Shown: positions 1 to 64,000 of the stretch, piece after piece
Layout: the number at the start of each line of letters is the position of its first letter
Numbering within the stretch: the first letter of the stretch is position 1
From: Escherichia virus TH22
Sequence record: MT446396.1
Strand: one strand, 5' to 3'
Length of the DNA stretch: 64,000 bases
Made by a program: the position numbers and the translations under genes
The notes under the pieces: generated by a model
What the model was told of the DNA's origin: nothing
The model's database searches: none
What the model saw: only the letters and a program-made list of their open reading frames with translations

Positions 1-10
1 AATCTTAAAT

Positions 11-26
11 GGGGGCGAAAGCCCCC
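11..26 (+). other. GC-rich stem-loop GGGGGC-GAAA-GCCCCC (GNRA tetraloop) just upstream of the first ORF; no U-run
   Basis: Perfect 6-bp inverted repeat with GAAA loop read directly; followed by GAGGA Shine-Dalgarno and ATG at 41. Confidence 0.4.
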
Positions 27-40
27 TTGAGGAAAATACT

Positions 41-331
41 ATGTTTATGACTACTTACTTTGATACACGTAAAAATTTCTGTGAAGTTGTTTTCTCTAAA
101 AAAGGCCCTAATGTTCCTGCTGGGTGTGAACCAACACGTGATTCCATTAAGAACTATGTTGATGTAGTTTGCCCACTAGAATTCCGGACTGTTAATGGAC
201 GCGATACTCTGGCAATCACTAAGCTTAGTCGTGACATTAATATTGACCCAACCGTGGCGCGCGAAATTAATTCATCTGATATTAATGGCGGTAATGTTAA
301 ATCACACGGTTTCCAGATGAGGTTCCAATGA
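41..331 (+). CDS. hypothetical early protein (96 aa)
   Basis: ATG-initiated ORF with upstream GAGGA; stop overlaps the next start (ATGA); no recognisable motif. Confidence 0.4.
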   Translation: MFMTTYFDTRKNFCEVVFSKKGPNVPAGCEPTRDSIKNYVDVVCPLEFRTVNGRDTLAITKLSRDINIDPTVAREINSSDINGGNVKSHGFQMRFQ

Positions 332-522
332 AATTATTCTTATCACAAACTGTTCAGTTAAAAGGTGTGGGTATTCCTGGAATGATTTCAAAGGTCCTGC
401 CTACGTTTAAATTAGGCAATACCCAAATTAAAGAAGCATATGCAGTCTTGTGGGTTGATGGAACTGAAGACGTTCGCATGGGTGGTGAGTTGTCTGTAAT
501 CAAATGCTTAAAGCGAGGATAA
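328..522 (+). CDS. hypothetical early protein (64 aa)
   Basis: ORF coupled by ATGA overlap to the upstream ORF; same strand as the ligase operon. Confidence 0.35.
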   Translation: MKLFLSQTVQLKGVGIPGMISKVLPTFKLGNTQIKEAYAVLWVDGTEDVRMGGELSVIKCLKRG

Positions 523-523
523 T

Positions 524-736
524 ATGTTTAAGAAACTGATTCAGAAAATTTTGGGAACGGAAATGGTTGAAGTTACTTATCGCGTGACTGACGTAAGTCC
601 ATGGGCCCGAAATATTGAACCATATACTAAAACAATTAAAATGCTGAAATCTGACGGTGGATTATCTATTAAAGACCGTTTACCTGGTTATGGTCATTGG
701 GCTGATGTAGAGATTATCAGTGTCAAAAATGTCTGA
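524..736 (+). CDS. hypothetical early protein (70 aa)
   Basis: Tightly packed ORF in the early operon upstream of the ligase. Confidence 0.35.
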   Translation: MFKKLIQKILGTEMVEVTYRVTDVSPWARNIEPYTKTIKMLKSDGGLSIKDRLPGYGHWADVEIISVKNV

Positions 737-1187
737 GTTAGAAATCAGAAGCAATTTCCCATGGCCATCATGTGCATTAAGTAACTTTGCTAAATGGCCT
801 TTTGTTATGGAGGGTATCCAGTTTGGAGGTCTTGAAGGCTTCCTACAAGGGTGCAAGGTGAGAAATCATGAACAACAAAAACGTATATTTGGGATGTCCG
901 GATTGGCCGCCCAGCAAAGTGGAAGAGCTTATGCAAGAGCTGCGGACCGTGGGACGCTTTTCTGGCTTGGAATTCCCTTTTCAAGATACTCTGCAGCATG
1001 GAAAGAGCTGTATACAAATGCATATTTTGAAGCAGCGCTCCAGAACCAAGGATTCCGCAATGCGTTACAATCCACAAAAGGCAAAGTTTTAAAGCATTCG
1101 ATGGCGAGCCACCTTACTGTTCATGATACAATATTGACTGAACAAGAATTTATTGACATACTTAACCAATTGAGAGATGCATTATGA
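729..1187 (+). CDS. NADAR-domain (YbiA/DUF1768-like) protein, putative ADP-ribose N-glycosidase/hydrolase
   Basis: Motif LSNFAKWPFVMEGIQFGGLEGFLQGCKV resembles the YbiA signature FSNFAAWP...SEHYFQAQKF as recalled; internal ATG at 729 chosen over the GTG at 720 in the ORF track. Confidence 0.5.
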   Translation: MSELEIRSNFPWPSCALSNFAKWPFVMEGIQFGGLEGFLQGCKVRNHEQQKRIFGMSGLAAQQSGRAYARAADRGTLFWLGIPFSRYSAAWKELYTNAYFEAALQNQGFRNALQSTKGKVLKHSMASHLTVHDTILTEQEFIDILNQLRDAL

Positions 1188-2008
1188 AACCCGTTATTTT
1201 AACAGATATTGATGGCGTATGTTTGTCATGGCAGTCTGGCTTGCCTTATTTCGCTCAAAAATATAATTTACCCCTGGAACACATCCTTAAGATGATTCAG
1301 GATGAAAAATTTGTGACCCCTGGTAAACTTTTCAATTGTGATGAAGAGTTAGGCGCGCAGTTAATTGAAAAATATAACTGTTCAGACTTTATTCGCTATT
1401 TGTCTCCTTATGCGGATGCATTAAGGGTTATCAATAACCTCAAAGAGCAATATGATTTTGTGGCTGTTACAGCCCTGGGTGATTCTATTGATGCTCGCCT
1501 GAATCGTCAATTCAACCTGAATGCTTTGTTCCCTGGGGCATTTAAAGAAGTGATGATGTGCGGCCATACAGCTTCTAAAGAAGATTTGTTTCAGAAAGCG
1601 AAGACCAAATATAATGTCGTTTGTTATATTGATGACCTTGCCCACCATTGCGACCATGCGAGTGAAATTCTCGAGGTTCCGGTTTATTGGATGGCACGCG
1701 GCGAACGTGATGCTATTCCTAAAACAGCTTCCAAAGTTTTTAATTGGGACGATGTTGCTGGACAGCTTAAACTGAAACACAAAGATGAACCGGTCAAACC
1801 AGAATTCACTCCAGATGAACTCCGTAAACTGGAAGAGCTGTTTCGTGAAACTCGACGCCTTCAACAACAAATGCAGCAAGGCTGGCAGCCTGGTCAACCG
1901 TGGACTCCTGGGTATAATCCAGCATATCCATATCAATATGGTCAGCGTGTAGGTACTGGTATTGAATACTGGTACAATCAACCGACCGGTGGCCAAGGGG
2001 GTAATTGA
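1184..2008 (+). CDS. HAD-superfamily phosphatase, 5'(3')-deoxyribonucleotidase-like, with Q/P/Y/G-rich low-complexity C-terminal tail
   Basis: N-terminal LTDIDGV (HAD motif I DxDG) and later IDDL; C-terminal 50 aa is QQQMQQGWQPGQPWTPGYNPAYPYQYG...GGQGGN; ATGA overlap with upstream ORF. Confidence 0.5.
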   Translation: MKPVILTDIDGVCLSWQSGLPYFAQKYNLPLEHILKMIQDEKFVTPGKLFNCDEELGAQLIEKYNCSDFIRYLSPYADALRVINNLKEQYDFVAVTALGDSIDARLNRQFNLNALFPGAFKEVMMCGHTASKEDLFQKAKTKYNVVCYIDDLAHHCDHASEILEVPVYWMARGERDAIPKTASKVFNWDDVAGQLKLKHKDEPVKPEFTPDELRKLEELFRETRRLQQQMQQGWQPGQPWTPGYNPAYPYQYGQRVGTGIEYWYNQPTGGQGGN

Positions 2009-2286
2009 TGTTTGTCGTTCATACTATTTCTGACCGTGGTCCAACTACCACGATGGATTACGGTCATGTTAACCAGTTTATTCGTCATGTGAATTATAAT
2101 TACTCGTTTGATATTAATCCGGCTAAAGATAACCCCGTTTGGCGTGAATGCGTTGAGCAAGGATTTATCTATGTTCACTTCATGACCAAAATGAAACCAG
2201 ATGGGGCAACTAAATTTGTGTTCACTTATCATAAGCGGCTGGATTTGCTTTTGGAAGACGTGGCATATAATAGAGTCAACGACTAA
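2008..2286 (+). CDS. hypothetical early protein (92 aa)
   Basis: ORF starting at the ATG that overlaps the upstream TGA; GAGG Shine-Dalgarno of the ligase follows its stop. Confidence 0.4.
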   Translation: MFVVHTISDRGPTTTMDYGHVNQFIRHVNYNYSFDINPAKDNPVWRECVEQGFIYVHFMTKMKPDGATKFVFTYHKRLDLLLEDVAYNRVND

Positions 2287-2296
2287 GAGGTGATTA

Positions 2297-3829
2297 ATGA
2301 TTTTAGATATTTTAAATGAAATTGCTGCAACTGATTCTACGAAAGAGAAACAAGCTATCTTGGAATCGTATTCTGATAATGAAACCCTTAAACGTGTGTA
2401 TCGTTTGACATATTCCAAAGGCATCCAGTTCTATATCAAGAAATGGCCAAACGCTGGGTTAACTACCCAAAGCTTTGGCATGCTGAATATCGATGATATG
2501 CTTGACTTTATCGAATTCACATTAGCCGCGCGCAAATTAACAGGTAATGCTGCAATCGAGGAATTATCTGGCTATATTGCAGATGGTAAAAAAGATGATG
2601 TTGAAGTCTTGCGCCGCGTGATGATGCGTGACCTGGAATGTGGTGTGTCTGTATCAATTGCGAATAAGGTTTGGAAAGGTTTAATTCCTGAACAACCACA
2701 GATGCTCGCTTCTTCTTATGATGAAGCCGGTATTGCTAAGAACATTAAGTTCCCGGCATTTGCACAATTGAAAGCCGATGGTGCTCGGTGTTTTGCAGAA
2801 GTTCGTGGCGATGAGTTGGATGATGTTCGATTGCTATCCCGAGCTGGTAACGAATACCTTAAGCTTGACCTCCTTAAAAAGGAATTGATTGAAGCTACCC
2901 GTGAAGCGCGCGAGAGACATCCTGAGGGCGTTTTAATTGATGGCGAGTTAGTATACCATGAGCAGAAAGTAGCTCCCCAGAATGACGGTTTGGGCTTCCT
3001 TTTTGACGATTCAGATGAGATTGCTCCTGCAAAAGAATTTGCAGAATCAAGAACCTTTTCAAATGGCATGGCAAACAAATCATTAAAAGGAACTATTTCT
3101 GCGGCAGAAGCTTCTTGTATGAAATTCCAGGTTTGGGATTATGTTCCACTGATTGAAGTCTATTCTGATGTTAAGATTCTCAATCCACTGAAATATGATG
3201 TGCGTTTTGCTGTTCTGGAAAAGATGATTGCAGATAATGTGGTATTGCATGGTTTTGACCGCATGATTCTGATTGAAAACCATGTTGTTAACAATCTCGA
3301 TGAAGCGAAAGTTATCTATAAGAAATATGTAGATGAAGGTCTTGAAGGTATTATCCTTAAGAACATGGCATCGATTTGGGAAAACAAGCGCTCAAAGAAC
3401 CTGTATAAGTTCAAAGAAGTAATTGACATTGCAATGGAAATCATTGGATATTACGAGCACGATAAAGACCCGAATAAGATTGGCGGTGTGGTGCTTCGTT
3501 CTTCTTGTGGTAAGATTACAAATAACTGTGGTTCTGGTTTTAAAGACACAACTCAAGTCAAAGATAAGAAAACCAAAAAATGGGTTACTATTCCGATTGA
3601 GGAGCGTCATGAAATGGACCGTGAAGCCTTGATGGTTAAAGCACGTAAAGGTGAATTGGTTGGAATGATTGCCGACTGTGAATGCAATGGTTGGTTGACT
3701 TCCGAGACTCGTAAAGATAATACGGTTGCATTGTTCCTGCCGATTATTAAAGGGTTCCGTTTCGATAAAGACCATGCAGACACATTCGAAGATGTATTTG
3801 GCGACTGGTCAAAGACCGGGTTAAAATAA
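2297..3829 (+). CDS. 30: ATP-dependent DNA ligase
   Basis: 510 aa; N-terminus MILDILNEIAATDSTKEKQAILE and long colinear stretches (e.g. FAQLKADGARCFAEVRGDELDDVRLLSRAGNEY) match T4 gp30 as recalled. Confidence 0.95.
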   Translation: MILDILNEIAATDSTKEKQAILESYSDNETLKRVYRLTYSKGIQFYIKKWPNAGLTTQSFGMLNIDDMLDFIEFTLAARKLTGNAAIEELSGYIADGKKDDVEVLRRVMMRDLECGVSVSIANKVWKGLIPEQPQMLASSYDEAGIAKNIKFPAFAQLKADGARCFAEVRGDELDDVRLLSRAGNEYLKLDLLKKELIEATREARERHPEGVLIDGELVYHEQKVAPQNDGLGFLFDDSDEIAPAKEFAESRTFSNGMANKSLKGTISAAEASCMKFQVWDYVPLIEVYSDVKILNPLKYDVRFAVLEKMIADNVVLHGFDRMILIENHVVNNLDEAKVIYKKYVDEGLEGIILKNMASIWENKRSKNLYKFKEVIDIAMEIIGYYEHDKDPNKIGGVVLRSSCGKITNNCGSGFKDTTQVKDKKTKKWVTIPIEERHEMDREALMVKARKGELVGMIADCECNGWLTSETRKDNTVALFLPIIKGFRFDKDHADTFEDVFGDWSKTGLK

Positions 3830-3834
3830 CAAAA

Positions 3835-3852
3835 GGGCTTCGGCCCTTTTTT
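3835..3852 (+). terminator. rho-independent terminator GGGCC-UUCG-GGCCC + U6 after the ligase
   Basis: Hairpin plus T6 run read directly. Confidence 0.8.
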
Positions 3853-3854
3853 AG

Positions 3855-3862
3855 TATAAATA
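3855..3862 (+). promoter_or_regulatory. T4-type late promoter TATAAATA upstream of alt
   Basis: Exact TATAAATA about 25 nt upstream of the alt ATG. Confidence 0.6.
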
Positions 3863-3887
3863 CATCATATTTTATAAGGAACCTATT

Positions 3888-5948
3888 ATGTCTGAACAAT
3901 TAAATGAACTCTTTGACAAATATATCGAAGCCTTCGGTTATCCTGTCATTAATATGAATCCAAAATACAAGGTCCCACAGGTTTGGCAATTTGGTGTTCC
4001 TGGGACCAATTCTCTTATGGCTCGTTTGATGCAATTCACGGGCAAAGAAACAGTTAAACAATATAAACGCGGCGATGCAATTGCCGAGGTATTCCTGTTA
4101 TCCGGAACTTCACACGGTCATGCTGTTCCTCTGAAGGGTGGTTTAGGTGAAAAACCTCTTGATGCAATTAACTTGATTTTTACTACAGTCTGGGAAAGCA
4201 TTAAACTAGGCAAACCTGATGTAGTCTTGTTCCGTTTCCCATCCAAAAAGATGAAAGGACAAGACCAAGCTATTATTCGTATTATGAATCGACTGATTCA
4301 AATGAAAACCAGCGGACGTTATCATGTTCTTCCGAATGCTTCTGGCCTTGGTAAAAAGAACGCTTATGTAATTATGTACAAAAGGGGTGTTGACCTGCTT
4401 TCAGTCGATGGTATGCCACCAGTCCCTGAGAAATATAAAAAAGTCGAAACTAAAGTTGGTGATGTATTCACCAATAAAGATAATGGTGCACAAGTATCCA
4501 AACAAGAAATTGCAGCCGAGATTCTGATTGACGCAGCAAACAAAAAGACCGATGCTGCTGTTGCCCAGAAAACTAAAATCAGTCGCCGAGCTATTGCACA
4601 AGCCCAGTACGCTCCAAGTGATTCCGTGCCAGAAGGTTGGGACGAAATCGATGCAGAAGCTGCTAAGTTTAGTCGACCGGCTACGGCAGAACTTATCGAT
4701 GATTATGAAGAACTGGAAATTTTTGTTCGACCTTCCGAAACGAATACTATGGCTCGTATGCGCGCAGCAGATACGGCTATGCGAGCAAATGGTGTTTGGA
4801 AAGAAGAAATTCGTGTTGAAGACTCTGACCCAATTTTTAACCGTATGCATCGCGAACTTAAACGTGCTCCAGTTGGTAGTATGAAGCAGATGCAGATTTT
4901 TGCCGAATCATGCGCAGAGATTCTTAACCTTCGCAAAGCCGCATTTATCGAAAGAAAAATGAATGATGCTCCTCCTAATGTGGATGCAGCCACTTATGCA
5001 GCCTCGCTCTGGGAAAAAGAATACACAAGCGCCATTCGTGTTGCAGTTAAAGACTTTGCTGAAGAAGCATCAGAAAATACTCTTAATTTCACAGCAGGGT
5101 ATACTGACAACCGTTTCCATTATGGTCAGCGAGAAGCAATTGCAGATTATTGTGGAGCAAACTATGCCGATATTAATAATTATTTGATGGGCAAATATTA
5201 TGAAGAAGAAGCTGAATTCCTAAATCTAGACAGAGTTGTCGAAACAATTAAGGAATTGGATTCGGCCTTTGAAATTGGACATAAGTTGCCACCTAATACA
5301 ACTCTTTGGCGTGGTCAATATTTAAACGTTCCTACATTTGATAAAATTAAGAAATCTAAATTATTTTATTTCAGGAACTATGTATCAACGTCGTTTAAAC
5401 CGATTATCTTTGGTGGCTGGGTGGCGAACGTTGCTATGGCTGCAGTTCATCAGGACTATCGTGATGGGACATCTTTCCAGGCTGATGACGAAATTGTTTT
5501 ACCAGATATGCCGGAAGCACGCCGCGACCACGTAATGATGCATGTTGGTTGGAAAATTTCTGGGGCGGACTTAATTAACGTAATTGTTCCTGGGGAATTG
5601 TCAGGCAACCCATCCGAGCAGGAAGTTATTCTTCCTCGTGGGACTGTAGTTAAGATTACCAAAATTACTGATGCTTCGTATCAAGGAAACGCGAACGTCA
5701 AAATGCTGGAAGCTGATATCCAGACTACGGACCAACTGGATGAAAATGCAGTTATCTATGATGGTGATGTGTTGATGGAAACTGGTGAGCTTGTCGTTTA
5801 TCAGGGCGAGGAAACAGAAGAGCCAGTAGAATCTGTTGACTTTGCATCGTTTGCATCCTCTGGGGTAACGAAGAAAGTCAATCAAGGTCTTGGTATTCTT
5901 GCTAGTTGTATTAATTTGGAAGCTATTCCTCCTAAATTCCTTTCGTAA
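3888..5948 (+). CDS. alt: Alt-like ADP-ribosyltransferase (capsid-packaged, injected)
   Basis: 686 aa (T4 Alt about 682 aa); position between ligase and gene 54 as in T4; C-terminal R-S-E motifs (LWRGQ, YVSTSF, EQEVILPRG). Confidence 0.85.
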   Translation: MSEQLNELFDKYIEAFGYPVINMNPKYKVPQVWQFGVPGTNSLMARLMQFTGKETVKQYKRGDAIAEVFLLSGTSHGHAVPLKGGLGEKPLDAINLIFTTVWESIKLGKPDVVLFRFPSKKMKGQDQAIIRIMNRLIQMKTSGRYHVLPNASGLGKKNAYVIMYKRGVDLLSVDGMPPVPEKYKKVETKVGDVFTNKDNGAQVSKQEIAAEILIDAANKKTDAAVAQKTKISRRAIAQAQYAPSDSVPEGWDEIDAEAAKFSRPATAELIDDYEELEIFVRPSETNTMARMRAADTAMRANGVWKEEIRVEDSDPIFNRMHRELKRAPVGSMKQMQIFAESCAEILNLRKAAFIERKMNDAPPNVDAATYAASLWEKEYTSAIRVAVKDFAEEASENTLNFTAGYTDNRFHYGQREAIADYCGANYADINNYLMGKYYEEEAEFLNLDRVVETIKELDSAFEIGHKLPPNTTLWRGQYLNVPTFDKIKKSKLFYFRNYVSTSFKPIIFGGWVANVAMAAVHQDYRDGTSFQADDEIVLPDMPEARRDHVMMHVGWKISGADLINVIVPGELSGNPSEQEVILPRGTVVKITKITDASYQGNANVKMLEADIQTTDQLDENAVIYDGDVLMETGELVVYQGEETEEPVESVDFASFASSGVTKKVNQGLGILASCINLEAIPPKFLS

Positions 5949-5951
5949 GGG

Positions 5952-5981
5952 GTTTACAAGCACAAGGAAGTGCGATACAAT
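5952..5981 (+). promoter_or_regulatory. early promoter (GTTTAC-18 nt-TACAAT)
   Basis: -35 GTTTAC and -10 TACAAT with 18-nt spacer, then GAGGA and ATG at 6013. Confidence 0.55.
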
Positions 5982-6012
5982 GTTCATATCAATTGTACAT
6001 GAGGAAAACAAA

Positions 6013-6303
6013 ATGAAATCATCTTTTCGCTTTAACGGTCAGGAACTGGTAGTTGAGAATGTTATCCCGGCTTCAGAAGAGTTTGACAGCGCAGTGGGTA
6101 ATGAATTACGCCGTGTATTTGGTGAAGATAAGAAGTTTGACCTTCGCCCTGTTGAGAACTTTGTAAATTCTGAACAAACAGAAAATATTTTTAATGGTGT
6201 AGTAACTGGTCAGCTTGAATCTGAAGCGCCAATTGCAATTACAGTCTTTGCTAAGAAAGAAGCTGTAATGACTGCAGCAGGTTTCATTTCATTCCGCAAA
6301 TAA
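6013..6303 (+). CDS. hypothetical early protein (96 aa) between alt and gene 54
   Basis: ATG with GAGGA Shine-Dalgarno and own promoter; the ORF-track start at 5890 would overlap alt and lacks an RBS. Confidence 0.45.
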   Translation: MKSSFRFNGQELVVENVIPASEEFDSAVGNELRRVFGEDKKFDLRPVENFVNSEQTENIFNGVVTGQLESEAPIAITVFAKKEAVMTAAGFISFRK

Positions 6304-6332
6304 AAAAGGGACCTTCGGGTCCCTTTCTTTTT
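6302..6332. terminator. bidirectional terminator AAAAAA-GGGACC-UUCG-GGUCCC-UUUCUUUUU
   Basis: Hairpin flanked by A-run and T-run; sits between convergent genes. Confidence 0.8.
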
Positions 6333-7290
6333 ATAATATACGTTGACTTCCACCAGAGACTGTTCTCCCAGAACCAGTGAACGTATTGTATAGACTTGTT
6401 AATCCAGATTGGGCACCAGACAAGCGGCTCAATTTGGCAACTTCTGCGTTCAAGTTGTTATCTGAACTAATACCAGATACACCCTTAATAACCTTATCTT
6501 CTAACCATTCCAATGCAGCAGCTCTTCCCACCGCACCAGTTGACATAACGCGATAAGCAAAAGTCACATCAAATGTAGCTATCTGATTATCCCCTTCATA
6601 ACTCAATTCAGGCGCTGATACACTTACAGGAACACAACCAGTTAACATAACAACCGTATGCGGCAATCCATTACGTGAGTGAAGGTTAACCTGAATATCA
6701 GCTTCAACGTCTTCAGGCAAGGCCCTTAGCTGGGTAACCGGGTCTTGCACAGAGTTAACCCAATCGTTAAATGCTCTGTAGTTCCCTGCCTCTGAATCCA
6801 TTCTAAAGCTCAATACCAATGGAGAATATTCTCTTCCTGTTATCTTAATATTTGGTGCGTTATGGTTGAGGTCCATTTCGTAGTTCAACGTGTTATCCGG
6901 AAGCTTAACAGAGTGGACCAATAGACCAGCCGTTGGATATGCCATATTAAAGAAATCAAGCAGGTAAGTACCAACCTCAAATTCCCCCAATAATGATTGC
7001 ACAACACGGTTACTCATTGCCCCGATAAGATATTTGCTTATCCCTGATTTGCGAATAAGCTTTTGTGTCCCAGCAGTAACAAGAGTTGTTATCCCTTGAG
7101 TTAAGTCGCCTTGCGTTAAACCAAACCAATCTGAGTTAACAGGAAGGTTGCTGAATAATGCGCCACCAAACTGGTCCAGAAGATTCTGAGATTTGGAGGA
7201 AGGCGTGGTCGCGAAGACCACACTAAAAAGGTTATTCCTTTGTAAGTCGATATTAATCGCCTGCGTTTGGAATTCTTGTAAAGTAAACAT
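6331..7290 (-). CDS. 54: baseplate tail-tube initiator
   Basis: 319 aa (T4 gp54 about 320 aa); position and order 54-48-29 as in T4. Confidence 0.8.
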   Translation of the reverse strand: MFTLQEFQTQAINIDLQRNNLFSVVFATTPSSKSQNLLDQFGGALFSNLPVNSDWFGLTQGDLTQGITTLVTAGTQKLIRKSGISKYLIGAMSNRVVQSLLGEFEVGTYLLDFFNMAYPTAGLLVHSVKLPDNTLNYEMDLNHNAPNIKITGREYSPLVLSFRMDSEAGNYRAFNDWVNSVQDPVTQLRALPEDVEADIQVNLHSRNGLPHTVVMLTGCVPVSVSAPELSYEGDNQIATFDVTFAYRVMSTGAVGRAAALEWLEDKVIKGVSGISSDNNLNAEVAKLSRLSGAQSGLTSLYNTFTGSGRTVSGGSQRIL

Positions 7291-8384
7291 TAGAAACCCT
7301 CCGCATATAACGAGCCACGGTTAAGCGTAATGATTTCACGGAAAGTGATTTCAAGTACAAAAGTCGATGGCAGGTTAGGAGCAATAGCTAATCCGCCGAA
7401 ATGACCATCCGGAGATTTATCAAATCTTATGCTCTGAATCTGACATGGCCCAAATAGCTCCCCACGACCATCGTACGAGCTTGTATCACCAAAGTTGCGG
7501 ATATACCAGATAGTAGGGTTAGAGACCACCAGAACGTTCGTTAGGAAGCTTGTTATCTCTTCACCGAGCAACTTGCCGTCAAAGTTATCGATTGCTTCCT
7601 TTTTGAAGGTGGATTTATACCATGTATCGATTTTTTCTTTCAGCTCGGAAGCAAACGAACTTTTACCAGTTTCCCCATATGAGTAATAGTTAAAAATCTC
7701 GTATATCTTCACTATCTGGATTAAGTCCTGGGCCGAACGTGGAGTCATTTCCCATGTGTAAACTTTTGTCCTGTTATCCGGGCCAGCGTACATGCTTCTT
7801 GCCGTTGTGTAAATCTGTTCACCGTGGTCGGCCATTACACCGTTTGTAACTGATTCGAGTGCGCCGAAAACTGCAGTCGATGCGATGTTACTAAGAATAC
7901 CGGTGGCTGAGCCACCCCCTTTCGTAATAAGAGATTCACCAACATCATTGAATCGATGCGACACGGATTCTACATCAGACTTCGAACGAGGCAATAGGAT
8001 ATTTGCAACAGCGTTCGAATCAAAACTTTTACCTGTTGAGCCGGCGCCGGTTAATTTCGATTTAGCAAAAGATGTTAAACTTTTAACCGGGTTAAATGAA
8101 GCACCATTTGAAACGTTCTTTAATGAAGTCAATTGGCTTGACCTATCTGAGCGTAATTCCGGAGATGTTCTTGAACTGAAATTGTATGCCGTGAATAACA
8201 GACCATTTTTATAAAGGTCATTAACTCGCATATCATCTGAAGAATCATTACCGGAAGCTCGTTCTGCTGGATATTGCGCCACAATAGTAGCTTGAGTCGG
8301 GGCAGCTTTTGACTGCCCCGCGGAGGTCTTAGAACCTCCGTTAAACAAACCCGCAATATCAATATCGAGTTCTTTTACTTTCAT
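7290..8384 (-). CDS. 48: baseplate tail-tube cap/junction protein
   Basis: 364 aa, same length as T4 gp48; synteny. Confidence 0.8.
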   Translation of the reverse strand: MKVKELDIDIAGLFNGGSKTSAGQSKAAPTQATIVAQYPAERASGNDSSDDMRVNDLYKNGLLFTAYNFSSRTSPELRSDRSSQLTSLKNVSNGASFNPVKSLTSFAKSKLTGAGSTGKSFDSNAVANILLPRSKSDVESVSHRFNDVGESLITKGGGSATGILSNIASTAVFGALESVTNGVMADHGEQIYTTARSMYAGPDNRTKVYTWEMTPRSAQDLIQIVKIYEIFNYYSYGETGKSSFASELKEKIDTWYKSTFKKEAIDNFDGKLLGEEITSFLTNVLVVSNPTIWYIRNFGDTSSYDGRGELFGPCQIQSIRFDKSPDGHFGGLAIAPNLPSTFVLEITFREIITLNRGSLYAEGF

Positions 8385-8392
8385 ATTATTCC

Positions 8393-10138
8393 TTAGTTAA
8401 TTCTCGTAGCCTGTCTCATGCCAGGGGCAGGGGTTGAACTTTGGGGAGGCATATTGTATTGCGTCCTGGAAGTCTTCTGAATATTATTGACTGTGTTAAT
8501 TTGGGCCTGAGCCGGTGCATCCTTGTATTTATTTTCTTTGGCCTTCATGCCTTCATCGACCTTCGCAGCTTGTTGTGCATCTGGAGAAGTCTTAATGTCT
8601 GGCGGTTTAACCTTCGGTTCATCTTTGAACTTCTCAAGAGACTTATCAAGTTTTTCCAGGAGAGCACGCATATTCAAGTCTTTCGGAGCTCCACCTTTCG
8701 CCATAGCAGGGTCAGCTAATTGTTTTTCAATGTTAGCTCTCATTTCCAGCGCATTCTTTTTATCGGTCGCATCTGGCTTCATTAGGTTGTCAGCAGTTTG
8801 GGTCAAACGAATAATATCAGCCTGTGCTTTGTCACGCTTCTTGAAATAGTCCAGACGTTCTTCTTCTGGAAGGTCTCTGAAGCTTGTATCAATACCACCC
8901 GCGCGAAGCTGGTCAGCTTGTTCCTTGGTAAGGTTACCATATTTTTCGGCTTGATTAATTAGTTCAGGTTTATCCTTATACTTCTTATTCATCTTCTCTG
9001 CAGCTTCCATTGCTTCGGCCGAACGTTTGTCATGATATTTTGCTATCTTGGTTTGGTCTTCATCATCCAGAGTTGCCCCTGTATTTTGCTGATAAGACAT
9101 CAAAGCCGAGGCCTCCACATTATCTGCTAAATCACCCATCCCAGGGATTTTGCTTAAGATAGCTGAAATCAGTTTCGAAATCCCAAGCATAAGAAGTTGA
9201 GCCATGTTCTTCGTTAAGTTAACCATCCCACGGATAATAGCTTCAGCTAATCCCAACCAGTTCCTTTCACTAAACATCGCTTCAGCATTCTTAGCCCAAG
9301 TCATTAGTCCTTCGAGTAACGGTCCCCATTCTTTGAACTTGTCATTAAATTCGGCCCATCCTTTTTCGAATTGCTTCATGAAATATTGAAAATAAACTCG
9401 TATCGCATCGATACCAAATACCAACAGCAATAATCCACCAATAAGCTTGGCTGCTTCAGCAGCGGCCGTAATTGTGTATTTGAACAGCATCCCGGAGATT
9501 CGGTCAGCAACAGAAATCGATGCCTTAAATCCTTTTTCGGTTATCTTCGAAAGGGTGTCAAGCTTATCGCCAAGTGACCAGGTATTAGTCTCTTTGCCTT
9601 CTGCATCGTTTTTTGGTTGTTCTGGTTCTGGAATGAAGTCTGCGTCTGGCTTTTGTTCTTCTGGCGGTATGAGCTCTGGAACGCTCGCCGTGGGCTTATT
9701 CTCTTCAGGCTCTGGTAATGCATCCTCCACAGGTTTAAGGCTTTCAGAACCAGCCACAGGAGACGTGACGCCTAGTTTACCGCTTATCATTGCACTGAGT
9801 TTGTCGAGTTTATCCGAGAGAATATCCGTGAGGTTTTTAATCCCTTGTTGAGTCTTCTCGGTGGCTTCGGCCGTCAGTTCGACCCCAGCACTGATATCCT
9901 GGAGGACTCCATTATTGGTTTGGATATTCTCGATAATCTGATTACCCTTATCCTCAATAGCTTCCGACACAAGTTCGGTTGCAGCTTGTGTATTTGTAAG
10001 AGTTGTATTCAGATTCGATAGTTCATCATTCTGTTCGGCAGAGAGGGCTTCCGCCCTCCTTTGTGGTGCTAATTCTTCAATAAGCTTTTTATTCGGTCCA
10101 CTGCGTCTGAAGCTCGTTTGTTCGGAGTTCTTATTCAT
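8393..10138 (-). CDS. 29: baseplate hub subunit / tail-length tape measure
   Basis: 581 aa (T4 gp29 about 590 aa); synteny. Confidence 0.8.
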   Translation of the reverse strand: MNKNSEQTSFRRSGPNKKLIEELAPQRRAEALSAEQNDELSNLNTTLTNTQAATELVSEAIEDKGNQIIENIQTNNGVLQDISAGVELTAEATEKTQQGIKNLTDILSDKLDKLSAMISGKLGVTSPVAGSESLKPVEDALPEPEENKPTASVPELIPPEEQKPDADFIPEPEQPKNDAEGKETNTWSLGDKLDTLSKITEKGFKASISVADRISGMLFKYTITAAAEAAKLIGGLLLLVFGIDAIRVYFQYFMKQFEKGWAEFNDKFKEWGPLLEGLMTWAKNAEAMFSERNWLGLAEAIIRGMVNLTKNMAQLLMLGISKLISAILSKIPGMGDLADNVEASALMSYQQNTGATLDDEDQTKIAKYHDKRSAEAMEAAEKMNKKYKDKPELINQAEKYGNLTKEQADQLRAGGIDTSFRDLPEEERLDYFKKRDKAQADIIRLTQTADNLMKPDATDKKNALEMRANIEKQLADPAMAKGGAPKDLNMRALLEKLDKSLEKFKDEPKVKPPDIKTSPDAQQAAKVDEGMKAKENKYKDAPAQAQINTVNNIQKTSRTQYNMPPQSSTPAPGMRQATRIN

Positions 10139-10649
10139 TTAGGAGTTCCATTATTTTCAGTAACCCCTTAACAGGACCATTCGGTCCCGGGATTGCTAAT
10201 GTGCTTGTGATATCGTCTGCCCACTTAGCAACAAAAGCAGGCATATCCAGAAAGTCTGGAACGTCTTCCCCGAGATAAAGAGTCTCCAGAAGATTGTCAA
10301 CTGGTCCGAATTCTTCATACGGTTTATTAGAGCGGAATTTAAATGTTTTTCCTTGATAAGAGAATTCAAGGCGCTGACAGATATAAACATCATCCAGCTT
10401 ATATGTAAACCCATCAATCTCACGTTTGTCTTTTAGCTTACCATTAAATTCCAGAAGATGTAAAGATACAAAGTCGGATTCAGCTGCTGTAAGATTAGGG
10501 AATATCGATTGCATAATCTTTCTTAATGCAGCGTATGGGTTAGGTTCGTTTTTAATCAGATTGTGATGTTTAAGACCCAGCTTAGGAATGTGAATCTCTT
10601 TATCACCCAGCTGTATTTTCTTCGTCGGCAGAATCAGTTTTAAGTTCAT
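10131..10649 (-). CDS. 28: baseplate distal hub subunit
   Basis: 173 aa from internal ATG with AAAGG Shine-Dalgarno (T4 gp28 about 177 aa); the ORF-track start at 10691 would overlap gene 27 by 89 nt. Confidence 0.65.
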
Positions 10650-11772
10650 TTTTAACCTTTGGTGGCTCTTCAACTTCAATAGGCTTACCATTGGTAAACA
10701 TATAGAGGTTTGTAATTGATGTATTGTTACTCACTTCATGAATAACTTCGTCTACGTAAAAATCATATTTGAATTGGTTCTTCGGGTCATAGAAATTTAT
10801 CTTATCACCCGGGGTTAATTCAAAGTTCCCGTATGTTTTGCAATGCGCGTAACCATCATATTGAGACATGGTTATTAATCGTTGCGCTTCTTCGAAACCG
10901 TTTCGGTATGTATAATCCGAATAGCCGCCTGAACGAGATACCAGAATGCTGTTTTGTCCTTCCCCAAAAGTTATTCTGGTTGCGTTCTTGTCAAGGAATG
11001 AATGTGCATACACGGTTGCGTTTTCGTATGGTTTTCTTGTGTGTTGGTTCGCCTTTGTTAACCATTCAAAATCGAAGGCCAATGGAGTCTCGAGGTTTTG
11101 TACAAACTGGCCAACCAATCGAGGTTCACCCACCACGAAATTAATTGGCTCTTGTGATGTTAACCATTCATAATCCTGGATACTTATTCCATCAATATCT
11201 TCCCATACAAAAACAAATTTATCAGTTTCTACTGCCAAACCAACTTCCCTTATGAATTCCATATATCGGTTCATCGAATCACACCATGGAACGTTAGGAG
11301 CATAAACGTTTATGCCGTTTATTGGTGGAGAAAGCAACGGTCTATCCTGATAAATTACCCCGGTCATTTCGACTAATGTTTCTTGTACACTCGGGTAAAA
11401 CATACGACTAAATTTCAGGTCTTCAATTTCGTGAATAGGAGCCAGCTGAATTGTAATTATATTATCGCCTTTTGAATCCACAGAAACTGCAAAGTGTTTG
11501 CTTCCATATATTCTGGATTGGGTTCGGTCTGAGTTGGCATTCTTAACGGAGACTTGTATAATTTGTTCACCGTTCATTTTTGTATGTAAGTTCTTTGTGT
11601 CGTAGAATTGCAATAGACCTTCGTTTCTTCCGTAAAGGGAATCACGCATGGTCATGGTTGTAAATGTTGCAGCCAGTTCTACAAAACGGTGTTCGAGCCA
11701 GGCATCATAATCTTCGTAAAGGCGTATGCTGATATTAGGAAAGCCTTCACGCTGCATAGATTTAGCTGTCAT
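10603..11772 (-). CDS. 27: baseplate hub subunit
   Basis: 389 aa (T4 gp27 391 aa); [27 protein letters not shown] matches the T4 gp27 N-terminus as recalled. Confidence 0.85.
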
Positions 11773-12521
11773 TTCTTCAAGTCCTTCTCAACTAACGATA
11801 AAGCAATACCTCGTTCGATAGGAATCATGTGCATGATGCTATCCAGTGTATATTGATTCTTTACCAGTAAGTGGTTAATTTGATAAAATACAAAGACTTC
11901 ATCCGGGTTAAGGATAAGCTTAAAGACATCAATCAAGTCTGTATATTCGGTTTTGTGTTTTTCGCAGCAACCATATGTAAATGGAATATAAACTGAATGC
12001 ATTTTCTTAAGGAGCTCTTCGAGACTCTCTATATCAATTGCATCAATAACCTGCATCTTCGTTTCTTCAGGAAGGTCTTCCCAATTGTATTTTTGTTCTG
12101 AGTCTTCGACAGTCTGGATGGTGTTTAGAACAAGCTCTGACTTATCTTTATATTCTACTTCAGGGAACTTAAATTGTATTTTTATCCCCGCGGTTTCCAT
12201 TGTTGGATTTGTCAATGGACCTTGGCTCATATTAAACAAAGTCTGCTTTGTCTTTTTACATTTTTGACATTCGAACGCTACCGGGACTTTTGTCTTACCG
12301 ATAGAGGAAGTGAATACCTTCAAGAATATGTATGGTCTCCATGCTTTCGGATACTCTCCAAAATAATCTTCCAACAGTTCGTCTAATAATTGTTTTTGTT
12401 CTTCGACGGGTTTGTTGTTCATGTCGTTTCGCACAAGCAGTAAATCACGGTAATCAGCGACTGTAAACGGTTTGAAACGATGAACTCCGTCTGGCATTTC
12501 ACATCTTACGATATTGGCCAT
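11769..12521 (-). CDS. 51: baseplate hub assembly catalyst
   Basis: 250 aa (T4 gp51 249 aa); synteny; ATGA overlap with gene 27. Confidence 0.8.
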
Positions 12522-12545
12522 AGAATCCCCTTTTATCTTTATTGA

Positions 12546-12557
12546 TATTTATAAATA
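12546..12557. promoter_or_regulatory. palindromic divergent late promoters TATTTATAAATA (gene 51 on -, gene 26 on +)
   Basis: TATAAATA readable on both strands, overlapping by 4 nt, between divergent late genes. Confidence 0.6.
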
Positions 12558-12574
12558 CAGTAAAGGAGCAAATT

Positions 12575-13198
12575 ATGACTTATGAATTTATTGTCCAAAT
12601 TAAAAATAAAACTATAAATTGTAGGGCTTTTACATTGCGCGAATACAAAGATTTGCTTCAGGCAAAATTAGAAAAGCGTATGGAACCTGCAATAATTGAA
12701 CTGCTTAATAAATGCACTGATGCTAAAGGGTTAAACAAACAGGAAGCCGAGCTGCTTCTTATTAATCTCTGGGCAAATAGTCTCGGAGCTGTTAACGTCG
12801 AGCATACGTGGGTATGTGAGTGTGGAAAGGAACAAGATATTCCTGTGACTATAAGTCGTGCAAGCATCGTGGATGAGTCTGAAGTTATTCGTGATTTCGG
12901 GGCATTTAAAATTAAATTCCGTTATCCTGGGTTGTTTGAAGACGGCGATAAAGGTAAAATGATTGCTTGTTGTATCGAATATATTATCACGGAAGGTGGC
13001 GAGCGCATCGTTGTTGATGACTTAAATGAAGCCGAAATCGAGGACCTATACAACGCAATTACCCTCGATGATATAAATGCACTAACCGAAGAACTTCTCA
13101 AGCCACAGGTCCAAATGGCTATTCCTATCTCTTGCGAGTGCGGAGCGCATTCTGTCCATGTAATTAAGGGGCTTAAAGAATTCTTTAAGTTTATGTAA
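12575..13198 (+). CDS. 26: baseplate hub subunit
   Basis: 207 aa (T4 gp26 208 aa); ATG with AAGGAG Shine-Dalgarno; the ORF-track TTG at 12542 overlaps the promoter and was rejected. Confidence 0.8.
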   Translation: MTYEFIVQIKNKTINCRAFTLREYKDLLQAKLEKRMEPAIIELLNKCTDAKGLNKQEAELLLINLWANSLGAVNVEHTWVCECGKEQDIPVTISRASIVDESEVIRDFGAFKIKFRYPGLFEDGDKGKMIACCIEYIITEGGERIVVDDLNEAEIEDLYNAITLDDINALTEELLKPQVQMAIPISCECGAHSVHVIKGLKEFFKFM

Positions 13199-13588
13199 AT
13201 GAATATAAACAAAATGTATAGCGATGTATCTCCCGACTTATCTACAAGTTGGGATAAAGACGTTGCTAAAGTAACTGGTGCAAGGTCTGTTAAGAACAGT
13301 CTTCTGGGAATAATCACCACAAGAAAAGGGTCACGGCCTTTTATGCCTGAATTTGGATGTGATATAAGTAATCAGCTTTTTGAGAATATCACACCGTTAA
13401 TTACAGATACCATTAAACGCAACATCGTCTCCGCGGTGCGGAACTTCGAACCAAGAATAAGCAATCTACAGGTTGCAGTTGTCCCTATGTATGATGATAA
13501 CTCCATTATCGTAACGGTTCAGTTCAGCATTGTTGATGACCCTGATACCCTCGAACAAATTAGGATTCAGTTAAGTCAAAACGGTTAA
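13199..13588 (+). CDS. 25: baseplate wedge subunit (lysozyme-like fold)
   Basis: 129 aa (T4 gp25 132 aa); TAA/ATG junction with gene 26. Confidence 0.85.
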   Translation: MNINKMYSDVSPDLSTSWDKDVAKVTGARSVKNSLLGIITTRKGSRPFMPEFGCDISNQLFENITPLITDTIKRNIVSAVRNFEPRISNLQVAVVPMYDDNSIIVTVQFSIVDDPDTLEQIRIQLSQNG

Positions 13589-13613
13589 TGCTTTAATTTT
13601 ATGGCTGTATAAT
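13587..13613 (+). promoter_or_regulatory. MotA-dependent middle promoter (MotA box aaTGCTTtA, 12 nt, TATAAT) for uvsY
   Basis: TGCTT at 13589-13593 and TATAAT at 13608-13613 with canonical spacing; followed by conserved GGTTCTAGACCC. Confidence 0.65.
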
Positions 13614-13641
13614 GGTTCTAGACCCTTACATTGGATACATT

Positions 13642-14076
13642 ATGAAAACAGAGATTGAATATAAGTTAGAAGTCTTTCAGGATGAGTTAGATGCGGATTT
13701 AAAAATTGATGGTACGCAACTTCAATATGAAACACAAAACAACGTTTTGTTGCATAGCAAATGGTTGAGATTGTATACCAACTGCAAGAAAGAAATAATG
13801 CGTCTTGAGATTCAGAAGAAAACTGCACTGAAAAAACGACTAGACCATTATACTGGAAGAGGTGACCCAGGGGAAGAGGTATGCATGGATGTATACGAGA
13901 AGTCGGAATTGAAAACAGTCATGGCAGCAGATTCAAACATACTGAAGATTGATACTTCAATTCAGTATTGGGCACTACTCCAGGACTTCTGTAGCGCTGC
14001 ATTAGATGGTGTTAAGTCGCGAAGTTTCGCACTTAAACATATGTTAGAAATAAGACAATTCGAGGCAGGCAAATAA
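13642..14076 (+). CDS. uvsY: recombination mediator UvsY
   Basis: 144 aa from internal ATG; LQYETQNNVLLHSKWL and C-terminal RSFALKHMLEIRQFEAGK match T4 UvsY as recalled. Confidence 0.85.
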   Translation: MKTEIEYKLEVFQDELDADLKIDGTQLQYETQNNVLLHSKWLRLYTNCKKEIMRLEIQKKTALKKRLDHYTGRGDPGEEVCMDVYEKSELKTVMAADSNILKIDTSIQYWALLQDFCSAALDGVKSRSFALKHMLEIRQFEAGK

Positions 14077-14309
14077 TGCGATATTCTATCGACGATGCGT
14101 TTAACCAAGACGAAGAGTTCGAAGAAGAAATTAAGTATATGATGAAGGAATGGAAATTGAATCGTGCAGATATTCGTATCTGCGCTGACCACCCTTGTGG
14201 TGAAGATGTTATCTATGTTAAAGGTAAATTTGCAGGATACATCGATGATGCGTTCTATTCTCACAATATGGGGATAGATACTGGTATGAGATACTTTAAG
14301 GAAAATTAA
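14076..14309 (+). CDS. conserved small protein downstream of uvsY (uvsY.-1-like)
   Basis: 77 aa; TAATG coupling to uvsY; position as in T4. Confidence 0.5.
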   Translation: MRYSIDDAFNQDEEFEEEIKYMMKEWKLNRADIRICADHPCGEDVIYVKGKFAGYIDDAFYSHNMGIDTGMRYFKEN

Positions 14310-14420
14310 ATGAAAAATATTAGTAAGATTCTCGACGAGATGGTTATCTCTGCAAACCGAATAACTGAAATTGTTAATGAGATGAAAGCTCGTGCTGCTA
14401 TTATGAAGAGCACTAAATAG
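14310..14420 (+). CDS. very small ORF (36 aa), uvsY.-2-like
   Basis: ATG immediately after the upstream stop; below the ORF-track size cutoff; weak. Confidence 0.25.
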   Translation: MKNISKILDEMVISANRITEIVNEMKARAAIMKSTK

Positions 14421-14448
14421 ATATGTAAGTTTAACTGAGGAGACAATC

Positions 14449-14616
14449 ATGTCAGATAAGATTTGTGTTGTCTGTAAAACTCCAATCGATTCTGCATTGG
14501 TTGTGGATACAGACCAAGGTCCGGTGCATCCGGGCGCCTGTTATAATTATGTTCAGAGTTTGCCAGTTACGGAAAATACAGAAGAGCAACTGAACGAGAC
14601 CCAACTTTTAATTTAG
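14449..14616 (+). CDS. small CxxC mini-protein (55 aa), possible zinc ribbon
   Basis: GAGGA Shine-Dalgarno then ATG; sequence contains CVVC and HPGAC. Confidence 0.3.
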   Translation: MSDKICVVCKTPIDSALVVDTDQGPVHPGACYNYVQSLPVTENTEEQLNETQLLI

Positions 14617-14643
14617 CTAGTGTTGTTAACCATTTTTGGTTTT

Positions 14644-14674
14644 GCCCCTTCCTTTTGGTTGGGGCCTTTTTATT
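14644..14674 (+). terminator. rho-independent terminator (GCCCC...GGGGC hairpin + U-run)
   Basis: Hairpin GCCCCTTCC-TTTT-GGTTGGGGC followed by CTTTTTATTT. Confidence 0.65.
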
Positions 14675-14901
14675 TAGAAATCTTCGTCTTCATCATCGTC
14701 CATATCCTCAAGCTCGGCGCGTTTACCGGCAAGAGCATCACGAACACTGATATCATCGGAATCTTTTAGTTCAGCTTCTTTGCTGCGTTTTTTATAATAG
14801 CTTTCCAACTCCTTCAGACCGTCTATGGTCTGGCAGGAACCAATCTTAGCCATAAAGCCTTCAATTGATGCTTCGTACATAATTTCTTCAAAGGATTTCA
14901 T
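14674..14901 (-). CDS. uvsW.1: UvsW.1-like small acidic protein
   Basis: 75 aa ending DMDDDEDEDF; own GGTGGA Shine-Dalgarno; TAATG overlap with uvsW. Confidence 0.7.
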   Translation of the reverse strand: MKSFEEIMYEASIEGFMAKIGSCQTIDGLKELESYYKKRSKEAELKDSDDISVRDALAGKRAELEDMDDDEDEDF

Positions 14902-16400
14902 TATATTTCCACCTGTTTAATTACATAATTGAATTTTTCGTCTGCATACCGTTGAATACGTTCTAGTGCATGTTTAAGCGCAAAGTTAATATGAACATAT
15001 TTCTTTTTAGCGTTTGCTGATTTGGGTTTGACCCCCATATCATCCACAATGTCCCACACGTTTGCGGTCGATTTAGATTCATGTTTTCGAAGCACACGGC
15101 CAATTGTCTGGAGTACAATTACCTTTGATTTGACCGGGTGAGCGAAAATAATATGATGGAGGTTTTTAACGGAAATACCCGTCGAGAATACACCATATGA
15201 AGCTACAACGATAATTCCCTTTCCATTCTCTGCCATGACCTTCAGAGCATTACGGGTTTCGGTATCAACTTCCCCGGAAACATAATACACTTTCTCATGC
15301 CCAGCTTCCTTAAGCATTTCAAACATCGATTTGCCATGCTCGATATTCTTAAACATCAAAAAGACGTTTTCATCTTTTTTAGCAAGCTTGATAGCAAGAT
15401 TTGTTACCCATTTATTTCGGCGCGTAGCTTTTGTAATTACCTTAATTTCATCCTGATAAGTTTTACCTTTCATTTTAACGGTAAATTCATCAGGGTAACG
15501 AAGGAAAATACTATTTATTTTAAGGTCAGTGACCTGACCATCTTCCATCAATTTAGATGTTGATACTGGTTTAAAGATATCACCAAACAGACCCATATAT
15601 TGCATAAGGTTGGCTTTGCCGTCACGGAGTGAACCGGACAAACCAAATTTAAACATACAATTCGTAAGGCCTTCGATAACCGTCGAAATTGATTTACCTG
15701 TAGCCATATGACATTCGTCATTCATAAACTGACCAAACTGTTCAAACCATTCTTTAGGTTGTTTTACAGCCGTCTGATAAGTCGATACATAAATCATCGC
15801 ATCAGAATCGCGTTTGGTACCAGAACGAATACCCAGACAAGCTTCACGAGGGAACAGACGATAATCAACAAAGTCATTAATCATCTGGTCAACAAGCGCG
15901 GTTGTAGGAACAAGGATAAGTACCTTGCCTTCATAGTTCTCGAGATAATATCGCGCCAGAAGCGCCTGGATGAGACTTTTACCTGCAGACGTAGGTAAGT
16001 TCAGAATCTTTCTTCTGTTGACCAGACCATCATATACGGCGTCAGATTGATACCAATGGGGCGTTATCTTAGTATTGCCTGAATAGATTTCTTTTGACTC
16101 AACCCATTTGTCGAATTCTTCGCGAGAGATTTCTTCTTTCTCGGTGATTTGTGGGTCAATCCAGAATGAATAGCCAAACTGGTCAGCGAACTTTTTAATT
16201 TGATTAACCAAACCGTATGGTAATTTACGATTGTAATCCAGGAGGCGGATTCGTCCGTCCCAAACTCCCTGCTTGAATTTTGGATTGAAGCGATAGTTTT
16301 CAGCTTCGAAGCTGAAGTAATCACGGAGTTCGTAGAAGATTCCATCTTCACATTCAACATGCACGTGACTAAAATTTAGAAAGTTGATTTTAATATCCAT
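14901..16400 (-). CDS. uvsW: UvsW RNA-DNA / DNA helicase (SF2)
   Basis: 499 aa from MDIKINFLNFSHVHVECEDGIFYELRDYF, matching the T4 UvsW N-terminus as recalled; helicase motifs present; the ORF-track start at 16439 overlaps the late promoter. Confidence 0.9.
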   Translation of the reverse strand: MDIKINFLNFSHVHVECEDGIFYELRDYFSFEAENYRFNPKFKQGVWDGRIRLLDYNRKLPYGLVNQIKKFADQFGYSFWIDPQITEKEEISREEFDKWVESKEIYSGNTKITPHWYQSDAVYDGLVNRRKILNLPTSAGKSLIQALLARYYLENYEGKVLILVPTTALVDQMINDFVDYRLFPREACLGIRSGTKRDSDAMIYVSTYQTAVKQPKEWFEQFGQFMNDECHMATGKSISTVIEGLTNCMFKFGLSGSLRDGKANLMQYMGLFGDIFKPVSTSKLMEDGQVTDLKINSIFLRYPDEFTVKMKGKTYQDEIKVITKATRRNKWVTNLAIKLAKKDENVFLMFKNIEHGKSMFEMLKEAGHEKVYYVSGEVDTETRNALKVMAENGKGIIVVASYGVFSTGISVKNLHHIIFAHPVKSKVIVLQTIGRVLRKHESKSTANVWDIVDDMGVKPKSANAKKKYVHINFALKHALERIQRYADEKFNYVIKQVEI

Positions 16401-16428
16401 GATGATTCCAAGGTAATAAATATATCTA

Positions 16429-16436
16429 TATTTATA
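16429..16436 (-). promoter_or_regulatory. late promoter TATAAATA (minus strand) for uvsW
   Basis: Plus-strand TATTTATA is TATAAATA on the minus strand, about 30 nt upstream of the uvsW ATG. Confidence 0.6.
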
Positions 16437-16454
16437 CACTAACCGAGGTTCATC

Positions 16455-17123
16455 ATGATTGACAAGAACTACATTGAGGAAATTCGTGTCCTCGAGAAAA
16501 AAGAAGCTAAAGAAAAATTAGCCGAATACGCAGCATCACTTGGCGTTGATGTTAAGAAAACAAAAACCTTTGATAATATGTTGGCTGACCTGGAAGCAGG
16601 ACTTAAAGCATTTGCTGACATGCCTATGCCTGATGATAATGAAGGTCTGAGCATCACTGACCTTATCGATGCCGACGATGAATTATCTGGTGCTAAATTC
16701 GAAGGCGATGAGTCTGCTAAAGAAGAAGCCAAACTATTATTTGATGCTCCGACCGAAGCAAAGGTTGAAGTTGTAGAAATTGAAAAACCTGCAACAGTTT
16801 TGGTTGAAGAAGATGTTCCTTTTATCGAAGAAAAGTTCGAAGCAGCTGTTGCTAAGGTTATCGAATCTGAAAAACCTGTATTTGCTCTACCAAAAAACTT
16901 TAGTCCAAATCTTATGCTTATTGGCAAGAACCCTGGATTCTGTACTGTTCCATGGTGGATTTATCAGTGGATTTCTGAGACTCCGGATTGGAAAGAACGT
17001 CCAACTGCTTTCCCACATCCCACCGCACATCAAACCCTATTCAGTTTGATTTATTACATCAATCGTAATGGGTCTGTTCTAGTACGAGAAACTCGTAACT
17101 CATCTTTTGTCACTTTAAAATAA
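16455..17123 (+). CDS. inh: Inh-like inhibitor of prohead protease
   Basis: 222 aa (T4 Inh about 226 aa); position next to hoc as in T4; acidic A/E-rich N-terminal half. Confidence 0.65.
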   Translation: MIDKNYIEEIRVLEKKEAKEKLAEYAASLGVDVKKTKTFDNMLADLEAGLKAFADMPMPDDNEGLSITDLIDADDELSGAKFEGDESAKEEAKLLFDAPTEAKVEVVEIEKPATVLVEEDVPFIEEKFEAAVAKVIESEKPVFALPKNFSPNLMLIGKNPGFCTVPWWIYQWISETPDWKERPTAFPHPTAHQTLFSLIYYINRNGSVLVRETRNSSFVTLK

Positions 17124-17132
17124 GGGTTTATT

Positions 17133-18266
17133 ATGGCTTATACCGTAGCTATTGCTCCTTTGGCGGCTACGGCCGTTATTGGAGCAACAACCAATTTCAC
17201 TGCAACCGGCTCTGGTGCTGCAGCTGAAGGTGTTGAATCATTTGTATGGACCGTTGATGGCGTTCCTCAATCTTCTGTGACTGCAGCAATGGCTTATGTC
17301 GCTGTTGGCCCAGCAGGCAGTAAGACTATTAAAGTTGTTGCAACAACTACACCAGCGGACGGCGAACCGGAAACTGCTGAGGCTGAGACGACTTTAACTA
17401 TCCAGAATAAAACAATGCCGGCAATCACGCTGACTTTAGACCCAGCCTCTGTTACTAAAGAAATAGGACAATCTCAAGTTGTTACTGCTAACGTGACAGG
17501 CGCTCCTTCTGGTGCAACAATCGCTTACGTTTGGAAACGTAACACTAGCGTAATCGCAGGTCAAACTGGTAAAACTATTACCGTCACCGAATCAGCAGAA
17601 GCAAATTATACATTGAACTGTGAAGTTACTGTTTCTGCACCCGATTATAATAATGGCACCGCATCTAAAGGAGCTGCGGTAACTTTTGTTAAGAAAACTA
17701 TGTCGGGTGTTTCTGTTACTTTAGCACCGACCTCTATTAATGTTCCTGAAGGAACTCCGGCTTCTTTTAAAGCTACTGTAGCCGGTGCGCCTGCTGGTGC
17801 TACTTTTGCCTATTCTTGGAAGAAAGATGGTTCACCAGTCGCTGGTACCACGGATACTTTAGCAATCGATACAAGCGCCGAAGGTTCCCAGTTAATTGAA
17901 GTTTCTGTTGTTGTATCTGCTACAGATTATAACCCTGTAACCGTTACCAAAACTGGTAATGTAACAGTCACGGCTAAAGTCGCACCAGTTCCAGATGGCG
18001 AATTACCATATATTCACCCATTGCCAGTACGTAATTCAGCTTATATCTGGTGTGGTTGGTGGGTTATGGATGAAATTCAGAAAATGACTCTTGCCGGACA
18101 AGACTGGAAAACTGATGACCCAGATAGCCCGTATTATTTGCACCGATACACACTTCAAAAAATGATTACCGACTATCCAGAGGTTGATGTACAAGAATCT
18201 CGTAATGGTCGAGTTATTCATCGCACCGCTTTAGAAACTGGTATTATATACGATTACGTTTATTAA
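17133..18266 (+). CDS. hoc: Hoc, highly immunogenic outer capsid protein (Ig-like domains)
   Basis: 377 aa (T4 Hoc 376 aa); repeated Ig-like segments and conserved C-terminal capsid-binding region. Confidence 0.85.
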   Translation: MAYTVAIAPLAATAVIGATTNFTATGSGAAAEGVESFVWTVDGVPQSSVTAAMAYVAVGPAGSKTIKVVATTTPADGEPETAEAETTLTIQNKTMPAITLTLDPASVTKEIGQSQVVTANVTGAPSGATIAYVWKRNTSVIAGQTGKTITVTESAEANYTLNCEVTVSAPDYNNGTASKGAAVTFVKKTMSGVSVTLAPTSINVPEGTPASFKATVAGAPAGATFAYSWKKDGSPVAGTTDTLAIDTSAEGSQLIEVSVVVSATDYNPVTVTKTGNVTVTAKVAPVPDGELPYIHPLPVRNSAYIWCGWWVMDEIQKMTLAGQDWKTDDPDSPYYLHRYTLQKMITDYPEVDVQESRNGRVIHRTALETGIIYDYVY

Positions 18267-18273
18267 TTAAAAA

Positions 18274-18299
18274 GGGACCTTCGGGTCCCTTTATTTTTA
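18274..18299 (+). terminator. rho-independent terminator GGGACC-UUCG-GGUCCC + U-run after hoc
   Basis: Hairpin plus TTTATTTTTAT read directly. Confidence 0.8.
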
Positions 18300-18388
18300 T
18301 GGTACTGAGCAAACGTTGCCTGGCCCCCTTTCTCTAGTGAGTCCTTGTGGTCATACCATAACAATTGTTCATCTGGCATAAAAATCAT

Positions 18389-18418
18389 GTTTACAAGTTA
18401 AAAATTCCATGTTAAGAT
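18389..18418 (+). promoter_or_regulatory. early promoter (GTTTAC-18 nt-TAAGAT)
   Basis: -35 and -10 hexamers with 18-nt spacer upstream of ORF 18436. Confidence 0.5.
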
Positions 18419-18435
18419 AGCTTCACTAACTCAAC

Positions 18436-18639
18436 ATGAGAATCATTATGGATAAGGTTAAAGTACATTTTCTGCATGAATCTGGCATGACATTTATTGA
18501 AATCGCCAAGGTATTAGGCGGGACTGCTAAAGAGATGGCAAAGGCCTGGGTTGATGTAGAACAAGCCAAAGCTAAATTTAAAGCGAAAGAAAAGATTGTT
18601 TATCGTAAACGTTTGAATAACAAAAAGGTGAAGAAATGA
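18436..18639 (+). CDS. hypothetical small basic protein (67 aa)
   Basis: ORF after an early promoter; lysine-rich C-terminus. Confidence 0.4.
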   Translation: MRIIMDKVKVHFLHESGMTFIEIAKVLGGTAKEMAKAWVDVEQAKAKFKAKEKIVYRKRLNNKKVKK

Positions 18640-18899
18640 CATTCGCAGAAGAACTACGCCAAATAGCCAAAGAGTCACAAGATAAAGTTGCAAATGACTT
18701 TATTTCTATATTTCGCAAAGTGGCTATTGCCGCCGCCGAGAACGGCAAAGATGCTGTTAATATGGCAGTTTCTGAAAAAGAGTATGAAGAAGGAAACCGT
18801 GCAAAGATATCTGAATTTCTGCGAGCAGAAAAATTTACATCTTTTACCTGGAATTATGATTGGCAAGAATCCAAGCCAATGCTGTATGTAAAATTCTGA
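18636..18899 (+). CDS. hypothetical protein (87 aa)
   Basis: ATGA-coupled to the upstream ORF. Confidence 0.4.
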   Translation: MTFAEELRQIAKESQDKVANDFISIFRKVAIAAAENGKDAVNMAVSEKEYEEGNRAKISEFLRAEKFTSFTWNYDWQESKPMLYVKF

Positions 18900-18903
18900 C
18901 CCT

Positions 18904-18932
18904 TTTTGCTTCAAATAAAAATGCGGTATAAT
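18904..18932 (+). promoter_or_regulatory. MotA-dependent middle promoter (tttTGCTTcA, 13 nt, TATAAT) upstream of rnlB
   Basis: TGCTT at 18907-18911 and TATAAT at 18927-18932; followed by conserved GGTTCTAGACCC. Confidence 0.6.
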
Positions 18933-19029
18933 GGTTCTAGACCCTTTGCAACTATTAATTCCTTTCAGAGAAAGAAAGTATAGTGGGTCTAATTTATAAT
19001 GATATTTATAACATCAAAAGTGAGAGATT

Positions 19030-20037
19030 ATGTTTAAGAAATACAACAGCCTTGAAAATCACTATAATAACAAGTTCATTGAAAAGATTCGCCTGCAAGG
19101 CTTCACCAGCGGTGAATGGGTAGCTCGTGAAAAGATTCATGGTACCAACTTTAGTTTAATCATTGAACAAGACAATGTGACATGCGCGAAACGCACTGGA
19201 CCTATTCTACCTGCAGAAGATTTCTATGGTTATGAAATTGTATTAAAGAACTACGCAGATTCTATTAAATCTGTGCAGAAACTTTTACAGGATATTAATT
19301 ACCAGGCTTACCAGATTTATGGCGAGTTTGCTGGTACAGGTATTCAGAAGAATGTGGATTACGGCGATAAAGATTTCTATGTGTTTGATATCCGCGTTAC
19401 TAAGGAAGATGGCTCTGAATCCGTCCTGACTGACACACTTATGGAAGCCTTTTGTATTATTCATAAGTTTAAAGTTGCCCCACGCCTGGCCACAGGTAGC
19501 TTTGAAGACTTGATTAAGCTCCCTAATGACCTGGATTCTGTGGTCCCTGATTACAATTTTACAGTGGATAACGCAGGATTGACTACAGCAAATACCACTG
19601 ATTTTGATGCAAAGGTGGAAGGTAAAGTATTCACTGCTGAAGGATTTGTATTAAAACCTGATGTTCCTGCATGGTTACCTAACGGCGAGCGTGTAGCGAT
19701 TAAATGTAAGAACTCTAAATTCAGCGAAAAGAAAAAGTCTGATAAGCCTATTAAGGCTGCTGTTGTGTTGTCCCAGGAAGACCTGGATGTTTTATGGAAG
19801 TTTACTGATTATGTGACTGTCAACCGTATCAATAATGTTATCAGTAAGATTGGGGAAGTAACACCTAAGGATTTTGGGAAGGTAATGGGTTTGACTGTCC
19901 AGGATATCCTGGAAGAAGCGGGTCGTGAAGGCCTTGAATTGACCCAAACAGAAAATCCTGTTGAAGTTAAAAAGCAACTTATCGCAAATGTAAGAGAAAC
20001 ATTAAGACATGTTTGGATTGCATTAATTAGTGAATAA
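19030..20037 (+). CDS. rnlB: RNA ligase 2 (Rnl2)
   Basis: 335 aa; [19 protein letters not shown]...[12 protein letters not shown] and [18 protein letters not shown] match T4 Rnl2 as recalled, including the KxHGxN nucleotidyltransferase motif. Confidence 0.9.
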
Positions 20038-20068
20038 AAAAAGGGCCGCAAGGCCCTTATTCTTTTTC
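20036..20068. terminator. bidirectional terminator AAAAAAA-GGGCC-GCAA-GGCCC-UUAUUCUUUUU
   Basis: Hairpin flanked by A-run and T-run between convergent rnlB and gene 24 paralog. Confidence 0.8.
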
Positions 20069-21340
20069 CAGCGGTGGAAGTTTAACACCAAGATAAGAAC
20101 TCAATTGACTTTGGTTAGCCATCTTATCCATATCAGCTCCATCAATAAGGCGAGCTTCTTTATCATCTTTAGCAACGGTGTAAGGGTTCGCAGTCAAAGC
20201 ATAACGAGCTAACAGTGCAACCGTAGGCTGTAAGCTTTCAGGGTCAACAATAACCTTGAATTCCCCAACCGAGGTATCACCCTCATCATCAACTTCGCTA
20301 AGCCCTTCCGTATAAGGCGCATAATACAAAGATGCGACCGTCTGACCTTCACCCATATCTGCATTTACACCAACAATAACATAATCACATGGACTATTCA
20401 TATCAGCGTAAAGAGGCAAACCGTTCTTCAGAACACCATAGGCCAATTCATCCTGGTCTTCCTTTTTCTCAACCCAGCCAGAAGCGGCTAAAATAGCTGC
20501 ACAACGGGAAGAAGCAACCGCATATGTACCAGCAAACGAAGTCTGACGTTGAACTGCAGAATTCATTTCACACATATAATAATACAGGGTTCGCGCGCGG
20601 TCCTGCGCGTTATCATATTTCGGGTCAGTAAGATTCAATACACCTTTTTCCGAAACACCTTGCACCTTGAAGCGGGAACTAACAGTAATAAGGGATTGCA
20701 ATACATCCTTATTAATTTCCTCTGCCATTTGAATGCCGAGAATATTATCGATGAAGTCTGTTGCATCAAAACCGTTTGCTTCCAGGTCCTGGGCAAGCTC
20801 GACAGTTAAAGAAGTTTTCAACTTTCTGGATTTAACTTCAGTCTGCCATTTATCGATACGAAAACCAGCTTCAGCAATTTCAGGATGCCCCTTTTCAAAT
20901 TTATCAGTGAAAGCAGCATCTGACATCATTCTTATATGCCCAGCAGCAATGGCTTCAGAAATAACTTCACCTAAATCAGTTTCGAGTGTACCGGCGAATG
21001 GGGATGCTTCCAAAACTTTGAACACAACACTTTCAAACTGGAACATATCGCCGACTGCATAAGCTTCGTCTTTGTTTGTAAATTCTGGAATATTCTTACG
21101 CTCGAACATACCAATCTGACCTGCAAATGTTGCTCCACCGAGATAAGTCATTTTATCATCTGGGTTCAGAACACGAACACCATACAGCGCTGCAACAGGC
21201 TGGGTAGTTTTCTGTTCGGCCACGAGCGCTTTAAAAATTCGTTTATTCGTGGCTTGAGTATAAGAAAGCAAATTAGGACGGGCGACCTGGTTGGCCGCCG
21301 TTAATGTTGATTCGTGAATTAGTGCATTAATCTTTTGCAT
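20057..21340 (-). CDS. capsid vertex protein paralog (divergent second copy of gene 24)
   Basis: 427 aa; colinear with the adjacent gp24 (MQKINALIHEST versus MAKINKLLREST, shared RKLKT..TVELAQDLEANGF, ANPYTVAKDDKEARLIDG) but clearly more divergent. Confidence 0.8.
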   Translation of the reverse strand: MQKINALIHESTLTAANQVARPNLLSYTQATNKRIFKALVAEQKTTQPVAALYGVRVLNPDDKMTYLGGATFAGQIGMFERKNIPEFTNKDEAYAVGDMFQFESVVFKVLEASPFAGTLETDLGEVISEAIAAGHIRMMSDAAFTDKFEKGHPEIAEAGFRIDKWQTEVKSRKLKTSLTVELAQDLEANGFDATDFIDNILGIQMAEEINKDVLQSLITVSSRFKVQGVSEKGVLNLTDPKYDNAQDRARTLYYYMCEMNSAVQRQTSFAGTYAVASSRCAAILAASGWVEKKEDQDELAYGVLKNGLPLYADMNSPCDYVIVGVNADMGEGQTVASLYYAPYTEGLSEVDDEGDTSVGEFKVIVDPESLQPTVALLARYALTANPYTVAKDDKEARLIDGADMDKMANQSQLSSYLGVKLPPLEKE

Positions 21341-22621
21341 TTACGCCTCATAAATGATTGGCGGAAGTTTAACACCGAGCAGATAAGACATATTGCTCTG
21401 ACCGGCCATTAAATCCATATTGGTTGCATCGATAATACGAGCTTCTTTATCGTCTTTAGCAACGGTGTACGGGTTAGCTGAAAGTGCGTAACGAACCATC
21501 AGAGAGATAGATGGCTGCAAGCTGTCTGGGTCCACAATGACCTTAAACGCACCAACGTGCTCTTCATCATCCAAGTCCAGGCCTTCGGTATAAGGAGCAT
21601 AGAAAATTGCGCCTACGACTTCGTTTCCGCCGTAATTTTCTTTAACACCAACAGTTACATAATCCAATGGACTGTTAACATCACAGAATACAGGGAGGCC
21701 ATTAATCAAATAACCGTACGCTGTTTCGGGGAGCCACTGTTCGTCTTCTGGTCTGTGTTTCAACCAACCAGAACCGGCCAACATAGCAGCAACACGGCTA
21801 GAGGCAACAACAAAGGTACCGGAATAAGATGTAGTTTTCTGAATTTCGGAGTTCATTTCGCAAACCAGTTCGTACAGTTTACGTGCACCTTCTGGGGCTG
21901 CATCGTATGTTAAATCGATGGTGCCATTGTCAGAAACGCCAGTTACTTTATAACGCTTGGAAACGGTAATAAGAGACTGAAGAACATCTTTGTTAATTTC
22001 ATCTGCCATAATAGTGGCAAGCAGGTCTTCTAAGAAAGCAGGAGCATTAAAACCATTTGCTTCCATATCCTGGGCAAGTTCAACAGTTAATGCAGTTTTC
22101 AATTTACGTGTTTTAACCGGAGCATTCCATTTGTTAACCTGGAATACAGCATTGCTAATTTCAACATCACCGGCTTCGAATTTTTCAGTGTGTGCGGCAT
22201 CAGGAACAAGGCGAATAGTCGATGCAATAAGACCTTCTTGCAGAACATCAGATAACACTGTTTCTGTGGTCGATGCAAATGGATTATCAACCAGAGCTTT
22301 GTAAACGATATTTTGGTATTTTATATATTCGCCTTTAGCCACAGGCTGAGTGGCTGTAGTTAATTCTGGAATAGTTGTGCGGTCTTTAGAACCGACTTCG
22401 CCTCCATAAGTAGCGCCCGTCTGGAAACTGAATTCATTATCAGGAGTAAGATATTTAACACCATACAGTGCAGCAACAGGTTGGTTAGTACGTTGTTCAG
22501 CGATGATATCGCGGTAAATCAATTTAGTCGTAGCGCGGGTCAAAGCAACAAGATTCGGGCGGCCCAAGGAGTTGCTGGTAGTAATAGTTGACTCGCGCAG
22601 TAATTTGTTAATCTTTGCCAT
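21341..22621 (-). CDS. 24: capsid vertex protein
   Basis: 426 aa; MAKINKLLRESTITTSNSLGRPNLVALTRATTKLIY closely matches T4 gp24 (427 aa) as recalled. Confidence 0.9.
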   Translation of the reverse strand: MAKINKLLRESTITTSNSLGRPNLVALTRATTKLIYRDIIAEQRTNQPVAALYGVKYLTPDNEFSFQTGATYGGEVGSKDRTTIPELTTATQPVAKGEYIKYQNIVYKALVDNPFASTTETVLSDVLQEGLIASTIRLVPDAAHTEKFEAGDVEISNAVFQVNKWNAPVKTRKLKTALTVELAQDMEANGFNAPAFLEDLLATIMADEINKDVLQSLITVSKRYKVTGVSDNGTIDLTYDAAPEGARKLYELVCEMNSEIQKTTSYSGTFVVASSRVAAMLAGSGWLKHRPEDEQWLPETAYGYLINGLPVFCDVNSPLDYVTVGVKENYGGNEVVGAIFYAPYTEGLDLDDEEHVGAFKVIVDPDSLQPSISLMVRYALSANPYTVAKDDKEARIIDATNMDLMAGQSNMSYLLGVKLPPIIYEA

Positions 22622-22647
22622 TTGCGCTTTCCTTTTGTGATATACTT

Positions 22648-22655
22648 TATTTATA
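22648..22655 (-). promoter_or_regulatory. late promoter TATAAATA (minus strand) for gene 24
   Basis: Plus-strand TATTTATA about 27 nt upstream of the gene 24 ATG. Confidence 0.6.
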
Positions 22656-22661
22656 AAAGTT

Positions 22662-22708
22662 GTTTACAACCAGATTAAGATAAGACATAATGATTCCATA
22701 CTGAGTTA
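22662..22708 (+). promoter_or_regulatory. early promoter GTTTAC-18 nt-CATAAT followed by conserved leader GATTCCATACTGAGTTA
   Basis: Hexamers read directly; the same leader recurs at 60795, 61681 and 62209. Confidence 0.6.
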
Positions 22709-22733
22709 ACAAACAAAACCTTGGAGTTTAAAA

Positions 22734-23015
22734 ATGAACAAAGCAACTTTCCTTCTGAACACCTTTAAAAAATTGGAAATTGAAGTTATTACATTGGTCA
22801 ACAAATACCCAAATGGTGTTAATGGTAATGCTCTGAACAAACTAGTTAAAAAATATGAAAACTTAGCATATGACACTGATTTCTGGTGGAATGGTAATTA
22901 TTCTACTCACACTAAAGATAAAAATGGTAACTGGTTGAAACTTCAAGAAAACAATGTTAACTTCAGAGACCTCATCAAGCGCCGGGTAGAAGTTCATTTA
23001 AATGGTATGGTATGA
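22734..23015 (+). CDS. hypothetical early protein (93 aa) between genes 23 and 24, opposite strand
   Basis: ORF with own promoter, GGAG Shine-Dalgarno and downstream terminator; N/K/W-rich. Confidence 0.45.
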   Translation: MNKATFLLNTFKKLEIEVITLVNKYPNGVNGNALNKLVKKYENLAYDTDFWWNGNYSTHTKDKNGNWLKLQENNVNFRDLIKRRVEVHLNGMV

Positions 23016-23023
23016 AAACAAGA

Positions 23024-23050
23024 AAGGGACCTCAAGGGTCCCTTTTTATT
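23024..23050. terminator. terminator GGGACC-UCAA-GGGUCCC + U-run (A-rich on the other side)
   Basis: Hairpin between convergent ORF 22734 and gene 23. Confidence 0.75.
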
Positions 23051-23065
23051 TAACTTAATCTAGGA

Positions 23066-24625
23066 TTAAATTCCTTTAACATATACGCGGCGGAAGTAAC
23101 CGTTCAAGCCGAGGCTGTTAACGATGTCTGGCATGCCGTTCTGAATGCGCTTGGTCGGAGCCTGAGCTACCGGGTCAGCGAACGGGTTAATACCGATACC
23201 GTAACGGGTTTTGAAGCCCATAACCGGCTGGAAGTTTTTCGGGTCAGAGCCACGCAGCGGGGTCAGTGCAACATATGGTGCGTAGTAGATACCAGCATCC
23301 ATTTCGTTAGCGCCTTTGTAACCGATGGTGAAATAGTCTGCACGAGCATACTGGTCGATGTATACACGGTATTTGCCACCCAGAACACCAGCGAACACAG
23401 CTTTAGTGGTGTCAACGTTGAAACCTTTACCCAGACCCTGAGCAGCATAAGATACGGAGGTATCAACTGCAGCCAGTACGTTAACTACGTTACGGGAAGC
23501 GATGATGAAGTTACCTGCACCACGGCCAGTCTGACGAGCGATTTCAGCGGCTTCTTTATCAATCTGGAACAGTAAAGCTTTGAAGCTTTCACCAGCCCAA
23601 CGAGCGCCACGGATATCAATCGGGTCCTGGAAGTCAAACACACCAGCTTTAGCGCCAACGGTGTTGGTCATACCAGATTTACCAACCTGTGCGGAGTAGT
23701 TAATCCAATCGATAACTTCGCGGTTGATTTCCAGCATAATTTCGGTAGCCAGAATACCACTCAATTCGGCATCAGCATCCATACCATGAACAGCGCGCAG
23801 GTCCTGTGCCAGTTCGATGGAGTAACTTGCTTTCAGCTGACGGGATTTAGCTTCGATAACTTGTTTATCGATACGGAAGCCCATTTCGTTCCACGGGTTA
23901 TCAGTAGAACCGTTGAAGCCTTCCTGCAATTCGGCGATAGAGGTAGCCATACCTTCAGCGATTTCGGCCAGCTTACCAGCTTCGAGCAGTTTGGTAACTT
24001 CGGCGTCAAGTTTAGCGGCATCAGTAGCAGCAGCATCAACGGTTACAGCTTCAACAGCCTGGAAGTGCGCGGCACCGGTTGCTTCGAAGAAGTGAGAATA
24101 AATTTTACCAACGGTAAGAACTTTGCTTGCAGCCAGAGCTTCGAAAGCCTCAGCAGCGCCCTGACCAGAGAACATAGCATTTGGAGCATACATCGGGTGG
24201 AAAGCTTCTTTAGCACCAGCAGCTACAGGGTCTTTACCGTAAACTGCACGCAGGGCAAATACCTGGCCAGTCGGGTTGTTCAGAGGCTGTACGCCACAAA
24301 TATCAAACGCAATCAGATGTGGGATAGCACGACGAACCATACCCATAACTGCCGGCCCAATCTGAGTTACTGCACCAGAGGTCTGGCCAGCAGCGATATT
24401 GGTAGCATCATAACCATGGTCACCACCGATTTCAGCTTCGGTCAGGAAAGAACCAAATGCTTCGGAGATTTTTTCGTCACGGTATTCAGGAGCGGTCAGA
24501 ATATCTTGTTCCTGGTTTTCAAAGATTTTAGCGATGATAGCTTGTTTAGAAGCACCAACGATTTCCGGAAGAGCTTCGTTTTCCAGCAGAGCGGACCATT
24601 TTTGAACTAATGCATTCTTTTTCAT
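23066..24625 (-). CDS. 23: major capsid protein
   Basis: 519 aa (T4 gp23 521 aa); paralogous to gp24; position between 22 and 24. Confidence 0.95.
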   Translation of the reverse strand: MKKNALVQKWSALLENEALPEIVGASKQAIIAKIFENQEQDILTAPEYRDEKISEAFGSFLTEAEIGGDHGYDATNIAAGQTSGAVTQIGPAVMGMVRRAIPHLIAFDICGVQPLNNPTGQVFALRAVYGKDPVAAGAKEAFHPMYAPNAMFSGQGAAEAFEALAASKVLTVGKIYSHFFEATGAAHFQAVEAVTVDAAATDAAKLDAEVTKLLEAGKLAEIAEGMATSIAELQEGFNGSTDNPWNEMGFRIDKQVIEAKSRQLKASYSIELAQDLRAVHGMDADAELSGILATEIMLEINREVIDWINYSAQVGKSGMTNTVGAKAGVFDFQDPIDIRGARWAGESFKALLFQIDKEAAEIARQTGRGAGNFIIASRNVVNVLAAVDTSVSYAAQGLGKGFNVDTTKAVFAGVLGGKYRVYIDQYARADYFTIGYKGANEMDAGIYYAPYVALTPLRGSDPKNFQPVMGFKTRYGIGINPFADPVAQAPTKRIQNGMPDIVNSLGLNGYFRRVYVKGI

Positions 24626-24646
24626 GTGTTGTATAACCTTATTAAA

Positions 24647-25465
24647 TTAAGAAATTCGTGATGCTGCGAGAGCAGACAAGTCCGCGAAGGACAGGGTAGG
24701 CTTGGCGCCTTTTTCTTCAACTGCTTCTGAAATGTAATTCAGTGCCGCAGCATCGTCTACATTTTTATTTATAGCGGCTTCGGTGATTGGTTTGTCGGTG
24801 GGTTCTACCTGACCTTTAACCATTTCAACGATAGCGCCAATTTTGGTACCGAATGCATCAGAGTATTCCATGCCTTCTACCAGAGAACCAACTTTTTCTT
24901 TTTGAGATTCAGTCAGGTCTTTAGTCGCTTCAGTCAACGCAACTTCACGTTGGACATAATTGATATAAGCATCACGCTTAGCAACTTCTTCGAACAGATT
25001 AGCGGTTTCTTCTTTCTGTTCAGCCAGTTCTTCCTGCATTTCTGCAACAACATCGACAGATTCTTCTGGAACAACAACGTTGTGCTCAACGAACAGTTCT
25101 TTCATGCCGGTGAACATGGATTCGAACAGGTCAGCTTTAATGCCACGGTCGACAGCCAGTTTATTTTCAGCGAGCCATTCTTTAGCAACGTGGTCCAGGA
25201 ATTTAGCTGCAGATTCTTTCAGTTTTTTCTCTGCTTTTTCGTCGGCTTCTTCTTTATTCTTTTCGACTTCTTCTTCAGCTTTTTCAGCGATGGCGTGAAT
25301 GTGAGATTCTGCCAGTTTGATGGCGTGTTGCTTGACGGTAGCTTCGAATACAGTGCCGAAGGTAGCTTTCGCTTCCGGGGACAAATTAACTGATTCGAAA
25401 ATACTATCGAGAGCAACGGAAGCATCGATATTCTGAGCTTCAGAAATGAGTTGTTCTTTAAGCAT
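24647..25465 (-). CDS. 22: prohead core scaffold protein
   Basis: 272 aa (T4 gp22 269 aa); E/K-rich coiled-coil; synteny. Confidence 0.85.
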   Translation of the reverse strand: MLKEQLISEAQNIDASVALDSIFESVNLSPEAKATFGTVFEATVKQHAIKLAESHIHAIAEKAEEEVEKNKEEADEKAEKKLKESAAKFLDHVAKEWLAENKLAVDRGIKADLFESMFTGMKELFVEHNVVVPEESVDVVAEMQEELAEQKEETANLFEEVAKRDAYINYVQREVALTEATKDLTESQKEKVGSLVEGMEYSDAFGTKIGAIVEMVKGQVEPTDKPITEAAINKNVDDAAALNYISEAVEEKGAKPTLSFADLSALAASRIS

Positions 25466-25497
25466 TTTGTAGTCCTGTTGTTAAGATATACATTTAT

Positions 25498-26136
25498 TTA
25501 TAACGTCTTTAAAGCCTCTGCGAGAGCCATAAAGGCGTCATCGGCACTGGTATCGGCAACTGCCGTTTGTGATTCTGTAATCTGCTTTGGTTTGACCCAA
25601 GCGTCCGGAGCACTTGGCCCCCATACTGCATCTACTCCAACCGTCAATTTAAAACCTTCATTAACGATGCTATAACCTTTTGCTGATTTAGTCAAGGAAC
25701 CAAGTCCACGACTAGATACACCTGGAATCCAACCTGCTCTTATATTTGCAGCAAGTTTATCACCTGGGCCATGGTCGCCTTCGATAATGCGCGCGCGACC
25801 ATATACATCATTACCTTTCCACCACATATCTTCAATAATAATAGCGGCTTGCATAGGGTCGACGTTAGCACGGGGCGGATGATTTAATTCTCCTAAAGCT
25901 TGTTTAGTAGCAACCTGTTCTGCCATATAATCAGCAACGGCTTTTTCCAAAATATGTTTAGGATAAAGTCGTTTATTACGGTTAACAACTTCAGCTTGTA
26001 GGAAAATACCTTCAATATAAAGTCCTGGCTTTAAATCGCTGTTGGAACCGTCATGAGATTCCAACATCGGTACACCATCTTTAATTTCGCCCGGTTGACC
26101 CCAGTGTTCGATTAGTAACTCTGGTTTCTGTTCCAT
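25498..26136 (-). CDS. 21: prohead core protein / maturation protease
   Basis: 212 aa, same length as T4 gp21; synteny. Confidence 0.9.
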   Translation of the reverse strand: MEQKPELLIEHWGQPGEIKDGVPMLESHDGSNSDLKPGLYIEGIFLQAEVVNRNKRLYPKHILEKAVADYMAEQVATKQALGELNHPPRANVDPMQAAIIIEDMWWKGNDVYGRARIIEGDHGPGDKLAANIRAGWIPGVSSRGLGSLTKSAKGYSIVNEGFKLTVGVDAVWGPSAPDAWVKPKQITESQTAVADTSADDAFMALAEALKTL

Positions 26137-26564
26137 TAATCAAGTCCGAATGCTTTACGCTTAGCTCGAGCTTTTTTGCGCTTGCGCTCTGCTCTGATTT
26201 GCGTAGATGGGTTTGCTCTTTTCGTTTTAGTAGCCAGACGGGCAATTTGACGACGTTTAGCTTTAGAAAGACCAGTTGTTTGGAAAGCATTACGCTTACG
26301 AGTAGCTAGGTCTTTTGTGCGGGTTAACTCACCGCGAGACGATACATGTTTAACGATAAATTCGTTAAGCTGAACACCTTCATTCAGCGCGCCGATAACC
26401 GTTGCTTTTTCATATTCACCGGCTGCAAACATGTTTTCTACAATAATATTTATATCGTCTTTTTCTAAGGCTTCAGATAATGAATCAAATTGTCCCTGAG
26501 CTTCTTCGGAAACACTTTCAATGTTTTCAAGAGTTAATTCGTAATCATCAGGGATAATAAACAT
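26136..26564 (-). CDS. 68: prohead core protein
   Basis: 142 aa (T4 gp68 141 aa); basic C-terminus; synteny. Confidence 0.75.
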
Positions 26565-26818
26565 TATTCATCGTCCTCATCATCATCTTCGTCATCGTCG
26601 CCTTCGTCGGCGTCATCAGATTCTTTTTTGTCTTTCTTTTCTGCTTTACCGTCTTCATCATCTTCTTTAGGCTCTTCGCCTTCAATCATGATGGAACGTG
26701 CAATTTCAATCTTACGTTCTTCAATCAAACTACCGCATACTGGGCCAATGTTTTCAGCAAAATATTTGCGAACGGCTACGAGGTCGTTTGATTTAATGGC
26801 TTCAAATAAATCATCCAT
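26564..26818 (-). CDS. 67: prohead core protein (acidic)
   Basis: 84 aa with poly-D/E C-terminus (T4 gp67 about 80 aa); synteny. Confidence 0.75.
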
Positions 26819-28392
26819 TAGAAATCCTCTTCTTCTTCTTCAGGGTTTTGGAAACGAGCCTCTTTGGACTCCAATTCAATTTGCTTAGCTTCTTGATTAA
26901 TTTCTTCATCAGACATCTGGAGGAAGTCCTTCATAGCCGTTTGATGCGAAATATATTTACCGATAAACGGTTCAGCCATCGTTAGCATATTGATTCTGCG
27001 TTCCATGATTTCTGCGTCTTTCATTTCGGTGAAATAGCTATCACGGTTGAACGTAACTTTAATATTATTTAGTTCCTTTTCCCATTCCTCTTCTGAAATA
27101 ATTTTTTTCAGGATAAGGTTGGTTTTAAGCGGGTCGAGGAAAACTTCTTCAAATTTATTCTGTAGCTGCCTAATCCATTTAGAGAAATTCAATTCATCGC
27201 GAGTAATTGTCGCGCCCGCATCAAACATAACGCCGCTGTTTTGGTCATTAGGGATACGAGATAATGGAATTCGGAGAGCCTGATATAGGTTGTTCTTAAA
27301 CCAGCGAACATCGTCCATATCCGACATGCCTTGTGCACCCGGGAGTGTATCAACTTCGGTGACTGCTTTACCATCACGACGTTGCAACCAATAGTCTTCT
27401 GTCATTGACATGTTGTGCTGTTGGTTTTTGATTTTACCCGTGGTTGCATCATATACGACACGGTTTTTCATCGTATTCATAATATGTTGCATGTGTGCTG
27501 CTGCTTTACGAGACGGCATATTCCCAGTATCGATATAAAAGACTCGGCGGTCTGGGGCACGAGTTATACGATAAATGACTAAAGCATCTTCTAATAGTTT
27601 TAATTGGTTTGCAGGTTTAATTGCTCGTTGTAAGTATCCGATGATATTCTTGCCACAGCAATCGAGTAATCCAGAATGCGCATATACAATCGCCGCACGA
27701 GGAATTTTTATTTTAGTACCTGCTTCATATATACGACCATCGGCACAATAACTTTCGTGGCCAGTATCGTATACAAAATATTCTCTGTAACCGTCGACAA
27801 TTTTTGTGCCATTTTCCATGCGTGTAACGATTTCACGGATGAACTGGATTTGTCTTGGGTCAAGGCGACGAAGTTCTTGAACTCCATCTTTAAGTTTTGA
27901 AGGGTTGATAATTTTGTGGAAGAAAATTCGAGAATCCACATACCAACGTTTAAAGTGGTCAGAACCTTTACGCTCGAAATTAAGGAGGTTATTAACTTCC
28001 GCGAATTCTTCGAGGATTCGGTCTTTAATTTTCTGACTAAATTCGGTAGCATCAAGATTAAGAGCTACAACATCTTTACCGTCTTCAAAAACGATAGCAT
28101 CAGACACAATTTCTTGCACCGCGTTATCAACTTCATAATTATTTAGTAAGTTGCGGTAGGTGTCAATTAATTCCCTGGTATTTTTTACTTCAGGTTCATT
28201 ACTCCCGAACATCTGTTGCATCAATGCATTATACGGGACGTTTTGTTCTTGTGACTCAATTTCGCGAGCCCCATCGTCAAACTTCGGCCCGGTCATTGAC
28301 TCTAAATTATTTTTTTCTTGTTGCTTATATTCTTGTTCATCTTCTTTAGCCCAAGGCTTAAGAAAATTTAGTATTGTGTTAAAACCTGCCAT
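26818..28392 (-). CDS. 20: portal vertex protein
   Basis: 524 aa, same length as T4 gp20; synteny. Confidence 0.95.
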
Positions 28393-28440
28393 TAGAGTCT
28401 CCGAAGTTTGGGAAATGAGGCCGAAGCCTCATAATAACTT

Positions 28441-28448
28441 TATTTATA
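28441..28448 (-). promoter_or_regulatory. late promoter TATAAATA (minus strand) upstream of gene 20
   Basis: Plus-strand TATTTATA about 50 nt upstream of the gene 20 ATG. Confidence 0.5.
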
Positions 28449-28449
28449 C

Positions 28450-28941
28450 TTATTCCCACCAGTCAATTGCGAACGTTGCTTCGAACGTTTCAATTTCGTT
28501 GTTACTGTCCCAATCCATCTGGACTTCCCCAACGTTGGTTGGCCACATGCCGGTAATAACAACTTCTTTCGTAACGGTCTTACCATCACGATGGAACTGA
28601 CGAACAGTAGCGGTTTTCTTATAATCAGCAGGAGCTGCACCGGTGATTTCGTTAGTCATACCGTGACACAGGTTTTGCCAATCAACAATTGCTTGACGAA
28701 CTTTATGAGCATCGTCGTTATAAATCGTAATAGTCCAGTCATCAAATGTACGGTCGCCCGCAACGTTGATTTTACGGTTCATGTAACCGACAGGAACTTT
28801 TTCTACAATGCCTGCTGGCATCGGGGCTGCTTTACAATGGAAAGCAAAGTTTTTACCCAGGAATGGGATTTCGACTTCGAACAGGTTAGGGCGAGCAAAG
28901 TCGCCGGATTCGAAAGCGCGTGTGATATCGGTCAACTCCAT
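28450..28941 (-). CDS. 19: tail tube protein
   Basis: 163 aa from MELTDITRAFESGDFARPNLFEVEIPFLG, matching the T4 gp19 N-terminus as recalled; GAGGA Shine-Dalgarno; the ORF-track start at 28992 was rejected. Confidence 0.9.
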   Translation of the reverse strand: MELTDITRAFESGDFARPNLFEVEIPFLGKNFAFHCKAAPMPAGIVEKVPVGYMNRKINVAGDRTFDDWTITIYNDDAHKVRQAIVDWQNLCHGMTNEITGAAPADYKKTATVRQFHRDGKTVTKEVVITGMWPTNVGEVQMDWDSNNEIETFEATFAIDWWE

Positions 28942-29072
28942 TAAGGAATCCTCTTTATAGACACAGGTCGCGCGAACGCGTCCCTGATGCATGTATTTAT
29001 ACTAGGTAATATGATTCATCATCTCAAGATAATGGCTTCCCAGAATCAACCACAGGAGCCCGTAGAACCGAT

Positions 29073-29110
29073 TATGCTTTTATTTATATCACTGTATAAT
29101 GGTTCTACGG
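29073..29110 (+). promoter_or_regulatory. orphan MotA-box middle-promoter-like element (TGCTT, 13 nt, TATAAT, GGTTCTACGG) pointing antisense into gene 18
   Basis: Same architecture as the uvsY and rnlB middle promoters; no plus-strand gene downstream. Confidence 0.4.
29081..29088 (-). promoter_or_regulatory. late promoter TATAAATA (minus strand) for gene 19
   Basis: Plus-strand TATTTATA in the 18-19 intergenic region. Confidence 0.55.
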
Positions 29111-29145
29111 TTTCTAACTGATTAATTCATTCTAAGCGATGATAA

Positions 29146-31125
29146 TTATTGTGGCCCAATCAGCTCATCAAAATCAGCACCAGTGCTAGTGGCTACGAAG
29201 TTAAGAGTGATGTAGTTGATGCTGCGCGCAGGTTTAAAATAAATGCTAGCAACAAACTCATTTCGGTCTATGACCGACGGGGTGTTGTTAGTAGTATCAC
29301 AAACTACACGACCTTCATAAATGCCACCAAGTGCACGAATACCATCCAAGTATTGAGAAGTTTCCATACGGAATGATGCACGAGTGAAGTTATCGTTAAG
29401 CTCAAACAGTTTATATTTGGATGCATCACCGATATTTTTCTTCAGCATATTCGTAAGACGACGAACGTTAATATGGTCCATCGGAGATGGAACTTTAGTT
29501 GCAGTCTTATCACCATACAGAACAAAACCATCACCACCTGCGAAACCAACAACCGGGTTGATAGCTTCTTGATACATGCGGTCACGTTGGGTCTGACGTG
29601 GTTCAACAGCCAATTTCAGAACGTTCAGAATCTGACCGCGGTTATAACCAGCCGGAGACATCCAAGGCTGAGAAACATCATCAGTACGAGCACACAGACC
29701 AGCCATATCAGCTGCCAGAGGAACCCAACGGTTAACGTCATTATATTTATCATACTGATATTTATAGTTGCCATCAATCGCTGCATAAGTCGTGCTGATA
29801 TTCATGTTATCAGTATCAAATGCGCCAGCACCTGTACGCCAGTCAATCAGGTTATCCACTGCACGGGTCAGAGGAACGTTAACCAACAGACCTTTCGGCG
29901 GGGAAATAAATGCCAGACAATCCTGACGTTCGTCAGCAATAGAAACCACGTGTTTCTGAACAGTGGAAGCGGTTGCATCACCTTCACCAGCTACTGCACC
30001 AGCGATAAGCAGGTTAATATGCAGTGCTTCACGGTCAGCAAACAGGTCCCAACCTTGCATCAAATCACCAGCGGTAATCTTATCGTTTGCAGAAATACCA
30101 CCTGACAGATTGATGATACCACTGAAGCCTGCAGGCCAGTTGCGAGATGTTGCATAGATGTAGTTGGAAGTACCTTTTGCAAAGTAGTCATCCAAGTAAA
30201 TGTTATTACCGTAAACATCTTTTTCGCCCTGCTTGGTAGACAAAACAACGTTTTCGACGATTGCACCATCGCGGCGAACGATAATTGCATATTGGTTTTC
30301 AGACTGTGGGCCATAGTTAAACACGGCACGAGCCACAGAAGCACGCGTTCCGCCGCCCGGGAAAATATTCAGATTTGCAGCTGCGCCTTTTTCAAATTCA
30401 GCTTTAGATACGATTTCAACTTCCAGAGTCGAACCGATTTCACCTGGATAAAGAGCAACAACACCTGGCATTGCATATTTTGCTAATGATGCCTGGAATT
30501 CCAGAGAAGTAATTGCTTCTTCACTATTTTCTGCTTCAGTCAACAGAATGCCAGAATCGGTAACAATTTTCCCAACGGTGATGGTACCAGATACGCCAGA
30601 AGAAGTGGTTGTAACTTCTGCAGTCCATGCACTACCTAAATTAGGATACTGGTTAATAGTTTTGGCAAATGCAATAATCTTATCGGTAGGAATAAAGATT
30701 GCCTGAATTTTACCATCAACGTCGACCTTGGTCACACGGCCAGCCGGTTCAACAACAGTCTGGTTGTGTTTAACCTGAATAACATCACCGACAGCATAGT
30801 TTGTACCAGCAGTTACGATGGTAGTTTCAATATTGCCAGCAATAGGGGATGCGTTTTTAGCTTCGTCACGGTTAACAACACGTACAGTACGGAGGTCGTT
30901 ACCATATTGCAGGAAGTTCATCCCACTCATAAAGTAATCTGCTGTTTCATTATTCGGACCACCAAACAAATCAACAAGTTCAACTTCGTTTGTAATTTGA
31001 GTTACCTGGAAAGCTGGGCCCCACTGGAATTTACCAACCAGCGCCGCACGACCCGTCGCGTTACGAACAACAGTGCTTTGTACCGTTGTTTCTTTGAGCT
31101 CAATGCCCGGGGATAATAAAGCCAT
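29146..31125 (-). CDS. 18: tail sheath protein
   Basis: 659 aa, same length as T4 gp18; synteny; GAGGA Shine-Dalgarno. Confidence 0.95.
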   Translation of the reverse strand: MALLSPGIELKETTVQSTVVRNATGRAALVGKFQWGPAFQVTQITNEVELVDLFGGPNNETADYFMSGMNFLQYGNDLRTVRVVNRDEAKNASPIAGNIETTIVTAGTNYAVGDVIQVKHNQTVVEPAGRVTKVDVDGKIQAIFIPTDKIIAFAKTINQYPNLGSAWTAEVTTTSSGVSGTITVGKIVTDSGILLTEAENSEEAITSLEFQASLAKYAMPGVVALYPGEIGSTLEVEIVSKAEFEKGAAANLNIFPGGGTRASVARAVFNYGPQSENQYAIIVRRDGAIVENVVLSTKQGEKDVYGNNIYLDDYFAKGTSNYIYATSRNWPAGFSGIINLSGGISANDKITAGDLMQGWDLFADREALHINLLIAGAVAGEGDATASTVQKHVVSIADERQDCLAFISPPKGLLVNVPLTRAVDNLIDWRTGAGAFDTDNMNISTTYAAIDGNYKYQYDKYNDVNRWVPLAADMAGLCARTDDVSQPWMSPAGYNRGQILNVLKLAVEPRQTQRDRMYQEAINPVVGFAGGDGFVLYGDKTATKVPSPMDHINVRRLTNMLKKNIGDASKYKLFELNDNFTRASFRMETSQYLDGIRALGGIYEGRVVCDTTNNTPSVIDRNEFVASIYFKPARSINYITLNFVATSTGADFDELIGPQ

Positions 31126-31154
31126 TTTGAGTCCTCTAATAGTTTGCTTTACTT

Positions 31155-33461
<2,307 letters not shown>

Positions 33462-33465
<4 letters not shown>

Positions 33466-34337
33466 AGTGGTACCCTATTTTTTCTTGGGGCTGGCGGTGC
33501 TGGGTCAACCGGTACAGGAATATCCTGCGAATATGTTTGAACAGATTCACCTTGCCAGTCTTCTTGGTCGACGTCTCGTGGAACAGCTTCCGAGTCAACA
33601 GATTCGAAATTGCCCTCCGGTGCAAGCTCTCTGGAATTTGCAAAGAAGTCAAGATAGATAGTACGGATTTCCCCGGCTACTTCCTTGACCGGTGGATATA
33701 ACCAACCGTTAACTTCGAACATAATGGACCATTCGAGTCTACGACGAGTCATTGCATCACCTTCAATTTGCTCATCCATTGCTATGGACTGCAATACGAT
33801 TCTTATATCACGTTCGAACGTAATTTCATTCGTATAAAGTTCAGTGATGGTTGTATTAAAATGTGGCTGGAAGTAAGGCATGATTTGTTCGATAATCTGG
33901 AACATATCATCTTGATGCCTTGTATATATTCCAAGCTCGAAAATCATTTTGACCGGTACAGGAGAATATTGAGATATCTGCTTGCGAGGGTCGTTATTAG
34001 CAAATCGCGCCTGTGTGTGATTCTGGAGAGCCGTTTTATATTGCCCATTATACATCAAGTCAACCATATGTAGGTTCATACGGGGCAATATGGTCTCGAT
34101 TTTAGCCTTCTGAGCAGCACGTTCTTGTGGTGACATGTCAGGAGTCGGTGTATTCTGAATAGCGGTCCATTTTCCAAGCTGCATCATGAATTTTTCTTTT
34201 GAAGCATAAGAAATAGGGACCTTAATATATTTAAGTCCAGTGTCTTCTCTGGTTCTGGCCACTTGTACATGGGAAAATAAATCGCCCATTAAAACGATAT
34301 AGCGACGCAGAGACGAATTATAAAAATGCCCAAACAA
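33462..34337 (-). CDS. 15: tail sheath stabiliser / tail completion protein; apparent TTG start
   Basis: N-terminus [13 protein letters not shown] matches T4 gp15 MFGYFYNSSFRRY as recalled; first codon reads TTG, preceded by GGAGG 5 nt upstream. Confidence 0.85.
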
Positions 34338-34380
34338 AGTAACCTCCAGGCGCCCAGTTCGGGCGCATTAATAAATGTAT

Positions 34381-35166
34381 TTATTCATCAAAGAAACTAT
34401 CGTCAAAGCTATCCTGTTTTGCCTTAGGTGGAGCCTCAAGTCCACGACCATTCTGCACAAAATATGGTTTAACATATTCAGCTGCTTCTGCGTTAATCTC
34501 ATTGGATTCAGCATAAGGGATATCGCTGATATCTGTAAGACCATCGATATTGTGGATTGGTTGTAAATCGAGCTCACTGAATTCTGGAATATTAATACCT
34601 TCATTTCGTTGCAATTCGGGTTTAAGCTCTTCTCCGGAGTAAATGTATTTGCTCGCGGTGATTTTACGGATAGCATTTTGACCTACCTGATAGAATGGGT
34701 CATAAGGTTGCACCCATGTAATTTCGAACAGGCTGTTATCAAGAGGGAAATAAATCAAATCCCCGGCAATAGGTTCAGTTCCATTGCATTGGTGTTTAAA
34801 CAGATTAGGGTTAATGGATATTGTAATTTCATCGTTCACAGTCATACCGAATTTACTAAAGATAGAACCATCACCCTGATATGCATCGAACGTATCCAGA
34901 TATCCAGCAAATTTCCATGCTTTATCAAATTTACTCTGGAGGTCTTCACCAAATAACAAATCCGGTTTAACGAATTGCCTTGGGATATAATAAAGAGACA
35001 TTCCGCGCATCTGAATACTTTCAGCAACAATAGCATCGGCTAAAGTCTGGGTATTTTCATGATGCATAAAGTTTACATAAGGGTTCAATATCTCTGTAGC
35101 ATTGGTATTGTCATACCCGGTCCCGTCTTCGAGCCGGGCGAATAATCTTGCGTCATAAGTAGCCAT
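34381..35166 (-). CDS. 14: neck protein
   Basis: 261 aa (T4 gp14 256 aa); synteny. Confidence 0.85.
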
Positions 35167-36104
35167 TAGCCCACCAATATAGGAGTCGGTGCATCCAGCA
35201 GGTCAAGTTCCTCACGAAGACGTTCTTTTTCCATACGAGCTTCTTCAATTAAACGAACACCATCAACCGTGGTACCACCTGGCATCATCATCCCCTGGTG
35301 TTTAGCCAATACGTTGCCGTTAACTTCCTTAACGAGCGCCGTGGCATAGTCTTTCACCCAACGGTTGTTGTATGCGCCATCTTGAAGTCCAAGGTCCTCA
35401 CCTGCTCTCATGCCGCTTATTCTGCGTGCCGGGTTATCCCACTGTGCGCCAGCATTCCACGGATTATCACAATCGGCCGAAGCAAAACCATATCCAGCTG
35501 TATTACCTACCATTGAATCCACGCCGTTATACGATTTGGTATAAACTTCAATTACAATCACATCTCCCTGACGGAAGTTGCCCATAATTTTAAGTTGTTC
35601 AGTATCGTCATTATACCAGTAATCCGGAAGCGGAACCATCAGGTCTTGCATCATTGAACGATATTGCATAAGCTGTGTAAAATAACCAAGGTCTGCACCA
35701 AAAGCATTTGGACCAAAGCTGTTACATGAGCTACCCATTCCACCGTTAATCCCGGCCAGTCCCAGAACAAAATCTGTGAACCATGGATATGTAGCTTGAC
35801 CATCCATCGAAGTTAATGAACCGACGTTAGTACGAATAATCTGCGTTACTGCAAAAATATTACGGCCTTTTAAATCGAAAACACCATCGCGAAATTTCTG
35901 TTGTGAAACGTCATCATGACCGATATAAAAAGCCTGATAACCTTTGTTATAACCATTATAATGATATTCGCCATATAATTCTAATGCACGCTGGATGCAA
36001 TCATAGACCTGTTCGGTCGTAACTTCGATATTCGTAATTGGAGCACCAAGACGTCGAAGGATTGCATCTTTTAATTGTTTCGGGTTGTATGATTCAGTTG
36101 CCAT
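35166..36104 (-). CDS. 13: neck protein
   Basis: 312 aa (T4 gp13 309 aa); synteny. Confidence 0.85.
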
Positions 36105-36122
36105 ATGTTTTCCTCTTTACTG

Positions 36123-36130
36123 TATTTATA
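36123..36130 (-). promoter_or_regulatory. late promoter TATAAATA (minus strand) for gene 13
   Basis: Plus-strand TATTTATA 19 nt upstream of the gene 13 ATG. Confidence 0.55.
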
Positions 36131-36132
36131 CG

Positions 36133-36154
36133 AAAAAAGGGCCGAAGCCCTTTT
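36133..36154. terminator. terminator AAAAAA-GGGCC-GAAG-CCC-UUUU after wac
   Basis: Hairpin flanked by A-run and T-run. Confidence 0.7.
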
Positions 36155-36155
36155 G

Positions 36156-37781
36156 TTATGGTCCAACAGTCACGAATGTAGACAAAAGAACCCATGCATT
36201 ATCAACGAGCACATAAGGGAGACCATCAGCTGCAGGAGCGACAGGAGGCCTTTTGGCGAGCTCTGTTTCTAAGGCTGATACTTTACCTTCTAAAGTAGTT
36301 ATCTTCGCCTCGGCCGCATCCAGGCGACCAGGGAGCGGAGTTACTGTACCTTCAAGGGTTGTCACGCGAGTGGTTAATGGTGCAATTTTTGCAGTATCGA
36401 GTTTAATTGCATCAATCTCGGTTCTGGTATCGATAATTTCAGTCCAGTTTCCTTGCTTGCGACCATATAACTTATTGTCCAATGGTGCGTCGTTCAGCTT
36501 GGACGCCATCAGCATATCCAAGTTAATTACAACCGGAAGAACACCACGTTCAGCCACGGTAGCACCGTTAGGGTTTGTACCATTCATCTGGCTAGTTAAA
36601 GTCAAAATAGAGCCTTTCATACCAGTGTTATTTGTACCGATTTCGGCCTGTACATCCTGAAGGCCTGATGCAGTTTCGTTAGCCAGTGTAGTGGTCGCAT
36701 TCAACTTATACGTGATAGTGTTTGGCTCCGGAGATTGCTCTGTACCGATTCTCTGAGAAAGCCATGCAGTGGTTCCGCGTAAACCAGAGCTTGAATCCTG
36801 GCCAACAACAACCTGTAAGCCATTAACATCCGAACGCAAAGCACTGATTCGACCATTAATTGTTAACGGTTCCAGAGCGGTGCCGATATCAGCTTCAACC
36901 TTAGCAAGTCTTGGTTTGATATCCACAATATCTGTTTCATTGACCGAAACACGTCCACCAAGATTTTCAACGCGAGTTGTAATTGCAAGTCCGGTACCAA
37001 AACCAATAGCTTCTTGAATGTTGGCAATATCTTCGTCAATTTCAACTGCTTTACCATCAAGAGTATTCAGTCGAACAAATACAGCCGGTTTACCTGTTGC
37101 TAAAGTAGACTCACCTAATTCTTCACGAATTTTAATTACTTTTACGTTAAGAGAACCAACATCAGAATCATGATAGTTATCTTCAAGAGTCTTAATACGA
37201 ACTCCATGAGCAACAATAGCCGAACTGTTATCGATGATGCGGCGTTTCATGCCTTTTGACGGATTGCCGATAACCTGGAGACCATTTATATCTTGGTCAA
37301 CATACTGGCCTAATTCATTTTTAATCCATACGAGGTCATTACGAACTGTGCGATAATATGAATCGGTTAACGGGTCATAAACACCAACATCTTCTTTTAA
37401 CTTTTTAAGGTCTTCAGATGTTTCGCTTGATAACAATTCGGTATTAAATTGACGTTCATCAAGGTCAAGAATATCCGTACGGTTTTTTTCAATTTGTTTA
37501 ACAACTTCCGTGTTAGTTGTTATATTCAAAGCTTCCTGAATATTATTGACGTTATCAATAATTTCGTTTATTTTTTCTTTAGATGCATTTGAGTTGTCGT
37601 CGAGTGTATCTACGTTTGTTTGAACGCCAACTGCAGCGGCGTTCAAATTACCATCATGACCATATTTGGTACTGGCCGCAGTCATACAATCGCCGTTTTG
37701 TATCCAACGAATTCTCTGTTGACCTTCGTCTGGAATACCGATGCTATACGGCAGTTCTTTGAGACTGAGTTTATTAATCAT
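36156..37781 (-). CDS. wac: fibritin (whiskers) with C-terminal foldon
   Basis: 541 aa from MINKLSLKELP; N-terminal GQQRIRWIQNG and C-terminal DGLPYVLVDNAWVLLSTF resemble T4 fibritin and its foldon as recalled; longer coiled-coil than T4 (487 aa). Confidence 0.85.
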   Translation of the reverse strand: MINKLSLKELPYSIGIPDEGQQRIRWIQNGDCMTAASTKYGHDGNLNAAAVGVQTNVDTLDDNSNASKEKINEIIDNVNNIQEALNITTNTEVVKQIEKNRTDILDLDERQFNTELLSSETSEDLKKLKEDVGVYDPLTDSYYRTVRNDLVWIKNELGQYVDQDINGLQVIGNPSKGMKRRIIDNSSAIVAHGVRIKTLEDNYHDSDVGSLNVKVIKIREELGESTLATGKPAVFVRLNTLDGKAVEIDEDIANIQEAIGFGTGLAITTRVENLGGRVSVNETDIVDIKPRLAKVEADIGTALEPLTINGRISALRSDVNGLQVVVGQDSSSGLRGTTAWLSQRIGTEQSPEPNTITYKLNATTTLANETASGLQDVQAEIGTNNTGMKGSILTLTSQMNGTNPNGATVAERGVLPVVINLDMLMASKLNDAPLDNKLYGRKQGNWTEIIDTRTEIDAIKLDTAKIAPLTTRVTTLEGTVTPLPGRLDAAEAKITTLEGKVSALETELAKRPPVAPAADGLPYVLVDNAWVLLSTFVTVGP

Positions 37782-37789
37782 TTTGGTCC

Positions 37790-39340
37790 TTAGTAATGAA
37801 TTTTGATAATATAGTTTAAAGACATATTCCATGGGCGAGTTTCATAACCAATAAGACCTTCACGGTTTAACGTACCTAAAGCATCTCTGCCGCCACCGAG
37901 TTCAAATCCATCGTTAGTAAAATATGAAGCGTTATCCCAGTCTGCATATTTTCTTGTACCCAGATAACCTTGATAAACTGATGCACCAAATGGAGCTTCG
38001 TTACGTTGGTATTCACCCCAACCACCCGCGTGTTTATGATATGACATTTGCTGAGCTTGTACACCACCGACCCATGAACCATCACAACCAACACCCAAAC
38101 GGTCTTTGCCATAACCATCTTGACCGCGGTTATTCAGAATATGTCCACCGGTACCAGCACCACGAACAAACAAACCACGCATATCAGGAATACCGACGTT
38201 GGTCCAATCGCCACCGAAACGAGTTCCAACAGTATTTCGATAGTCAGGGAATTGGTCACCATTAACGGTGCCGCCGTGACACATAATCCAGCCAGGAGGA
38301 GCACTATCACCTGCGAACATCATCACCGTTCCAACTGGAACCCGTTCAGAAGCATAACGCTGTGTAGAAAGTAATTGACCGCCCATATGAGCTGTATTGG
38401 AATCAAAATTGCCGGTGGAAATATAATCTAAAGAAAGACTTCCATTAATTCGTTGACCACCGCGAGTGTTGATTACATCAGCATTCCAAGCCAGTGCACC
38501 GGCACCATCACCACCAGGAGCAACCCCAGCCTGAGTAGTTAATCTAACGACGCCGCGATTATCGGTTGTGGCTCCACGACCATTAAGAGTTGCGCCAGTT
38601 ACCGCAACACCATCAGCACTGTTATTAATCTCTGACTGATTACCAAGACGAATAATCCCAGCGCGGTCTTGTGTTGCTGTACGAGCATTTAAACCTGCTG
38701 GAGAAATTGCTACACCGTCACCCAGGGTTCCTGCTTGCACTTCAGCATTTGTAGCAATTCGTACTAAACCAGAAACAGTTTGTGTGGCAGTTGAATAAGT
38801 TGGAAGCGCCGCTGTTGCTTTGCCAATTGCCAGAGCAACTTTCAACGGAGACATAGCGGTTGTGTCATCTGTGCCAGCTAAAGCTGCATCCTCGGTACTA
38901 ATACGAAGAACACCCAGGTTATTTTCAGTACCAACACGAACAGTAAAAACATCATCAATTGTTGCTTTTAATGAAGATGGAACAATAGCTGCATCGGTTA
39001 CTGTCCCGGCAATTGCTTCGGCATTGGTTGCATAACGGGTAATACCTACATAAGTTTCTGTAGCTTGCGTAGGAATGTCTAAACGAGCTTTTAAGGTCGC
39101 TGGAGTAACTGCAGAGTCTGGACTAATACCATCAATAACTTCTTGTGTGGTGGCTAGCCTGATGAGTCCTGCGGTCGTTTCGGATGAGGCTGGGATATAT
39201 CCATCTAACGCAATTTTATTAAGAGACCCTAAAGCCTCTTGCACGTTGGTAACAGTCGACGGGAAAGCTGTTCCCGTCGGGTCGAATGTTTTATATTCGG
39301 ATTTATCGCTAATGTGTTTTAGCGTGTTAGTCGTTGTCAT
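37790..39340 (-). CDS. 12: short tail fibre protein
   Basis: 516 aa (T4 gp12 527 aa); synteny. Confidence 0.85.
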   Translation of the reverse strand: MTTTNTLKHISDKSEYKTFDPTGTAFPSTVTNVQEALGSLNKIALDGYIPASSETTAGLIRLATTQEVIDGISPDSAVTPATLKARLDIPTQATETYVGITRYATNAEAIAGTVTDAAIVPSSLKATIDDVFTVRVGTENNLGVLRISTEDAALAGTDDTTAMSPLKVALAIGKATAALPTYSTATQTVSGLVRIATNAEVQAGTLGDGVAISPAGLNARTATQDRAGIIRLGNQSEINNSADGVAVTGATLNGRGATTDNRGVVRLTTQAGVAPGGDGAGALAWNADVINTRGGQRINGSLSLDYISTGNFDSNTAHMGGQLLSTQRYASERVPVGTVMMFAGDSAPPGWIMCHGGTVNGDQFPDYRNTVGTRFGGDWTNVGIPDMRGLFVRGAGTGGHILNNRGQDGYGKDRLGVGCDGSWVGGVQAQQMSYHKHAGGWGEYQRNEAPFGASVYQGYLGTRKYADWDNASYFTNDGFELGGGRDALGTLNREGLIGYETRPWNMSLNYIIKIHY

Positions 39341-40005
39341 TACGATACTCGCTTATAATGGTAAAGTGAAATTGCGCCATCTGCTGTGCCACCTGATAAT
39401 GTCTGGGTTGAAGTTCCAAGATATTCCCAGGAACCATAACCACCGCGCGGTTGCTGTATAATAGTCTGGCTAAGCGTACAACCATATTGAGCAAAAGGTG
39501 CAAAATTATGGTTTTGATAGTCGTTATATGTAATATTTAATATAGACTGGTCTACACTATCAATTGCAGAGCTTGACACAATTAAACTATCAGCAACAGC
39601 CGCCAGCAAAGCATCGTTAACCTTGGAAGCAACTAATACAGCCGAATCCCCGACAATAACCTCAACTGGAATACCAAAAATGAAAAATAAAACAGTATCA
39701 CCAACCCCAGCACCAGAAATAGACCCGGTAAATTTAATTTTATCCGACTGACTGATTGCTGCAGGAGAAAGGTTATTCGTATTAGTAATTACACTGCCAA
39801 CCGGAAGCTCATATCGAAACGCAATATCATCTATTGCGCTCTGAACTGTTGGATAAAAAATACCTTCGGTTGTTTGTGTTGCGGATGGGCCGCCGATTGC
39901 TCGTTGACCCATGACAGCCGTAATATTTTTTGATGTATTTTGAAATTCTAAGCAACTAGCAAGGCGGGAAATTACTCCAGCCTTTTTATTCGTTAATGTT
40001 TTCAT
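39340..40005 (-). CDS. 11: baseplate wedge subunit / short tail fibre attachment
   Basis: 221 aa (T4 gp11 219 aa); synteny. Confidence 0.85.
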   Translation of the reverse strand: MKTLTNKKAGVISRLASCLEFQNTSKNITAVMGQRAIGGPSATQTTEGIFYPTVQSAIDDIAFRYELPVGSVITNTNNLSPAAISQSDKIKFTGSISGAGVGDTVLFFIFGIPVEVIVGDSAVLVASKVNDALLAAVADSLIVSSSAIDSVDQSILNITYNDYQNHNFAPFAQYGCTLSQTIIQQPRGGYGSWEYLGTSTQTLSGGTADGAISLYHYKRVS

Positions 40006-41816
40006 TAAGCAATCCTTACCCAGCGATGAGCAATCAAATATGGAGGCATTGTATAAACCGGTTGAGCTTGAGGGTCTTGCGCCTGATTAATGGTGGCTTT
40101 GTCTTCTCTGTATTTGGTATAGGCTGGACCTTGTGCATCTGGGTCTACCTGACAACCACCGACAACAATCGGGCCATTATCATCAACAACTAAAACCTTC
40201 TCATCAGTTTCAAGTTTAGGTACGTTTATATCTTTAATATGAACTTCAACGCTACCACCTGTACCACCTGCTGTCGCTTGTGGGTTACCACCAGAATCCA
40301 GGTCATTATTGTTTGTATGGAAGTTTGAGGCAGGGTCGTCTGACCAGGCAACAATTACACGTTCTTTCAAACGTTTCCATGAACCAAATCCCATATAAGT
40401 AACCGGGTTATTTGGGTTAACCGTATTTTCGTAAATTGTACCGACCGGATAGAATAATTCAAAGATAACGCCAACAGAAGATGGAACAACTTCCTGAAGA
40501 CCGACTGGTTCAACGTTTGGTGCAAACGGATTATCAAAATCTGTAATACGCACACGACCGGTTAGGCTCAACGTATTTCCCTGAGAAACATAAAGAGTAT
40601 CAGTCTCATCACGGATTTCATCCATGGTCATAGTTGTGCCGATATCGTTATTGTACCAAATGACTGACAGAATATCACCGTCTTCAAATTCACGGTAAAT
40701 GCTAATGCCTTCGATACGGTTATCATCATCAAATTGCAGCAAATAATCCTGGTTTGATTCAGACCAGCTACCACCATTTGCACTACATTCTGCAGCAGTA
40801 GAACCTTGTGCACCTTCACAATAAAATACTGGAGTTCCCGCAGTACCAGCTTGATGTTGCAAAATACTGTTAATGAATACCTGACATGCGTTTGGGTTAA
40901 TTGGGCTACCAGGAGAAATACCAAGTTCTTCAATTGTAAAGGTGTGTTTGGTTGTCAAATCTGTAACAATCAAAGAACCATTAATTGTTGTTTCTTTGGT
41001 CCTGTCTTGACTACGAACAAGTATATCACGACGATTATACGAACTACGCCATTGAGCAATACCATCATTAAATGTTCGGATGATAACAGTATCACCTTCA
41101 GCACATGGCATTTTCAGACGGATGCTTTTACCATCAAGCGCAACGATTTCACCAGGGTTTGCACCAGGGGAACCAAATTCAGCATTCACCGGGTCAAAAA
41201 TATCATCTTTACCATAAAACAGGTCGTTACCACGATGTTTGACTTCTAAGTTCGATACGCTATATGGAATAGCACCAAACACATTGATAAAGTCAGTTTG
41301 TCCTTCGGTGGCAATAAACTGTTGGGATGCAACTGTGGCAACGTCGTTATTTGAAATTTTATCGACTTGTTTATTATCGATATATTCCCAACGACCTGGT
41401 GAACAATATACAAGTTCAAGGTCAGCTAAGTTGCGTTTAATTTCTACTGGATTCGGTGAGCCTTTAATCGTATCCCCGACTGCAGGAACAATTGTCACCG
41501 GGTTGATTTGCCAGGTAGCAAACACATCACGCAAGCGAATTACATAATTGTATTCTTGAGTTGTTCCTTTCGGAAGGACGACTCGAACGGCACCCGCTGA
41601 TGTATCGATGGTATAGCTTCGGCCCATAACAGCGGACAACTCGGTACCTTCTTGCGTAGTCCAAGTTTTCCATGCACCAGCTGCATGGGGATTTTCACCG
41701 TCCCCTAGCTGATAATAAAGGTCATCAAAGTTATTATTTATTTTTTGACCGCCGAGACGAAGGTAATCACCAGTACCATCATCAACCATATTGCCAATTT
41801 TTAAATTCTGTTTCAT
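40005..41816 (-). CDS. 10: baseplate wedge subunit and tail pin
   Basis: 603 aa (T4 gp10 602 aa); synteny. Confidence 0.85.
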   Translation of the reverse strand: MKQNLKIGNMVDDGTGDYLRLGGQKINNNFDDLYYQLGDGENPHAAGAWKTWTTQEGTELSAVMGRSYTIDTSAGAVRVVLPKGTTQEYNYVIRLRDVFATWQINPVTIVPAVGDTIKGSPNPVEIKRNLADLELVYCSPGRWEYIDNKQVDKISNNDVATVASQQFIATEGQTDFINVFGAIPYSVSNLEVKHRGNDLFYGKDDIFDPVNAEFGSPGANPGEIVALDGKSIRLKMPCAEGDTVIIRTFNDGIAQWRSSYNRRDILVRSQDRTKETTINGSLIVTDLTTKHTFTIEELGISPGSPINPNACQVFINSILQHQAGTAGTPVFYCEGAQGSTAAECSANGGSWSESNQDYLLQFDDDNRIEGISIYREFEDGDILSVIWYNNDIGTTMTMDEIRDETDTLYVSQGNTLSLTGRVRITDFDNPFAPNVEPVGLQEVVPSSVGVIFELFYPVGTIYENTVNPNNPVTYMGFGSWKRLKERVIVAWSDDPASNFHTNNNDLDSGGNPQATAGGTGGSVEVHIKDINVPKLETDEKVLVVDDNGPIVVGGCQVDPDAQGPAYTKYREDKATINQAQDPQAQPVYTMPPYLIAHRWVRIA

Positions 41817-42685
41817 TATACCGGTACTCCGATTGTTTGGGCGGAAATTACTTTAATAGCGAGCTTCATGGCAGTGGGTGAGCTTATAGCCGCCTGTATG
41901 ATGTCCTGGTTATCAATTCTAAAATCGATAGCATATATCTCATCATCGTCGTTAGCTTGTCCACGTCTGATTACAGCGTATTCTGTGCTATATACCTTGC
42001 GGTCCTTAAGGTCGATGTAAAGTAACATTTCTGATGCTTTGTATTTAGTTTCGTCTGTTGAAATAGCCGTAAGCATCAATTTGATAGTTTTATAATCTGC
42101 GCGGTAAGCGATTGGAATATCACGAACAACCGAGCTCATATTGTATGTTTTGTCGAGCAATACAGATTGGTTACCAAACATACTTTCAATTTTGTAGTCC
42201 CAGGTCCCTACGCCGTTAGCATCGTCAATACACCACAATGTAATTTTTGTATAAGGCTGAGTAAATTTCATTTTGTTCGTTGCAGCGGTCAGGAATGAAT
42301 CCGTGCCTTGTAGTTCAACTTCCAGAGGCATCGAGGTAGATAATGAACCATTGGAGTTAATAAAGATAACACCTTCGCCTGCTTTACCTTTTGCAATTCT
42401 TGCGGTGATAACACCTTCGGCAGTATTGACATCACGCATAGAACCGAGAGCAACAGTTGAGTTCCATTCGATGATATTTGTAGCTTTTTGATAGTACCCA
42501 GTCGCATGAAGGACCTGGGTGTTTTCTCCATTGTTCACAGAGTACAGACGTTGGTCGCCAAATGTATTATACAAACTGTCTAAATCCACGTTCAGTTTAC
42601 GACCGCCTTCATATAGAATATCACCGGTGCTAGCGTTACCAATCTCGCCGATGTCTACTAATAATTTTGGGGTTTGATTAATCAT
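41816..42685 (-). CDS. 9: baseplate wedge, long tail fibre socket
   Basis: 289 aa (T4 gp9 288 aa); synteny. Confidence 0.85.
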   Translation of the reverse strand: MINQTPKLLVDIGEIGNASTGDILYEGGRKLNVDLDSLYNTFGDQRLYSVNNGENTQVLHATGYYQKATNIIEWNSTVALGSMRDVNTAEGVITARIAKGKAGEGVIFINSNGSLSTSMPLEVELQGTDSFLTAATNKMKFTQPYTKITLWCIDDANGVGTWDYKIESMFGNQSVLLDKTYNMSSVVRDIPIAYRADYKTIKLMLTAISTDETKYKASEMLLYIDLKDRKVYSTEYAVIRRGQANDDDEIYAIDFRIDNQDIIQAAISSPTAMKLAIKVISAQTIGVPV

Positions 42686-42712
42686 AGGTAAGCCTCGTTA
42701 TTGATATAGCTA

Positions 42713-42720
42713 TATTTATA
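42713..42720 (-). promoter_or_regulatory. late promoter TATAAATA (minus strand) for gene 9
   Basis: Plus-strand TATTTATA about 28 nt upstream of the gene 9 ATG. Confidence 0.55.
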
Positions 42721-42723
42721 GAA

Positions 42724-42746
42724 TAAAAAAGGGACCCGAAGGTCCC
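42724..42746 (-). terminator. terminator after gene 8 (GGGACC-CGAA-GGUCCC then U-run on the minus strand)
   Basis: Hairpin with A7 on the plus side. Confidence 0.7.
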
Positions 42747-42749
42747 TAG

Positions 42750-43754
42750 TTAGAATTCAAAAATAATGTTAACTTCTTCTGTCTGGTCCATTGCACGAAT
42801 AATTGGTGGGCGGTTTTCCATATAAATCATTTCCCCAGAATGACGGTCCAAATCAATTGCATCGTAGTATTCTTTGATTGCTTTGATATTTGGGTCATTA
42901 GGATGTACTTTAACTTCAAGTGGGTTGGATATAATCGACAGCTGTCGGAAGCCTTTGTTTCCCGGGAGACTGAATTCCGGGAAGTAAATGGAATCCATAA
43001 ATGCTTTAAATCTGATTGTATATCCTTTGATTCTATATATTAAACCGAAATCATCTTGTTGCCAGCTGATATTATCTTTGTAACCCCAGCGTGACGGGTC
43101 TTCTTCGATTTCTTCAGGCCATGGAACAACAATATATTCGTTAGTACAACGGTTGATGGATACATCAGGCGGAATCTCATACAAATATTCCCAGAGATAA
43201 CCATCGCCCATATCAACTCGTCCTTCAGTGTCGCCAGTCCCTGCTGGAGCTCTCGTCGAGTTATATTCTGCCGTCCATTTACCACCGAGTTTTAAGCACT
43301 CTTCTTTATTGATAATGGAATAAATGGAGCAAGTCCCAACATCAGGAACATCCACGCAACGATAAACCATCCAACCTTTACCAACATCAGTTCGGTTATA
43401 TGGAGCACTGTTAGCTACAACAATTTCCCCTACCTGGAAGTTAAGCGGATTAGGATATCTGATATCGCCCCAGTCTTTACGTGGGACAACACAATCAAGC
43501 ATTGACTTATAAACTTTGACTGCCCCCATCATATTGGTCCAAGTATCTTCAACACCTTGTGCTGTATCAACCGGATAAGGAGGGGCGAACCCCGGGTCAT
43601 TCTCATTCGAAGCCCAGGGTTCAGCCCGACCGAATGTTACATACATCGTATTCTGGTCAGGCTCGTTACCAATCATTTTATAAAAGTTATACATTTTTTC
43701 AGTTCGAAATTTCGAGGTAATTATCGAACGATAAACTACAGATGAATTATTCAT
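42750..43754 (-). CDS. 8: baseplate wedge subunit
   Basis: 334 aa, same length as T4 gp8; synteny. Confidence 0.85.
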   Translation of the reverse strand: MNNSSVVYRSIITSKFRTEKMYNFYKMIGNEPDQNTMYVTFGRAEPWASNENDPGFAPPYPVDTAQGVEDTWTNMMGAVKVYKSMLDCVVPRKDWGDIRYPNPLNFQVGEIVVANSAPYNRTDVGKGWMVYRCVDVPDVGTCSIYSIINKEECLKLGGKWTAEYNSTRAPAGTGDTEGRVDMGDGYLWEYLYEIPPDVSINRCTNEYIVVPWPEEIEEDPSRWGYKDNISWQQDDFGLIYRIKGYTIRFKAFMDSIYFPEFSLPGNKGFRQLSIISNPLEVKVHPNDPNIKAIKEYYDAIDLDRHSGEMIYMENRPPIIRAMDQTEEVNIIFEF

Positions 43755-46700
43755 TTACCTTTACCTGTGTGGGTTCTTTCGGGTCGCGTGGATTACCAAT
43801 ATCATCCTTAAGACGTTGATTAACCAAATTGCGCCAGTTAGCAAAAGTCACGGCAGACTGGTCAAACAATGGACTGTATTTTTTACGACGTTCAGACGGG
43901 AGAGTCCCATGAAAATCTGAAAAATCGTTTTCGGCATCATAATCTGCTGGTAATGGGAATGGTAAACCTGCATTAGGAGCAATATTATATACCGCTTCAC
44001 CTGTAACAGGACTACGCTCAATGTTTCCATCGGCCCCAATAACTGCGATACGGTCGCACCATTCTGACGGAATACCTGACGACCAACGATAGTTGTTCAG
44101 TTTATTGATAATAGTTTCGGTATGTTTTAATGACAGACCAGCATTAACAAACATTGTCAATAATGTAATTCCAACGAATCCAAATCCAACCGGATGAACA
44201 AATCGCAATACGTCATTACGATAACGAGATGTTGGGAGACTTGATTTAATGGTCATTACATAGTAAGAACGATTTCGGTTGATATAATCGATGTTGTTGC
44301 TAAGTAATTCTTTCCCACGAACACCCTGAACAATCATACCTTCAAAGGAAGTCCTTTCGGATTTAATTTCTTGCCCAACAATAAAGCGACCAAGTAAGTT
44401 ATGAATCGTGATACGCCATCTCAATTTACCCTGTTTGTAGTCACGTTCCATATAAGTAACGTTACTGCGACCAGTTGGTGTGTAAATTGTTTGTCCAACA
44501 ATATCTTCGCTGATGTTATCAGATTCGACGATTATGTCATACTCGGTTCCGTTCTTGGATTCAATATCGATTTCAACGTCTTCATTATATAACAATTTGA
44601 ACAAAAATTTATAGGATGCTTCAGTACCCTTAGTGGCCCAAAAATCAGACTGTCTTGCTTCAAAGAAACGAACTACTTCGTCACGCTTGGTCTTTGACAA
44701 ATATATATTTCTTTTGTACATTTCGCTCCAAAGGTATTCCCATGCATCTTCCTCGCGCGGGTACTGGTTGCGAATTAAGTTCAAAAGGTTGTTATAATAT
44801 GTACCAGAGCCATCACTGATAAACTGCAAATAATATTCACAGAATTTTTCAAAGTTGCTATCCTGGAGCAAATAACTATCTGGAACCATCTTTGTTAAAA
44901 GAGGACGCAAGTCTGGGTCTTTCTCTTGTTCGTCATTATCTGGTGTCCATGGAATATCATGTTCCTGGTTCTGTAATTCTGCAGTGAACATAACTTCTTT
45001 CGGTTTCCAGATTAATCTAACTTCATCACGCCTACGATAGTCAAATTCAAAATAGCCAATAAGCTCTCCAGTATTTTTGTGTAACATAATACCCGAGGCG
45101 TATTTTTTAAAGCCATTGAATTCGATGTTAGGAGAAGTAACTTTTACTTGACCTTTATTCCAGTATTCGTGTACAATACGTTCAGGGGATGAACCACCAA
45201 AGGTATCGATAATCTTTTGATACAGCATGTCATTATATACAACCAGAGCTCTGTCTGACGTAGTAATCCAACAACGAGTATCATCACGACGAGACCAGTT
45301 AAAGAACGGTTCAGCGTAATATGACATACGGCCAGGTTTAAACTCTTCCCAACCTGAATCTTTATTCGACCTAAAACTCATCATCAAATAATGCTTGTCA
45401 TGTATCCATTGTTCGTCATACACATATTTGACTGCTTCATTAACTTCTTCAGGATACTTAGCAGGGAGTTCAGTATCCGGCTCTACGGAATAACGGAAGT
45501 TACTTGAACTGATAAAAAGTTCAATTCCGTCGGTTGACATGCTTGTGTAACCATGTTCAATACGTCGACGTTCATCCTCTGTGTTACCAAAAACTCGTGT
45601 CCATGTATCGGTGTCAGCATTTAATTTATAAACGCCCTTAGATAACGAATCGACAACGTTTTCAGGTTTAGTCGGGTCTTGTCGCTCTTCTTTTACTTCC
45701 CCCGTGATTAATGCAAATACTTCACCATCAATTGCATCCATCTTATAACAAACAGCTTTTGGATTACCACTTATTGTGCTATATCCAGCTTCAAATAATT
45801 TTTCACCGAATGTTGGGGAGTTGGGGTCGTTATCAATTGGAGCATCAGAAGATTTAGCTTTGTACACACGGTCGCGCCCGGCAACGTAAATCATGGAATC
45901 GGTCGTAGTGATTGCTTCAGCAATTGTCGAGATATAAGCAGGAAGTCTTGCGTATGTGCCAAATATTTCAATATCAAATCCAAGATTGATATCCGAACCA
46001 ATTTTTGCAAATGTTATATCCTGGGAACTGAATCGAACATCATCAGCAGACCATCTTATGTCACTTGATTTGCGGCCGTAAAAAATTCGGTCATACCCGA
46101 GTACGTAAGTTGTCGTATCTGATTGATAATAAATTGTGCGCGATACTGGGTTACCGATACGGTCATTAAACAATTTTACATAATACCAGTTCTGCCCTTT
46201 ATCATTGGAGACTTTGACAGTTGTCTGGAATCGTTCAAACAAATACAGTACGCCACCGAGTTCAGCAATCATTGTACGATTAACATCGTTACATACCGGC
46301 TGAATGCTACCCTGGATTTCGTGGTATTGGTCTTCTTTTAATACATAGTTTGAAATTGAAGACAAATGAGAATACGCAGGAGTAAAGCTAAAATCTTCAG
46401 ACATCAGCGATGCCATAATTGCATCATTATTAAAGTTGATATAAGCTTGGTTATTGTTTGTAAATTTTTCTTCGATGAATTTATTTGTTAATGTAAATTC
46501 ACGCATGTGCTCAAATGTGTATGCGTTAGTTGCAAAGGTTTCAAATTCTTCGGTATAAACCCAATCAGATTGTTCAAAACCCATTGCTGCAACAGCAACA
46601 CGCATTTTGTAAAATGATACTGGACGAATAAAATCTTGTTCGAACCATTCATTGTCTGGAGTATAACCTAAATTCCTCCATAACAGATTTTCTTCTGGAA

Positions 46701-46845
46701 TAGCAACACCATTTTCTTTTGTCGTAGCAATCTCAACAAAATAATAAAAGTTGGCGCCAACATTATCCCATTTTATGCTAACCTGGTTAGCAGATAGTTT
46801 ATCAATCCGTAAGCTGGTTACATAAGGGGCTTTAACACTCATCAT
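43747..46845 (-). CDS. 7: baseplate wedge initiator
   Basis: 1033 aa from MMSVKAPYVTSLRIDKLSANQ (T4 gp7 MTVKAPSVTSLRISKLSANQ, 1032 aa, as recalled); AAGGA Shine-Dalgarno; the ORF-track start at 46938 would overlap gene 6. Confidence 0.9.
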   Translation of the reverse strand: MMSVKAPYVTSLRIDKLSANQVSIKWDNVGANFYYFVEIATTKENGVAIPEENLLWRNLGYTPDNEWFEQDFIRPVSFYKMRVAVAAMGFEQSDWVYTEEFETFATNAYTFEHMREFTLTNKFIEEKFTNNNQAYINFNNDAIMASLMSEDFSFTPAYSHLSSISNYVLKEDQYHEIQGSIQPVCNDVNRTMIAELGGVLYLFERFQTTVKVSNDKGQNWYYVKLFNDRIGNPVSRTIYYQSDTTTYVLGYDRIFYGRKSSDIRWSADDVRFSSQDITFAKIGSDINLGFDIEIFGTYARLPAYISTIAEAITTTDSMIYVAGRDRVYKAKSSDAPIDNDPNSPTFGEKLFEAGYSTISGNPKAVCYKMDAIDGEVFALITGEVKEERQDPTKPENVVDSLSKGVYKLNADTDTWTRVFGNTEDERRRIEHGYTSMSTDGIELFISSSNFRYSVEPDTELPAKYPEEVNEAVKYVYDEQWIHDKHYLMMSFRSNKDSGWEEFKPGRMSYYAEPFFNWSRRDDTRCWITTSDRALVVYNDMLYQKIIDTFGGSSPERIVHEYWNKGQVKVTSPNIEFNGFKKYASGIMLHKNTGELIGYFEFDYRRRDEVRLIWKPKEVMFTAELQNQEHDIPWTPDNDEQEKDPDLRPLLTKMVPDSYLLQDSNFEKFCEYYLQFISDGSGTYYNNLLNLIRNQYPREEDAWEYLWSEMYKRNIYLSKTKRDEVVRFFEARQSDFWATKGTEASYKFLFKLLYNEDVEIDIESKNGTEYDIIVESDNISEDIVGQTIYTPTGRSNVTYMERDYKQGKLRWRITIHNLLGRFIVGQEIKSERTSFEGMIVQGVRGKELLSNNIDYINRNRSYYVMTIKSSLPTSRYRNDVLRFVHPVGFGFVGITLLTMFVNAGLSLKHTETIINKLNNYRWSSGIPSEWCDRIAVIGADGNIERSPVTGEAVYNIAPNAGLPFPLPADYDAENDFSDFHGTLPSERRKKYSPLFDQSAVTFANWRNLVNQRLKDDIGNPRDPKEPTQVKVNE

Positions 46846-46852
46846 GGTTTCC

Positions 46853-46876
46853 TTAAAAAGCCTCCGAAGAGGCTTA
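46853..46876 (-). terminator. intra-operon hairpin/terminator between genes 6 and 7 (AGCCUC-CGAA-GAGGCU + U5)
   Basis: Hairpin overlapping the gene 6 stop, followed on the minus strand by a U-run; probably partial. Confidence 0.45.
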
Positions 46877-48820
46877 TAGTGTAATCGGTTCAAGGTCAAT
46901 CTTTGTATATTGCGGACGAAGGTCATTCTCAAATACAATCAGTGAACCATCTTGCGTGTATATATTATCTTGGTTGGGACTTGCATAAAGTTCGATTGAT
47001 TGAACTTCAAAGCGCTCGGAGGTCAATCCAATCGCGGCGATATCCCAAAAAATATAATCAGAGTAATAGTCAATTTCGCCAATTGCGTAATAAACTGTTT
47101 GGTCAGCCGGAGCTTCCATTTTATTAAAGTCATCTTGGAGGTAAGGCTGGATGTTTACGTTTTCGATAACATCACCCGGACGGAATGGACCAATTACCAT
47201 TTTGCCATCACCGCGAGAATCTTTATCAGTTGCAACAATGCGAACGTTATAGGCTTCACCCGTAGTCGGAACAAATTCAAATTCGCTTGATTCGACTGAA
47301 CGGTTGCCATACTGGTTATAGTATTTAATGCCGGATTCCGGAGTCTTAAAGAAGTTCAGGACTTCACGCACCATCGAAATGGTTGCAGACGAGCCAAGAA
47401 TACTATGGTCGGTATTATCCACATATGTAAGCATTTTTGACTTAGCAAAACTTCTGTTAAAGATTTCAACTTCATCGATATAATAACGGTCAATCTGATT
47501 AATGATTTGTGCTTGCAACCATTGTTCAGATTCTTGCAATTTGTTCAGCGCATAAGACACTTTGATATTATGTTTAAGGAACAAATAATCCGGAGAAATT
47601 ACCGATGGTGTAATTGTTGATACGTTGAACTCGCTAAGGTAGTTCTGGATGTCCTCACGCTGCACTGCAGTGAGATACAAGCCCGATTTAGGCTTAACTG
47701 ATATAAACGCATATCCAGGTTTATTAGCGTCTGTAAACGTCTGCACGGCTTGTACAATTGACCCAAATCTTTCGGATACGAAGGTATCATAATCTGTTCC
47801 GGTGACAGCACGCATCTGCGCTTCACGTTTAACAACAGCCAGTTCACGGATACGTTCGATATCTTCTGGGTCACCACCACCATCAGCACCGACATAATCA
47901 GGGTCATTATTGTAGTTTTCAGTAATCTTATCCACTGTGATATAAGACAACGTATCAGCATAACTGAAATCGACAGCGCCGTTTGCATCTGCCCCGGAAG
48001 TACGAAGATACTCAATAACAATTGTTGAATCTTGCACAGGTTTAAGACCGCCAATATAGTTGGCTTCCATAACGCCACCGGCCACAGATTTGGTGGATTC
48101 GCCTTCACCGAAGAAAAATTCGGTATAGCCATCGATTGTTTCACGCATATAAAATATGGTGGAAGTCGAACCAGCGTGAACCATTGATTTGTTCGTCCAG
48201 TCATCCCACTCAACACCATTCACATATAACTTAACTTCTTTGCGGTCAATATCCGGGTCGCGGATAAGAATAGGTTGTTTCGGGTCATATAAAAGTTCCG
48301 TACGAATAATACGACCCTGTGCCAGAGATACAATCGGAAGGTATTGGTTGTTAATATCTTTAACCGCGATAACGTTTTCCGTGGTAACAAAAACATAAGG
48401 GTCAGCTGATGTATCACGAGCATAAGCCAGGAATTTAGTTCCTCGTGGGATTTCAATATTCGACGGCTGCAAAGCATGAGAACATGTCAACATAACCGAA
48501 GTCTTTGCAGCCGAGCGAGAAGATGGAAGATATCCATTATCCTGCGCAGCCTGAACAACTGAAGACCTTAAGTTTGCAGTTCCAATAAATGATTCATAAA
48601 CCGCTGTATTAGCAAACTGCTGCATATACAATGTATTATATGCAAGCATGTCAATCAGGATATTCATTCGCGAACCTACGAAATCATAATCCTTAAATTC
48701 ATCCTGGCTTGATAACCAGTCGATGATATTCTTTTTAATTTCTTCAAACGTAGCTCCCACAAATACTTTTGGGATAGCGTTAACGGTTCTTGTTAATTGG
48801 TAATTCGTAGGAGTAGCCAT
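46874..48820 (-). CDS. 6: baseplate wedge subunit
   Basis: 648 aa; MATPTNYQLTRTVNAIP matches T4 gp6 MANTPVNYQLTRTANAIP as recalled. Confidence 0.9.
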   Translation of the reverse strand: MATPTNYQLTRTVNAIPKVFVGATFEEIKKNIIDWLSSQDEFKDYDFVGSRMNILIDMLAYNTLYMQQFANTAVYESFIGTANLRSSVVQAAQDNGYLPSSRSAAKTSVMLTCSHALQPSNIEIPRGTKFLAYARDTSADPYVFVTTENVIAVKDINNQYLPIVSLAQGRIIRTELLYDPKQPILIRDPDIDRKEVKLYVNGVEWDDWTNKSMVHAGSTSTIFYMRETIDGYTEFFFGEGESTKSVAGGVMEANYIGGLKPVQDSTIVIEYLRTSGADANGAVDFSYADTLSYITVDKITENYNNDPDYVGADGGGDPEDIERIRELAVVKREAQMRAVTGTDYDTFVSERFGSIVQAVQTFTDANKPGYAFISVKPKSGLYLTAVQREDIQNYLSEFNVSTITPSVISPDYLFLKHNIKVSYALNKLQESEQWLQAQIINQIDRYYIDEVEIFNRSFAKSKMLTYVDNTDHSILGSSATISMVREVLNFFKTPESGIKYYNQYGNRSVESSEFEFVPTTGEAYNVRIVATDKDSRGDGKMVIGPFRPGDVIENVNIQPYLQDDFNKMEAPADQTVYYAIGEIDYYSDYIFWDIAAIGLTSERFEVQSIELYASPNQDNIYTQDGSLIVFENDLRPQYTKIDLEPITL

Positions 48821-48828
48821 TTTATTTC

Positions 48829-49122
48829 CTATTTTATAAAGACTTTTGATGAGGCTTGAGCCACAGTATCACCACATGAAATCGGGTCTGCCATTTGAAC
48901 AGCTTTCTTACCAGTAACAAATACCTTTGATGTACGCGGTTGTGTTACTCCGCCGTGGGTTTCATATGGTTTTTTAATTTCGGTATGCTCGGTAATAGGG
49001 TCTCCGGCGACTAATACTGGAATTCCCCCGGTGAATACTTTACCTTGAGTTGCATTAATTACAGTCGGCGGCCATGCTTCGTGGCCTGCTGTAACACATT
49101 GATTAAAACTTAATCCAGCCAT
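48829..49122 (-). CDS. 5.4: PAAR-repeat spike tip protein
   Basis: 97 aa, same length as T4 gp5.4; position next to gene 5. Confidence 0.75.
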
Positions 49123-49643
49123 TAATCCCTCGCGTATACGTATGAACGCAATTTATCGGCCCATCTTGACCAGTTGCCAACGATAGTTTTTGTGTAAACT
49201 TTTGTCATTGTCTTTCTTACTGGAGCAGGAGGTGGGTCGGTCTCATTACCTGTACGGCTATTACTGCCACCAGAGTTCCCTGTGTCTCCGCCAGAGCTCT
49301 CTTCTTGAAAATCATAGGTTAGGGTTACCGTGTATGAAAAGACCTTCTGGAGGCTCGATGGGGCCCTCCAGAGATACAATTGAGTACTCTTATCGGTAGG
49401 AAGGTCTTCCCATGAACCAGCAGTTTTAAATTCATCATTAAGCCGATATTTAAGTGCATCATCTGCAAATCCAAACACGGATTCATAAACACCATAAAGA
49501 TGATTTCCCTCAACATTAACGCCAGGGGTGACCTCATATTCAGTTATATTTATTTCGACTAATGTTTCGTTTGTTTCTAATTGAGCTGTAAACGTAACAT
49601 CGATTGAGGCTCCTTCCATGGAGTCTCCTAGGTCAGTGCTCAT
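49122..49643 (-). CDS. 5.1: gene 5.1-like hypothetical protein
   Basis: Start uncertain: the ORF-track start is TTG inside gene 5; ATGs at 49679 or 49643, neither with a clear Shine-Dalgarno. Confidence 0.45.
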
Positions 49644-49653
49644 CGGAAGTATA

Positions 49654-51396
49654 TTAGCCAATGTCAATCCTCGAACCATCAATAGTATATTGACCAGATG
49701 CAATAGAACTCATTGAAGCCATAGTCTCGGACCAAGCACCTGCACAAGTCCAAGATACGGTACCATTTACAGTCCAGTTTAAATTACCATTAGTCGTGCG
49801 AGTTTCATTACCTTCTACTAAGGTAGTCGCATCACCCTTAACAGTAACATCAGCATTTCCTTCAACAATAACAGTAACGTTGCCTTTAACTCTGAGTGTT
49901 CCATTACCTTCTACAGTTTTCTCTTCGTTACCACGAATATGGATGGTTTCGTTTCCATCGGTCTGACGACGAACGTTAGCCATATTGTAATAGGTTTCAT
50001 CACCACCAACGTTGACTTTATTATTCCCACCAACATAAGTGCTTGAATCGCCCTGGGTCATATAATAGCCATCGGCTACCGTCTTCGAAGTCTTACGACC
50101 ATCTGGTGCAACTTCCTCATAGGAACCGGTCGGATGAATCAGTCGATAACGTTCTTGTCCTGGAGTGTTATCAAATTCCTGAATATGACCGCCTTCAGTT
50201 TGCATTGTCTGCACGTAAGGATATTCACCTTTGTAACTTGATTCTGGCTCTTTAAATAGAATCCTCGTATCTTCTGGAGTCCACGGGTCGGCCGGGTCGG
50301 AATTTGTAGGGGCCACAAAGGTTTGAATCATCCTGTATGAACGCCCTTTAAATGACCTTTCTTTAGGGGCCATAATACCATATGATTCCATGTTACCTGT
50401 GAGGATAATCATTGATACCCTTGATGCACGGCCTTTAGTTTGGTTAAACCATACAGAATCACGAGCGGCATCAAATGCTTTCTTATAATCTCCGGCTAAC
50501 ATTGCAGCGAGCATCGTTTTAAATTTAGCAAGTCCACCTAATCCCATTTGGAAAGCCATGTTTTCAAGAGCCATTTGTCTTGAACGGTTTTCTTTATTGT
50601 AAACCGGACCTACAACACTATGTCTACCTATATCATTTTGGACTTTTTTAAGGTCTTCTTGGAATAACTTAGAAGCCTCGTCCATTGATATTGCACCAGG
50701 GTTACCTTTAACTTCACGGCCTATTTGATTGGATAATATTTTGTTTATCTGATTCATATCTCTAATAGGTTGTGGTGTAATTAAGTGTCCTATACCTATA
50801 GTAGGATAACCTTCAGTGTCCCAATATACTTTCAGACGAAGACCTTCATCGCGGTGAAGCATGTTTTCTATTGTGAAATTAGGATTATCATCAGGCTTAA
50901 CTTGGCTTAAATCTAACCCGTCTGGATTAATACCTACATCAGTGTTTGCATCTTGTATTACGTTTGAAGTGTCATCATAACCGACCTCACCGCCTCGGTT
51001 AAGCGCAGCAGCATCATTGCCCACATAAAGCGGATATTGCCCTGTGGGGTCACTAAAACCTTCTGTTGTGTTTGCCTTCTGTCTTGATGCTGAGCCATAT
51101 GTACCAAGGACTAATCCATTGAGCTTCCACTTGTCCAAAAAGTGACCATATACTTGAGTACCCGGGACCATACCAGTCATGGCAGTTTGAATACCGGAAA
51201 CCGATGCAGATGATGTTGGCATCAATACAGACATCCAGGGCAGGTCTTCAGTTCTGATACCTTTTACAGGCCCTTGCGATTTCTCATATGGATGCATACC
51301 CCATACACGAACACGAACACGACCTTGTTGAAGTGGGTCCATTCGGTCTTCGACAACACCGACGAACCAACTTACACTATCTGACATATTAATCAT
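49654..51396 (-). CDS. 5: baseplate hub/central spike with lysozyme domain
   Basis: 580 aa (T4 gp5 575 aa); C-terminal beta-helix repeats (VEGN/VKGN) ending IDGSRIDIG. Confidence 0.9.
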   Translation of the reverse strand: MINMSDSVSWFVGVVEDRMDPLQQGRVRVRVWGMHPYEKSQGPVKGIRTEDLPWMSVLMPTSSASVSGIQTAMTGMVPGTQVYGHFLDKWKLNGLVLGTYGSASRQKANTTEGFSDPTGQYPLYVGNDAAALNRGGEVGYDDTSNVIQDANTDVGINPDGLDLSQVKPDDNPNFTIENMLHRDEGLRLKVYWDTEGYPTIGIGHLITPQPIRDMNQINKILSNQIGREVKGNPGAISMDEASKLFQEDLKKVQNDIGRHSVVGPVYNKENRSRQMALENMAFQMGLGGLAKFKTMLAAMLAGDYKKAFDAARDSVWFNQTKGRASRVSMIILTGNMESYGIMAPKERSFKGRSYRMIQTFVAPTNSDPADPWTPEDTRILFKEPESSYKGEYPYVQTMQTEGGHIQEFDNTPGQERYRLIHPTGSYEEVAPDGRKTSKTVADGYYMTQGDSSTYVGGNNKVNVGGDETYYNMANVRRQTDGNETIHIRGNEEKTVEGNGTLRVKGNVTVIVEGNADVTVKGDATTLVEGNETRTTNGNLNWTVNGTVSWTCAGAWSETMASMSSIASGQYTIDGSRIDIG

Positions 51397-51995
51397 AGCG
51401 CCTTCTCCATCTCGCGGATTAATGCCGAAATAAATGATTCGATATCATTAGGGTCGATTATCTTTATTTCTCGTTTATATTCATTTTTGCGAATAGCATC
51501 TTCGTAGATATCCACTGCAGCTAATGGGCCTTCATACTGTGGGTATAATTTGTTCTTATCACCTTTATCATACCATGTGTATGGATTATCAGGATAAGAA
51601 ACAAGATTCCAGAATTTTTCACCATCTTCATTTACATGATAAAGAACCTGATTACCACCTATATTCGAATAGCGTTGAATTGATGCCTGATATGATGATT
51701 CTTGTGAACATATCCAACCATAATACGGGTCATAGATATTATTAAGCATAAGGAGAACCCAATAGAGTTGAGTATTACCATAGAGCTGATATGCAAGTTC
51801 TTCAGGTCTCGGAGCTCCGGCGATGTAATATGTTTTCGGTGTATAATTAACCGCGACCTTATCAAAATATGCACGATAGTTTCTGAAGATGTCAGTCATT
51901 GGGATGCTTAAGACATCTTCTTTCGTTAATGATGCCGAGTTTTTTCTGATTGTTTTAGCATCATAATCAATTGGGTTAAAAAATGAAAAAAGCAT
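51393..51995 (-). CDS. 53: baseplate wedge subunit
   Basis: 200 aa (T4 gp53 196 aa); ATGA overlap with gene 5. Confidence 0.8.
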   Translation of the reverse strand: MLFSFFNPIDYDAKTIRKNSASLTKEDVLSIPMTDIFRNYRAYFDKVAVNYTPKTYYIAGAPRPEELAYQLYGNTQLYWVLLMLNNIYDPYYGWICSQESSYQASIQRYSNIGGNQVLYHVNEDGEKFWNLVSYPDNPYTWYDKGDKNKLYPQYEGPLAAVDIYEDAIRKNEYKREIKIIDPNDIESFISALIREMEKAL

Positions 51996-52035
51996 AAAGC
52001 CTCCATTTACAATATGGTTTAAGTATGATATACTC

Positions 52036-52047
52036 TATTTATAAATA
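52036..52047. promoter_or_regulatory. palindromic divergent late promoters TATTTATAAATA (gene 53 on -, HNH/gene 4 on +)
   Basis: Same 12-mer palindrome as at 12546. Confidence 0.6.
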
Positions 52048-52065
52048 CATATGAGGAAAATATAA

Positions 52066-52773
52066 ATGAACTATCTAAAACATTACAATAACTTAATCCA
52101 ACGAGCTAAAAATCGAGCACCCATTGATGGTTACAAAGAGAAACATCACATTATTCCAAGATGTATGGGCGGATTAGATACTGATGAAAATTTAGTCGAG
52201 CTTACCGCTCCTGAACATTTTGTCGCCCACCTGTTATTGGTTAAAATTTATCCAGATAATCACTCGTTAGCACATGCTGCGAAAATTCTAATGGGTTCCA
52301 ACAATTACAATAACAAACAATTTGAATGGGTGCGCATCCGCGCTGTTGAGACTTCCATTAAGTTTCACACTGGACGTAAACGTTCAAAACAAACATGTGA
52401 AAATATTTCAAAAGCTCTTAAAGGTAAGAAATATGGCCCGCGCTCTGAAGAGCATTGCAAAAAGTTGTCAGAAGCAGCAAAGGGTAAAAAGTTCTCTGAA
52501 GAACATTGTAAGAAATTATCAGAAAGAGTGTTTACAGATGATTGGCGAGCAAAAATATCCAAGGCAAATAAAGAAAGAGTTTTGGTAAATCATAGCGAGA
52601 AAATAAAGCAAGGTATTACTGATGATGTCAGAAAACGTTTATCAGAGCTTAATAAAAATGCTCCCCGTCACACCTGTGAACACTGTGGAAAAATAACAAA
52701 TCCAGGCAACTATAAACGTTGGCATGGTGAAAATTGTAAGGTACTTAAAAATGGCGTACTCCGGGAAGTTTAA
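52066..52773 (+). CDS. HNH homing endonuclease (Mob-like) inserted between genes 53 and 4
   Basis: 235 aa; HHIIPRCMGG...ENLVELTAPEH HNH core, C-terminal CEHCGK...NC zinc-binding motif; 3' end overlaps the gene 4 start by 23 nt. Confidence 0.8.
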   Translation: MNYLKHYNNLIQRAKNRAPIDGYKEKHHIIPRCMGGLDTDENLVELTAPEHFVAHLLLVKIYPDNHSLAHAAKILMGSNNYNNKQFEWVRIRAVETSIKFHTGRKRSKQTCENISKALKGKKYGPRSEEHCKKLSEAAKGKKFSEEHCKKLSERVFTDDWRAKISKANKERVLVNHSEKIKQGITDDVRKRLSELNKNAPRHTCEHCGKITNPGNYKRWHGENCKVLKNGVLREV

Positions 52774-53200
52774 ACCAACAAATCTAGAAAAATATAAAGG
52801 TGATTGGAAGAAAATACAGTACAGGTCGAGTTGGGAGGCATATATGTTCAAGTGGCTCGACACTCACCCCAATGTTGTTCAATGGGGTTCTGAGACTGTT
52901 GTTATTCCATATTTTAGCAATGCTGATGGCAAAAAGCGCCGTTACTATATGGATATATGGTGTAAATTTGATACCGGCCAGCAATTTTTTATTGAAATAA
53001 AACCATTCAAAGAAACACAGCCCCCAAAAATTCCTGTAAATAATACAGCAGCCAGTAAGAAACGTTATATAAACGAAATGTACACTTATTCTGTGAACAG
53101 GGATAAGTGGAAAGCTGCACAAGCTACCGCAGATAAAATGGGTATTACATTTCGCATTCTAACCGAAAACGGCCTGAAAAAATTAGGATGGAAAGGATGA
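52751..53200 (+). CDS. 4: head completion protein
   Basis: 149 aa from [18 protein letters not shown], matching T4 gp4 [18 protein letters not shown] as recalled. Confidence 0.85.
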
Positions 53201-54024
53201 GTATTTTTACATTTATCAATGAATCTGCAGATAAACCAGGTCCGAAACCCAGTAAATCAGAACAACAATGGGTTGAGATAGGGGTTGAATTTTATACAGC
53301 AAAAGAAAAAGGAATGACCTCGAAGAAGTTTGCTGAAGAGAAAGGAATCAACTATTCGACCTTTACCAAAAGCATGTCGAGGTATCATTCAAGAATTCAG
53401 ACTGCTTATAAAGTATCCAAGCTCAAAAAGAAACCTGCTGGTAAACTTACGAAGGCTGAACGCCAGCTGATAATGGTGAATAGCTTTAGGAAGAGCATAA
53501 GAGATAAGATTGCTAACGAAGGCGCTGCAAGCAACACCAAATCTGCCAGATGGTTCGCAGAGACAATTAAGAAATCAGTTCGCGGCCACGTAACGGCTAA
53601 ACCTCAACCAGGTAAACTTTATGCTTATATCTATGATGCAAAGCATAAGGATACTCTTCCATACTGGGACAAATATCCGTTAATCATTTATCTTGGTCTA
53701 GGTAAGCATAATTTGATGTACGGTTTGAACTTGCACTATATTCCACCGAAGGCACGTCAAGAGTTCCTTGAGGAACTTCTTAAGCAATATGCTAATACTC
53801 CTACGATTACAAACAAGACTCATCTGAAGATTGATTGGTCAAAGGTGAAGGGATTTAAAGGGGCTGACCAGATGATTAAAGCATATATACCCGGCAATAT
53901 AAAAGGTACTATCACTGAAATCAAGCCCAGCGACTGGGCAAATGTGGTATTACTCCCCCTTCAGCAGTTTTTTTCAAAAGGCAAAAGATATTCTTCCCAG
54001 AAAGTATGGAGAAATTCACTTTGA
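53197..54024 (+). CDS. 2: DNA end protector protein
   Basis: 275 aa from [16 protein letters not shown] (T4 gp2 about 274 aa); ATGA overlap with gene 4. Confidence 0.8.
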
Positions 54025-54680
54025 ATTATCAGTTTATATATTCATCGTTAATTGAAAGGGCCTGTAACAGGGTCCTGATTTCATATAAAGAATCTCATCA
54101 CATCATTCCGAAATGTATGGGTGGTTCAAATGACCCAGATAATCTGGTCGATTTGACTCCTGAGGAACATTATGTAGCCCATCAACTATTGGTTAAAATA
54201 TATCCTACAAATCCAGGTTTAAGTTTTGCTGCTACATCCATGTGCCAGTCAAGCAAGTATTTGAAACGCAATAATAAATTATTTGGTTGGTTAAGACGTA
54301 GACACGCTGACAATATTTCTAAAAGTCAAACCGGTAAAGTTTACTTTAATAATGGTGTCAAATCGATAAAACTATTTCCATGGGAAAATATTCCGGATGG
54401 GTTTGTCAAAGGAAGACATTACAGTCCAACCAAGGGTACAAAACATTCTCGCAATAATGGTCATTTTAAAAATAAAGAGATTCAGGATGAATTGAGAAAG
54501 CGCCGGTGGGAAAAAGATAGGCAAGAAATGTGTAAAAACTTCGGAGTTGATACCGTCGAGCAAGCTCGAGAGTTGGTCTTAGCATATAAAAAGGAATTGC
54601 ATCCTCGATACTGGGTAAAGCCAATGTTGGAACGTTATCCGTTTATGACTAAGCTAAGACTTAACACATTAATAAAATAA
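54006..54680 (+). CDS. HNH homing endonuclease (Mob-like), second copy, inserted between genes 2 and 3
   Basis: 224 aa; [10 protein letters not shown]...[11 protein letters not shown], paralogous to ORF 52066; 5' end overlaps the gene 2 stop by 19 nt. Confidence 0.8.
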
Positions 54681-54715
54681 TCTATTATCGGTCAGTGTTA
54701 TTGGTAAGGACAAAA

Positions 54716-54754
54716 GGTCTAGAACCATTATAACACTGATTGTTTTAAAGCAAA
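54716..54754 (-). promoter_or_regulatory. orphan MotA-box middle-promoter-like element on the minus strand (TGCTTTA, 13 nt, TATAAT, GGTTCTAGACC), pointing antisense into the HNH gene
   Basis: Reverse complement of 54716-54754 reads tttGCTTTAaaacaatcagtgtTATAATGGTTCTAGACC. Confidence 0.4.
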
Positions 54755-54765
54755 CAAGGTGCATT

Positions 54766-55365
54766 ATGTCAGGTTTATATAATCAAACTAACACGACTAA
54801 CTTTATATTAGAGGTAAGCGATTCAAACCTCACACAGACCTTTAAACTCAACGTTCAAGACGTTACCCTCCCAGGGGTTCACATCCCTGTGACAGATGTT
54901 CCTGGGGGAACACAAGGTATAAATCGCTCCAGTCTTCCTGGTAGTACAATAGAATTCGACCCACTGATTGTTAACTTTCTGTGTGACAAAGACCTAAGAG
55001 CATGGCTTGACATTTATAAATGGATGCTCTCGCTCAACAACTACATCACACACGAATCAAAAGCATGGCATCCGAAGGGTCGTCCCGAAGCGGTCACGCT
55101 TCATATCTTAGATAACAACAAGGACAAAATTGTCATGTCAATCCATTACTATGGAGCATGGCCGTCCGACCTGTCAGAGATTCAGTATTCATATAAAGAA
55201 GATTCTGACCCGGCTATCAATGCAACAGCAACTTTTAACTTTAAGTCTTTTGCTGTAGAAATTGATGGTATAATAATAGAAGGTAGACCACAGATTGATA
55301 GTAATGCAGCAATGCAACAGGAAATCAGGTCTAAGTCAATGCATCCATCTATGAGAAACGTATGA
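54766..55365 (+). CDS. 3: tail completion / sheath terminator protein
   Basis: 199 aa; position between genes 2 and 1 as in T4 (T4 gp3 about 176 aa). Confidence 0.7.
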   Translation: MSGLYNQTNTTNFILEVSDSNLTQTFKLNVQDVTLPGVHIPVTDVPGGTQGINRSSLPGSTIEFDPLIVNFLCDKDLRAWLDIYKWMLSLNNYITHESKAWHPKGRPEAVTLHILDNNKDKIVMSIHYYGAWPSDLSEIQYSYKEDSDPAINATATFNFKSFAVEIDGIIIEGRPQIDSNAAMQQEIRSKSMHPSMRNV

Positions 55366-56038
55366 AATTAATTGCGATTGTGGGTAAAAAACGCAGTGGT
55401 AAAGATACGACTGCTGATTATGTTATTAGTCAAAACGGAACAAAGTGGCAGCTTGCAGGTCCGATTAAAGAAGCGCTTTATAAAGCGTGGATTCGTCAAG
55501 ACCTGCCACACAATTTGACCCTGGAAAATTTTGATGGACAAGGTTATGACCGTGAAAAAACCTTGATAATGAACAACACCGAAGCTTATATTCTTCTGGT
55601 TGATGCTCTTGAATGGTTGAAACAACAATACAATCTTGACCTTCCGAATCCAGATATGGTTCGTAAAATCATTGAATTTCACACACTAAATAATGTTGAG
55701 CCCTGGACAGTTAGACGTTTCATGCAGACCCTTGGAACTGACATCGTTTGTACAGAGTTCGACAGCATGTTTTGGATTAAAACTTTTGCGTGCGATTATC
55801 TTGACAACCTCTATTCTGGATATAAATATTACGTTGTCCCAGATGTTCGTCAAAAGAACGAACTTGATTCGCTTCGGGCGATGGGTGCTACAATAATCTT
55901 TGTAGAGCGCGATGAAGCAAATCATTCTACTGATACACACATTACGGAAGCTGGACTTCCACCACTAGCTAGTGACATTGTTATTAAAAACGATGGCACA
56001 CTCGAAGAACTTTTTGATAAAATTAATAAGGTAATATA

Positions 56039-56039
<1 letters not shown>
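55362..56039 (+). CDS. 1: deoxynucleoside monophosphate kinase
   Basis: 225 aa; P-loop VGKKRSGKDT near the N-terminus; position before 57A as in T4. Confidence 0.85.
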
Positions 56040-56729
<690 letters not shown>

Positions 56730-56730
<1 letters not shown>

Positions 56731-56759
56731 TGTACAAATGAGTGTAGGTGCAGTATTAT
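56730..56759 (+). promoter_or_regulatory. early promoter (ATGTAC-18 nt-TATTAT)
   Basis: Hexamers with 18-nt spacer upstream of ORF 56791. Confidence 0.5.
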
Positions 56760-56790
56760 GTTCCTACACCAACGAACAAACGGAGTTAAT

Positions 56791-57123
56791 ATGAACATCA
56801 AAACTTACAACGAGTTTTTAGCCGAATCCGCCATCAATGAGACCAAATCAATTGATGATAGTGAAGGCTCTCTGAAATTTGGTTTAACCAAAAATGCAGA
56901 TGGTGTTTTCTTTCAGATTGGTAATGAACGTTTTCAAACGTCCAAATATTCCAAAGCTGCAGTTGAAGCTGTCCTGAAATCTGGTGGCAAGTGGAAAGGC
57001 AAAGAAGGTACTAAAGAAATTGGTATCGCTGTTGACGGTGGTATGGCTTATTTTAAAATTGGCGATGAACAATTTATTATGTCTGCTCGCGGACGTAAAG
57101 AACTGGCAAAACTTTATAAATAA
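56791..57123 (+). CDS. internal-protein-like small protein with N-terminal capsid-targeting-like sequence (MNIKTYNEFLAE)
   Basis: 110 aa from ATG with GGAG Shine-Dalgarno; N-terminus resembles the T4 IP capsid-targeting sequence MKTYQEFIAE as recalled. Confidence 0.6.
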   Translation: MNIKTYNEFLAESAINETKSIDDSEGSLKFGLTKNADGVFFQIGNERFQTSKYSKAAVEAVLKSGGKWKGKEGTKEIGIAVDGGMAYFKIGDEQFIMSARGRKELAKLYK

Positions 57124-57131
57124 GGTTTCTT

Positions 57132-57404
57132 ATGAAAACTTTCAATGAATTTTTCAACGAGTCCCAACTGAATGAAGAAGTAAAAATTAGTAAAGCAGTC
57201 AAAGCTATGATTGACAATATCAATCACCTGTATAGCATTGACTTGACTGACCATATAACAATTGGTAACAAACGCAACTTTTTCGCGTTTGACATTTCAG
57301 AACTTGACCAGAACCAAATTAATAACATTGAGCGTTTTGCCAATGACAAGGGTCTCCGCCATGAGACAGCTGGTTATAAAAAATACGCAATTTATCTAAA
57401 ATAG
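57132..57404 (+). CDS. internal-protein-like small protein (MKTFNEFFNE)
   Basis: 90 aa; capsid-targeting-like N-terminus ending in Glu. Confidence 0.6.
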   Translation: MKTFNEFFNESQLNEEVKISKAVKAMIDNINHLYSIDLTDHITIGNKRNFFAFDISELDQNQINNIERFANDKGLRHETAGYKKYAIYLK

Positions 57405-57412
57405 GATTTCAA

Positions 57413-57712
57413 ATGCAAACGCTCCATGAATTTTTGGTAGAAAACAATTATCTGGCAGAAGCAAAAACCTGGCCTCTGGGCCTTCAGAAGAAAAACACCT
57501 ACAAATGGGTTGACTTCAAAGGTAAAGGCGACGCTGAAGACTTTGACCAGCTGTGTAAAAATGGTTATACCTTCCTTGACTCTAACTATAATAAAATTAC
57601 CTCATTTAGTCAGAAATCCAGCATTGCATATATTGAAACTGGTAAGAACACCCCTAAGAACATCACTGACGACTTCGCAGCTTATGGCGTGATTCGCGGT
57701 TCAAAAATGTAA
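57413..57712 (+). CDS. internal-protein-like small protein (MQTLHEFLVE)
   Basis: 99 aa; degenerate capsid-targeting-like N-terminus. Confidence 0.55.
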   Translation: MQTLHEFLVENNYLAEAKTWPLGLQKKNTYKWVDFKGKGDAEDFDQLCKNGYTFLDSNYNKITSFSQKSSIAYIETGKNTPKNITDDFAAYGVIRGSKM

Positions 57713-57748
57713 TGTACATGATGGGATAACTGCAGTATAATTATCCCA
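57712..57748 (+). promoter_or_regulatory. early promoter inside inverted repeat TGGGATAA...TTATCCCA (promoter stem-loop cassette)
   Basis: -35 ATGTAC, 18 nt, -10 TATAAT at 57736-57741; 8-bp inverted repeat brackets the -10. Confidence 0.6.
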
Positions 57749-57781
57749 TCAACTACTGGAGACAACATGAAAACTTATCAA
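57715..57781 (+). repeat. 67-bp perfect direct repeat, copy A (promoter + RBS + first 5 codons)
   Basis: Identical to 58013-58079. Confidence 0.85.
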
Positions 57782-58009
57782 ACATTTATAACAGAATCTT
57801 CCCATGGTATGGAAGTTAAACTTGGTCAAGCCCTTGCTGAAGCAGAGCGCCTGTTTGCACGTATCAAAGAACTTGCTGATTCTGTAGATGCATCATCTTT
57901 TAAAGGCGACCAGGGTAAAGTTAAAGCTCTCCTTGCTCTTTGTTCTGATGCAGGCGAAATTGCTAAGAATGGTACCAAGATGAAAAAACGCCTAGAAGAC
58001 TTAAAATAA
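57767..58009 (+). CDS. internal-protein-like small protein (MKTYQTFITE)
   Basis: 80 aa; capsid-targeting-like N-terminus. Confidence 0.65.
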   Translation: MKTYQTFITESSHGMEVKLGQALAEAERLFARIKELADSVDASSFKGDQGKVKALLALCSDAGEIAKNGTKMKKRLEDLK

Positions 58010-58048
58010 GTATACATGATGGGATAACTGCAGTATAATTATCCCATC
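58010..58048 (+). promoter_or_regulatory. early promoter inside inverted repeat TGGGATAA...TTATCCCA (promoter stem-loop cassette)
   Basis: -35 GTATAC, 18 nt, -10 TATAAT at 58034-58039. Confidence 0.6.
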
Positions 58049-58079
58049 AACTACTGGAGACAACATGAAAACTTATCAA
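58013..58079 (+). repeat. 67-bp perfect direct repeat, copy B
   Basis: Identical to 57715-57781. Confidence 0.85.
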
Positions 58080-58298
58080 GAATTTATTAATGAAACTGCT
58101 GATGTTAAAGTGCAATTCATTTACACCGGCAAGAAAGATAAAATGGGCGAAATGCCTTATGGAACTCTCCGCGACGCCTTAGATAATTACGGTCAGCTCG
58201 GCGGTGAAGAGTTTGGGGACTATTTTGTTATCCAGGGTCCGGCAGAAGTTATCGAGAAATGGGCTAACAAGTATAAATCAATTTTCCGTAAAAAATAA
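58065..58298 (+). CDS. internal-protein-like small protein (MKTYQEFINE)
   Basis: 77 aa; N-terminus nearly identical to the T4 capsid-targeting sequence MKTYQEFIAE as recalled. Confidence 0.65.
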   Translation: MKTYQEFINETADVKVQFIYTGKKDKMGEMPYGTLRDALDNYGQLGGEEFGDYFVIQGPAEVIEKWANKYKSIFRKK

Positions 58299-58340
58299 GT
58301 GTACTTTTAGATATGGGATAGTGTATAATTATCCCATCAA
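58299..58340 (+). promoter_or_regulatory. early promoter inside inverted repeat GGGATA...TATCCC (third cassette copy)
   Basis: -35 GTGTAC, -10 TATAAT at 58324-58329, then GAGGAG and ATG at 58358. Confidence 0.55.
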
Positions 58341-58357
58341 CTACTGAGGAGAATAAA

Positions 58358-58543
58358 ATGAAACGTTGCGAATTAATTAGAAATGTTACTGCCCTTGTTG
58401 CTGTTACCGCTTTTGGTTTTAGCATGTTTGCTGGCTTTATGTTGAATATGCTTTCAACTTCTGAGAATATAATCTCTTTAGTAGTTGCATTCTTAATTGG
58501 TTCAATCTCTTTCGTTATGGATAAAATCTCTAAAGGTGAATAA
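58358..58543 (+). CDS. small hydrophobic protein (61 aa, probably two transmembrane helices)
   Basis: Hydrophobic stretches VTALVAVTAFGFSMFAGFML and IISLVVAFLIGSISFV. Confidence 0.45.
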   Translation: MKRCELIRNVTALVAVTAFGFSMFAGFMLNMLSTSENIISLVVAFLIGSISFVMDKISKGE

Positions 58544-58950
58544 TGAACGTTGAATATTATGTATATGCAGATTATGAAAATAATCCGTCTAAAGATGAAG
58601 ATAATCGTTTAGGTGTAGATGCTTTCGATTCCCCTGCTGCCGCGTGGCAATGGGTTGAAAGAACCGATATTCCTTACCGTTATATTGAAGTGGTCGACCA
58701 CGCAGGAAACAAGTATCCTAAGGAAGCATATGTTCCTTCTGGGAAGGTGAATTTCCTTCTGTTTGCAGGTGATAACTATTATCCACGCGGTGGGTATACC
58801 GATTTAATCGCTAAAGCATTTTCTGAAGATGAACTGCGTGAAATTATAGAACAGAACAGTAGAAAACCGATGTATGGTTCTGACCGTTTTGACTGGTGGC
58901 AAATTGTTAATGCCAATACCCATACTGTTGTTGATGAGGGTTGTTTATGA
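58543..58950 (+). CDS. hypothetical protein (135 aa)
   Basis: ATG overlapping the upstream stop (TAATG). Confidence 0.45.
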   Translation: MNVEYYVYADYENNPSKDEDNRLGVDAFDSPAAAWQWVERTDIPYRYIEVVDHAGNKYPKEAYVPSGKVNFLLFAGDNYYPRGGYTDLIAKAFSEDELREIIEQNSRKPMYGSDRFDWWQIVNANTHTVVDEGCL

Positions 58951-59423
58951 ATATTAAATTTGGACAGACTATCCCTAAAGGTTATGTTGTTGAAATTGAA
59001 ACCTGGGAAAATGACGGTGATAACTATAAAACCCAGACAATATTTGGTGTAGAAGAACAAGAAATCCAACAGTACAAATATATCCTAGAACTTTTCCATG
59101 GTTCGCATTGCAACAACCCGGATAAATGTGGTAATTCAGAATGGGACGTAGTTAAAGACTTTATTATCGCACACATTGAATCTGGTGTAAAATCTGGCCA
59201 ATTAACTCCTGAATTCATTAACAAAACACTTTGTATTGAAAATCTGGAAAACCTGGTTGAAGGTGGCAATGGCCAGGAATTTGAATTATTGTGTTCTCTC
59301 CAGGAATTGCTGGGCGAGCCGGTGGAATATGATAGCGTTTTGCGCGTAGTTTCGTGGGTAAAATTATACATCATCGAAGAAGAAATCCAAATACCAAACG
59401 TTAAAGCACTTGATATGCTTTAA
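58947..59423 (+). CDS. hypothetical protein (158 aa)
   Basis: ATGA-coupled; the ORF-track TTG start at 58941 rejected. Confidence 0.45.
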   Translation: MNIKFGQTIPKGYVVEIETWENDGDNYKTQTIFGVEEQEIQQYKYILELFHGSHCNNPDKCGNSEWDVVKDFIIAHIESGVKSGQLTPEFINKTLCIENLENLVEGGNGQEFELLCSLQELLGEPVEYDSVLRVVSWVKLYIIEEEIQIPNVKALDML

Positions 59424-59501
59424 TAAAAACGCGTTATTATTAATAAGTACCCTCTATTACCAAAGGTTCTTCCCTCAAAGAGCCTTTCATAATAGAATTA
59501 A

Positions 59502-59575
59502 GGCCCTGTAGCTGGACGGTCAAGCGAGCGACTCATAATCGCTGGATGGTGGTTCGATTCCACCCAGGGCCACCA
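59502..59575 (+). tRNA. tRNA with CAT anticodon (Met, or Ile if lysidine-modified)
   Basis: Hand-folded cloverleaf: acceptor GGCCCTG/CAGGGCC, anticodon stem AGCGA/TCGCT with loop CTCATAA, T-arm GGTGG-TTCGATT-CCACC, encoded CCA. Confidence 0.75.
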
Positions 59576-59595
59576 AACTTATTTTAAATTATCAT

Positions 59596-59700
59596 GGCGA
59601 TAGGTATTGTAGATGCGGTTCGATTCCGTCCGGGGTAAGTGCCCTAGCATGCTTGGAGCATGAGTGACTTAATATTGGTGGTTCGAGTCCACCCCGCTAT
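59596..59700 (+). ncRNA. tRNA-like / degenerate tRNA region with two T-arm-like motifs but no canonical cloverleaf
   Basis: GCGG-TTCGATT-CCGT and GGTGG-TTCGAGT-CCACC present; no matching 7-bp acceptor stem found by hand. Confidence 0.25.
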
Positions 59701-59709
59701 GAACAAACA

Positions 59710-59785
59710 CGAGGCATAGCTCAGAAGGAAGAGCAAGGACCTTCTAAGTCCTAGGTCGTAGGTTCGATTCCTACTGTCTCGACCA
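59710..59785 (+). tRNA. tRNA-Arg (anticodon TCT)
   Basis: Hand-folded cloverleaf: acceptor CGAGGCA/TGTCTCG (one G-U), D-stem GCTC/GAGC, anticodon stem AGGAC/GTCCT with loop CTTCTAA, T-arm GTAGG-TTCGATT-CCTAC, encoded CCA. Confidence 0.8.
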
Positions 59786-59958
59786 AACAAGAAACCGGGT
59801 CGCTACCGGTAAGTCGTCGGACTGAAGTTCCCTGTTTAAGGACTGGCATTAATAAATCTTTACGATTTGTTGATGTCCCCTTATATCACAGCTGAAACGG
59901 CGCACCTAATTAACGATTCGAGGAAATATCTTTGCCGTAAGCCGAGTAGCGTTTTTGA

Positions 59959-60050
59959 CGGAACGTTCGGATATGGTCGAGATATGGCCTTTTAAAAATA
60001 TTGAGTAGCGTCAACTACTTGATAACCGGGTTCAAATCCCGGCGTTTCGT
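59959..60050 (+). ncRNA. tRNA-like RNA (92 nt) with acceptor stem, T-arm and a long internal hairpin but no canonical anticodon arm
   Basis: CGGAACG pairs with CGTTTCG; T-arm CCGGG-TTCAAAT-CCCGG; internal hairpin AGTAG-CGTCAA-CTACT. Confidence 0.3.
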
Positions 60051-60101
60051 ACAAACACTTGCCTAGCAGGTGGAACCCCGACAAGGTTGCCACAAGGTAT
60101 A

Positions 60102-60129
60102 GCCCCTTCCGAAAGGTTGGGGCTTTTTT
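60102..60129 (+). terminator. rho-independent terminator after the tRNA cluster
   Basis: GCCCCTTCC-GAAA-GGTTGGGGC hairpin followed by T6. Confidence 0.8.
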
Positions 60130-60136
60130 ATAAATA
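60129..60136 (+). promoter_or_regulatory. late-promoter-like TATAAATA upstream of ORF 60163
   Basis: Exact TATAAATA about 27 nt upstream of the ATG. Confidence 0.45.
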
Positions 60137-60162
60137 TAACGTACCCATAACTAAGGAAATTT

Positions 60163-60717
60163 ATGAAACTTTTAAAATATCTAAGCTGGATTCTGTTAGT
60201 ACCACTGGATTTCATTTCAATGATTCTGGCTGTTATCCTTGCACCATTTGTAGTGCCGTTCCATAACAAAAAGACTGGTAAGCTTCCGTTCGGATTTGAC
60301 TGGATGATGACATACGATAATCCAATTGATGGTGACCGTGGTCATGTTAAACGCTGGGAAAAAATCAGAAAATGGCCGTTAGGCGTTTACTTCCAGCGAG
60401 TGGCCTGGCTCTGGCGAAACAAAGCCTACAATTTTGCTTATCATAAGCTGGGCCGCGATTGCGATTCTAAATTCCATTATAAAGGTAATCCTGATGTTGA
60501 ATCGGGCTCCCCGGATAAAGCTCACCATGGCTGGCTCTGGATGTGGAATGATAATGCATGGGGCGTGTTCGCTTCCGTACCTTATCTTAAAGTTGGTGGA
60601 ATCACCTTTTATCTGCGCGTGTATTGCGGTTGGAAGCTCAAAAGTCTTCTGTCCCGTCCTATCCCGAAAGCTATGTTAGCCTTTCATATCAATCCCTTCC
60701 GTTTTTATAAGAACTAA
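60163..60717 (+). CDS. hypothetical protein with N-terminal transmembrane segment (184 aa)
   Basis: AAGGA Shine-Dalgarno; hydrophobic N-terminus LSWILLVPLDFISMILAVILAPFVV; Trp/His-rich body. Confidence 0.5.
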   Translation: MKLLKYLSWILLVPLDFISMILAVILAPFVVPFHNKKTGKLPFGFDWMMTYDNPIDGDRGHVKRWEKIRKWPLGVYFQRVAWLWRNKAYNFAYHKLGRDCDSKFHYKGNPDVESGSPDKAHHGWLWMWNDNAWGVFASVPYLKVGGITFYLRVYCGWKLKSLLSRPIPKAMLAFHINPFRFYKN

Positions 60718-60720
60718 TCA

Positions 60721-60746
60721 AACCCGCTCCGGCGGGTTTATTTTTA
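60721..60746 (+). terminator. rho-independent terminator (AACCCGC-UCCG-GCGGGUU + U-run)
   Basis: Hairpin plus TATTTTTA read directly. Confidence 0.8.
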
Positions 60747-60764
60747 ATATTTCTTCAAAAAGTA

Positions 60765-60812
60765 GTGTACATCCGAATTGACCGGGTGCATAATGATTCC
60801 ATACTGAGTTAC
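60765..60812 (+). promoter_or_regulatory. early promoter GTGTAC-18 nt-CATAAT with conserved leader GATTCCATACTGAGTTAC
   Basis: Same module as at 22662, 61651 and 62179. Confidence 0.6.
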
Positions 60813-60844
60813 ACACTGAATCACAAAAACTTTGGAGAAATAAA

Positions 60845-61270
60845 ATGAACTTTCTGACCCTGACCTCTGCATTTTCTGTTACCCGCATCACTAACAAAAT
60901 GGTTGCTGACGAAGTATGTGAAATCTGCATTCGTGAAGATGCACTTATCCATCTGACTTCAACCCAGATTGTTGCCATCGCTAAGTCCCTTAATTCTGAA
61001 CTGAAGGTAAACACCAAACAGTCAAAAGAATCCATCATTGAATTAATCCAAGCTGAAATGATTGAATTCCCAATTGAAGAAGTTAAAGAAGAAAAAATCC
61101 AGTCCAAATCTGGTAACGCCCGTGACATTTGCTTCCAGGCATTTGCAGAAATTGATATGAATGATAATGCAGCTCGCCGCGCTCTGATTGATGTTCTGGT
61201 TACCACCCATGATATCAAAAAGACTGTTGTTCAGTCATATGCTTCCAACTTCCGCAAAGCTCAAAAATAA
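60845..61270 (+). CDS. hypothetical early protein (141 aa), paralog of ORF 61723 in its C-terminal domain
   Basis: C-terminus NDNAARRALIDVLV...VVQSYASNFRK shared with ORF 61723. Confidence 0.5.
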   Translation: MNFLTLTSAFSVTRITNKMVADEVCEICIREDALIHLTSTQIVAIAKSLNSELKVNTKQSKESIIELIQAEMIEFPIEEVKEEKIQSKSGNARDICFQAFAEIDMNDNAARRALIDVLVTTHDIKKTVVQSYASNFRKAQK

Positions 61271-61282
61271 TTGAGAAAAGTG

Positions 61283-61316
61283 TTTTACTTCCAGGTGGGA
61301 TAGTGTATAATTATCC
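61283..61316 (+). promoter_or_regulatory. early promoter inside inverted repeat GGGATA...TATCCC
   Basis: -35 TTTTAC, -10 TATAAT at 61306-61311 flanked by GGGATA/TATCCC; leader variant CATACTGAGTTG. Confidence 0.5.
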
Positions 61317-61352
61317 CATACTGAGTTGCCAAATAAAACACTGGAGAATAAA

Positions 61353-61649
61353 ATGTTTAACGCACCTGCATGGCACGCTACCCAAGCTCAAGAAGAAAAC
61401 AAAGCAATCATTTCTGCTAAAATTGAAGCTCAACTGAATGAATTGTGCGAAACTGCTTCTGAAGAAGTTGTTGCAATCATCAAACAGTATCCTGCATCCA
61501 ACTATTCTCTGGCATGCATTAAAACAGAAATGGTTAACTTATGGCGCAAGAACAAGAAAACTTTCTTGGGTATGCAGTATCAAGCAATTGCATCTGCAGT
61601 AGTAAACATGTATGACTTTGAAGTTTATTTCCCAACTTCTGAAAATTAA
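61353..61649 (+). CDS. hypothetical early protein (98 aa)
   Basis: ATG with CTGGAG Shine-Dalgarno; the ORF-track start at 61326 lies inside the leader. Confidence 0.45.
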   Translation: MFNAPAWHATQAQEENKAIISAKIEAQLNELCETASEEVVAIIKQYPASNYSLACIKTEMVNLWRKNKKTFLGMQYQAIASAVVNMYDFEVYFPTSEN

Positions 61650-61650
61650 T

Positions 61651-61698
61651 GTGTACTTTGGAATTTGACTAAGGCATAATGATTCCATACTGAGTTAC
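61651..61698 (+). promoter_or_regulatory. early promoter GTGTAC-18 nt-CATAAT with conserved leader GATTCCATACTGAGTTAC
   Basis: Read directly; third copy of the module. Confidence 0.6.
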
Positions 61699-61722
61699 CA
61701 AATAAACAAACGGGATAATAAA

Positions 61723-62166
61723 ATGAAAACTTCAAAACTGGTTAAGTACGTTAAACTGGCATTAAACAACTCTTCTGAAGCTGAAGCACAATCCGCAGCA
61801 CGTATGTTCTTCAAACGTCTGACAGCTGAAGGTATTTCATTTAACCCGGCAGTATTTGGTATCACTCGTGGCGAAGCTGTTAAACTGGCAACTCTGGCAG
61901 GTAAAATTTTTAAAGGTCTGAATGATGGACAGGTTAAAGCAGAAGTTAAACCTACTCCTAAAGCTGAACCAAAAGCTGAGCGTAAGGCACCTAAACGCTC
62001 CGGTATGAGCAACAAAGATTTATGCTATGATATGTTCAAAACTGTTAATATGTCTAATGGTGCCGCTCGTAGGGCTGTTATTGATATGATTGTGCGTGAG
62101 TTTGGATTCAACAAAGCATCAGTTCAGTCTTATGCTTCCAACTTCCGCAAAGAATTTGAAATTTAA
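61723..62166 (+). CDS. hypothetical early protein (147 aa), paralog of ORF 60845 in its C-terminal domain
   Basis: C-terminus SNGAARRAVIDMIV...SVQSYASNFRK. Confidence 0.5.
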   Translation: MKTSKLVKYVKLALNNSSEAEAQSAARMFFKRLTAEGISFNPAVFGITRGEAVKLATLAGKIFKGLNDGQVKAEVKPTPKAEPKAERKAPKRSGMSNKDLCYDMFKTVNMSNGAARRAVIDMIVREFGFNKASVQSYASNFRKEFEI

Positions 62167-62174
62167 TTCAAAAA

Positions 62175-62226
62175 GGGGGTATACAAGCCCCCTGCTTTAA
62201 GGCATAATGATTCCATACTGAGTTAC
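62175..62226 (+). promoter_or_regulatory. terminator-like hairpin (GGGGGU...AGCCCCC) overlapping an early promoter GTATAC-18 nt-CATAAT plus conserved leader
   Basis: The -35 hexamer lies in the hairpin loop; leader GATTCCATACTGAGTTAC at 62209-62226. Confidence 0.5.
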
Positions 62227-62249
62227 ACAATAAAACACTGGAGAATAAA

Positions 62250-62555
62250 ATGAAATTCATCATCAACCTGGCGCTTGTTGACTTTGATAAAACTGGTAAT
62301 TTCGCATCTGCTGAAAATATGATTCGTAACACCAAGTTTAAAGTGCAAGTTCAACAGGCGGTAGCAAAAGAGTTCTTTACTGATAAATTAACTAACGTTG
62401 TTAATCACCTGAATGTGCAAGTTAAATTTACTCGTGAAGCAGAAACTACTGTTGCATTTGATTTTGACTGCCAATACCATGATGAATATGTTCGCCGTAT
62501 CCTGGATATTGTGTCTGATGAACTTTACTATGGTGTGCAGGAAAATAAAATCTAA
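62250..62555 (+). CDS. hypothetical early protein (101 aa)
   Basis: CTGGAG Shine-Dalgarno and ATG. Confidence 0.45.
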   Translation: MKFIINLALVDFDKTGNFASAENMIRNTKFKVQVQQAVAKEFFTDKLTNVVNHLNVQVKFTREAETTVAFDFDCQYHDEYVRRILDIVSDELYYGVQENKI

Positions 62556-62559
62556 ATCA

Positions 62560-62595
62560 GTGTACACTTTAATGGGAACATGATAGTATGTTCCC
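62560..62595 (+). promoter_or_regulatory. early promoter (GTGTAC-18 nt-TAGTAT) with -10 bracketed by inverted repeat GGGAACA...TGTTCCC
   Basis: Read directly; a different inverted-repeat sequence but the same stem-loop architecture. Confidence 0.5.
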
Positions 62596-62631
62596 TGGAT
62601 AATAAAACATTAACCAACTGAAGGAAATACC

Positions 62632-63225
62632 ATGAATACTTTAAAGAAACTTGTTGAATTCATCCGCTCCAAACTGGGTACTGCAATGGCAAAAAACCTG
62701 TCTATTGAAGACCAATATACTCAAGCGGCGTCTACCCTGATTGACAAGATTACTGAGCTCCAGACTGCACACGTTAAGTCTGTTAATGAAGAAAAACGCA
62801 TCCGCGAATTAGCAAATGAAAAAGACCAACTCGCCGCTTCAAAAGAGCGGGAAATCCGCAAACTGATTGCTGATGGTGCTGATGTCCAGGTCCATGCTAA
62901 ACTGGGCCTCCTGTATCGTCGCACTGCTAAACAACTTCGTAAGAAGGCAGATGATTATGTTGAAATGCGTAATGAAATTAAATTGAAAGTTAAAGAGCTG
63001 GATGATTCTCGTCAGGAACTAGCTGTTAAACTGGAATACATCCGCGAAACCCGTAAGGTATCTGCCCTGGGTATTGCGACTGCAGATGATGTTGTTGAAA
63101 TCGCTGCATTGACTAAGATTGATATTGAAGACACCCTGATGCGTGTTGAAACCTTCAAAGGTCCACAGGTTGGTGTGGATACCACGTCAGCTGACATTGA
63201 AGAATACATCAATTCACTTAAGTAA
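62632..63225 (+). CDS. hypothetical coiled-coil protein (197 aa)
   Basis: AAGGAAA Shine-Dalgarno; heptad-like charged helical sequence; family assignment not possible by eye. Confidence 0.45.
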
Positions 63226-63233
63226 GATAAAAG

Positions 63234-63248
63234 GGGGCTTTGCCCCCT
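63234..63248 (+). terminator. hairpin GGGGGC-UUU-GCCCCC (weak U tract)
   Basis: Perfect 6-bp stem; downstream TTAATT only. Confidence 0.4.
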
Positions 63249-63269
63249 TAATTGGGAGAGGAGAATATT

Positions 63270-63824
63270 ATGACTTCATACGATAATCTTATATCAAATG
63301 TAGACTGGTTTGGTGGTAGTGGCCTTGCTACTGAAACTAATACAGTTCTTTATAGAATCCGTGGTGACTTGGGTTATTCCAATGATTTCTTAAGAAGAAC
63401 AACAAGTCGCGGCGATACTACCAAATTGCCTTTTATTTTTGCTTTAGCTGAAGACCTTTCTTTCGCAGATGCCTTGGAAATTATTGACGTAAATCTGGGT
63501 ATTCAACGAGTGGAATTCGCTGGACTACGTTATTCAGTATATGCTTTAAACGAGAGCAATGATTGCATACTTCTTAATATGGCAGATGATGATTACCATT
63601 TAGTATGTTATGTGGCGCTAGAAAATGGTGATGTATTTGGAATGGTTGACCGACGGCCAGCTTATACTGATATTAAAAATTATGATAAAGCTGAGCTTGC
63701 TATTTTGACTAATGAGTACACATTAGAATGTCATAAACAAAAACGAAAGCTTAATCGTTTTATTACTGAATGTCGTGAATATGCTAAAGGGGTTCAAAAT
63801 GCGAACGCTATATCTGCCAAGTAA
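63270..63824 (+). CDS. hypothetical early protein (184 aa)
   Basis: ATG with GGAGAGGAG Shine-Dalgarno; the ORF-track TTG at 63252 rejected. Confidence 0.45.
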   Translation: MTSYDNLISNVDWFGGSGLATETNTVLYRIRGDLGYSNDFLRRTTSRGDTTKLPFIFALAEDLSFADALEIIDVNLGIQRVEFAGLRYSVYALNESNDCILLNMADDDYHLVCYVALENGDVFGMVDRRPAYTDIKNYDKAELAILTNEYTLECHKQKRKLNRFITECREYAKGVQNANAISAK

Positions 63825-64000
63825 ACCAGAAAAATTTGTATATGCAGACAAAATTGATAAAGACCTTATGCCTCCATTTGGGGCTCTGTCCATGTGCATC
63901 GTTGGGGTTATAATGATGGTGCTTTGTGGGGATATGGGTATCATTAGTGTTGGAGCCGCCTGGGCACTAATAATTGCAGCTCCTTTTATTACAGTCCTGG
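63799..64000 (+). CDS. partial ORF (5' end) of a small membrane protein, continuing beyond the window
   Basis: ATG at 63799 opens a frame with no stop to the window end; hydrophobic ALSMCIVGVIMMVLCG...GAAWALIIAAPFITVL. Confidence 0.35.
   Translation, partial: MRTLYLPSKPEKFVYADKIDKDLMPPFGALSMCIVGVIMMVLCGDMGIISVGAAWALIIAAPFITVL

Follow-up and report, generated by a model that had tools for sequence, protein, structure and literature searches.

The 64-kb stretch of DNA analysed here (hereafter, the window) belongs to a VR7/SP18-like T4-type phage of the genus Gaprivervirus. Its ipI locus is bordered by 57B on one side and by tRNA.4, the conserved right border, on the other, and between them lie five small genes which we identify as internal-protein (IP) genes. 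The locus is arranged as follows:

56791-57123, plus strand: 110-aa IP-like gene with leader MNIKTYNEFLAE; phrog_3966, E = 6e-34; invariant in 20/20 loci
57132-57404, plus strand: ip9, 90 aa, leader MKTFNEFFNE; phrog_7673 'internal head protein', E = 2e-56; named ip9 in VR7
57413-57712, plus strand: 99-aa internal head protein, leader MQTLHEFLVE; phrog_2667; no cassette upstream
57767-58009, plus strand: ip5-like cargo gene, 80 aa, leader MKTYQTFITE; phrog_3499 'internal head protein', E = 2e-41; named ip5 in VR26 and ECML-359
58065-58298, plus strand: ip6-like cargo gene, 77 aa, leader MKTYQEFINE; phrog_8111 'internal virion protein', E = 2e-51; named ip6 in VR7
58358-58543, plus strand: tRNA.4, a predicted membrane protein of 61 aa; phrog_1692; Trna.4 in relatives

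Four of the five IP-locus genes matched PHROG families whose annotation reads internal head or internal virion protein, and the IP-gene names ip9, ip5 and ip6 are found in the annotation of relatives; no Pfam family was matched by the 10 small proteins queried. The ip9 gene starts 8 nt past the 110-aa gene, with no cassette between them, and the sole late-promoter motif of the locus (TATAAATA, 57115-57122) is located upstream of ip9. As a separate observation, the annotation of one relative gives the neighbour gene 57B as the anti-CBASS protein Acb1.

Six spacers of the window, each directly 5' of a gene start, display one shared architecture of ~55-70 bp, consisting of an AT-rich stretch (TCAAAAATGTAA, CTTAAAATAAG), a -35 hexamer (T[G/A/T]TAC[A/T]), a 16-18 bp spacer, a -10 hexamer placed within a hairpin, a GGAG and an ATG. 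The hairpin of the IP-type cassettes extends from ~-30 to +3, encloses the -10 and has no U-tract. The six cassettes, numbered 0 to 5, are:

56731-56790, plus strand: cassette 0, upstream of the first IP gene; -35 TGTACA 56731-56736, -10 TATTAT 56754-56759 in the loop, GGAG 56782-56785; arms GTGTAGG 56742-56748 and CCTACAC 56763-56769; kept in 19/19 Gaprivervirus relatives
57713-57766, plus strand: cassette 1; -35 TGTACA 57713-57718, -10 TATAAT 57736-57741, GGAG 57758-57761, ATG 57767; arms TGATGGGATAA 57719-57729 and TTATCCCATCA 57741-57751, 11-nt loop
58011-58064, plus strand: cassette 2, the layout of cassette 1 shifted by +298 and identical over 58013-58079; -35 TATACA 58011-58016, -10 58034-58039, GGAG 58056-58059; arms 58017-58027 and 58039-58049
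58300-58357, plus strand: cassette 3, upstream of tRNA.4; -35 TGTACT 58300-58305, 18-bp spacer, -10 TATAAT 58324-58329, leader GGAGAATAAAATG; arms ATGGGATA 58313-58320 and TATCCCAT 58330-58337
61284-61352, plus strand: cassette 4, a chimera with an IP-type 5' half (TGGGATA 61296-61302, TATAAT 61306-61311, TATCCCA 61312-61318) and, as its 3' half, the second-family leader ATACTGAGTTGCCAAATAAAACACTGGAGAATAAAATG (repeat families D1 and D2)
62561-62631, plus strand: cassette 5; -35 TGTACA 62561-62566, -10 TAGTAT 62584-62589; arms GGGAACAT 62574-62581 and ATGTTCCC 62588-62595, different from those of the other cassettes

The first-pass annotation had reported the same module in three spacers flanking internal-protein-like genes, together with related copies of different arms at two further positions. 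The common architecture and the IP identity of the genes were borne out; the third copy, however, has shorter arms, an 18-bp spacer and CAACTACTGAGGAG in place of CAACTACTGGAG, and it precedes tRNA.4, which is not an IP gene. Similarly, the arms do differ in the copy at 62561-62631, but the one at 61284-61352 retains the common TGGGATA/TATCCCA core and has 24 identical nt in common with the third copy. Overlooked at that stage were the sixth copy (56731-56790, arms GTGTAGG/CCTACAC) and a second cassette family at 60766, 61652, 62180 and 22662. The cargo behind the IP cassettes carries a capsid-targeting N-terminal leader (MKTYQTFITE, MKTYQEFINE, MNIKTYNEFLAE), which is missing behind cassettes 3-5, these preceding non-IP genes. 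An Rfam search gave no match at the cassettes, and only two tRNAs reached the gathering score of a family.

Regarding transcription, the hexamer pairs TGTACA-17-TATAAT, TATACA-17-TATAAT, TGTACT-18-TATAAT and TGTACA-17-TATTAT were found in the cassettes, their T4 homologues being TTTACA-17-TACTAT. These hexamers fit the PST/T4 PeSL promoter consensus TTTACW-N17-TAYWAT (PMC4122927), except that five of the six have G or A as the second base of their -35 and that the third base of the -10 is G in cassette 5; from this consensus match we infer that the cassettes are early promoters. A generic promoter scan returned 41 sites against 29.1 +/- 6.2 expected, which alone is not significant, and a literature search yielded no usable transcription-start dataset for the homologous T4 promoters. 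Two other candidate motifs were rejected, namely an extended -10 (TGn), which is absent from the cassettes, and a DnaA box in TTATCCCAT, which has three mismatches to TTATNCACA (by eye). Each unit would comprise a sigma-70/T4-early-type promoter, with its -10 in the hairpin loop and 3' arm, and a short leader with a GGAG Shine-Dalgarno (SD), followed before the IP genes by the first codons of the capsid-targeting leader; it would thereby provide immediate-early transcription of the small gene downstream. Transcripts from the own promoter are predicted to start at ~57748 or ~58046 and, since these starts fall inside the 3' arm, would lack the hairpin, which is expected to fold solely in transcripts reading through from upstream and would there most likely constitute an RNA 3'-end barrier or attenuator.

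Cassettes 1 and 2 share the sequence TACATGATGGGATAACTGCAGTATAATTATCCCATCAACTACTGGAGACAACATGAAAACTTATCAA (57715-57781 and 58013-58079), identical at 67/67 nt and running from the promoter past codon 5 (MKTYQ) of the ip5-like and ip6-like genes, exactly as first described. It is the longest exact direct repeat of the window; the next-longest measure 24-28 nt and belong nearly all to the second promoter-cassette family. The bodies of both genes are unrelated, as blastp aligns the 12-aa leader only and their nucleotide identity in a gapped global alignment is 52%, and tandem duplication of one gene was rejected as the source of the repeat because of this lack of relatedness. Only 3/20 loci have a perfect repeat of 67-73 nt, each over a different segment, which argues for independent homogenisation events; the perfect 67-bp identity would be the trace of a recent crossover or gene conversion between the two cassettes. 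One could propose that the cassettes serve regulation only, their likeness arising from a shared need for promoter, ribosome-binding site and leader and their cargo changing by unrelated illegitimate events. Functional constraint does account for the conserved -35, -10, GGAG and MKTYQEF codons, but the 67-bp identity also takes in non-consensus spacer and loop positions as well as synonymous sites.

Comparison with relatives bears on the same question. GenBank phage records were used as the comparison set because the IMG/VR and metagenome collections added little: pattern scans of IMG/VR retrieved three true IP-type and five tRNA.4-type copies, the remaining matches of a first, shorter pattern being rejected as chance and unrelated, and the metagenome scan retrieved two true copies. 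In GenBank, roughly 870 T-even records matched a tRNA.4-tRNA.3 probe. The alignment across relatives, suggested in the first-pass annotation, revealed that the cargo between conserved cassettes varies, with 11 gene arrangements in the cassette-flanked slots of 20 loci (the window and 19 Gaprivervirus relatives), and with the four possible combinations of the 92-aa gene or ip5 with ip6-77 or ip6-84 all occurring (4/4); the invariant part across the 20 loci is the cassette-free pair formed by the 110-aa gene and ip9. Homology to the window is lost at 57798 and regained at 58003 in VR7, at 58111 and 58285 in EAWsc9, and at 57798 and 58290 in SP18, so breakpoints fall at cassettes in 3/3 pairwise comparisons. 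Furthermore, VR25 corresponds to the window less one 298-bp repeat unit (ungapped, 97.7% over 703 nt), and T2 ip-b and RB15 ip7 combine the 5' arm of one cassette type with the 3' arm of another, as expected from a crossover in the shared loop.

The second cassette family and a module associated with it gave a further case:

60720-60844, plus strand: second-family cassette in true PeSL order, with a terminator hairpin (60720-60739) and T-run, then -35 60766-60771, -10 CATAAT 60789-60794, the conserved leader GATTCCATACTGAGTTAC and GGAG
61652-61722, 62180-62249 and 22662-22733, plus strand: other members of the family
61356-61675, plus strand: 320-bp module of a 98-aa ORF and one cassette, shared with VR7 but lacking in SP18

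Direct cassette repeats (61307-61355 and 61676-61724) bound this module; both segments map to positions 6477-6526 of SP18 (L003), and the SP18 cassette at the missing-module site is an exact hybrid of the window cassettes at 61284 and 61652. The 11 arrangements, the cassette breakpoints, the VR25 deletion form and the SP18 hybrid support the original interpretation, in which the repeats offer homology for swapping gene bodies while the leader is kept. By comparison, and at the level of sequence, the cassettes are thus shown to act as recombination homology. Cassette-coincident breakpoints, exact hybrids, a precise one-unit deletion and an invariant part that is the cassette-free one are difficult to reconcile with a purely regulatory role, which we consider quite unlikely, although microhomologies of 2-10 bp can suffice for recombination in T4 (PMC9391042) and some rearrangements sit at junctions without a cassette. 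The latter is the case of VR26, UPEC07, RZ and MN01, where the 99-aa gene is missing or has ip5 in its stead, ip5 lying directly after ip9; because of such junctions, cassettes are not the sole route of rearrangement. Given that the unit is directly repeated on either side of each cargo gene, the cassette would provide portable homology for the general homologous recombination of the phage, whose homology requirement in T4 is <50 bp (PMC2839356), and crossovers within it would delete, insert or exchange cargo, leaving promoter, ribosome-binding site and targeting leader intact.

The hairpin itself is conserved in a distinct manner, as arm sequences vary among cassettes and phage genera, being fully unlike even within one genome (GTGTAGG, TGATGGGATAA, GGGAACAT), while complementarity is kept. 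Its predicted folding as RNA surpasses that of shuffled sequence (z = -2.45 and -3.18); as DNA, z = -3.86 was obtained for copy 1 (0/200 shuffles as stable) and z = -3.83 for cassette 5, and cassette fold z-scores span from -1.6 to -3.9. In alignment A3, whose sequences were selected for being in register, 97% of the cells were paired compared to 28-59% in slid controls, GC<->AU compensatory changes were found in 3/9 pairs, and the covariation score was reached by 0/500 shuffles; the formal pair count was limited to this in-register set because MAFFT misregistered cassettes with 11-nt loops against those with 9-10-nt loops. The five one-sided changes in A3 were all G·U (5/5) and none A·C, and our own tally counted ~8-9 variant types with G·U and 2-3 with A·C, which are few and not independent events. 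These nearly exclusive G·U intermediates are a small added hint at a function of the conserved hairpin in sense-strand RNA.

An inverted repeat centred on the -10 and spacer region could also be a DNA operator, at which a dimeric phage or host protein would switch the promoters off or on, and the mechanism by which T4 early promoters are shut off is incompletely understood (PMC3014915). Nevertheless, the arms are wholly unlike between cassettes of the same genome and between genera, and one-sided changes to G·U, although neutral in RNA, are not so in a palindrome of duplex DNA, making an operator extremely improbable; because arms differ while compensatory changes keep them complementary, selection appears to act on structure and not on a recognition sequence. 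Alternatively, the hairpins could be intrinsic terminators insulating the genes, as shown for the stem-loops of RB49 PeSLs, and would overlap the promoter incidentally. Termination by PeSL stem-loops was demonstrated in reporter assays (PMC2839356), the hairpin begins 7 nt past the preceding stop codon, and EAWsc9 and ECML-359 have at the same place a terminator-like, loop-less derivative (GGGGATAATTATCCCC followed by TTTTT). Such a role is doubtful here, since the stems are not followed by a U-tract (CAACUACUGG) and a terminator scan did not call the IP-type hairpins; in addition, with the only late-promoter motif of the locus upstream of ip9, the head proteins encoded downstream could be supplied late only by read-through. 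We therefore regard a terminator function as unlikely.

A promoter inside a hairpin that upstream transcripts fold and own transcripts, devoid of the 5' arm, do not, follows the same logic as T4 e, soc, 49 and I-TevI (PMC3014915), and translational control of that type would imply that read-through RNA hides the ribosome-binding site and that internal-promoter RNA alone is translated. In those T4 genes, however, the promoters are late and the hairpin sequesters SD and AUG, whereas the cassettes have an early-type promoter and their GGAG (57758-57761) and AUG (57767) are unpaired and outside the stem in the predicted folds; SD sequestration was rejected on this ground, and we judge translational control of this kind highly improbable.

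Our preferred reading, which we hold to be very probable, is that the elements are the 'early promoter with stem-loop' cassettes of the IP locus of T-even-type phages, serving both transcription and recombination. In the IP-locus elements known since 1994, the stem-loop is reportedly AT-rich, variable in sequence and interposed in the promoter, after the -35 and around the -10; the window hairpins likewise follow the -35, lie around the -10 and vary in sequence. According to later papers (PMC2839356, PMC4122927), these promoter/stem-loop elements were described by Repoila et al. (1994, EMBO J 13:4181), hence the cassettes are already published and the observation is a correct rediscovery. Both sets share the locus (57B to tRNA.4), the families ip5, ip6 and ip9, a ~60-70 bp unit flanking the cargo on either side, a T4-type early promoter, an AT-rich variable stem-loop and a conserved ~11-aa leader, and in both, relatives differ in which ORFs are flanked, in how many and in what order. 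One of the deposited 1994 loci, the RB15 record EMBL Z35082 of that era, holds ip5, ip9, ip7 and ip8 between 57B and tRNA.4. The same architecture with other arms was found in the flanks of T4 ipI and trna.4, and in T2, RB15, OE5505, SG1, PhiZZ30, JS98 and one Mosigvirus. Cassette 3 is orthologous to the element upstream of T4 trna.4, from which it differs in the arms but not in the leader; T4 and the window have an identical tRNA.4 leader, CAACTACTGAGGAGAATAAAATG. The differences to T4 lie in the arms (TGATGGGATAA/TTATCCCATCA in the window, TGATGAGGTA/TACCTCATCA or ATAGGGT/ACCCTAT in T4), the -35 (T[G/A]TACA versus TTTACA) and the -10 (TATAAT versus TACTAT). On these sequence comparisons, the window cassettes are a Gaprivervirus variant of the 1994 elements.

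The resemblance to PeSLs initially proposed holds in part. As with the PeSLs of RB49/phi1, PST/T4 and nt-1/KVP40 (PMC2839356, PMC4122927), the cassettes are intergenic, repeated and located in hyperplastic regions, combine promoter, stem-loop, SD and start codon, flank small accessory genes, and are found at indel or replacement breakpoints of close relatives, with crossovers within the element. In contrast, the PeSL stem-loop is upstream of the -35, often rich in G-runs and C-runs and with terminator activity, whereas the window hairpin is located 3' of the -35, up to ~+3, with the -10 inside it; the strict order, in which the stem-loop comes before the promoter, is displayed only at 60720-60794 and not by the IP-type cassettes. 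Consistently, the IP-locus elements are termed PeSL-like analogues in Arbiol 2010 (PMC2839356) and Comeau 2014 (PMC4122927), the authors naming them analogues and not homologues of PeSLs (PMC2839356).

Internal proteins enter the host along with the phage DNA, and at least some counteract host defences, IPI being directed against GmrSD and IPIII being required on E. coli ECOR17 (PMC9391042). Reshuffling of such anti-defence genes by cassettes between co-infecting phages would help to explain quick host-range change, and is relevant to the choice or engineering of therapeutic T4-like phages. The value of the present case is confirmatory, as a clean and well-sampled Gaprivervirus example with precise deletion and hybrid products in nature.

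A last comparison concerns integron attC cassettes, which also form arrays of small adaptive genes and have imperfect hairpins conserved in structure but not in sequence; circular intermediates, proposed for PeSLs, are a further likeness. Unlike integrons, the window system lacks an integrase and each cassette has its own promoter. That folded single-strand hairpins are recognised by a structure-specific phage enzyme (e.g., an endonuclease VII-type resolvase), making the locus an integron-like array with circular ORF-plus-cassette intermediates such as a 298-bp ip5 circle, seems very unlikely to us; homologous rather than structure-specific recombination is favoured because crossovers in stretches of identity can yield non-complementary arms. 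In a milder version, the hairpin and the downstream GGAG may constitute an RNA processing module, in which RegB cleavage leaves the upstream cistron with a protective 3' hairpin.

The window derives from a T4-type Gaprivervirus phage, and the closest matches to a 1.9-kb query were VR7, VR20, VR25, EAWsc9 and SP18 (94-97% identity), none of which covered the full query. Genes on the + strand run in the order gp3, gp1, 57A, 57B, five small genes, tRNA.4, tRNA.3 and the tRNA genes. All five small genes between 57B and tRNA.4, the internal protein (IP) locus, begin with the kind of N-terminal leader that T4 internal proteins typically have; four match PHROG families whose annotation is internal head or virion protein, and the names used in relatives are ip9, ip5 and ip6. 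The border gene 57B (56275-56730) is annotated in EAWsc9 as the anti-CBASS protein Acb1, and thus the swappable IP genes adjoin another counter-defence gene.

Six spacers share one plan, namely a -35 hexamer (T[G/A/T]TAC[A/T]), the 5' arm of a hairpin placed inside the 16-18 bp -35/-10 spacer, a -10 hexamer (TATAAT, TATTAT or TAGTAT) that lies in the loop and reaches the 3' arm, and then a short leader, a Shine-Dalgarno sequence (AAGGAA at 62561, GGAG in the other five) and ATG:

Cassettes of the window, by -35 start, with hairpin arms (5' / 3')
56731: GTGTAGG / CCTACAC
57713: TGATGGGATAA / TTATCCCATCA
58011: TGATGGGATAA / TTATCCCATCA
58300: ATGGGATA / TATCCCAT
61284: TGGGATA / TATCCCA
62561: GGGAACAT / ATGTTCCC

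The first-pass annotation had recognised this module in three spacers (57713, 58011, 58300); these indeed share the plan, and so do three further cassettes, that at 56731 having been missed. Its placement around internal-protein-like genes holds for the ip5 and ip6 cargo, but the gene behind the third copy, tRNA.4, does not encode an internal protein; the different arms it assigned to two downstream copies are found at 62561, while 61284 has the same arm core. With these minor corrections the observation is confirmed, and its interpretation is supported by the comparisons below.

The hairpin begins 7 nt past the stop codon of the preceding gene, leaves GGAG and AUG unpaired, is followed by no U-tract and was not called by a terminator scan. 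Transcription from the promoter within the cassette would start about 7 nt after the -10, inside the 3' arm, and its RNA would therefore lack the hairpin, which could fold solely in read-through RNA or in single-stranded DNA. A T4 late-promoter motif (TATAAATA, 57115-57122), the only one in the IP locus, precedes the ip9 start by 9 nt, with others at 55821 and 60129; as ip5 and ip6, which the cassettes would drive, lack late motifs themselves, both head proteins could be expressed late only by transcripts that read through the hairpins.

The same plan with other arms flanks T4 ipI and trna.4 (TGATGAGGTA/TACCTCATCA and ATAGGGT/ACCCTAT), the T4 trna.4 leader being identical to that of the window's tRNA.4, and more arm variants were found in T2, RB15, OE5505, SG1, PhiZZ30, JS98 and one Mosigvirus. 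In an in-register alignment of 11 cassettes, 97% of cells were paired (28-59% in slid controls), 3 of the 9 stem pairs displayed compensatory changes (GC<->AU), the covariation score was reached by none of 500 shuffles, and all five one-sided stem changes were G·U. Judged from this alignment, selection acts on the structure of the hairpin. By our own + strand count over all collected cassettes, about 8-9 G·U variant types stand against 2-3 A·C types, which is suggestive, although not statistically firm, of a role in the single-stranded sense form, RNA being the simplest case. The inverted repeat was also considered as a sequence-specific operator; the wide variation of the arms inside a single genome argues against this reading.

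The claimed 67-bp identity holds without a mismatch: 57715-57781 and 58013-58079 agree from the -35 region through hairpin, -10, GGAG and ATG to codon 5, past which the genes themselves are unrelated. No longer exact direct repeat occurs in the 64-kb window. Perfect 67-73-nt repeats occur in just 3 of 20 loci, in a different segment each time, hence the identity in the window reflects recent homogenisation.

Pairwise homology to relatives breaks, and then resumes, at cassettes:

Homology breaks between the window and relatives
VR7: ends 57798, resumes 58003; slot 4 (place of ip5) differs
EAWsc9: ends 58111, resumes 58285; slot 5 (place of ip6) differs
SP18: ends 57798, resumes 58290; one gene in place of two

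The locus alignment proposed earlier for cargo variation, covering the window and 19 Gaprivervirus relatives, revealed 11 arrangements. A 110-aa gene plus ip9, with no cassette between them, is invariant in the 20 loci; the slots flanked by cassettes carry between one and three genes, drawn from ip5, a 92-aa gene, ip6-77, ip6-84 and a 73-aa gene. Either member of {92-aa gene, ip5} occurs with either member of {ip6-77, ip6-84}; all four pairings exist, and this requires exchange between the two slots. With one 298-bp repeat unit taken out, the window gives a gap-free alignment with VR25 (97.7% over 703 nt). In the next variable region, 61356-61675 (a 98-aa ORF and one cassette) is missing from SP18, whose single cassette is an exact hybrid, corresponding to the 61284 cassette in its 5' part and to the 61652 cassette in its 3' part. 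Breakpoints, deletion form and hybrid all support the proposal that the repeats offer homology for swapping gene bodies, and argue that the cassettes mark recombination joints. T2 ip-b and RB15 ip7 join the 5' arm of one cassette type to the 3' arm of another, the product that would be expected from crossover in the shared loop. Cassette-free rearrangements also exist, ip5 directly following ip9 in four relatives. We consider it very improbable that recombination here is structure-specific and integron-like, or that the cassettes act as RegB-coupled modules of RNA processing.

The cassettes are an already described system in a genus-level sequence variant, and thus a correct rediscovery. The IP-locus elements of Repoila et al. 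(1994) build on T4 early promoters and have stem-loops that are weaker, AT-rich and variable in size, according to the passages describing them in Arbiol et al. (2010; PMC2839356) and Comeau et al. (2014; PMC4122927); one of the loci of that period (EMBL Z35082) holds RB15 ip5, ip9, ip7 and ip8 between 57B and tRNA.4. Every testable feature of the 1994 type of element was found in the window, the promoter as a sequence match. The likeness to promoter-early stem-loop (PeSL) cassettes stands as regards position, at cargo-change joints; strict PeSL, however, have the stem-loop upstream of the promoter, and the IP-type cassettes do not. That strict order is present in a separate element at 60720-60794.

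Separate promoter cassettes form a second family. The hairpin AGGGGGTATACAAGCCCCCT (62170-62195) encloses the -35 (TATACA) of the putative 62180 promoter; it shares the G-run/C-run stem of RB49-type PeSL stem-loops and overlaps the -35, not the -10. A fifth member (22662-22736; GTTTAC ... CATAATGATTCCATACTGAGTTA ... GGAG ... ATG), some 38 kb off, would drive a lone + strand 93-aa ORF (22734-23015) that has a - strand ORF on either side (426 and 519 aa). ORFs of 141 aa (60845-61270; phrog_9997) and 147 aa (61723-62166; phrog_18416), both in families of unknown function, follow two cassettes and are paralogues with a common C-terminal domain (...VQSYASNFRK) and a 31-nt stretch 97% identical (61229-61259 versus 62122-62152).

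The strong RegB cleavage consensus is GGAGRAYARAA (PMC3014915). The leaders GGAGAATAAAATG of tRNA.4, the 98-aa ORF and a 101-aa ORF (58348-58360, 61343-61355, 62240-62252) match it at 11 of 11 positions; the IP-gene leaders GGAGACAACATG match only GGAG, from which IP mRNAs may escape rapid RegB inactivation. EAWsc9 (4018-4062 of its sequence) and ECML-359 carry GGGGATAATTATCCCC then TTTTT before ip5, instead of the promoter cassette; this looks like the same arms after loss of the loop and -10, a promoter-less, terminator-like remnant. Finally, the 134-nt gap between tRNA-Met and tRNA-Arg (59576-59709) contains two T-arm-like motifs (GGTTCGATTCC, GGTTCGAGTCC) and, when ARAGORN thresholds are relaxed, yields a tRNA-like call of 95 nt whose anticodon has 4 nt (ctag); in SP18 this place is taken by tRNA-Asn, and the gap could hold a decayed or unusual tRNA.

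What the first reader, a model, noticed from the sequence alone, without database searches (positions are those of the whole stretch)
59576..60050. Non-canonical tRNA-like elements in the tRNA cluster
Besides the two clean tRNAs, the cluster contains two T-arm-like motifs between them (59596-59700) that do not assemble into a cloverleaf by hand folding. It also contains a 92-nt element (59959-60050) with a 7-bp acceptor-like stem, a perfect T-arm and a long internal hairpin, but no recognisable anticodon arm. T4 encodes small stable RNAs of unknown function in its tRNA region; these may be counterparts, decayed tRNAs, or tRNA-derived regulatory RNAs.
Basis: seen in the sequence. Interest (0 to 1): 0.5.

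Follow-up and report, generated by a model that had tools for sequence, protein, structure and literature searches.

The report
tRNA-like stable RNAs in phage tRNA cluster
Next to two ordinary tRNA genes, this T4-like phage carries copies of T4's two long-known small RNAs of unknown function and an undescribed, conserved 110-base RNA built like one tRNA nested in another, which unrelated N4-like coliphages also carry.

Summary
All five T-loop motifs of the 64-kb window lie in 59551-60039 on the + strand (0.29 expected by chance). Only tRNA-Met and tRNA-Arg are callable tRNAs.

The 92-nt element is already known.

The element with two T-arms (59593-59702) is not a decayed tRNA. It is a distinct 110-nt RNA family with 24 distinct copies, found in a few T4-like phages and in N4-like Gamaleyavirus phages, and unannotated in all but one of the 39 phage records that hold it (that one lists a hypothetical protein). 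Five helices are supported by covariation: 97% of cells paired and 9 of 26 pairs changed on both sides. It combines a 7-bp acceptor stem and a T-arm with an inner module, T-arm-like hairpin, closed stem, UAG, D-arm-like hairpin, which is a circularly permuted tRNA top as in bacterial YrlA Y RNAs. It has no anticodon arm and matches no Rfam family.

The likely mechanism is inferred: excision by tRNA-processing enzymes, then action as a non-decoding tRNA mimic. The function is unknown.

The parts
59502..59575 (+). tRNA-Met (CAT), canonical, CCA encoded
   Evidence: ARAGORN. Rfam tRNA 62.6 bits.
59593..59702 (+). Element 1: 110-nt tRNA-like RNA with two T-arms ('tRNA within a tRNA'). New family. 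Includes discriminator A 59702.
   Evidence: 24 distinct homologues in T4-like and N4-like phages. Covariance model R1 scores true copies at 112-147 bits and the best ordinary tRNA at 23 bits. 97% of cells paired and 9 of 26 pairs changed on both sides. No Rfam family.
59593..59599 (+). Element 1 acceptor stem, 5' strand CAUGGCG. Pairs with 59695-59701, CGCUAUG.
   Evidence: 7 pairs, 4 of them changed on both sides; pair types include CG/UA, AU/GC/CG/UA and CG/GU/UA/AU. RNAalifold recovers 6 of the pairs.
59600..59614 (+). Element 1 5' linker AUAGGUAUUGUAGAU. Possible 2-bp mini D-hairpin 59600-59601/59606-59607 with a GG-containing loop. GUAGAU is near-invariant (one A in 23 sequences).
   Evidence: RNAalifold pairs columns 11-19 and 12-18, both compensatory between the two clades. 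Conserved columns.
59615..59629 (+). Element 1 helix H1: T-arm-like hairpin GCGG-UUCGAUU-CCGU
   Evidence: 4 pairs, 98.9% paired, with GC<->CG and GU/AU/GC variation.
59633..59644 (+). Element 1 helix H2: closed stem GGGU-AAGU-GCCC, the acceptor-stem analogue of the inner module
   Evidence: 5 model pairs, 3 changed on both sides, in the model-guided alignment. CkP1 has C-G where the window has U.G.
59645..59662 (+). Invariant UAG, then helix H3: D-arm-like hairpin CAUGC-UUGGA-GCAUG with GG in the loop
   Evidence: 5 pairs, 100% paired, AU<->GC compensatory.
59663..59676 (+). Element 1 3' linker AGUGACUUAAUAUU. Conserved GACUUA(A/G)UA. No anticodon stem.
   Evidence: Invariant columns. No conserved pairing found.
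59677..59694 (+). Element 1 T-arm GGUGG-UUCGAGU-CCACC, plus unpaired C 59694 before the acceptor 3' strand
   Evidence: 5 pairs, 100% paired, with GU/GC/AU variation. C at column 110 is in all 23 sequences.
59710..59785 (+). tRNA-Arg (TCT), canonical, CCA encoded
   Evidence: ARAGORN. Rfam tRNA 68.4 bits.
59787..59906 (+). Homologue of T4 rnaD (species 2 RNA).
   Evidence: Aligns with T4 71053-71171 directly after tRNA-Arg. The rnaD+rnaC query matches 796 phage records.
59913..60051 (+). Homologue of T4 rnaC (species 1 RNA), 139 nt.
   Evidence: Near-identical to T4 70908-71046. Conserved as far as Karamvirus and Kanagawavirus.
59914..59920 (+). rnaC terminal (acceptor-like) stem, 5' strand CGAUUCG. 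Pairs with 60043-60049, CGUUUCG. Two invariant U.U mismatches.
   Evidence: The third pair covaries perfectly, AU x9 and GC x6; four pairs are invariant. Fits the annotated T4 RNA ends.
59950..59965 (+). rnaC local hairpin CGUUUU-UGAC-GGAACG.
Evidence: 6 pairs, 100% paired, 4 changed on both sides.
60001..60022 (+). rnaC long hairpin UUGAGUAG-CGUCAA-CUACUUGA. The loop is invariant apart from one A at its first base.
   Evidence: 8 pairs, 6 changed on both sides.
60026..60042 (+). rnaC T-arm CCGGG-UUCAAAU-CCCGG
   Evidence: 5 pairs, 100% paired, with GC/UA/AU at the middle pair.
60101..60129 (+). Terminator-like hairpin AGCCCC...GGGGCU followed by a run of U; probable end of the RNA cluster transcript
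   Evidence: Read directly from the sequence. The simple scan did not list it, and it was not otherwise tested.

Best explanation
The 740-nt non-coding stretch is the phage's stable-RNA operon: tRNA-Met, Element 1, tRNA-Arg, rnaD, rnaC, then a terminator-like hairpin.

Shown. The second 'non-canonical' element is part of the homologue of T4 rnaC (species 1 RNA). Element 1 is a separate, conserved, structured 110-nt RNA. It has a tRNA-type 7-bp acceptor stem and T-arm on the outside. Where the anticodon arm should be, it carries an inner module made of a T-arm-like hairpin, a closed stem, UAG, and a D-arm-like hairpin. That module is a circularly permuted tRNA top half.

Inferred. Like the neighbouring tRNAs, Element 1 and rnaC are cut out of the cluster transcript by host tRNA-processing enzymes, because each presents an acceptor/T-arm minihelix: RNase P at the 5' end, exonuclease trimming and possibly CCA addition at the 3' end. 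They then accumulate as stable RNAs. With no anticodon arm they cannot decode. They most likely act in trans as tRNA mimics that occupy or titrate a host factor recognising the acceptor/T-arm/elbow part of tRNA. Such a factor could be a processing or modification enzyme, or a tRNA-directed toxin or defence nuclease. Which factor it is remains unknown.
For: - Identity of rnaD and rnaC: alignment with the annotated T4 genes in the same position. 796 phage records match. T4 RNAC and RNAD are reported as expressed RNAs, RNAC being probed on a Northern blot, with unknown function (PMC9697503; PMC3014915).
- Element 1 is a real RNA family. blastn finds it at 95-100% identity in VR5, VR25, TH15, TH40, PEi20, KLB31 and CkP1, and at 76-81% in N4-like Gamaleyavirus phages. 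Similarity ends at the element's borders.
- The five-helix fold is 97% paired, with 9 of 26 pairs changed on both sides. None of 500 shuffles reaches the covariation score, and slid controls give 43-61% pairing. RNAalifold independently recovers four of the helices.
- Model R1 separates true copies (112-147 bits) from ordinary tRNAs (at most 23 bits).
- tRNA-like processing context. The element is on the same strand as the tRNAs. In PEi20, KLB31 and L009 it starts 2-3 nt after the CCA of the preceding tRNA. It has a 7-bp acceptor stem and canonical UUCGANU T-loops.
- No anticodon arm: ARAGORN and Rfam make no call, and the 3' linker has no conserved pairing.
- The order T-arm, closed stem, D-arm matches the published architecture of the YrlA tRNA-like domain. 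M. smegmatis YrlA, which has a 7-bp stem, is cut by RNase P and receives CCA (PMC4201824).
Against: - No expression data exist for Element 1 in any phage.
- The thermodynamic signal is weak: z = -1.0 for the window copy and -1.8 for G7C. The consensus fold is 4-8 kcal/mol above the MFE.
- Much of the covariation comes from the single split between the T4-like and N4-like clades, so the number of independent events is small.
- An unpaired C (59694) lies between the T-stem and the acceptor stem. Position 1:72 is mismatched in most N4-like copies. No CCA is encoded. RNase P or CCA-enzyme recognition is therefore assumed, not shown.
- No binding partner is identified.
- The phyletic distribution is narrow: 39 of 50,697 phage records and 0 hits in 185,579 bacterial and archaeal genomes. 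The element is dispensable for most T4-like phages.
Confidence: 0.55

Rival explanations
1. Element 1 is a decayed or scrambled tRNA, for example the remnant of two adjacent tRNA genes or of the tRNA-Asn that relatives carry in this slot. It has no function of its own.
For: The slot between tRNA-Met and tRNA-Arg is variable. MN04 and PhAPEC2 have tRNA-Asn there. CM8 has an insert of about 100 nt that scores below threshold as tRNA, 22.7 bits against a cut-off of 29. The order of modules in Element 1 is what two anticodon-less tRNAs in tandem would give (inference).
Against: The element is conserved in two unrelated phage families with compensatory changes in all five helices, and similarity is confined to the element. 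It shares nothing with tRNA-Asn beyond the T-loop. No tRNA-model hit appears even at E<=10, unlike the CM8 pseudo-tRNA.
Confidence: 0.1
2. Element 1, and the tRNA-like end of rnaC, serve only in cis as processing punctuation. The tRNA-like fold recruits RNase P to separate neighbouring tRNAs or mRNAs, and the excised RNA has no function.
For: In PEi20, KLB31 and CkP1 the element lies between a tRNA or tRNA remnant and a downstream gene whose ribosome-binding site follows within about 15 nt. The RNase P determinants, an acceptor stem and a T-arm, are the best conserved outer features.
Against: Punctuation would need only the acceptor/T-arm minihelix. The inner module (H1, H2, H3) and the unpaired GUAGAU, UAG and GACUUA motifs are as conserved as the outer helices. 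The downstream context is not conserved: tRNA-Arg in the window, protein genes in the Kanagawavirus phages and CkP1 (Karamvirus), and other RNA genes in N4-like phages.
Confidence: 0.15
3. Element 1 is a Y-RNA-like scaffold. Its inner YrlA-type tRNA-like domain and outer stem tether a Ro60/Rsr-type protein or an exoribonuclease to structured RNA substrates.
For: The inner module has the same order, T stem-loop, closed 'acceptor' stem-loop, D stem-loop, as described for YrlA (PMC4201824). That paper reports YrlA-like RNAs in phages.
Against: Rfam YrlA (RF02553) gives only a 14.5-bit hit against a cut-off of 69. That hit is in a different register, spanning the outer T-arm and the start of tRNA-Arg. 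Nothing annotated as Ro60 or TROVE lies within 3.5 kb in VR25, though most neighbours are unnamed hypothetical proteins that were not domain-scanned. The Ro60-binding motif GNCGAAN0-1G is absent from N4-like copies. From my own knowledge, E. coli K-12 lacks rsr.
Confidence: 0.07
4. Element 1 is a minimal tmRNA-like RNA. It would be aminoacylated, enter stalled ribosomes, and provide a short reading frame ending in a stop codon.
For: It has the form of a tmRNA tRNA-like domain: an acceptor stem, a T-arm, and a GG-containing D-loop analogue with no long stem. The frame CUA GCA UGC UUG GAG CAU GAG UGA (59644-59667) keeps a stop codon directly after GAG/GAA in both clades despite a 2-nt indel. The N4-like phages that carry Element 1 also carry a tmRNA-like tag frame, ANDDVVLMAA, a few hundred nt upstream.
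Against: There is no conserved G3.U70: the G.U pair sits at a different position in each clade and is A-U in CkP1. There are no pseudoknots. Half of the substitutions in the frame are non-synonymous, and the synonymous ones are the compensatory changes of helix H3. Rfam tmRNA models hit only the T-loops, at 8-9 bits. The putative peptide lacks a degradation-tag ending.
Confidence: 0.03
5. One reading: an independent 92-nt tRNA-like RNA (59959-60050), with the stem 59959-59965/60043-60049 as its acceptor stem, processed at 59959.
For: The 7-bp stem, with one G.U, can form in the window and in T4-type sequences. In phage PG7 the corresponding 95 nt were annotated as a 'tRNA-Met'.
Against: T4 rnaC is annotated as 139 nt, starting 46 nt further upstream. 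The stem is disrupted in IME523, L044, L051, PEi20 and EnC15 and shows no compensatory change. The competing local hairpin and the terminal stem both covary.
Confidence: 0.1

Closest known systems
Bacteriophage T4 rnaC (species 1 RNA) and rnaD (species 2 RNA)
   Same: Window 59787-60051 is their direct homologue. It sits in the same position after tRNA-Arg, the lengths match (120 and 139 nt), and rnaC is almost identical in sequence. Element 1 shares the design principle of rnaC: an acceptor-like terminal stem, a canonical T-arm, and a non-tRNA core with no anticodon arm.
   Different: Element 1 shares no sequence with rnaC or rnaD beyond the T-loop. It is absent from T4, has a second T-arm-like hairpin, and also occurs in N4-like phages.
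YrlA bacterial Y RNAs (Rfam RF02553), tRNA-like domain
   Same: The inner module of Element 1 has the YrlA order of T stem-loop, closed 'acceptor' stem-loop, D stem-loop, that is, a circularly permuted tRNA top (PMC4201824).
   Different: In Element 1 the enclosing helix is a tRNA acceptor stem stacked on a second T-arm, not a Ro60-binding helix. There is no rsr neighbour and the RF02553 model does not match.
tmRNA tRNA-like domain
   Same: An acceptor stem plus a T-arm, with a D-loop analogue that lacks a long stem and no anticodon arm; the rest of the RNA is inserted between D and T.
   Different: Element 1 has no conserved G3.U70, no pseudoknots and no convincing tag frame. It is 110 nt against more than 250. 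The Rfam tmRNA models do not match.
Canonical tRNA (Rfam RF00005), including type II tRNAs with a long variable arm
   Same: A 7-bp acceptor stem, a 5-bp T-stem with a UUCGANU loop, GG-containing D-like loops, location in a tRNA cluster, and spacing like that of tRNA genes.
   Different: There is no anticodon arm. There is an extra T-arm-like hairpin and an extra unpaired C between the T-stem and the acceptor stem. ARAGORN and RF00005 do not call it even at E<=10.

Membership tests
Canonical tRNA (RF00005) | Cloverleaf with a 5-bp anticodon stem and a 7-nt anticodon loop | tested here: not met
   ARAGORN calls only 59502-59575 and 59710-59785. No RF00005 hit at E<=10 over 59576-59709 or 59786-60130. 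The 3' linker of Element 1 has no conserved pairing.
Canonical tRNA (RF00005) | 7-bp acceptor stem contiguous with a 5-bp T-stem and a 7-nt T-loop | tested here: inconclusive
   Element 1 has both helices, and they covary, but one unpaired C (59694) separates them. rnaC has a contiguous T-arm and terminal stem, but with two U.U mismatches.
T4 rnaC (species 1 RNA) | Sequence homology over the full 139 nt of T4 70908-71046 | tested here: met
   Window 59913-60051 aligns without gaps and with only a few substitutions.
T4 rnaC (species 1 RNA) | Position at the distal end of the tRNA cluster, after rnaD and before the e.x genes | tested here: met
   T4 annotation, VR25 annotation, window alignment.
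T4 rnaC (species 1 RNA) | Accumulates as a stable small RNA in infected cells | not testable with these tools
   Reported for T4 itself (PMC9697503). No data for this phage.
T4 rnaD (species 2 RNA) | Sequence homology to T4 71053-71171, directly after tRNA-Arg | tested here: met
   Window 59787-59906 aligns with T4 rnaD. It is more diverged than rnaC in its middle part.
YrlA / bacterial Y RNA (RF02553) | tRNA-like domain in the order T stem-loop, closed stem-loop, D stem-loop | tested here: met
   H1 (59615-59629), H2 (59633-59644) and H3 (59648-59662) are in that order, and all are supported by covariation. The architecture is as described in PMC4201824.
YrlA / bacterial Y RNA (RF02553) | Match to the covariance model at or above the gathering score (69 bits) | tested here: not met
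   The only hit scores 14.5 bits, at 59675-59734, in a different register.
YrlA / bacterial Y RNA (RF02553) | Ro60-binding helix formed by the 5' and 3' ends, and a gene next to rsr (TROVE protein) | tested here: not met
   The ends form a tRNA-type acceptor stem instead. No rsr is annotated within 3.5 kb in VR25, though most neighbours are unnamed hypothetical proteins; only the two flanking window ORFs were scanned against Pfam, and neither shows a TROVE domain.
tmRNA | G3.U70 alanine identity pair in the acceptor stem | tested here: not met
   The G.U pair is the 4th pair from the T-arm side in four of the five T4-like copies (A-U in CkP1) and the 6th in nearly all N4-like copies (G-C in PW8).
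tmRNA | Tag reading frame with a resume codon, flanked by pseudoknots; match to the Rfam tmRNA models | tested here: not met
   Only the T-loops are matched, at 8-9 bits. There is a short conserved frame with a stop, but no pseudoknots, and the substitutions are mixed.

The most novel reading that the evidence does not exclude
Element 1 is a trans-acting tRNA decoy with two tRNA 'elbows' and no anticodon. By mimicking the acceptor/T-arm/elbow surface twice, it would neutralise a host factor that targets tRNA, such as a defence nuclease or toxin, or a tRNA-surveillance enzyme. On this reading it has been exchanged horizontally between unrelated coliphage families (Straboviridae and Schitoviridae) because it is a portable RNA-only counter-defence gene.
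Probability: 0.2. Interest if true: 0.75.

Novelty: new variant of a known kind. Interest (0 to 1): 0.5.

Why it matters
Phage tRNA clusters are usually annotated with tRNA finders only, so anything that is not a cloverleaf is missed. Here that gap hides three RNA genes.

Two are the T4 species 1 and 2 RNAs. They have been known since the 1970s (my own knowledge), and reviews and papers from 2010, 2022 and 2025 still list their function as unknown. The comparative data give a testable structure for rnaC: a terminal stem with tandem U.U mismatches, and not the internal 'acceptor' stem.

The third, Element 1, is a compact and well-defined RNA family with an unusual nested-tRNA architecture. It is shared by T4-like and N4-like coliphages and absent from bacterial genomes. 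If it is a stable tRNA mimic, it joins rnaC, tmRNA and YrlA as evidence that the tRNA top half is a reusable protein-recruiting module. It also gives a small, genetically tractable handle on what such mimics do during infection, because the phages grow on E. coli and the gene is 110 nt. That includes the current question of how phages counter immunity directed at tRNAs.

Tried and rejected
- tRNA with an unusual anticodon arm. I tried reading H3 (loop CUUGGAG, anticodon UGG) or the linker (CUUAAUA) as anticodon loops. This was rejected because position 37 is U in the N4-like copies and PEi20, the closing C-G pair of H3 is invariant, and the linker has no conserved stem.
- tRNA-Sec or type II tRNA. 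There is no UCA loop and no hit to RF01852.
- Pairing between the 5' linker and the 3' linker, as a pseudo-anticodon stem. No register is conserved in both clades (inspection).
- Thermodynamic significance. z-scores of -1.0 and -1.8 are not informative.
- More distant homologues. One pattern of two T-loops plus TAGCNNGCTTGG was scanned over IMG/VR (9 loci), JGI metagenomes (6 loci, all N4-like) and GTDB genomes (0 hits). The family looks narrow, but exact-pattern scans miss diverged members.
- Further copies among held sequences. R1 found one copy per phage. It did not detect the CM8 insert in the same slot, which is a sub-threshold tRNA.
- Literature. Searches on rnaC/rnaD, YrlA, tRNA-like phage RNAs, G7C and Gamaleyavirus found no description of Element 1 in the held library.
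- rnaD structure. It was only aligned, not modelled. In that script the window record was overwritten by an alignment row, so the window itself is missing from that one output.
Full report
**What is in the region.** The window comes from a T4-like coliphage. Its closest records are TH15, VR25 and VR5; VR25 is classified in Gaprivervirus. Between a 160-aa ORF ending at 59423 and a DUF7338 gene starting at 60163 lie 740 nt without a credible ORF. ARAGORN and Rfam, at gathering thresholds, call only tRNA-Met (59502-59575) and tRNA-Arg-TCT (59710-59785). A permissive Rfam scan of 59400-60200 at E<=10 adds nothing beyond fragments matching isolated T-loops. The T-loop pattern GGTTCRANTCC occurs five times in the 64-kb window. 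All five are on the + strand within 59551-60039, against 0.29 expected by chance.

**The second element is T4 rnaC, and rnaD precedes it.** In T4, tRNA-Arg is followed by rnaD (species 2 RNA, 119 nt) and rnaC (species 1 RNA, 139 nt). Window 59787-60051 aligns with these two genes in the same position. The rnaC part differs by only a few substitutions. By transfer of the T4 coordinates, the rnaD homologue is 59787-59906 and the rnaC homologue is 59913-60051. The rnaD+rnaC query matches 796 phage records, nearly always unannotated or overlaid by spurious 'hypothetical proteins'. In phage PG7 the 3' 95 nt of rnaC are annotated as a 'tRNA-Met'. The literature available here still gives their function as unknown (PMC3014915; PMC9697503; PMC12685909).

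I aligned 15 distinct rnaC homologues, including diverged ones from Karamvirus and Kanagawavirus phages, and counted two alternative structures.

- Terminal stem: the 3' strand CGUUUCG covaries with the extreme 5' end of the RNA, CGAUUCG (59914-59920). The third pair is A-U in 9 sequences and G-C in 6, four pairs are invariant, and two central U.U mismatches are invariant.

This terminal stem agrees with the 139-nt length of the T4 RNA. The T-arm (60026-60042) and the long hairpin (60001-60022, loop CGUCAA invariant apart from one A at its first base) are confirmed, with several compensatory changes. There is indeed no anticodon arm.

**The first element is a distinct, conserved RNA family.** blastn with 59576-59709 finds only 39 phage records.

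- Identical or near-identical copies: VR5, VR25, TH15 and TH40.
- 95-98% copies in other T4-like genera: Kanagawavirus PEi20, PEi26 and KLB31, and Karamvirus CkP1.
- 76-81% copies in N4-like podophages of the genus Gamaleyavirus: G7C, EC1-UPM, pSb-1, St11Ph5, PhAPEC5, PhAPEC7 and others.

In 38 of the 39 records nothing is annotated under the match; Mimir124 lists a hypothetical protein. Similarity stops at the borders of the element. T4 and most T4-like phages lack it. Relatives such as MN04 and PhAPEC2 have tRNA-Asn in this slot, and CM8 has a degenerate tRNA there. Pattern scans added copies from IMG/VR and metagenomes and found none in 185,579 bacterial and archaeal genomes. In total there are 24 distinct sequences. 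Mean identity is 96% within the T4-like group, 93% within the N4-like group and 68% between the groups.

**Structure of Element 1 (59593-59702), in 5' to 3' order.**

- 7-bp acceptor stem, 59593-59599 with 59695-59701.
- 5' linker AUAGGUAUUGUAGAU. It may hold a 2-bp mini-hairpin whose loop contains GG.
- H1, a T-arm-like hairpin, 59615-59629, loop UUCGAUU.
- CCG.
- H2, a closed stem, 59633-59644.
- Invariant UAG.
- H3, a D-arm-like hairpin, 59648-59662, loop UUGGA.
- 3' linker AGUGACUUAAUAUU.
- A canonical T-arm, 59677-59693, loop UUCGAGU.
- One unpaired C (59694), the acceptor 3' strand, and discriminator A (59702).

On a MAFFT alignment four helices are 97% paired, with 6 pairs changed on both sides. 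No shuffle reaches the covariation score, and slid controls give 42-65% pairing. On the model-guided alignment all five helices give 97% paired and 9 of 26 pairs changed on both sides. RNAalifold independently recovers the acceptor stem, H1, H3 and the T-arm, and adds the mini-hairpin. A covariance model built from the family scores true copies at 112-147 bits and ordinary tRNAs at 23 bits or less, with exactly one copy per phage. Two caveats apply. Many of the double changes trace to the single T4-like/N4-like split. Folding energy alone is not significant.

**Reading the architecture.** The outer parts, acceptor stem, T-arm and a GG-containing loop just after the acceptor 5' strand, are those of a tRNA or of the tRNA-like domain of tmRNA. 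The inner parts come in the order T-arm-like hairpin, closed stem, UA(G), D-arm-like hairpin. That is the order of a tRNA top half circularly permuted so that its acceptor stem is closed by a loop. The same arrangement is described for the tRNA-like domain of bacterial YrlA Y RNAs (PMC4201824). Element 1 is therefore best described as one tRNA-like module inserted where the anticodon arm of another would be. With two T-loops and two GG loops it could form two tRNA elbows; that is inference, since no 3D tool was available. It is not a member of the YrlA family. The Rfam model does not match, the ends form an acceptor stem rather than a Ro60-binding helix, and no rsr gene is annotated nearby. 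It is not a tmRNA either. There is no conserved G3.U70, there are no pseudoknots, and there is no model match.

**How it most likely works.** The steps shown are that it is a conserved structured RNA gene, on the tRNA strand, inside tRNA clusters. In the Kanagawavirus phages PEi20 and KLB31 and in the uncultivated contig L009 it starts 2-3 nt after the CCA of the preceding tRNA. The inferred steps are as follows. The acceptor/T-arm minihelix makes it a substrate for RNase P at its 5' end, and for 3' trimming and perhaps CCA addition. This is shown for M. smegmatis YrlA, which has a 7-bp stem, and is long established for T4 tRNA precursors (my own knowledge). The excised RNA accumulates, cannot decode, and acts as a tRNA mimic toward some factor that reads the top half of tRNA.

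I rate a decoy or titration role as the most likely single function, at roughly one in three. Pure processing punctuation, a Y-RNA-like scaffold, a mini-tmRNA and non-functional decay are less likely, for the reasons given under the rivals. Confidence in the identity and fold statements is high. Confidence in the mechanism is low to moderate.

**Verdict.** The finding is half ordinary and half new. rnaC and rnaD are known genes rediscovered; the added value is a corrected secondary structure. Element 1 is an undescribed tRNA-like RNA family with an unusual nested design and a striking distribution across two unrelated coliphage families. It is a new variant of a known kind, the tRNA-mimicking stable RNAs. 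It would interest RNA and phage specialists and is easy to test experimentally.

Noticed in passing
L036 2320-2422 (-) = phage UE-S5a PP175015.1; L053 905-965 (+) = phage ShWW44 PQ900156.1: N4-like Gamaleyavirus phages that carry Element 1 also carry, a few hundred nt upstream, a tmRNA-like tag frame: GCA AAC GAU GAU GUU GUU CUG AUG GCG GCG UAA UAG, giving ANDDVVLMAA. Rfam tmRNA_permuted scores 32.7 bits, below its cut-off of 47. ARAGORN calls no tmRNA. A 'tRNA-Ala' (ShWW44) and a 'tRNA-Cys' (UE-S5a) annotated nearby may be its tRNA-like part. This could be a divergent or permuted phage tmRNA.
   Followed up: partly
L036 1200-2620 (-); L005 960-2200 (+) (phage G7C): The stretch of almost 2 kb with no annotated CDS (L005 965-2893) between gp47.2 and gp50 of G7C-like phages holds several further hairpins with canonical T-loops followed by acceptor-like 3' strands and ACCA. 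An example is UCUGGUUCGAGUCCAGACGCCGGAACCA. ARAGORN does not call them, and the only calls are odd ones: tRNA-Ile(AAT) and a tRNA with a 2-nt 'anticodon'. It looks like a whole cluster of non-canonical tRNA-like RNAs.
   Followed up: partly
L003 678-781 (phage CM8 MK962750.1): In the same slot between tRNA-Met and tRNA-Arg, CM8 has a different insert of about 100 nt with a GUA anticodon-like loop. It scores 22.7 bits as tRNA, below the cut-off of 29, so it looks like a degenerate tRNA. Its upstream junction AAGAATTAAG resembles the sequence just upstream of Element 1 in N4-like phages.
   Followed up: partly
L037 554-648 (phage PG7 NC_023561.1): The 3' 95 nt of the rnaC homologue are annotated as a 95-nt 'tRNA-Met' in this RefSeq record.
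   Followed up: yes
window 60052-60100: The trailer between rnaC and the terminator-like hairpin is almost as conserved with T4 as rnaC itself. It contains a 7-bp hairpin, CACUUGC-CUA-GCAGGUG, at about 60055-60071. It may be part of the rnaC precursor or a separate element.
   Followed up: no
window 60131-60138: TATAAATA, the consensus of T4 late promoters (my own knowledge), lies directly after the terminator-like hairpin and 25 nt before the ATG of the DUF7338 gene (60163-60717).
   Followed up: no
window 59644-59667 (inside Element 1): The reading frame CUA GCA UGC UUG GAG CAU GAG UGA keeps a stop codon immediately after GAG/GAA in both the T4-like and N4-like copies, despite a 2-nt indel just downstream. 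About half of the substitutions are synonymous. This is probably a by-product of helix H3.
   Followed up: partly
L008 328-963 and 964-1000 (phage CkP1 MW239124.1): In CkP1, Element 1 is preceded only by the 3' remnant of a tRNA (...GGGGCCACCA). Directly upstream is a 211-aa ORF with sub-threshold Phage_endo_I and NUMOD3 matches, which may be a homing-endonuclease-like gene that disrupted the tRNA.
   Followed up: partly
L013 (phage PEi20): Element 1 at 7977-8091 (-), rnaC T-arm region at 5144-5189 (-): PEi20 carries both Element 1 and a diverged rnaC about 2.8 kb apart but lacks rnaD in front of rnaC. In the Karamvirus phages PG7 and EnC15 and the Kanagawavirus phage IME523, rnaC follows ordinary tRNAs instead..
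   Followed up: no

What the first reader, a model, noticed from the sequence alone, without database searches (positions are those of the whole stretch)
60765..62226. Conserved 18-nt transcribed leader GATTCCATACTGAGTTAC immediately after the -10 of four early promoters
Four early promoters (22662-22708, 60765-60812, 61651-61698, 62179-62226) share both the sigma70-like hexamers and an identical downstream block CATAAT-GATTCCATACTGAGTTAC. Conservation downstream of the -10 is not needed for promoter recognition. It suggests a shared 5'-UTR element such as a processing site, a translational operator or a recombination cassette boundary.
Basis: seen in the sequence. Interest (0 to 1): 0.5.

Follow-up and report, generated by a model that had tools for sequence, protein, structure and literature searches.

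The report
Repeated early-promoter cassettes in T4-like phage
The repeated 18-base block is real; it is the start-site and early-leader part of a promoter cassette copied in front of many unrelated small early genes of a T4-like phage, a known kind of element (PeSL) whose copies also act as recombination points where genes are gained or lost.

Summary
Chance predicts 0.06. All follow a [C/T]ATAAT -10 box on the early-gene strand. The window is a Gaprivervirus, a T4-like coliphage genus. Its genomes carry 9-13 copies each, and single copies occur in Dhakavirus, Tequatrovirus and Gualtarvirus phages. Only about 12 of the 18 bases are likely transcribed: GATTCC is the discriminator and the predicted start is the A of CCATAC. 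The first 8 bases belong to the genus-wide early-promoter consensus. The last 10 define one of two leader classes. The leader RNA is unstructured and matches no Rfam family. The likely processing site lies further downstream, at the ribosome-binding site GGAGAATAAAA, which equals the published RegB/S1 cleavage consensus. Close relatives lack the ORF between two copies. Their hybrid junctions lie inside the leader in two phages and at AATAAAATG in a third. This matches the PeSL cassettes of Arbiol 2010 and Comeau 2014. Verdict: new member of a known kind, modest interest. Why -2 to +10 is invariant remains open.

The parts
60720..60745 (+). Intrinsic-terminator-like hairpin AAACCCGCTCCGGCGGGTTT plus T-run, directly upstream of cassette c60795. 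This is the stem-loop part of a PeSL-type cassette.
   Evidence: Terminator scan. The boundary of the 184-aa ORF indel in PSD2001 and TH57 lies in its T-rich tail.
60766..60794 (+). Early promoter c60795: -35 TGTACA, 17-nt spacer, -10 CATAAT
60795..60812 (+). The 18-mer, exact copy. It is a discriminator GATTCC followed by the predicted start A at 60801 and the first 12 transcribed nt.
   Evidence: the start site is inferred from the 7-nt distance and the C(-1)A(+1) context
60813..60847 (+). Rest of the 5' UTR (ACACTGAATCACAAAAACTTT), SD GGAG at 60834-60837 and ATG at 60845. This longer UTR subtype also occurs in VR20 at 163835 and 68278.
60845..61270 (+). 141-aa ORF of unknown function (phrog_9997)
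61284..61311 (+). Early promoter c61312: -35 TTTACT, -10 TATAAT. A 7-bp inverted repeat TGGGATA (61296-61302) / TATCCCA (61312-61318) flanks the -10.
61312..61329 (+). Variant 18-mer TATCCCATACTGAGTTGC (3 mismatches). Its discriminator is of the second leader class and its leader is of the first.
61343..61353 (+). SD region GGAGAATAAAA, an exact match to the RegB/S1 strong-site consensus. Its last A is the A of the ATG.
61353..61649 (+). 98-aa ORF (phrog_27242) flanked by two cassettes. It is absent from UPEC07, TH15, ECML-359 and VR26.
61652..61680 (+). Early promoter c61681: -35 TGTACT, -10 CATAAT. TGGAAT in the spacer is complementary to ATTCCA in the 18-mer.
   Evidence: complementarity shown for the VR20 ortholog
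61681..61698 (+). The 18-mer, exact copy
61713..61723 (+). SD region GGATAATAAAA, the GGAU variant of the RegB consensus
61723..62166 (+). 147-aa ORF (phrog_18416). Its C-terminal region (a 73-residue alignment) is 44% identical to that of the 141-aa ORF.
62174..62193 (+). G5-loop-C5 stem-loop (GGGGGTATACAAGCCCCC) whose loop holds the -35 of c62209. This is the PeSL stem-loop subclass that overlaps the -35.
62180..62208 (+). Early promoter c62209: -35 TATACA, -10 CATAAT
62209..62226 (+). The 18-mer, exact copy
62240..62250 (+). SD region GGAGAATAAAA (RegB/S1 consensus) running into the ATG of the 101-aa ORF 62250-62555 (phrog_7474)
22663..22691 (+). Early promoter c22692: -35 TTTACA, -10 CATAAT
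22692..22709 (+). 18-mer with one mismatch (last base A)
22734..23015 (+). 93-aa ORF of unknown function (phrog_6003). It lies between two large minus-strand ORFs that I read as the late genes gp24 and gp23, and it is antisense to them.
   Evidence: the VR20 ortholog is VR20_187
57713..57766 (+). Second leader class: promoter, then TATCCCATCAACTACTGGAG and a short UTR. A 9-bp inverted repeat GATGGGATA/TATCCCATC flanks the -10. Further copies lie at 58011-58064 and 58300-58357.

Best explanation
The 18-mer is the middle section of a multi-copy early-promoter cassette of a T4-like phage (genus Gaprivervirus). It is a local version of the PeSL (promoter-early stem-loop) cassettes. Each cassette has five parts in order. 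First comes a stem-loop or terminator. Then an A/T-rich upstream element and a (G)TGTACA -35. Then a variable spacer and a (C/T)ATAAT -10. Then the discriminator GATTCC and a predicted start at the A of CCATAC. Last is an unstructured A/C-rich 30-45 nt leader ending in a GGAG SD and ATG. Host sigma-70 RNA polymerase fires these promoters immediately after infection. The first 8 bases of the 18-mer (GATTCCAT) belong to the genus-wide early-promoter consensus around the start site. The next 10 (ACTGAGTTAC) mark one of two leader classes. Because the block is identical at many places, homologous recombination between copies removes or inserts the ORF lying between them. The repeat is therefore both an expression signal and a module boundary. 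What is shown here: the repeat and its genomic distribution; junctions that map inside the cassette; the absence of RNA structure; and the match of the SD to the RegB consensus. What is inferred: the start site; that -2 to +10 is constrained by start-site selection or promoter escape; and that RegB cuts these leaders.
For: The repeat is real and always sits right after a -10 on the early strand. The window is a Gaprivervirus. VR20 has 8 exact copies plus 5 with 1-3 mismatches, all preceded by a promoter on the early strand. A 51-nt cassette query finds 9-13 places in each complete Gaprivervirus genome and single copies in Dhakavirus IME341 and Tequatrovirus ESH35. It finds four places in Morganella phage MP1, of which two were read. 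The genes downstream belong to five different PHROG families, all of unknown function. Whole-gene duplication therefore does not explain the repeat. Junction evidence: the 98-aa ORF between c61312 and c61681 is missing from UPEC07 and TH15. Both carry one hybrid cassette with the c61312-type upstream part (TATCCC) and the c61681-type downstream part (CAAATAAACAAACGGGATAAT). The crossover therefore lies inside CATACTGAGTT.CCAAATAAA. ECML-359 lacks the same ORF but its crossover lies further 3', at AATAAAATG. VR26 has an extra ORF inserted at the SD-ATG of another cassette. Arbiol et al. [quoted passage not shown] They also described stem-loops upstream of, between, or overlapping the -35 and -10 boxes. 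All these arrangements are seen here. Among 27 VR20 early promoters chosen without reference to the leader, positions 1-8 after the -10 carry 0.8-1.3 bits each and positions 9-18 carry 0.3-0.7 bits. Mean pairwise identity is 50% in the 18 nt after the -10 against 34% in the spacer. Nolan et al. 2006 report a preference for C at -3 to -1 in early promoters of related phages, which fits a start at CC-A.
Against: No 5' ends were mapped, so the start site and the transcribed fraction of the motif are predictions. Recombination explains why identical blocks are useful and how they could spread. It does not explain why -2 to +10 is invariant while the adjacent spacer is free. The identical block (24 nt with the -10) is short for homologous recombination. 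The junction evidence rests on a few loci, and the direction of each event (insertion or deletion) is unknown. Copy c22692 has no evident stem-loop. T4 uses the same host polymerase, yet the few T4 early promoters examined lack this leader. A unique polymerase optimum is therefore not the whole answer.
Confidence: 0.75

Rival explanations
1. The block is conserved mainly because it is an optimised initiation module for E. coli RNA polymerase. Discriminator, start site and the first about 10 transcribed bases would be tuned for open-complex stability, start-site choice and fast promoter escape. Recombination at the copies would then be a by-product.
For: The invariant core among copies and across genera is YCATACTGAGTT (-2 to +10), roughly the region transcribed before escape. 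Variation sits at -6 to -3 and at the last 2 nt. The same core with the same -35 block AAAAAGTAGTGTACA is kept in orthologous cassettes of Dhakavirus, Tequatrovirus and Gualtarvirus phages, although their spacers differ. The initially transcribed sequence can strongly change promoter output. From my own memory, not checked here: T5 PN25 reads TATAAT-AGATTC-ATAAATTTGAGAG, which resembles CATAAT-GATTCC-ATACTGAGTT.
Against: A second leader class (CCATCAACTACTGGAG) serves comparable early promoters in the same genome, and T4 early promoters lack the motif. The polymerase therefore does not demand this sequence. The set of 13 VR20 copies was anchored on the core, so its invariance within that set is partly by construction. 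No kinetic data exist.
Confidence: 0.3
2. The transcribed part (AUACUGAGUUAC...) is an RNA-level signal shared by a regulon of early mRNAs. It could be a 5'-end determinant of stability, a translation enhancer, a binding site for a phage or host factor, or the body of a short leader RNA released when RegB cuts at the SD.
For: Conservation extends into the transcribed region. The leaders are unstructured and A/C-rich, which favours ribosome/S1 access. Three of five SDs in the window match the strong RegB/S1 site GGA(G/U)RAYARAA. Cleavage there would release near-identical leader fragments of about 25-30 nt from many promoters. regB is present in the genus (VR20_112).
Against: There is no predicted structure, no paired element conserved across the copies and no Rfam match. 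No factor is known that reads this sequence. Class B leaders lack it. The first 6 nt of the motif are probably not in the RNA.
Confidence: 0.15
3. The copies are simply recent duplicates that have not had time to diverge. There would be no constraint on the 18-mer itself.
For: Two of the downstream genes are distant paralogues. A 31-nt stretch that is 97% identical lies upstream of two cassettes, showing that local duplication or conversion occurs.
Against: Within the same copies the 17-18 nt spacer next to the block is highly diverged (0.55 bits against 1.78 bits for the 18-mer among the 13 VR20 copies; 34% against 50% pairwise identity in the unbiased set). The downstream genes belong to five unrelated families. 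The core persists across genera.
Confidence: 0.05
4. CATACT at -1 to +5 is a second -10-like hexamer. It would act either as an overlapping promoter 11 nt downstream or as a sigma-70-dependent promoter-proximal pause signal.
For: The promoter scan reports TTGACC-N16-CATACT at 60778-60805. VR20 copies 163835 and 68278 have the same TTGACC. CATAATGATTC and CATACTGAGTT match at 8 of 11 positions, read directly from the sequence.
Against: Only 2-3 of 13 VR20 copies have a suitably placed -35-like element. Class B has CATCAA there, which lacks the final T. Nothing was tested experimentally.
Confidence: 0.07

Closest known systems
PeSL (promoter-early stem-loop) cassettes of T4-like phages (Arbiol et al. 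2010, PMC2839356; Comeau et al. 2014, PMC4122927)
   Same: Both are a repeated composite of a stem-loop or terminator, an A/T-rich region, a sigma-70-type early promoter, an SD and an ATG. Both lie mostly in hyperplastic regions in front of ORFs of unknown function. Both flank indels between close relatives, with crossovers mapped between the -10 and the ATG. Stem-loops occur upstream of, over the -35 of, or over the -10 of the promoter in both.
   Different: PeSLs were described for RB49/phi1, PST/T4 and nt-1/KVP40, not for Gaprivervirus. Here the -35 is TGTACA-like and the -10 is often CATAAT. The passages of the PeSL papers read here do not mention a block between the -10 and the leader that is identical at 8 or more sites per genome and shared with other genera. 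Mini-circles, terminator activity and promoter activity were not tested here.
T4 early promoters (the 'uber' UP/-35/TGn/-10 class; Hinton 2010, PMC2988021; Nolan et al. 2006, PMC1524935)
   Same: Both have an A-rich UP region, a GTTTAC/TGTACA-type -35, a near-consensus -10, extra consensus outside the hexamers and C-rich -3 to -1. Both sit on the early strand upstream of small early genes.
   Different: T4's own early promoters, as far as sampled here, have short and heterogeneous leaders without CATACTGAGTT. Here a large subset shares one leader.
RegB/S1 cleavage sites in T4 early mRNAs (consensus GG*AGRAYARAA; Uzan & Miller 2010, PMC3014915)
   Same: The SD of three of the five cassettes is GGA(G/U)AATAAAA, which matches the consensus. 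The site is intergenic, lies in early leaders and sits in unstructured RNA.
   Different: The site lies 18-30 nt downstream of the 18-mer, so it does not explain the 18-mer. Cleavage was not tested, and regB lies outside this window.
Conserved transcribed regions of strong coliphage T5 early promoters (PN25 and relatives; from my own memory of Gentz & Bujard 1985 and Kammerer et al. 1986, not checked here)
   Same: Strong early phage promoters read by E. coli polymerase share sequence from the -10 into the first 10-20 transcribed bases, and that region contributes to promoter strength. The sequences resemble each other (GATTC.ATA..TGAG).
   Different: T5 is an unrelated phage. The resemblance is short and could be chance or convergence. 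No recombination role is described for T5.

Membership tests
PeSL cassette | [quoted passage not shown] | tested here: met
   All five copies have T(G/T/A)TAC(A/T), a 17-18 nt gap and (C/T)ATAAT, with an A/T-rich stretch upstream.
PeSL cassette | Stem-loop (terminator or attenuator) within or next to the promoter | tested here: met
   c60795 has the terminator 60720-60739 plus a T-run. c62209 has G5-loop-C5 over the -35. c61312 has a 7-bp inverted repeat around the -10. c61681 has a 6-bp one (shown for the VR20 ortholog). c22692 has none. Function as a terminator was not tested.
PeSL cassette | Ends in the SD and start codon of the downstream ORF | tested here: met
PeSL cassette | Many copies per genome, mostly in hyperplastic regions and upstream of ORFs of unknown function | tested here: met
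   There are 13 copies in VR20, four of them clustered in the tRNA-e region, and 9-13 places per complete genome. The downstream genes fall in five PHROG families of unknown function.
PeSL cassette | Indels between close relatives are bounded by cassettes, with the crossover inside the cassette | tested here: met
   UPEC07 and TH15 have a hybrid cassette with the crossover in the leader. ECML-359 has the crossover at AATAAAATG. The PSD2001/TH57 indel ends in the terminator tails. VR26 has an ORF inserted at an SD-ATG.
PeSL cassette | Formation of mini-circles by recombination between neighbouring cassettes during infection | not testable with these tools
   This needs inverse PCR on infected cells.
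T4-type early promoter | Transcription starts there immediately after infection, without phage protein synthesis | not testable with these tools
   Only sequence features are available. The predicted start is the A located 7 nt after the -10.
RegB/S1 cleavage site | GGA(G/U) followed by RAYARAA in unstructured intergenic RNA of an early transcript | tested here: met
   This holds for the SD regions at 61343, 61713 and 62240. It does not hold inside the 18-mer, which has no GGAG. c60795 and c22692 match only GGAG.
Structured RNA leader (translational operator, riboswitch or other Rfam cis-regulatory family) | Conserved secondary structure or a covariance-model match | tested here: not met
   MFE ranges from 0 to -3.2 kcal/mol, no better than shuffles, in 17 leaders. 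Apart from the two tRNA genes there is no Rfam hit at gathering score or at E up to 1.
Sigma-70-dependent promoter-proximal pause element | A -10-like hexamer in the initially transcribed region that recaptures sigma | tested here: inconclusive
   CATACT at -1 to +5 has the key A2 and T6. Pausing cannot be tested here, and class B lacks such a hexamer.

The most novel reading that the evidence does not exclude
The invariant -2 to +10 block (YCATACTGAGTT) is shared by 10 or more early promoters per Gaprivervirus genome and by orthologous cassettes in three other genera. It may be a functional module in its own right and not passive homology. One version: it is an escape- or pause-programming initially transcribed sequence specific to this promoter family. 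Another: it is the body of a common leader RNA of about 25-30 nt released in bulk by RegB cleavage at the SD, with a role of its own early in infection.
Probability: 0.15. Interest if true: 0.55.

Novelty: new member of a known kind. Interest (0 to 1): 0.27.

Why it matters
It shows that the promoter-cassette mechanism of gene shuffling described for RB49/phi1, PST/T4 and nt-1/KVP40 also operates in Gaprivervirus, a genus isolated and studied for phage therapy and biocontrol. The junctions are precise enough to place crossovers within a 24-nt stretch. In practice, the cassette marks where small early genes of unknown function are swapped between otherwise near-identical phages. The core 20-44 kb is 100% identical to UPEC07, while the 56-64 kb region differs by indels and 3-12% divergence. 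The cassette also offers a compact, apparently strong and well-insulated expression unit. The open point is why +1 to +10 is frozen. It can be tested directly and bears on how far a bacterial promoter extends into the transcribed region.

Tried and rejected
1. Structured-RNA reading. I folded 17 leaders from the window and VR20. All are at or above the energy of shuffled controls. Rfam at gathering score and at E up to 1 gave only the two tRNAs and noise. Rejected.

2. Whole-gene duplication as the cause. The PHROG scan shows five unrelated families. Only the 141-aa and 147-aa ORFs share a C-terminal domain. Rejected as a general cause.

3. Annotated T4 promoters. The GenBank record AF158101 carries no promoter features. 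My regex found only 5 T4 early promoters in 70 kb, too few for a T4 consensus, so the T4 comparison is weak. The T4 genome review I tried to fetch as PMC150520 is not held.

4. Published promoter analysis of VR7 or VR20. None is in the library.

5. IMG/VR scans. They returned only VR20, VR25, VR26, IME341 and MP1. The phage GenBank collection was more informative.

6. The inverted repeats flanking the -10 (10 of 27 VR20 promoters have 6 bp or more, and 0 of 2000 permutations reach this). I first took these for something new. Arbiol 2010 already lists stem-loops overlapping the -10 as a common PeSL subclass.

7. MotA-box reading of TGCTTTA in the c62209 spacer. By eye, the spacing to either -10-like hexamer (3 or 14 nt) is outside the published 11-13 nt. 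Rejected.

8. NAD-capping preference. From memory, the start context TCC-A-TAC does not fit the reported consensus. Not pursued.

9. Complementarity of the leader to 16S rRNA. Considered only from memory and not tested.
Full report
**1. The observation**

The 18-mer GATTCCATACTGAGTTAC occurs exactly at 60795, 61681 and 62209. It occurs with one mismatch at 22692 (last base A). Shuffled sequence gives 0.06 matches, and no shuffle reached 5.

Every copy lies on the + strand directly after a CATAAT or TATAAT hexamer. That hexamer sits 17-18 nt after a T(G/T/A)TAC(A/T) element with an A/T-rich stretch upstream. An SD and ATG follow 30-45 nt downstream. The repeat families found independently are 48-49 nt long and run from the -35 to the ATG. 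The stated coordinates are right.

**2. Where the window comes from**

The window is a T4-like phage of the genus Gaprivervirus (Straboviridae, Tevenvirinae).
- Positions 20000-44000 are 100% identical to UPEC07 and TH55.
- Positions 60000-64000 are at best 94-96% identical to CJ20, VR20 and TH57, with indels.
- The + strand of the window is the early-gene strand.
- The four clustered copies lie in the variable region between the tRNA genes (59502-59785) and the e-gene region. In VR20 this region holds about 20 hypothetical ORFs.
- The fifth copy drives a 93-aa ORF between two large minus-strand ORFs that I read as the late genes gp24 and gp23, antisense to both.

**3. Distribution**

- The exact 18-mer is found in IMG/VR only in VR20, VR25 and VR26, with 7-8 copies each.
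- In the complete VR20 genome there are 8 exact copies and 5 with 1-3 mismatches. All lie on the early strand and all directly follow a promoter.
- A 51-nt cassette query finds 48 phage records, with 9-13 places in each complete Gaprivervirus genome. It also finds single copies in Dhakavirus IME341 and Tequatrovirus ESH35, and four places in Morganella phage MP1 (Gualtarvirus).
- In those distant phages the -35 block AAAAAGTAGTGTACA, the -10 and CCCATACTGAGTTA are kept, while the spacer differs.
- T4 itself, as far as sampled, lacks the motif.

**4. Anatomy of the 18-mer**

The usual start position is 7 nt after the -10, and here it falls on the A of CCATAC. This is the favoured C(-1)A(+1) context. 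It fits the published preference for C at -3 to -1 in early promoters of related phages. On this reading GATTCC is the untranscribed discriminator, and only ATACTGAGTTAC is in the RNA. This is an inference, since no ends were mapped.

I took 27 VR20 early promoters chosen only by hexamers, upstream A/T content and a downstream SD-ATG.
- Positions 1-8 after the -10 (GATTCCAT) carry 0.8-1.3 bits each.
- Positions 9-18 carry only 0.3-0.7 bits.

The lower figure reflects two leader classes. Class A is CCAT-ACTGAGTTAC followed by a 30-45 nt UTR. Class B is CCAT-CAACTACTG(G)AG, where the SD follows at once. Window examples of class B lie at 57742, 58040 and 58330.

So the first 8 bases of the 18-mer are part of the genus-wide early-promoter consensus, and the last 10 mark class A. 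Copy c61312 combines a class B-type discriminator (TATCCC) with the class A leader.

Among class A copies the variation sits at -6 to -3 and in the last two bases. YCATACTGAGTT (-2 to +10) does not vary. One caveat applies: the 13-copy set was anchored on this core.

**5. RNA-level tests**

Seventeen class A leaders, taken from the predicted start to 12 nt past the ATG, fold at 0 to -3.2 kcal/mol. That is no better than shuffled sequence, and no pairing is conserved. Apart from the two tRNA genes there is no Rfam hit. A structured operator is therefore not supported.

The SD region of three of the five cassettes is GGA(G/U)AATAAAA. This equals the published consensus of strong RegB/S1 cleavage sites, GG*AGRAYARAA.
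- The window has five such sites on the early strand.
- VR20 has 17 on the early strand against 2 on the other strand.
- regB is present in VR20.

The likely processing site of these leaders is therefore the SD, a known feature of T4 early mRNAs, and not the 18-mer.

**6. Recombination**

I compared 56-64 kb of the window with five relatives.

The 98-aa ORF at 61353-61649 lies between cassettes c61312 and c61681. It is absent from UPEC07, TH15 and ECML-359, and from VR26. Reading the junctions:
- UPEC07 and TH15 have a single cassette. It is c61312-like upstream (GGGATA..TATAATTATCCC) and c61681-like downstream (TTACCAAATAAACAAACGGGATAATAAAATGAAAACTTC). The crossover therefore lies inside CATACTGAGTT.CCAAATAAA.
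- ECML-359 keeps the whole c61312 leader and SD (CAAATAAAACACTGGAGAATAAAATG) and then continues with the c61681 gene. Its crossover lies at AATAAAATG.

These are two independent events at two points of the same cassette pair.

Further cases:
- The 184-aa ORF at 60163-60717, with its own terminator, is absent from PSD2001 and TH57. The junctions lie in the T-rich tails after two terminators.
- VR26 carries an extra 70-aa ORF inserted at the SD-ATG of another class A cassette.
- VR25 and VR26 carry an extra ORF just upstream of the terminator of a third cassette.

The five genes behind the window's copies belong to five PHROG families of unknown function. Two of them share only a C-terminal domain.

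**7. Comparison with what is known**

Arbiol et al. 2010 and Comeau et al. 2014 described PeSLs in RB49/phi1, PST/T4 and nt-1/KVP40. These are repeated cassettes made of a stem-loop or terminator, an A/T-rich region, a strong early promoter, an SD and an ATG. They concentrate in hyperplastic regions, sit in front of ORFans and flank indels. [quoted passage not shown] The stem-loop may lie upstream, between the boxes, or over the -35 or the -10.

All these arrangements occur here:
- a terminator upstream of c60795;
- G5-loop-C5 around the -35 of c62209;
- inverted repeats flanking the -10.

For the inverted repeats, 10 of 27 VR20 promoters have 6 bp or more. The arm sequences differ between promoters: GGGATA/TATCCC, GGGGTC/GACCCC, GGGAGC/GCTCCC, GTGGGACC/GGTCCCAC and TCAGTATGGA/TCCATACTGA. 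None of 2000 permutations reached the observed values.

Every sequence-level defining feature of a PeSL is met. Mini-circles and promoter or terminator activity could not be tested. I therefore file the finding as a Gaprivervirus member of the PeSL kind, built on T4-type early promoters.

**8. What remains unexplained**

Homology for recombination does not by itself explain why -2 to +10 is frozen while the neighbouring spacer is free. Among the 13 VR20 copies the spacer carries 0.55 bits against 1.78 bits for the 18-mer. In the unbiased set, pairwise identity is 34% in the spacer against 50% in the 18 nt after the -10.

The most economical reading is constraint on start-site selection and promoter escape, since the initially transcribed sequence can change promoter output strongly. 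From memory, not checked here, strong T5 early promoters show a similar conserved block. Against a unique polymerase optimum stand class B and T4.

Other readings are not excluded and not supported:
- an RNA 5'-end signal;
- a leader fragment released by RegB;
- a sigma-dependent pause or a second promoter at the -10-like CATACT.

**9. Verdict**

The recombination-boundary option is right. The processing site lies elsewhere in the leader. The operator option is not supported.
- Novelty: a new member of a known kind.
- Interest: modest.

Noticed in passing
window 57713-57766, 58011-58064, 58300-58357: Three class B early-promoter cassettes (TATCCCATCAACTACTGGAG, short UTR). An 8-10 bp inverted repeat (GATGGGATA/TATCCCATC) encloses the -10. 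They sit in front of tandem genes of about 61-80 aa; the first two are paralogues starting MKTYQ. Copy number differs among relatives, with breakpoints at 57798, 58003 and 58285.
   Followed up: partly
window 62560-62631: Another early-type promoter (GTGTACA ... TAGTAT). A 6-bp inverted repeat GGGAAC/GTTCCC flanks the -10-like hexamer, upstream of the 197-aa ORF 62632-63225 (phrog_1203). VR20 has an extra ORF of about 450 nt (VR20_139) inserted at this point.
   Followed up: partly
window 61229-61259 and 62122-62152: A 31-nt stretch (GTTCAGTC.TATGCTTCCAACTTCCGCAAAG) is 97% identical at the 3' ends of the 141-aa and 147-aa ORFs. The two proteins are only 44% identical over the C-terminal alignment. 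Both stretches lie just upstream of a cassette, which suggests local gene conversion or extended homology for recombination.
   Followed up: no
window 59578-59650 and about 59990-60135: A third tRNA-like T-arm (GGTTCGATTCC, 59617-59644) lies between tRNA-Met and tRNA-Arg. A further T-arm-like GGGTTCAAATCCCGG follows, then a strong terminator (AGCCCCTTCCGAAAGGTTGGGGCTTTTTT). These could be a degenerate tRNA and a small stable RNA like those next to the T4 tRNA cluster. ARAGORN calls nothing there, and Rfam gives only a sub-threshold tmRNA_permuted match at 59548-59611 (E 0.79).
   Followed up: partly
window 20000-44000 versus 56000-64000: The structural-gene core is 100% identical to UPEC07 and TH55. 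The tRNA-e variable region is only 79-97% identical to UPEC07 and differs by ORF indels. The genome is therefore a recent mosaic.
   Followed up: partly
window 22734-23015: A 93-aa ORF of unknown function (phrog_6003) with its own early-type promoter sits between two large minus-strand ORFs that I read as the late genes gp24 and gp23, antisense to both. From memory, T4 has the homing endonuclease gene segD at this position.
   Followed up: no
window 60778-60805: TTGACC-N16-CATACT forms a second promoter-like site 11 nt downstream of the main one. CATAATGATTC and CATACTGAGTT match at 8 of 11 positions, so the leader start looks like a degenerate tandem copy of the -10 plus discriminator.
   Followed up: partly
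L018-L021 (VR20) 163839, 48324, 19690, 129032: Several class A cassettes share a nearly identical upstream terminator (GGACCCTTCGGGGTCC plus a T-run). The repeated unit there is about 110 nt: terminator, UP element, -35, spacer, -10, leader.
   Followed up: no

Follow-up and report, generated by a model that had tools for sequence, protein, structure and literature searches.

The hyperplastic regions of T4-type phages hold dozens of small early genes of unknown function. MotA, an early transcription factor of T4, has two domains connected by a linker, an effector domain at the N-terminus and a DNA-binding domain at the C-terminus; the latter has a 'double-wing' fold, different from the one described here. 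In hyperplastic regions, recombination between promoter/stem-loop cassettes termed PeSL (promoter-early stem-loop) swaps whole ORFs (Arbiol et al. 2010, PMC2839356; Comeau et al. 2014, PMC4122927). Here we analyze two small genes of such a region, ORF1 and ORF2, whose type A and type B products end in a common C-terminal domain of about 53 aa (50-55), hereafter the C-domain. The closest known systems are the homeodomain-like tri-helical domains (engrailed 1du0, Oct-1 POU 1pog, ZFHX3 2da3), and the BEN domain (Bsg25A/Elba 4x0g, BEND6 7yul, BANP 7yuk) is also listed among them. The likeness of ORF1 and ORF2 to MotA is an analogy only, as between small early two-domain proteins with a linker, and we detected no relationship in sequence or fold.

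The window, that is, the whole stretch of DNA that was analyzed, comprises 64,000 nt of Escherichia virus TH22 (record MT446396.1). Positions 60700-62250 share 95-98% nucleotide identity with Gapriverviruses (VR25, VR20, VR7, SP18, CJ20 and others), and by its sequence the phage is assigned to Gaprivervirus (T4-like, VR25/VR7/SP18 group; Straboviridae, Tevenvirinae). The homologous genes of VR25 belong to a hyperplastic region of hypothetical small genes and have the tRNA genes on one side and the T4 e.6 homolog on the other; the features of the window are listed in Table 1. ORF1 and ORF2 both start with ATG, and each is preceded by a GGAG-type ribosome-binding site. The original prediction placed a conserved promoter-leader module ahead of each gene. 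We aligned five modules of the window with the VR25 module upstream of a stand-alone C-domain gene, and found a module of the same type before both ORFs, with the common layout TGTAC[A/T], 17 nt, CATAAT and then GATTCCATACTGAGTTAC...AATAAAATG. The promoter-leader of the stand-alone paralog is near-identical to that of ORF1. The predicted promoters are sigma-70-type and T4-early-like, which suggests early expression of ORF1 and ORF2. When the upstream regions of RF1-like phages were aligned in search of an operator-like motif, we observed promoter-like conservation only and no convincing common site.

As described for PeSL cassettes, ORF1 and ORF2 sit in a hyperplastic region with repeated predicted promoter modules, stem-loops and whole-gene indels. 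Judged from the sequence, repeated modules and stem-loops bracket the genes, and indels are seen among relatives: the middle ORF is absent from VR26 and EAWsc9, and both this ORF and the DUF7338 gene vary in presence among relatives that are 95-98% identical.

Table 1. Features of the ORF1/ORF2 locus, in positions of the 64,000-nt window.
Feature	Position	Strand	Description
tRNA-Met and tRNA-Arg	59502-59785		
DUF7338 gene	60163-60717		
Stem-loop	60720-60739		
Promoter-leader module of ORF1	60766..60844	+	TGTACA, 17 nt, CATAAT, conserved leader, GGAG, ATG; promoter scan and alignment
ORF1 ('type A' protein)	60845-61270	+	141 aa, pI 5.7, phrog_9997
N-domain A (ORF1 aa 1-76)	60845..61072	+	Three beta strands and helix-extended loop-helix (HeH; Rho-N/SAP-like)
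Acidic linker of ORF1 (aa 77-88)	61073..61108	+	Residues 81-87 with pLDDT below 50
C-domain copy 1 (ORF1 aa 89-141)	61109..61267	+	Predicted helices 92-100, 108-122, 126-140
98-aa ORF (middle ORF)	61353-61649		
Promoter-leader module of ORF2	61651..61722	+	TGTACT, 17 nt, CATAAT (61675-61680), conserved leader; sequence reading and alignment
ORF2 ('type B' protein)	61723-62166	+	147 aa, pI 10.0, net charge +13, phrog_18416
N-domain B (ORF2 aa 1-62)	61723..61908	+	AlphaFold2 helices 3-15, 19-36, 49-59; DUF2786-like
Basic Lys/Pro/Ala-rich linker with KAEP repeats (ORF2 aa 63-92)	61909..61998	+	Residues 71-88 with pLDDT below 50
C-domain copy 2 (ORF2 aa 93-147)	61999..62163	+	Predicted helices 97-105, 113-127, 131-145
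Stem-loop	62174-62193		
101-aa ORF	62250-62555		
e.6 homolog	62632-63225		

The two proteins had been proposed to end in related segments behind unrelated N-terminal halves, and both parts of this proposal hold. BLASTP aligned ORF1 residues 68-138 with ORF2 residues 71-143 at 32/73 identical positions (44%, E=5e-18). Across the whole 64-kb window, searched in six frames, each C-terminal segment matched the other copy (E about 1e-12), and a six-frame HMM search of the window gave no further copy of the C-domain below E=1. The N-terminal halves returned self-matches only in the six-frame window search, and their predicted folds differ. ORF1 and ORF2 matched the profiles of phrog_9997 (E=1.5e-71) and phrog_18416 (E=6.1e-92), respectively, and cross-matches between the two families were confined to the C-terminal 55-70 residues (E about 5e-16). 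The C-terminal similarity is thus significant both in alignment and in profile search, the two comparisons suggested at the outset. A further family, phrog_17275 (71 aa, essentially the C-domain alone), matched ORF1 (E=3e-9) and ORF2 (E=7e-7) in the C-domain only. All three families are annotated as 'unknown function', and no Pfam or NCBIfam family scored above threshold for either ORF. Weak matches to PBP_like, HrpF and CT847 were judged to be noise.

Similarity of this kind could be merely the product of a recent local duplication or gene conversion, without modular meaning. In line with this, 30/31 nt are identical at the 3' end of the motif (61229-61259 versus 62122-62152), where 9/10 codons are the same versus about 4 expected (P about 9e-4). 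Gene conversion limited to a short 3' tract is at most possible for ORF1 and ORF2, and the RF1 pair has no such 3' nucleotide identity. However, the C-domain coding parts of ORF1 and ORF2 are only 58% identical overall, and A and B are distinct orthologous groups in distant phages. Identity between C-domains is 68% for A-A, 52% for B-B and 45-47% for A-B pairs, and the domains cluster with others of their own gene type from different phages, not with the other type from the same phage. The A/B split is therefore older than the divergence of these phage lineages. Since the orthologous groups extend to distant phages, a recent event is excluded as the whole story, and we consider an explanation of this kind extremely improbable.

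To place the two proteins in their family, we collected relatives from a 5.8-billion-protein collection, which gave 46 for the type-A profile (mostly type-A orthologs, 40-57% identity) and 78 for the type-B profile. Domain-HMM annotation of 112 retrieved proteins assigned N-domain A plus the C-domain to 43, N-domain B plus the C-domain to 42, N-domain B plus an unrelated alternative C-terminal domain (type-B') to 14, the C-domain alone or behind a third unrelated N-terminus to 7, and N-domain B alone to 1. The third N-terminus is found in P0044 and P0050, and the stand-alone C-domain in P0001, P0002 and P0004; P0001, encoded by Providencia phage PSTRCR_127, appears to derive from a type-A gene by loss of the HeH part. 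In a longer type-A form (P0039-P0046), the loop between helices 2 and 3 contains an insertion and the protein has an acidic tail. The alternative C-terminus of type-B' is unrelated to the C-domain (hhalign probability 0.6%) and has no sequence relative in the PDB; our guess is that it is a candidate winged helix-turn-helix. That N-domain B is also joined to another C-terminal domain shows the shuffling to be real, and the architecture counts bear out the original prediction of domain shuffling onto a common C-terminal module. We conclude with high confidence that the C-domain is a genuine common module that arose by ancient domain shuffling and not by a recent local event. Unlike the whole-ORF swaps of PeSL cassettes, this shuffling is much older and needs extra breakpoints inside coding sequences, which plausibly fell within the disordered linkers.

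An exhaustive HMM search of 1.84 billion representatives with a 30-sequence C-domain profile yielded about 16 genuine clusters, and a scan of 185,579 genomes of bacteria and archaea found no relative. The family is thus a small one, restricted to virulent phages, and offers no prophage context. It is carried by Gapriverviruses, Morganella/Providencia T4-like phages, Acinetobacter T4-like phages and the about 45-kb phages of the Erwinia phage RF1 type. Orthologs of ORF1 occur in the Erwinia RF1-like 45-kb phages, Morganella MP1 and the Acinetobacter T4-like phages, and those of ORF2 in Morganella MP1 and the Erwinia RF1-like phages. In VR7, a natural deletion leaves only N-domain B, as a 68-aa protein; this phage is viable without the type-B C-domain, so at least that copy is dispensable in culture.

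We observed a close association of the two gene types across three virulent phage lineages. At the loci compared (Gapriverviruses, Morganella MP1 and four RF1-like contigs), every type B gene has a type A gene on the same strand no more than about 1 kb away. In Morganella MP1 the gene order is B then A, and in RF1 itself an HNH endonuclease gene lies between A and B. In RF1-like phages, the A/B pair comes first in a small rightward operon. The operons on either side run leftward: one is the terminase/portal operon, and the other includes a DUF3987 (primase-like) gene. tblastn located the domain at three places per Gaprivervirus genome. The third paralog is a stand-alone C-domain gene of 71-75 aa (VR25_277), located between gene 52 and motA, with a stop codon 3 nt before the motA start; it lies about 97 kb from the A/B pair, outside the window.

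These arrangements might be taken to mean that the C-domain is a homo- or hetero-oligomerization domain that links A, B and the stand-alone paralogs in mixed complexes, with the stand-alone copy as a cap or competitor. The constant proximity of A to B and the existence of a stand-alone C-domain are consistent with such a role, as is an A-B identity that is marginally higher within a phage than between phages (47% vs 45%, permutation p=0.05). We nevertheless consider it improbable: the Acinetobacter T4-like phages have type A without type B, and co-variation gives only a weak signal. At this p value, the case for concerted evolution of the A and B C-domains, or for their co-variation as heterodimers, is at most marginal, and both were likewise set aside.

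To characterize the structure of the two proteins, we ran AlphaFold2 on family alignments of 32 and 35 sequences, with mean pLDDT values of 82 and 81 for ORF1 and ORF2. Structure prediction had been proposed as a further check, and it returned the same three-helix C-terminal bundle in both proteins. Block means of pLDDT are 84-94 across the helical core of both C-domains, and in ORF2 the 10-residue blocks over aa 101-140 have means of 91-94. The predicted domain is a three-helix bundle with a helix 2-turn-helix 3 arrangement, as in homeodomain-like folds. In a profile search of the PDB, the sole match below E=0.01 was the ZFHX3 homeodomain 2da3 (E=0.0014 with 7 sequences, 0.006 with 30 sequences). 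Helix 2-turn-helix 3 is in register in this alignment (KrvVQSYaSnYRk vs KRVVQVWFQNTRAR), with matched residue pairs Y/W48, N/N51 and R/R53. At the homeodomain signature positions L16/F20/W48/F49/N51/R53 the C-domain has C, F, Y, A, N(D/Y) and R, in a marginal alignment in which the helix 1 register was assigned by hand.

True homology to homeodomains was rejected as unproven. Comparison by hhalign with eight homeodomains gave a probability of 6.9%, and Pfam Homeodomain (PF00046) had no match at E<=1 in 67 members; for these reasons we call the domain homeodomain-like in fold and not a homeodomain. HTH_28 gave one weak match among the 67 members at E<=1. In contrast to homeodomains, the C-domain has a longer connection between helix 1 and helix 2, a much lower net charge and a phage-only distribution, and it has no significant profile-profile or Pfam match. 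For the BEN domain, the solved chains comprise 92-133 residues with extra helices; about 54 residues superpose on the query at 4-13% identity, the aligned query region being unspecified. A structure search of BFVD returned only uncharacterized family members. By sequence, the closest outgroup in the whole library is P0111, which has four repeats in tandem (hhalign probability 89%, E=2.5e-6). These repeats match HTH_29, HTH_Tnp_1 and HTH_28 just below threshold, which independently points to a helix-turn-helix.

Within the C-domain, residues C9 and F13 of helix 1 and V42, Q43, S44 and Y45 of helix 3 are invariant and S47 and R50 nearly so, and helix 3 has the near-invariant motif V-Q-S-Y-A-S-N-[YF]-R-K. 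If V, Y and A face the core, as in the homeodomain alignment, Q, S, S, N, R and K would be left exposed, a composition that would be typical of a recognition helix. The same surface could instead serve a protein-protein interaction module, in which helix 3 docks on a conserved host protein, such as RNA polymerase or a sigma factor, a nucleoid protein or a defence protein, and brings different N-terminal effectors to the same host target. We regard docking of this type as somewhat unlikely, since the invariant residues that helix 3 exposes are small, polar and basic, not hydrophobic, the best structural matches are enriched in DNA-binding domains, and the nearest sequence outgroup is itself helix-turn-helix-like. 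The idea of a 'shared interaction or targeting domain', raised in the original prediction, is compatible with these data. Because the bundle is predicted to be homeodomain-like with a near-invariant polar helix 3, our leading guess is a common DNA or nucleic-acid target, and we put the probability that the C-domain is a DNA-binding helix-turn-helix at about 0.5.

Charge speaks on both sides of this question. Each C-domain is mildly basic (net +2, pI about 9), and ORF2 combines a pI of 10 with a linker whose K/P/A composition is histone-H1-like, features that would favor DNA binding. Against it, a net charge of only +2 is far below that of classical homeodomains, and ORF1 as a whole is acidic (pI 5.7).

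The N-domains resemble known families at a lower level. In ORF1, the HeH helices of N-domain A are predicted at residues 39-49 and 61-74, and the likeness to Rho-N/SAP HeH motifs is at fold level only. N-domain B shows a consistent but sub-threshold resemblance to DUF2786 (PF10979), at the same profile positions in 14/35 type-B and 6/6 type-B' members scanned. The best E-value among the 35 type-B members was 0.019, and the gathering threshold of 23.9 bits was not reached (10.9-16.3 bits for the type-B' members shown individually). Pfam scores of both N-domains were all under the gathering thresholds, and PDB profile searches with N-domain A or N-domain B returned nothing significant. One public record labels a type-A ortholog 'rho-N domain-containing' and a type-B ortholog 'H15 domain-containing'; the latter label probably reflects the K/P/A linker. 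The number of KAEP repeats in this linker varies between strains and differs in phage EAWsc9. Literature searches, limited to PeSL cassettes and DUF2786, found no paper on this protein family and none that gives DUF2786 a function.

The resemblance of N-domain A to the Rho N-terminal HeH motif, the location of the genes among repeated conserved leaders and the basic linker of ORF2 would also fit a module that binds RNA, either the conserved early leaders or host RNAs, and not DNA. We find this highly improbable, since the structural matches of the C-domain are double-stranded-DNA binders and a search of the leaders gave neither an Rfam family nor a structured RNA.

Taken as a DNA-binding helix-turn-helix, the C-domain suggests the following mechanism. 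ORF1 and ORF2 are ancient paralogs in which a common C-terminal module, most likely a tri-helical helix-turn-helix of homeodomain-like fold, is joined via a disordered linker to N-domain A or N-domain B. Helix 3 would act as the recognition helix, aided by basic residues just before helix 1, and would direct every family member, the stand-alone copy ahead of motA among them, to one nucleic-acid target, probably DNA. Given how little this helix varies, the sites addressed would be of one kind throughout the family. The N-domains would then supply different effector or oligomerization functions. The three-helix homeodomain-like fold is a prediction, and DNA binding, early expression and a regulatory or nucleoid-directed role are what we infer from it and from the promoter modules.

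A bolder proposal, which we offer with considerable doubt, is that the three paralogs (HeH plus C-domain, DUF2786-like plus C-domain, and the motA-cotranscribed C-domain on its own) make up a small, phage-specific regulatory set. If so, having one homeodomain-like recognition helix in common, they would compete or cooperate at the same host or phage DNA sites, and would represent a previously unrecognized layer of early gene control or nucleoid remodeling in T4-like and RF1-like virulent phages. Still less likely, the family could be a phage lineage of true homeodomain relatives.

Small helix-turn-helix-type domains and modular phage early genes are of an already known kind. What is new here is an uncharacterized, phage-restricted homeodomain-like module, together with its architectures, the conserved A/B pair and the third copy by motA. 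Nothing established is overturned; the function is a prediction, and the shuffling is in itself fairly ordinary for phage domains. In conclusion, the locus provides a clear example of shuffling at the level of domains, and not just of genes, in hyperplastic regions, and turns three 'hypothetical proteins' into a testable hypothesis: that they share one common DNA target to which they would bring different effector domains.

The C-terminal module of about 53 aa (C-domain) common to ORF1 (type A) and ORF2 (type B) is encoded by sequences with nearly identical 3' ends. Window positions 61229-61259 and 62122-62152 agree at 30 of 31 nt, reading GTTCAGTC[A/T]TATGCTTCCAACTTCCGCAAAG. Within this tract the two genes use the same codon at 9 of 10 positions, compared to the ~4 expected from the codon usage of the window (P ~9e-4). 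Such identity was not found when the C-domain 3' ends of the type-A/type-B pair of Erwinia phage RF1 were compared. The tract may have arisen by gene conversion over a short stretch, or it may serve as a substrate for recombination.

Outside the window, between gene 52 and motA, lies a third paralog of 71-75 aa that consists of the C-domain alone. Its promoter-leader is the same as that of ORF1, and in phage VR25 the gene ends 3 nt ahead of the motA start codon. Separately, we observed that N-domain B, the predicted DUF2786-like half of type-B proteins, is fused to a different C-terminal domain of ~45 aa in P0089-P0103, relatives retrieved from metagenomic contigs and Yersinia phage vB_YenM_P744. 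This alternative domain reads TLxDVLxGLDIEPSKARRILRKxFGKRGSWxFT..., and no relative of it was found in PDB or Pfam.

In the RF1-like 45-kb phages, the promoter upstream of type-A genes, AATGGGTGTACTATTATCCCATC, is similar to the window module GGGATAGTGTATAATTATCCCATAC (window 61296-61325), and in both the -10 element is bracketed by an inverted repeat. The type-A and type-B genes of Erwinia phage RF1 are separated by an HNH-type endonuclease gene, the place of which is occupied by a 65-aa ORF in the related contig L006.

Coordinates of features in the window and in related phage loci
Feature	Locus	Coordinates	Remark
DUF7338 gene	window	60163-60717	E=1.4e-62
98-aa ORF, phrog_27242	window	61353-61649	between ORF1 and ORF2
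Type-B gene, four KAEP repeats	L001 (phage EAWsc9)	4652-5119	
VR7ORF145c, N-domain-B-only protein	L020 (phage VR7)	1578-1784	68 aa
Stand-alone C-domain paralog, VR25_277	L018 (VR25 KP007361.1)	3935-4162	
HNH-type endonuclease gene	L003 (Erwinia phage RF1)	2127-2630	
RF1-like type-A promoter AATGGGTGTACTATTATCCCATC	L006	~5940-5975	equivalents in L003, L010, L013

Type-B genes also vary among strains. The Lys/Pro/Ala linker of ORF2 (window 61909-61998) differs in KAEP repeat number, with two repeats in the window versus four in EAWsc9. In VR7, a deletion runs from the type-B linker to e.4; it leaves N-domain B alone as the remnant of the gene, and homologs of window 62250-62555 and of e.6 were lost through the same event.

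Upstream of the paralogs, the DUF7338 gene is present in VR7 and EAWsc9 and missing from VR25, and a stem-loop lies just 3' of it (60720-60739). Downstream of tRNA-Arg, at ~60026-60042, we noted a string, CCGGGTTCAAATCCCGG, that resembles a tRNA T-arm. Called by neither ARAGORN nor Rfam, it may be what remains of a tRNA, or else the end of a small stable RNA.

The phrog_27242 ORF between the paralogs carries a separate promoter-leader module of its own and is absent in VR26, EAWsc9 and other close relatives. Its presence or absence amounts to an indel of cassette type, such as those ascribed to recombination between promoter-early stem-loop (PeSL) cassettes in the hyperplastic regions of T4-type phages.
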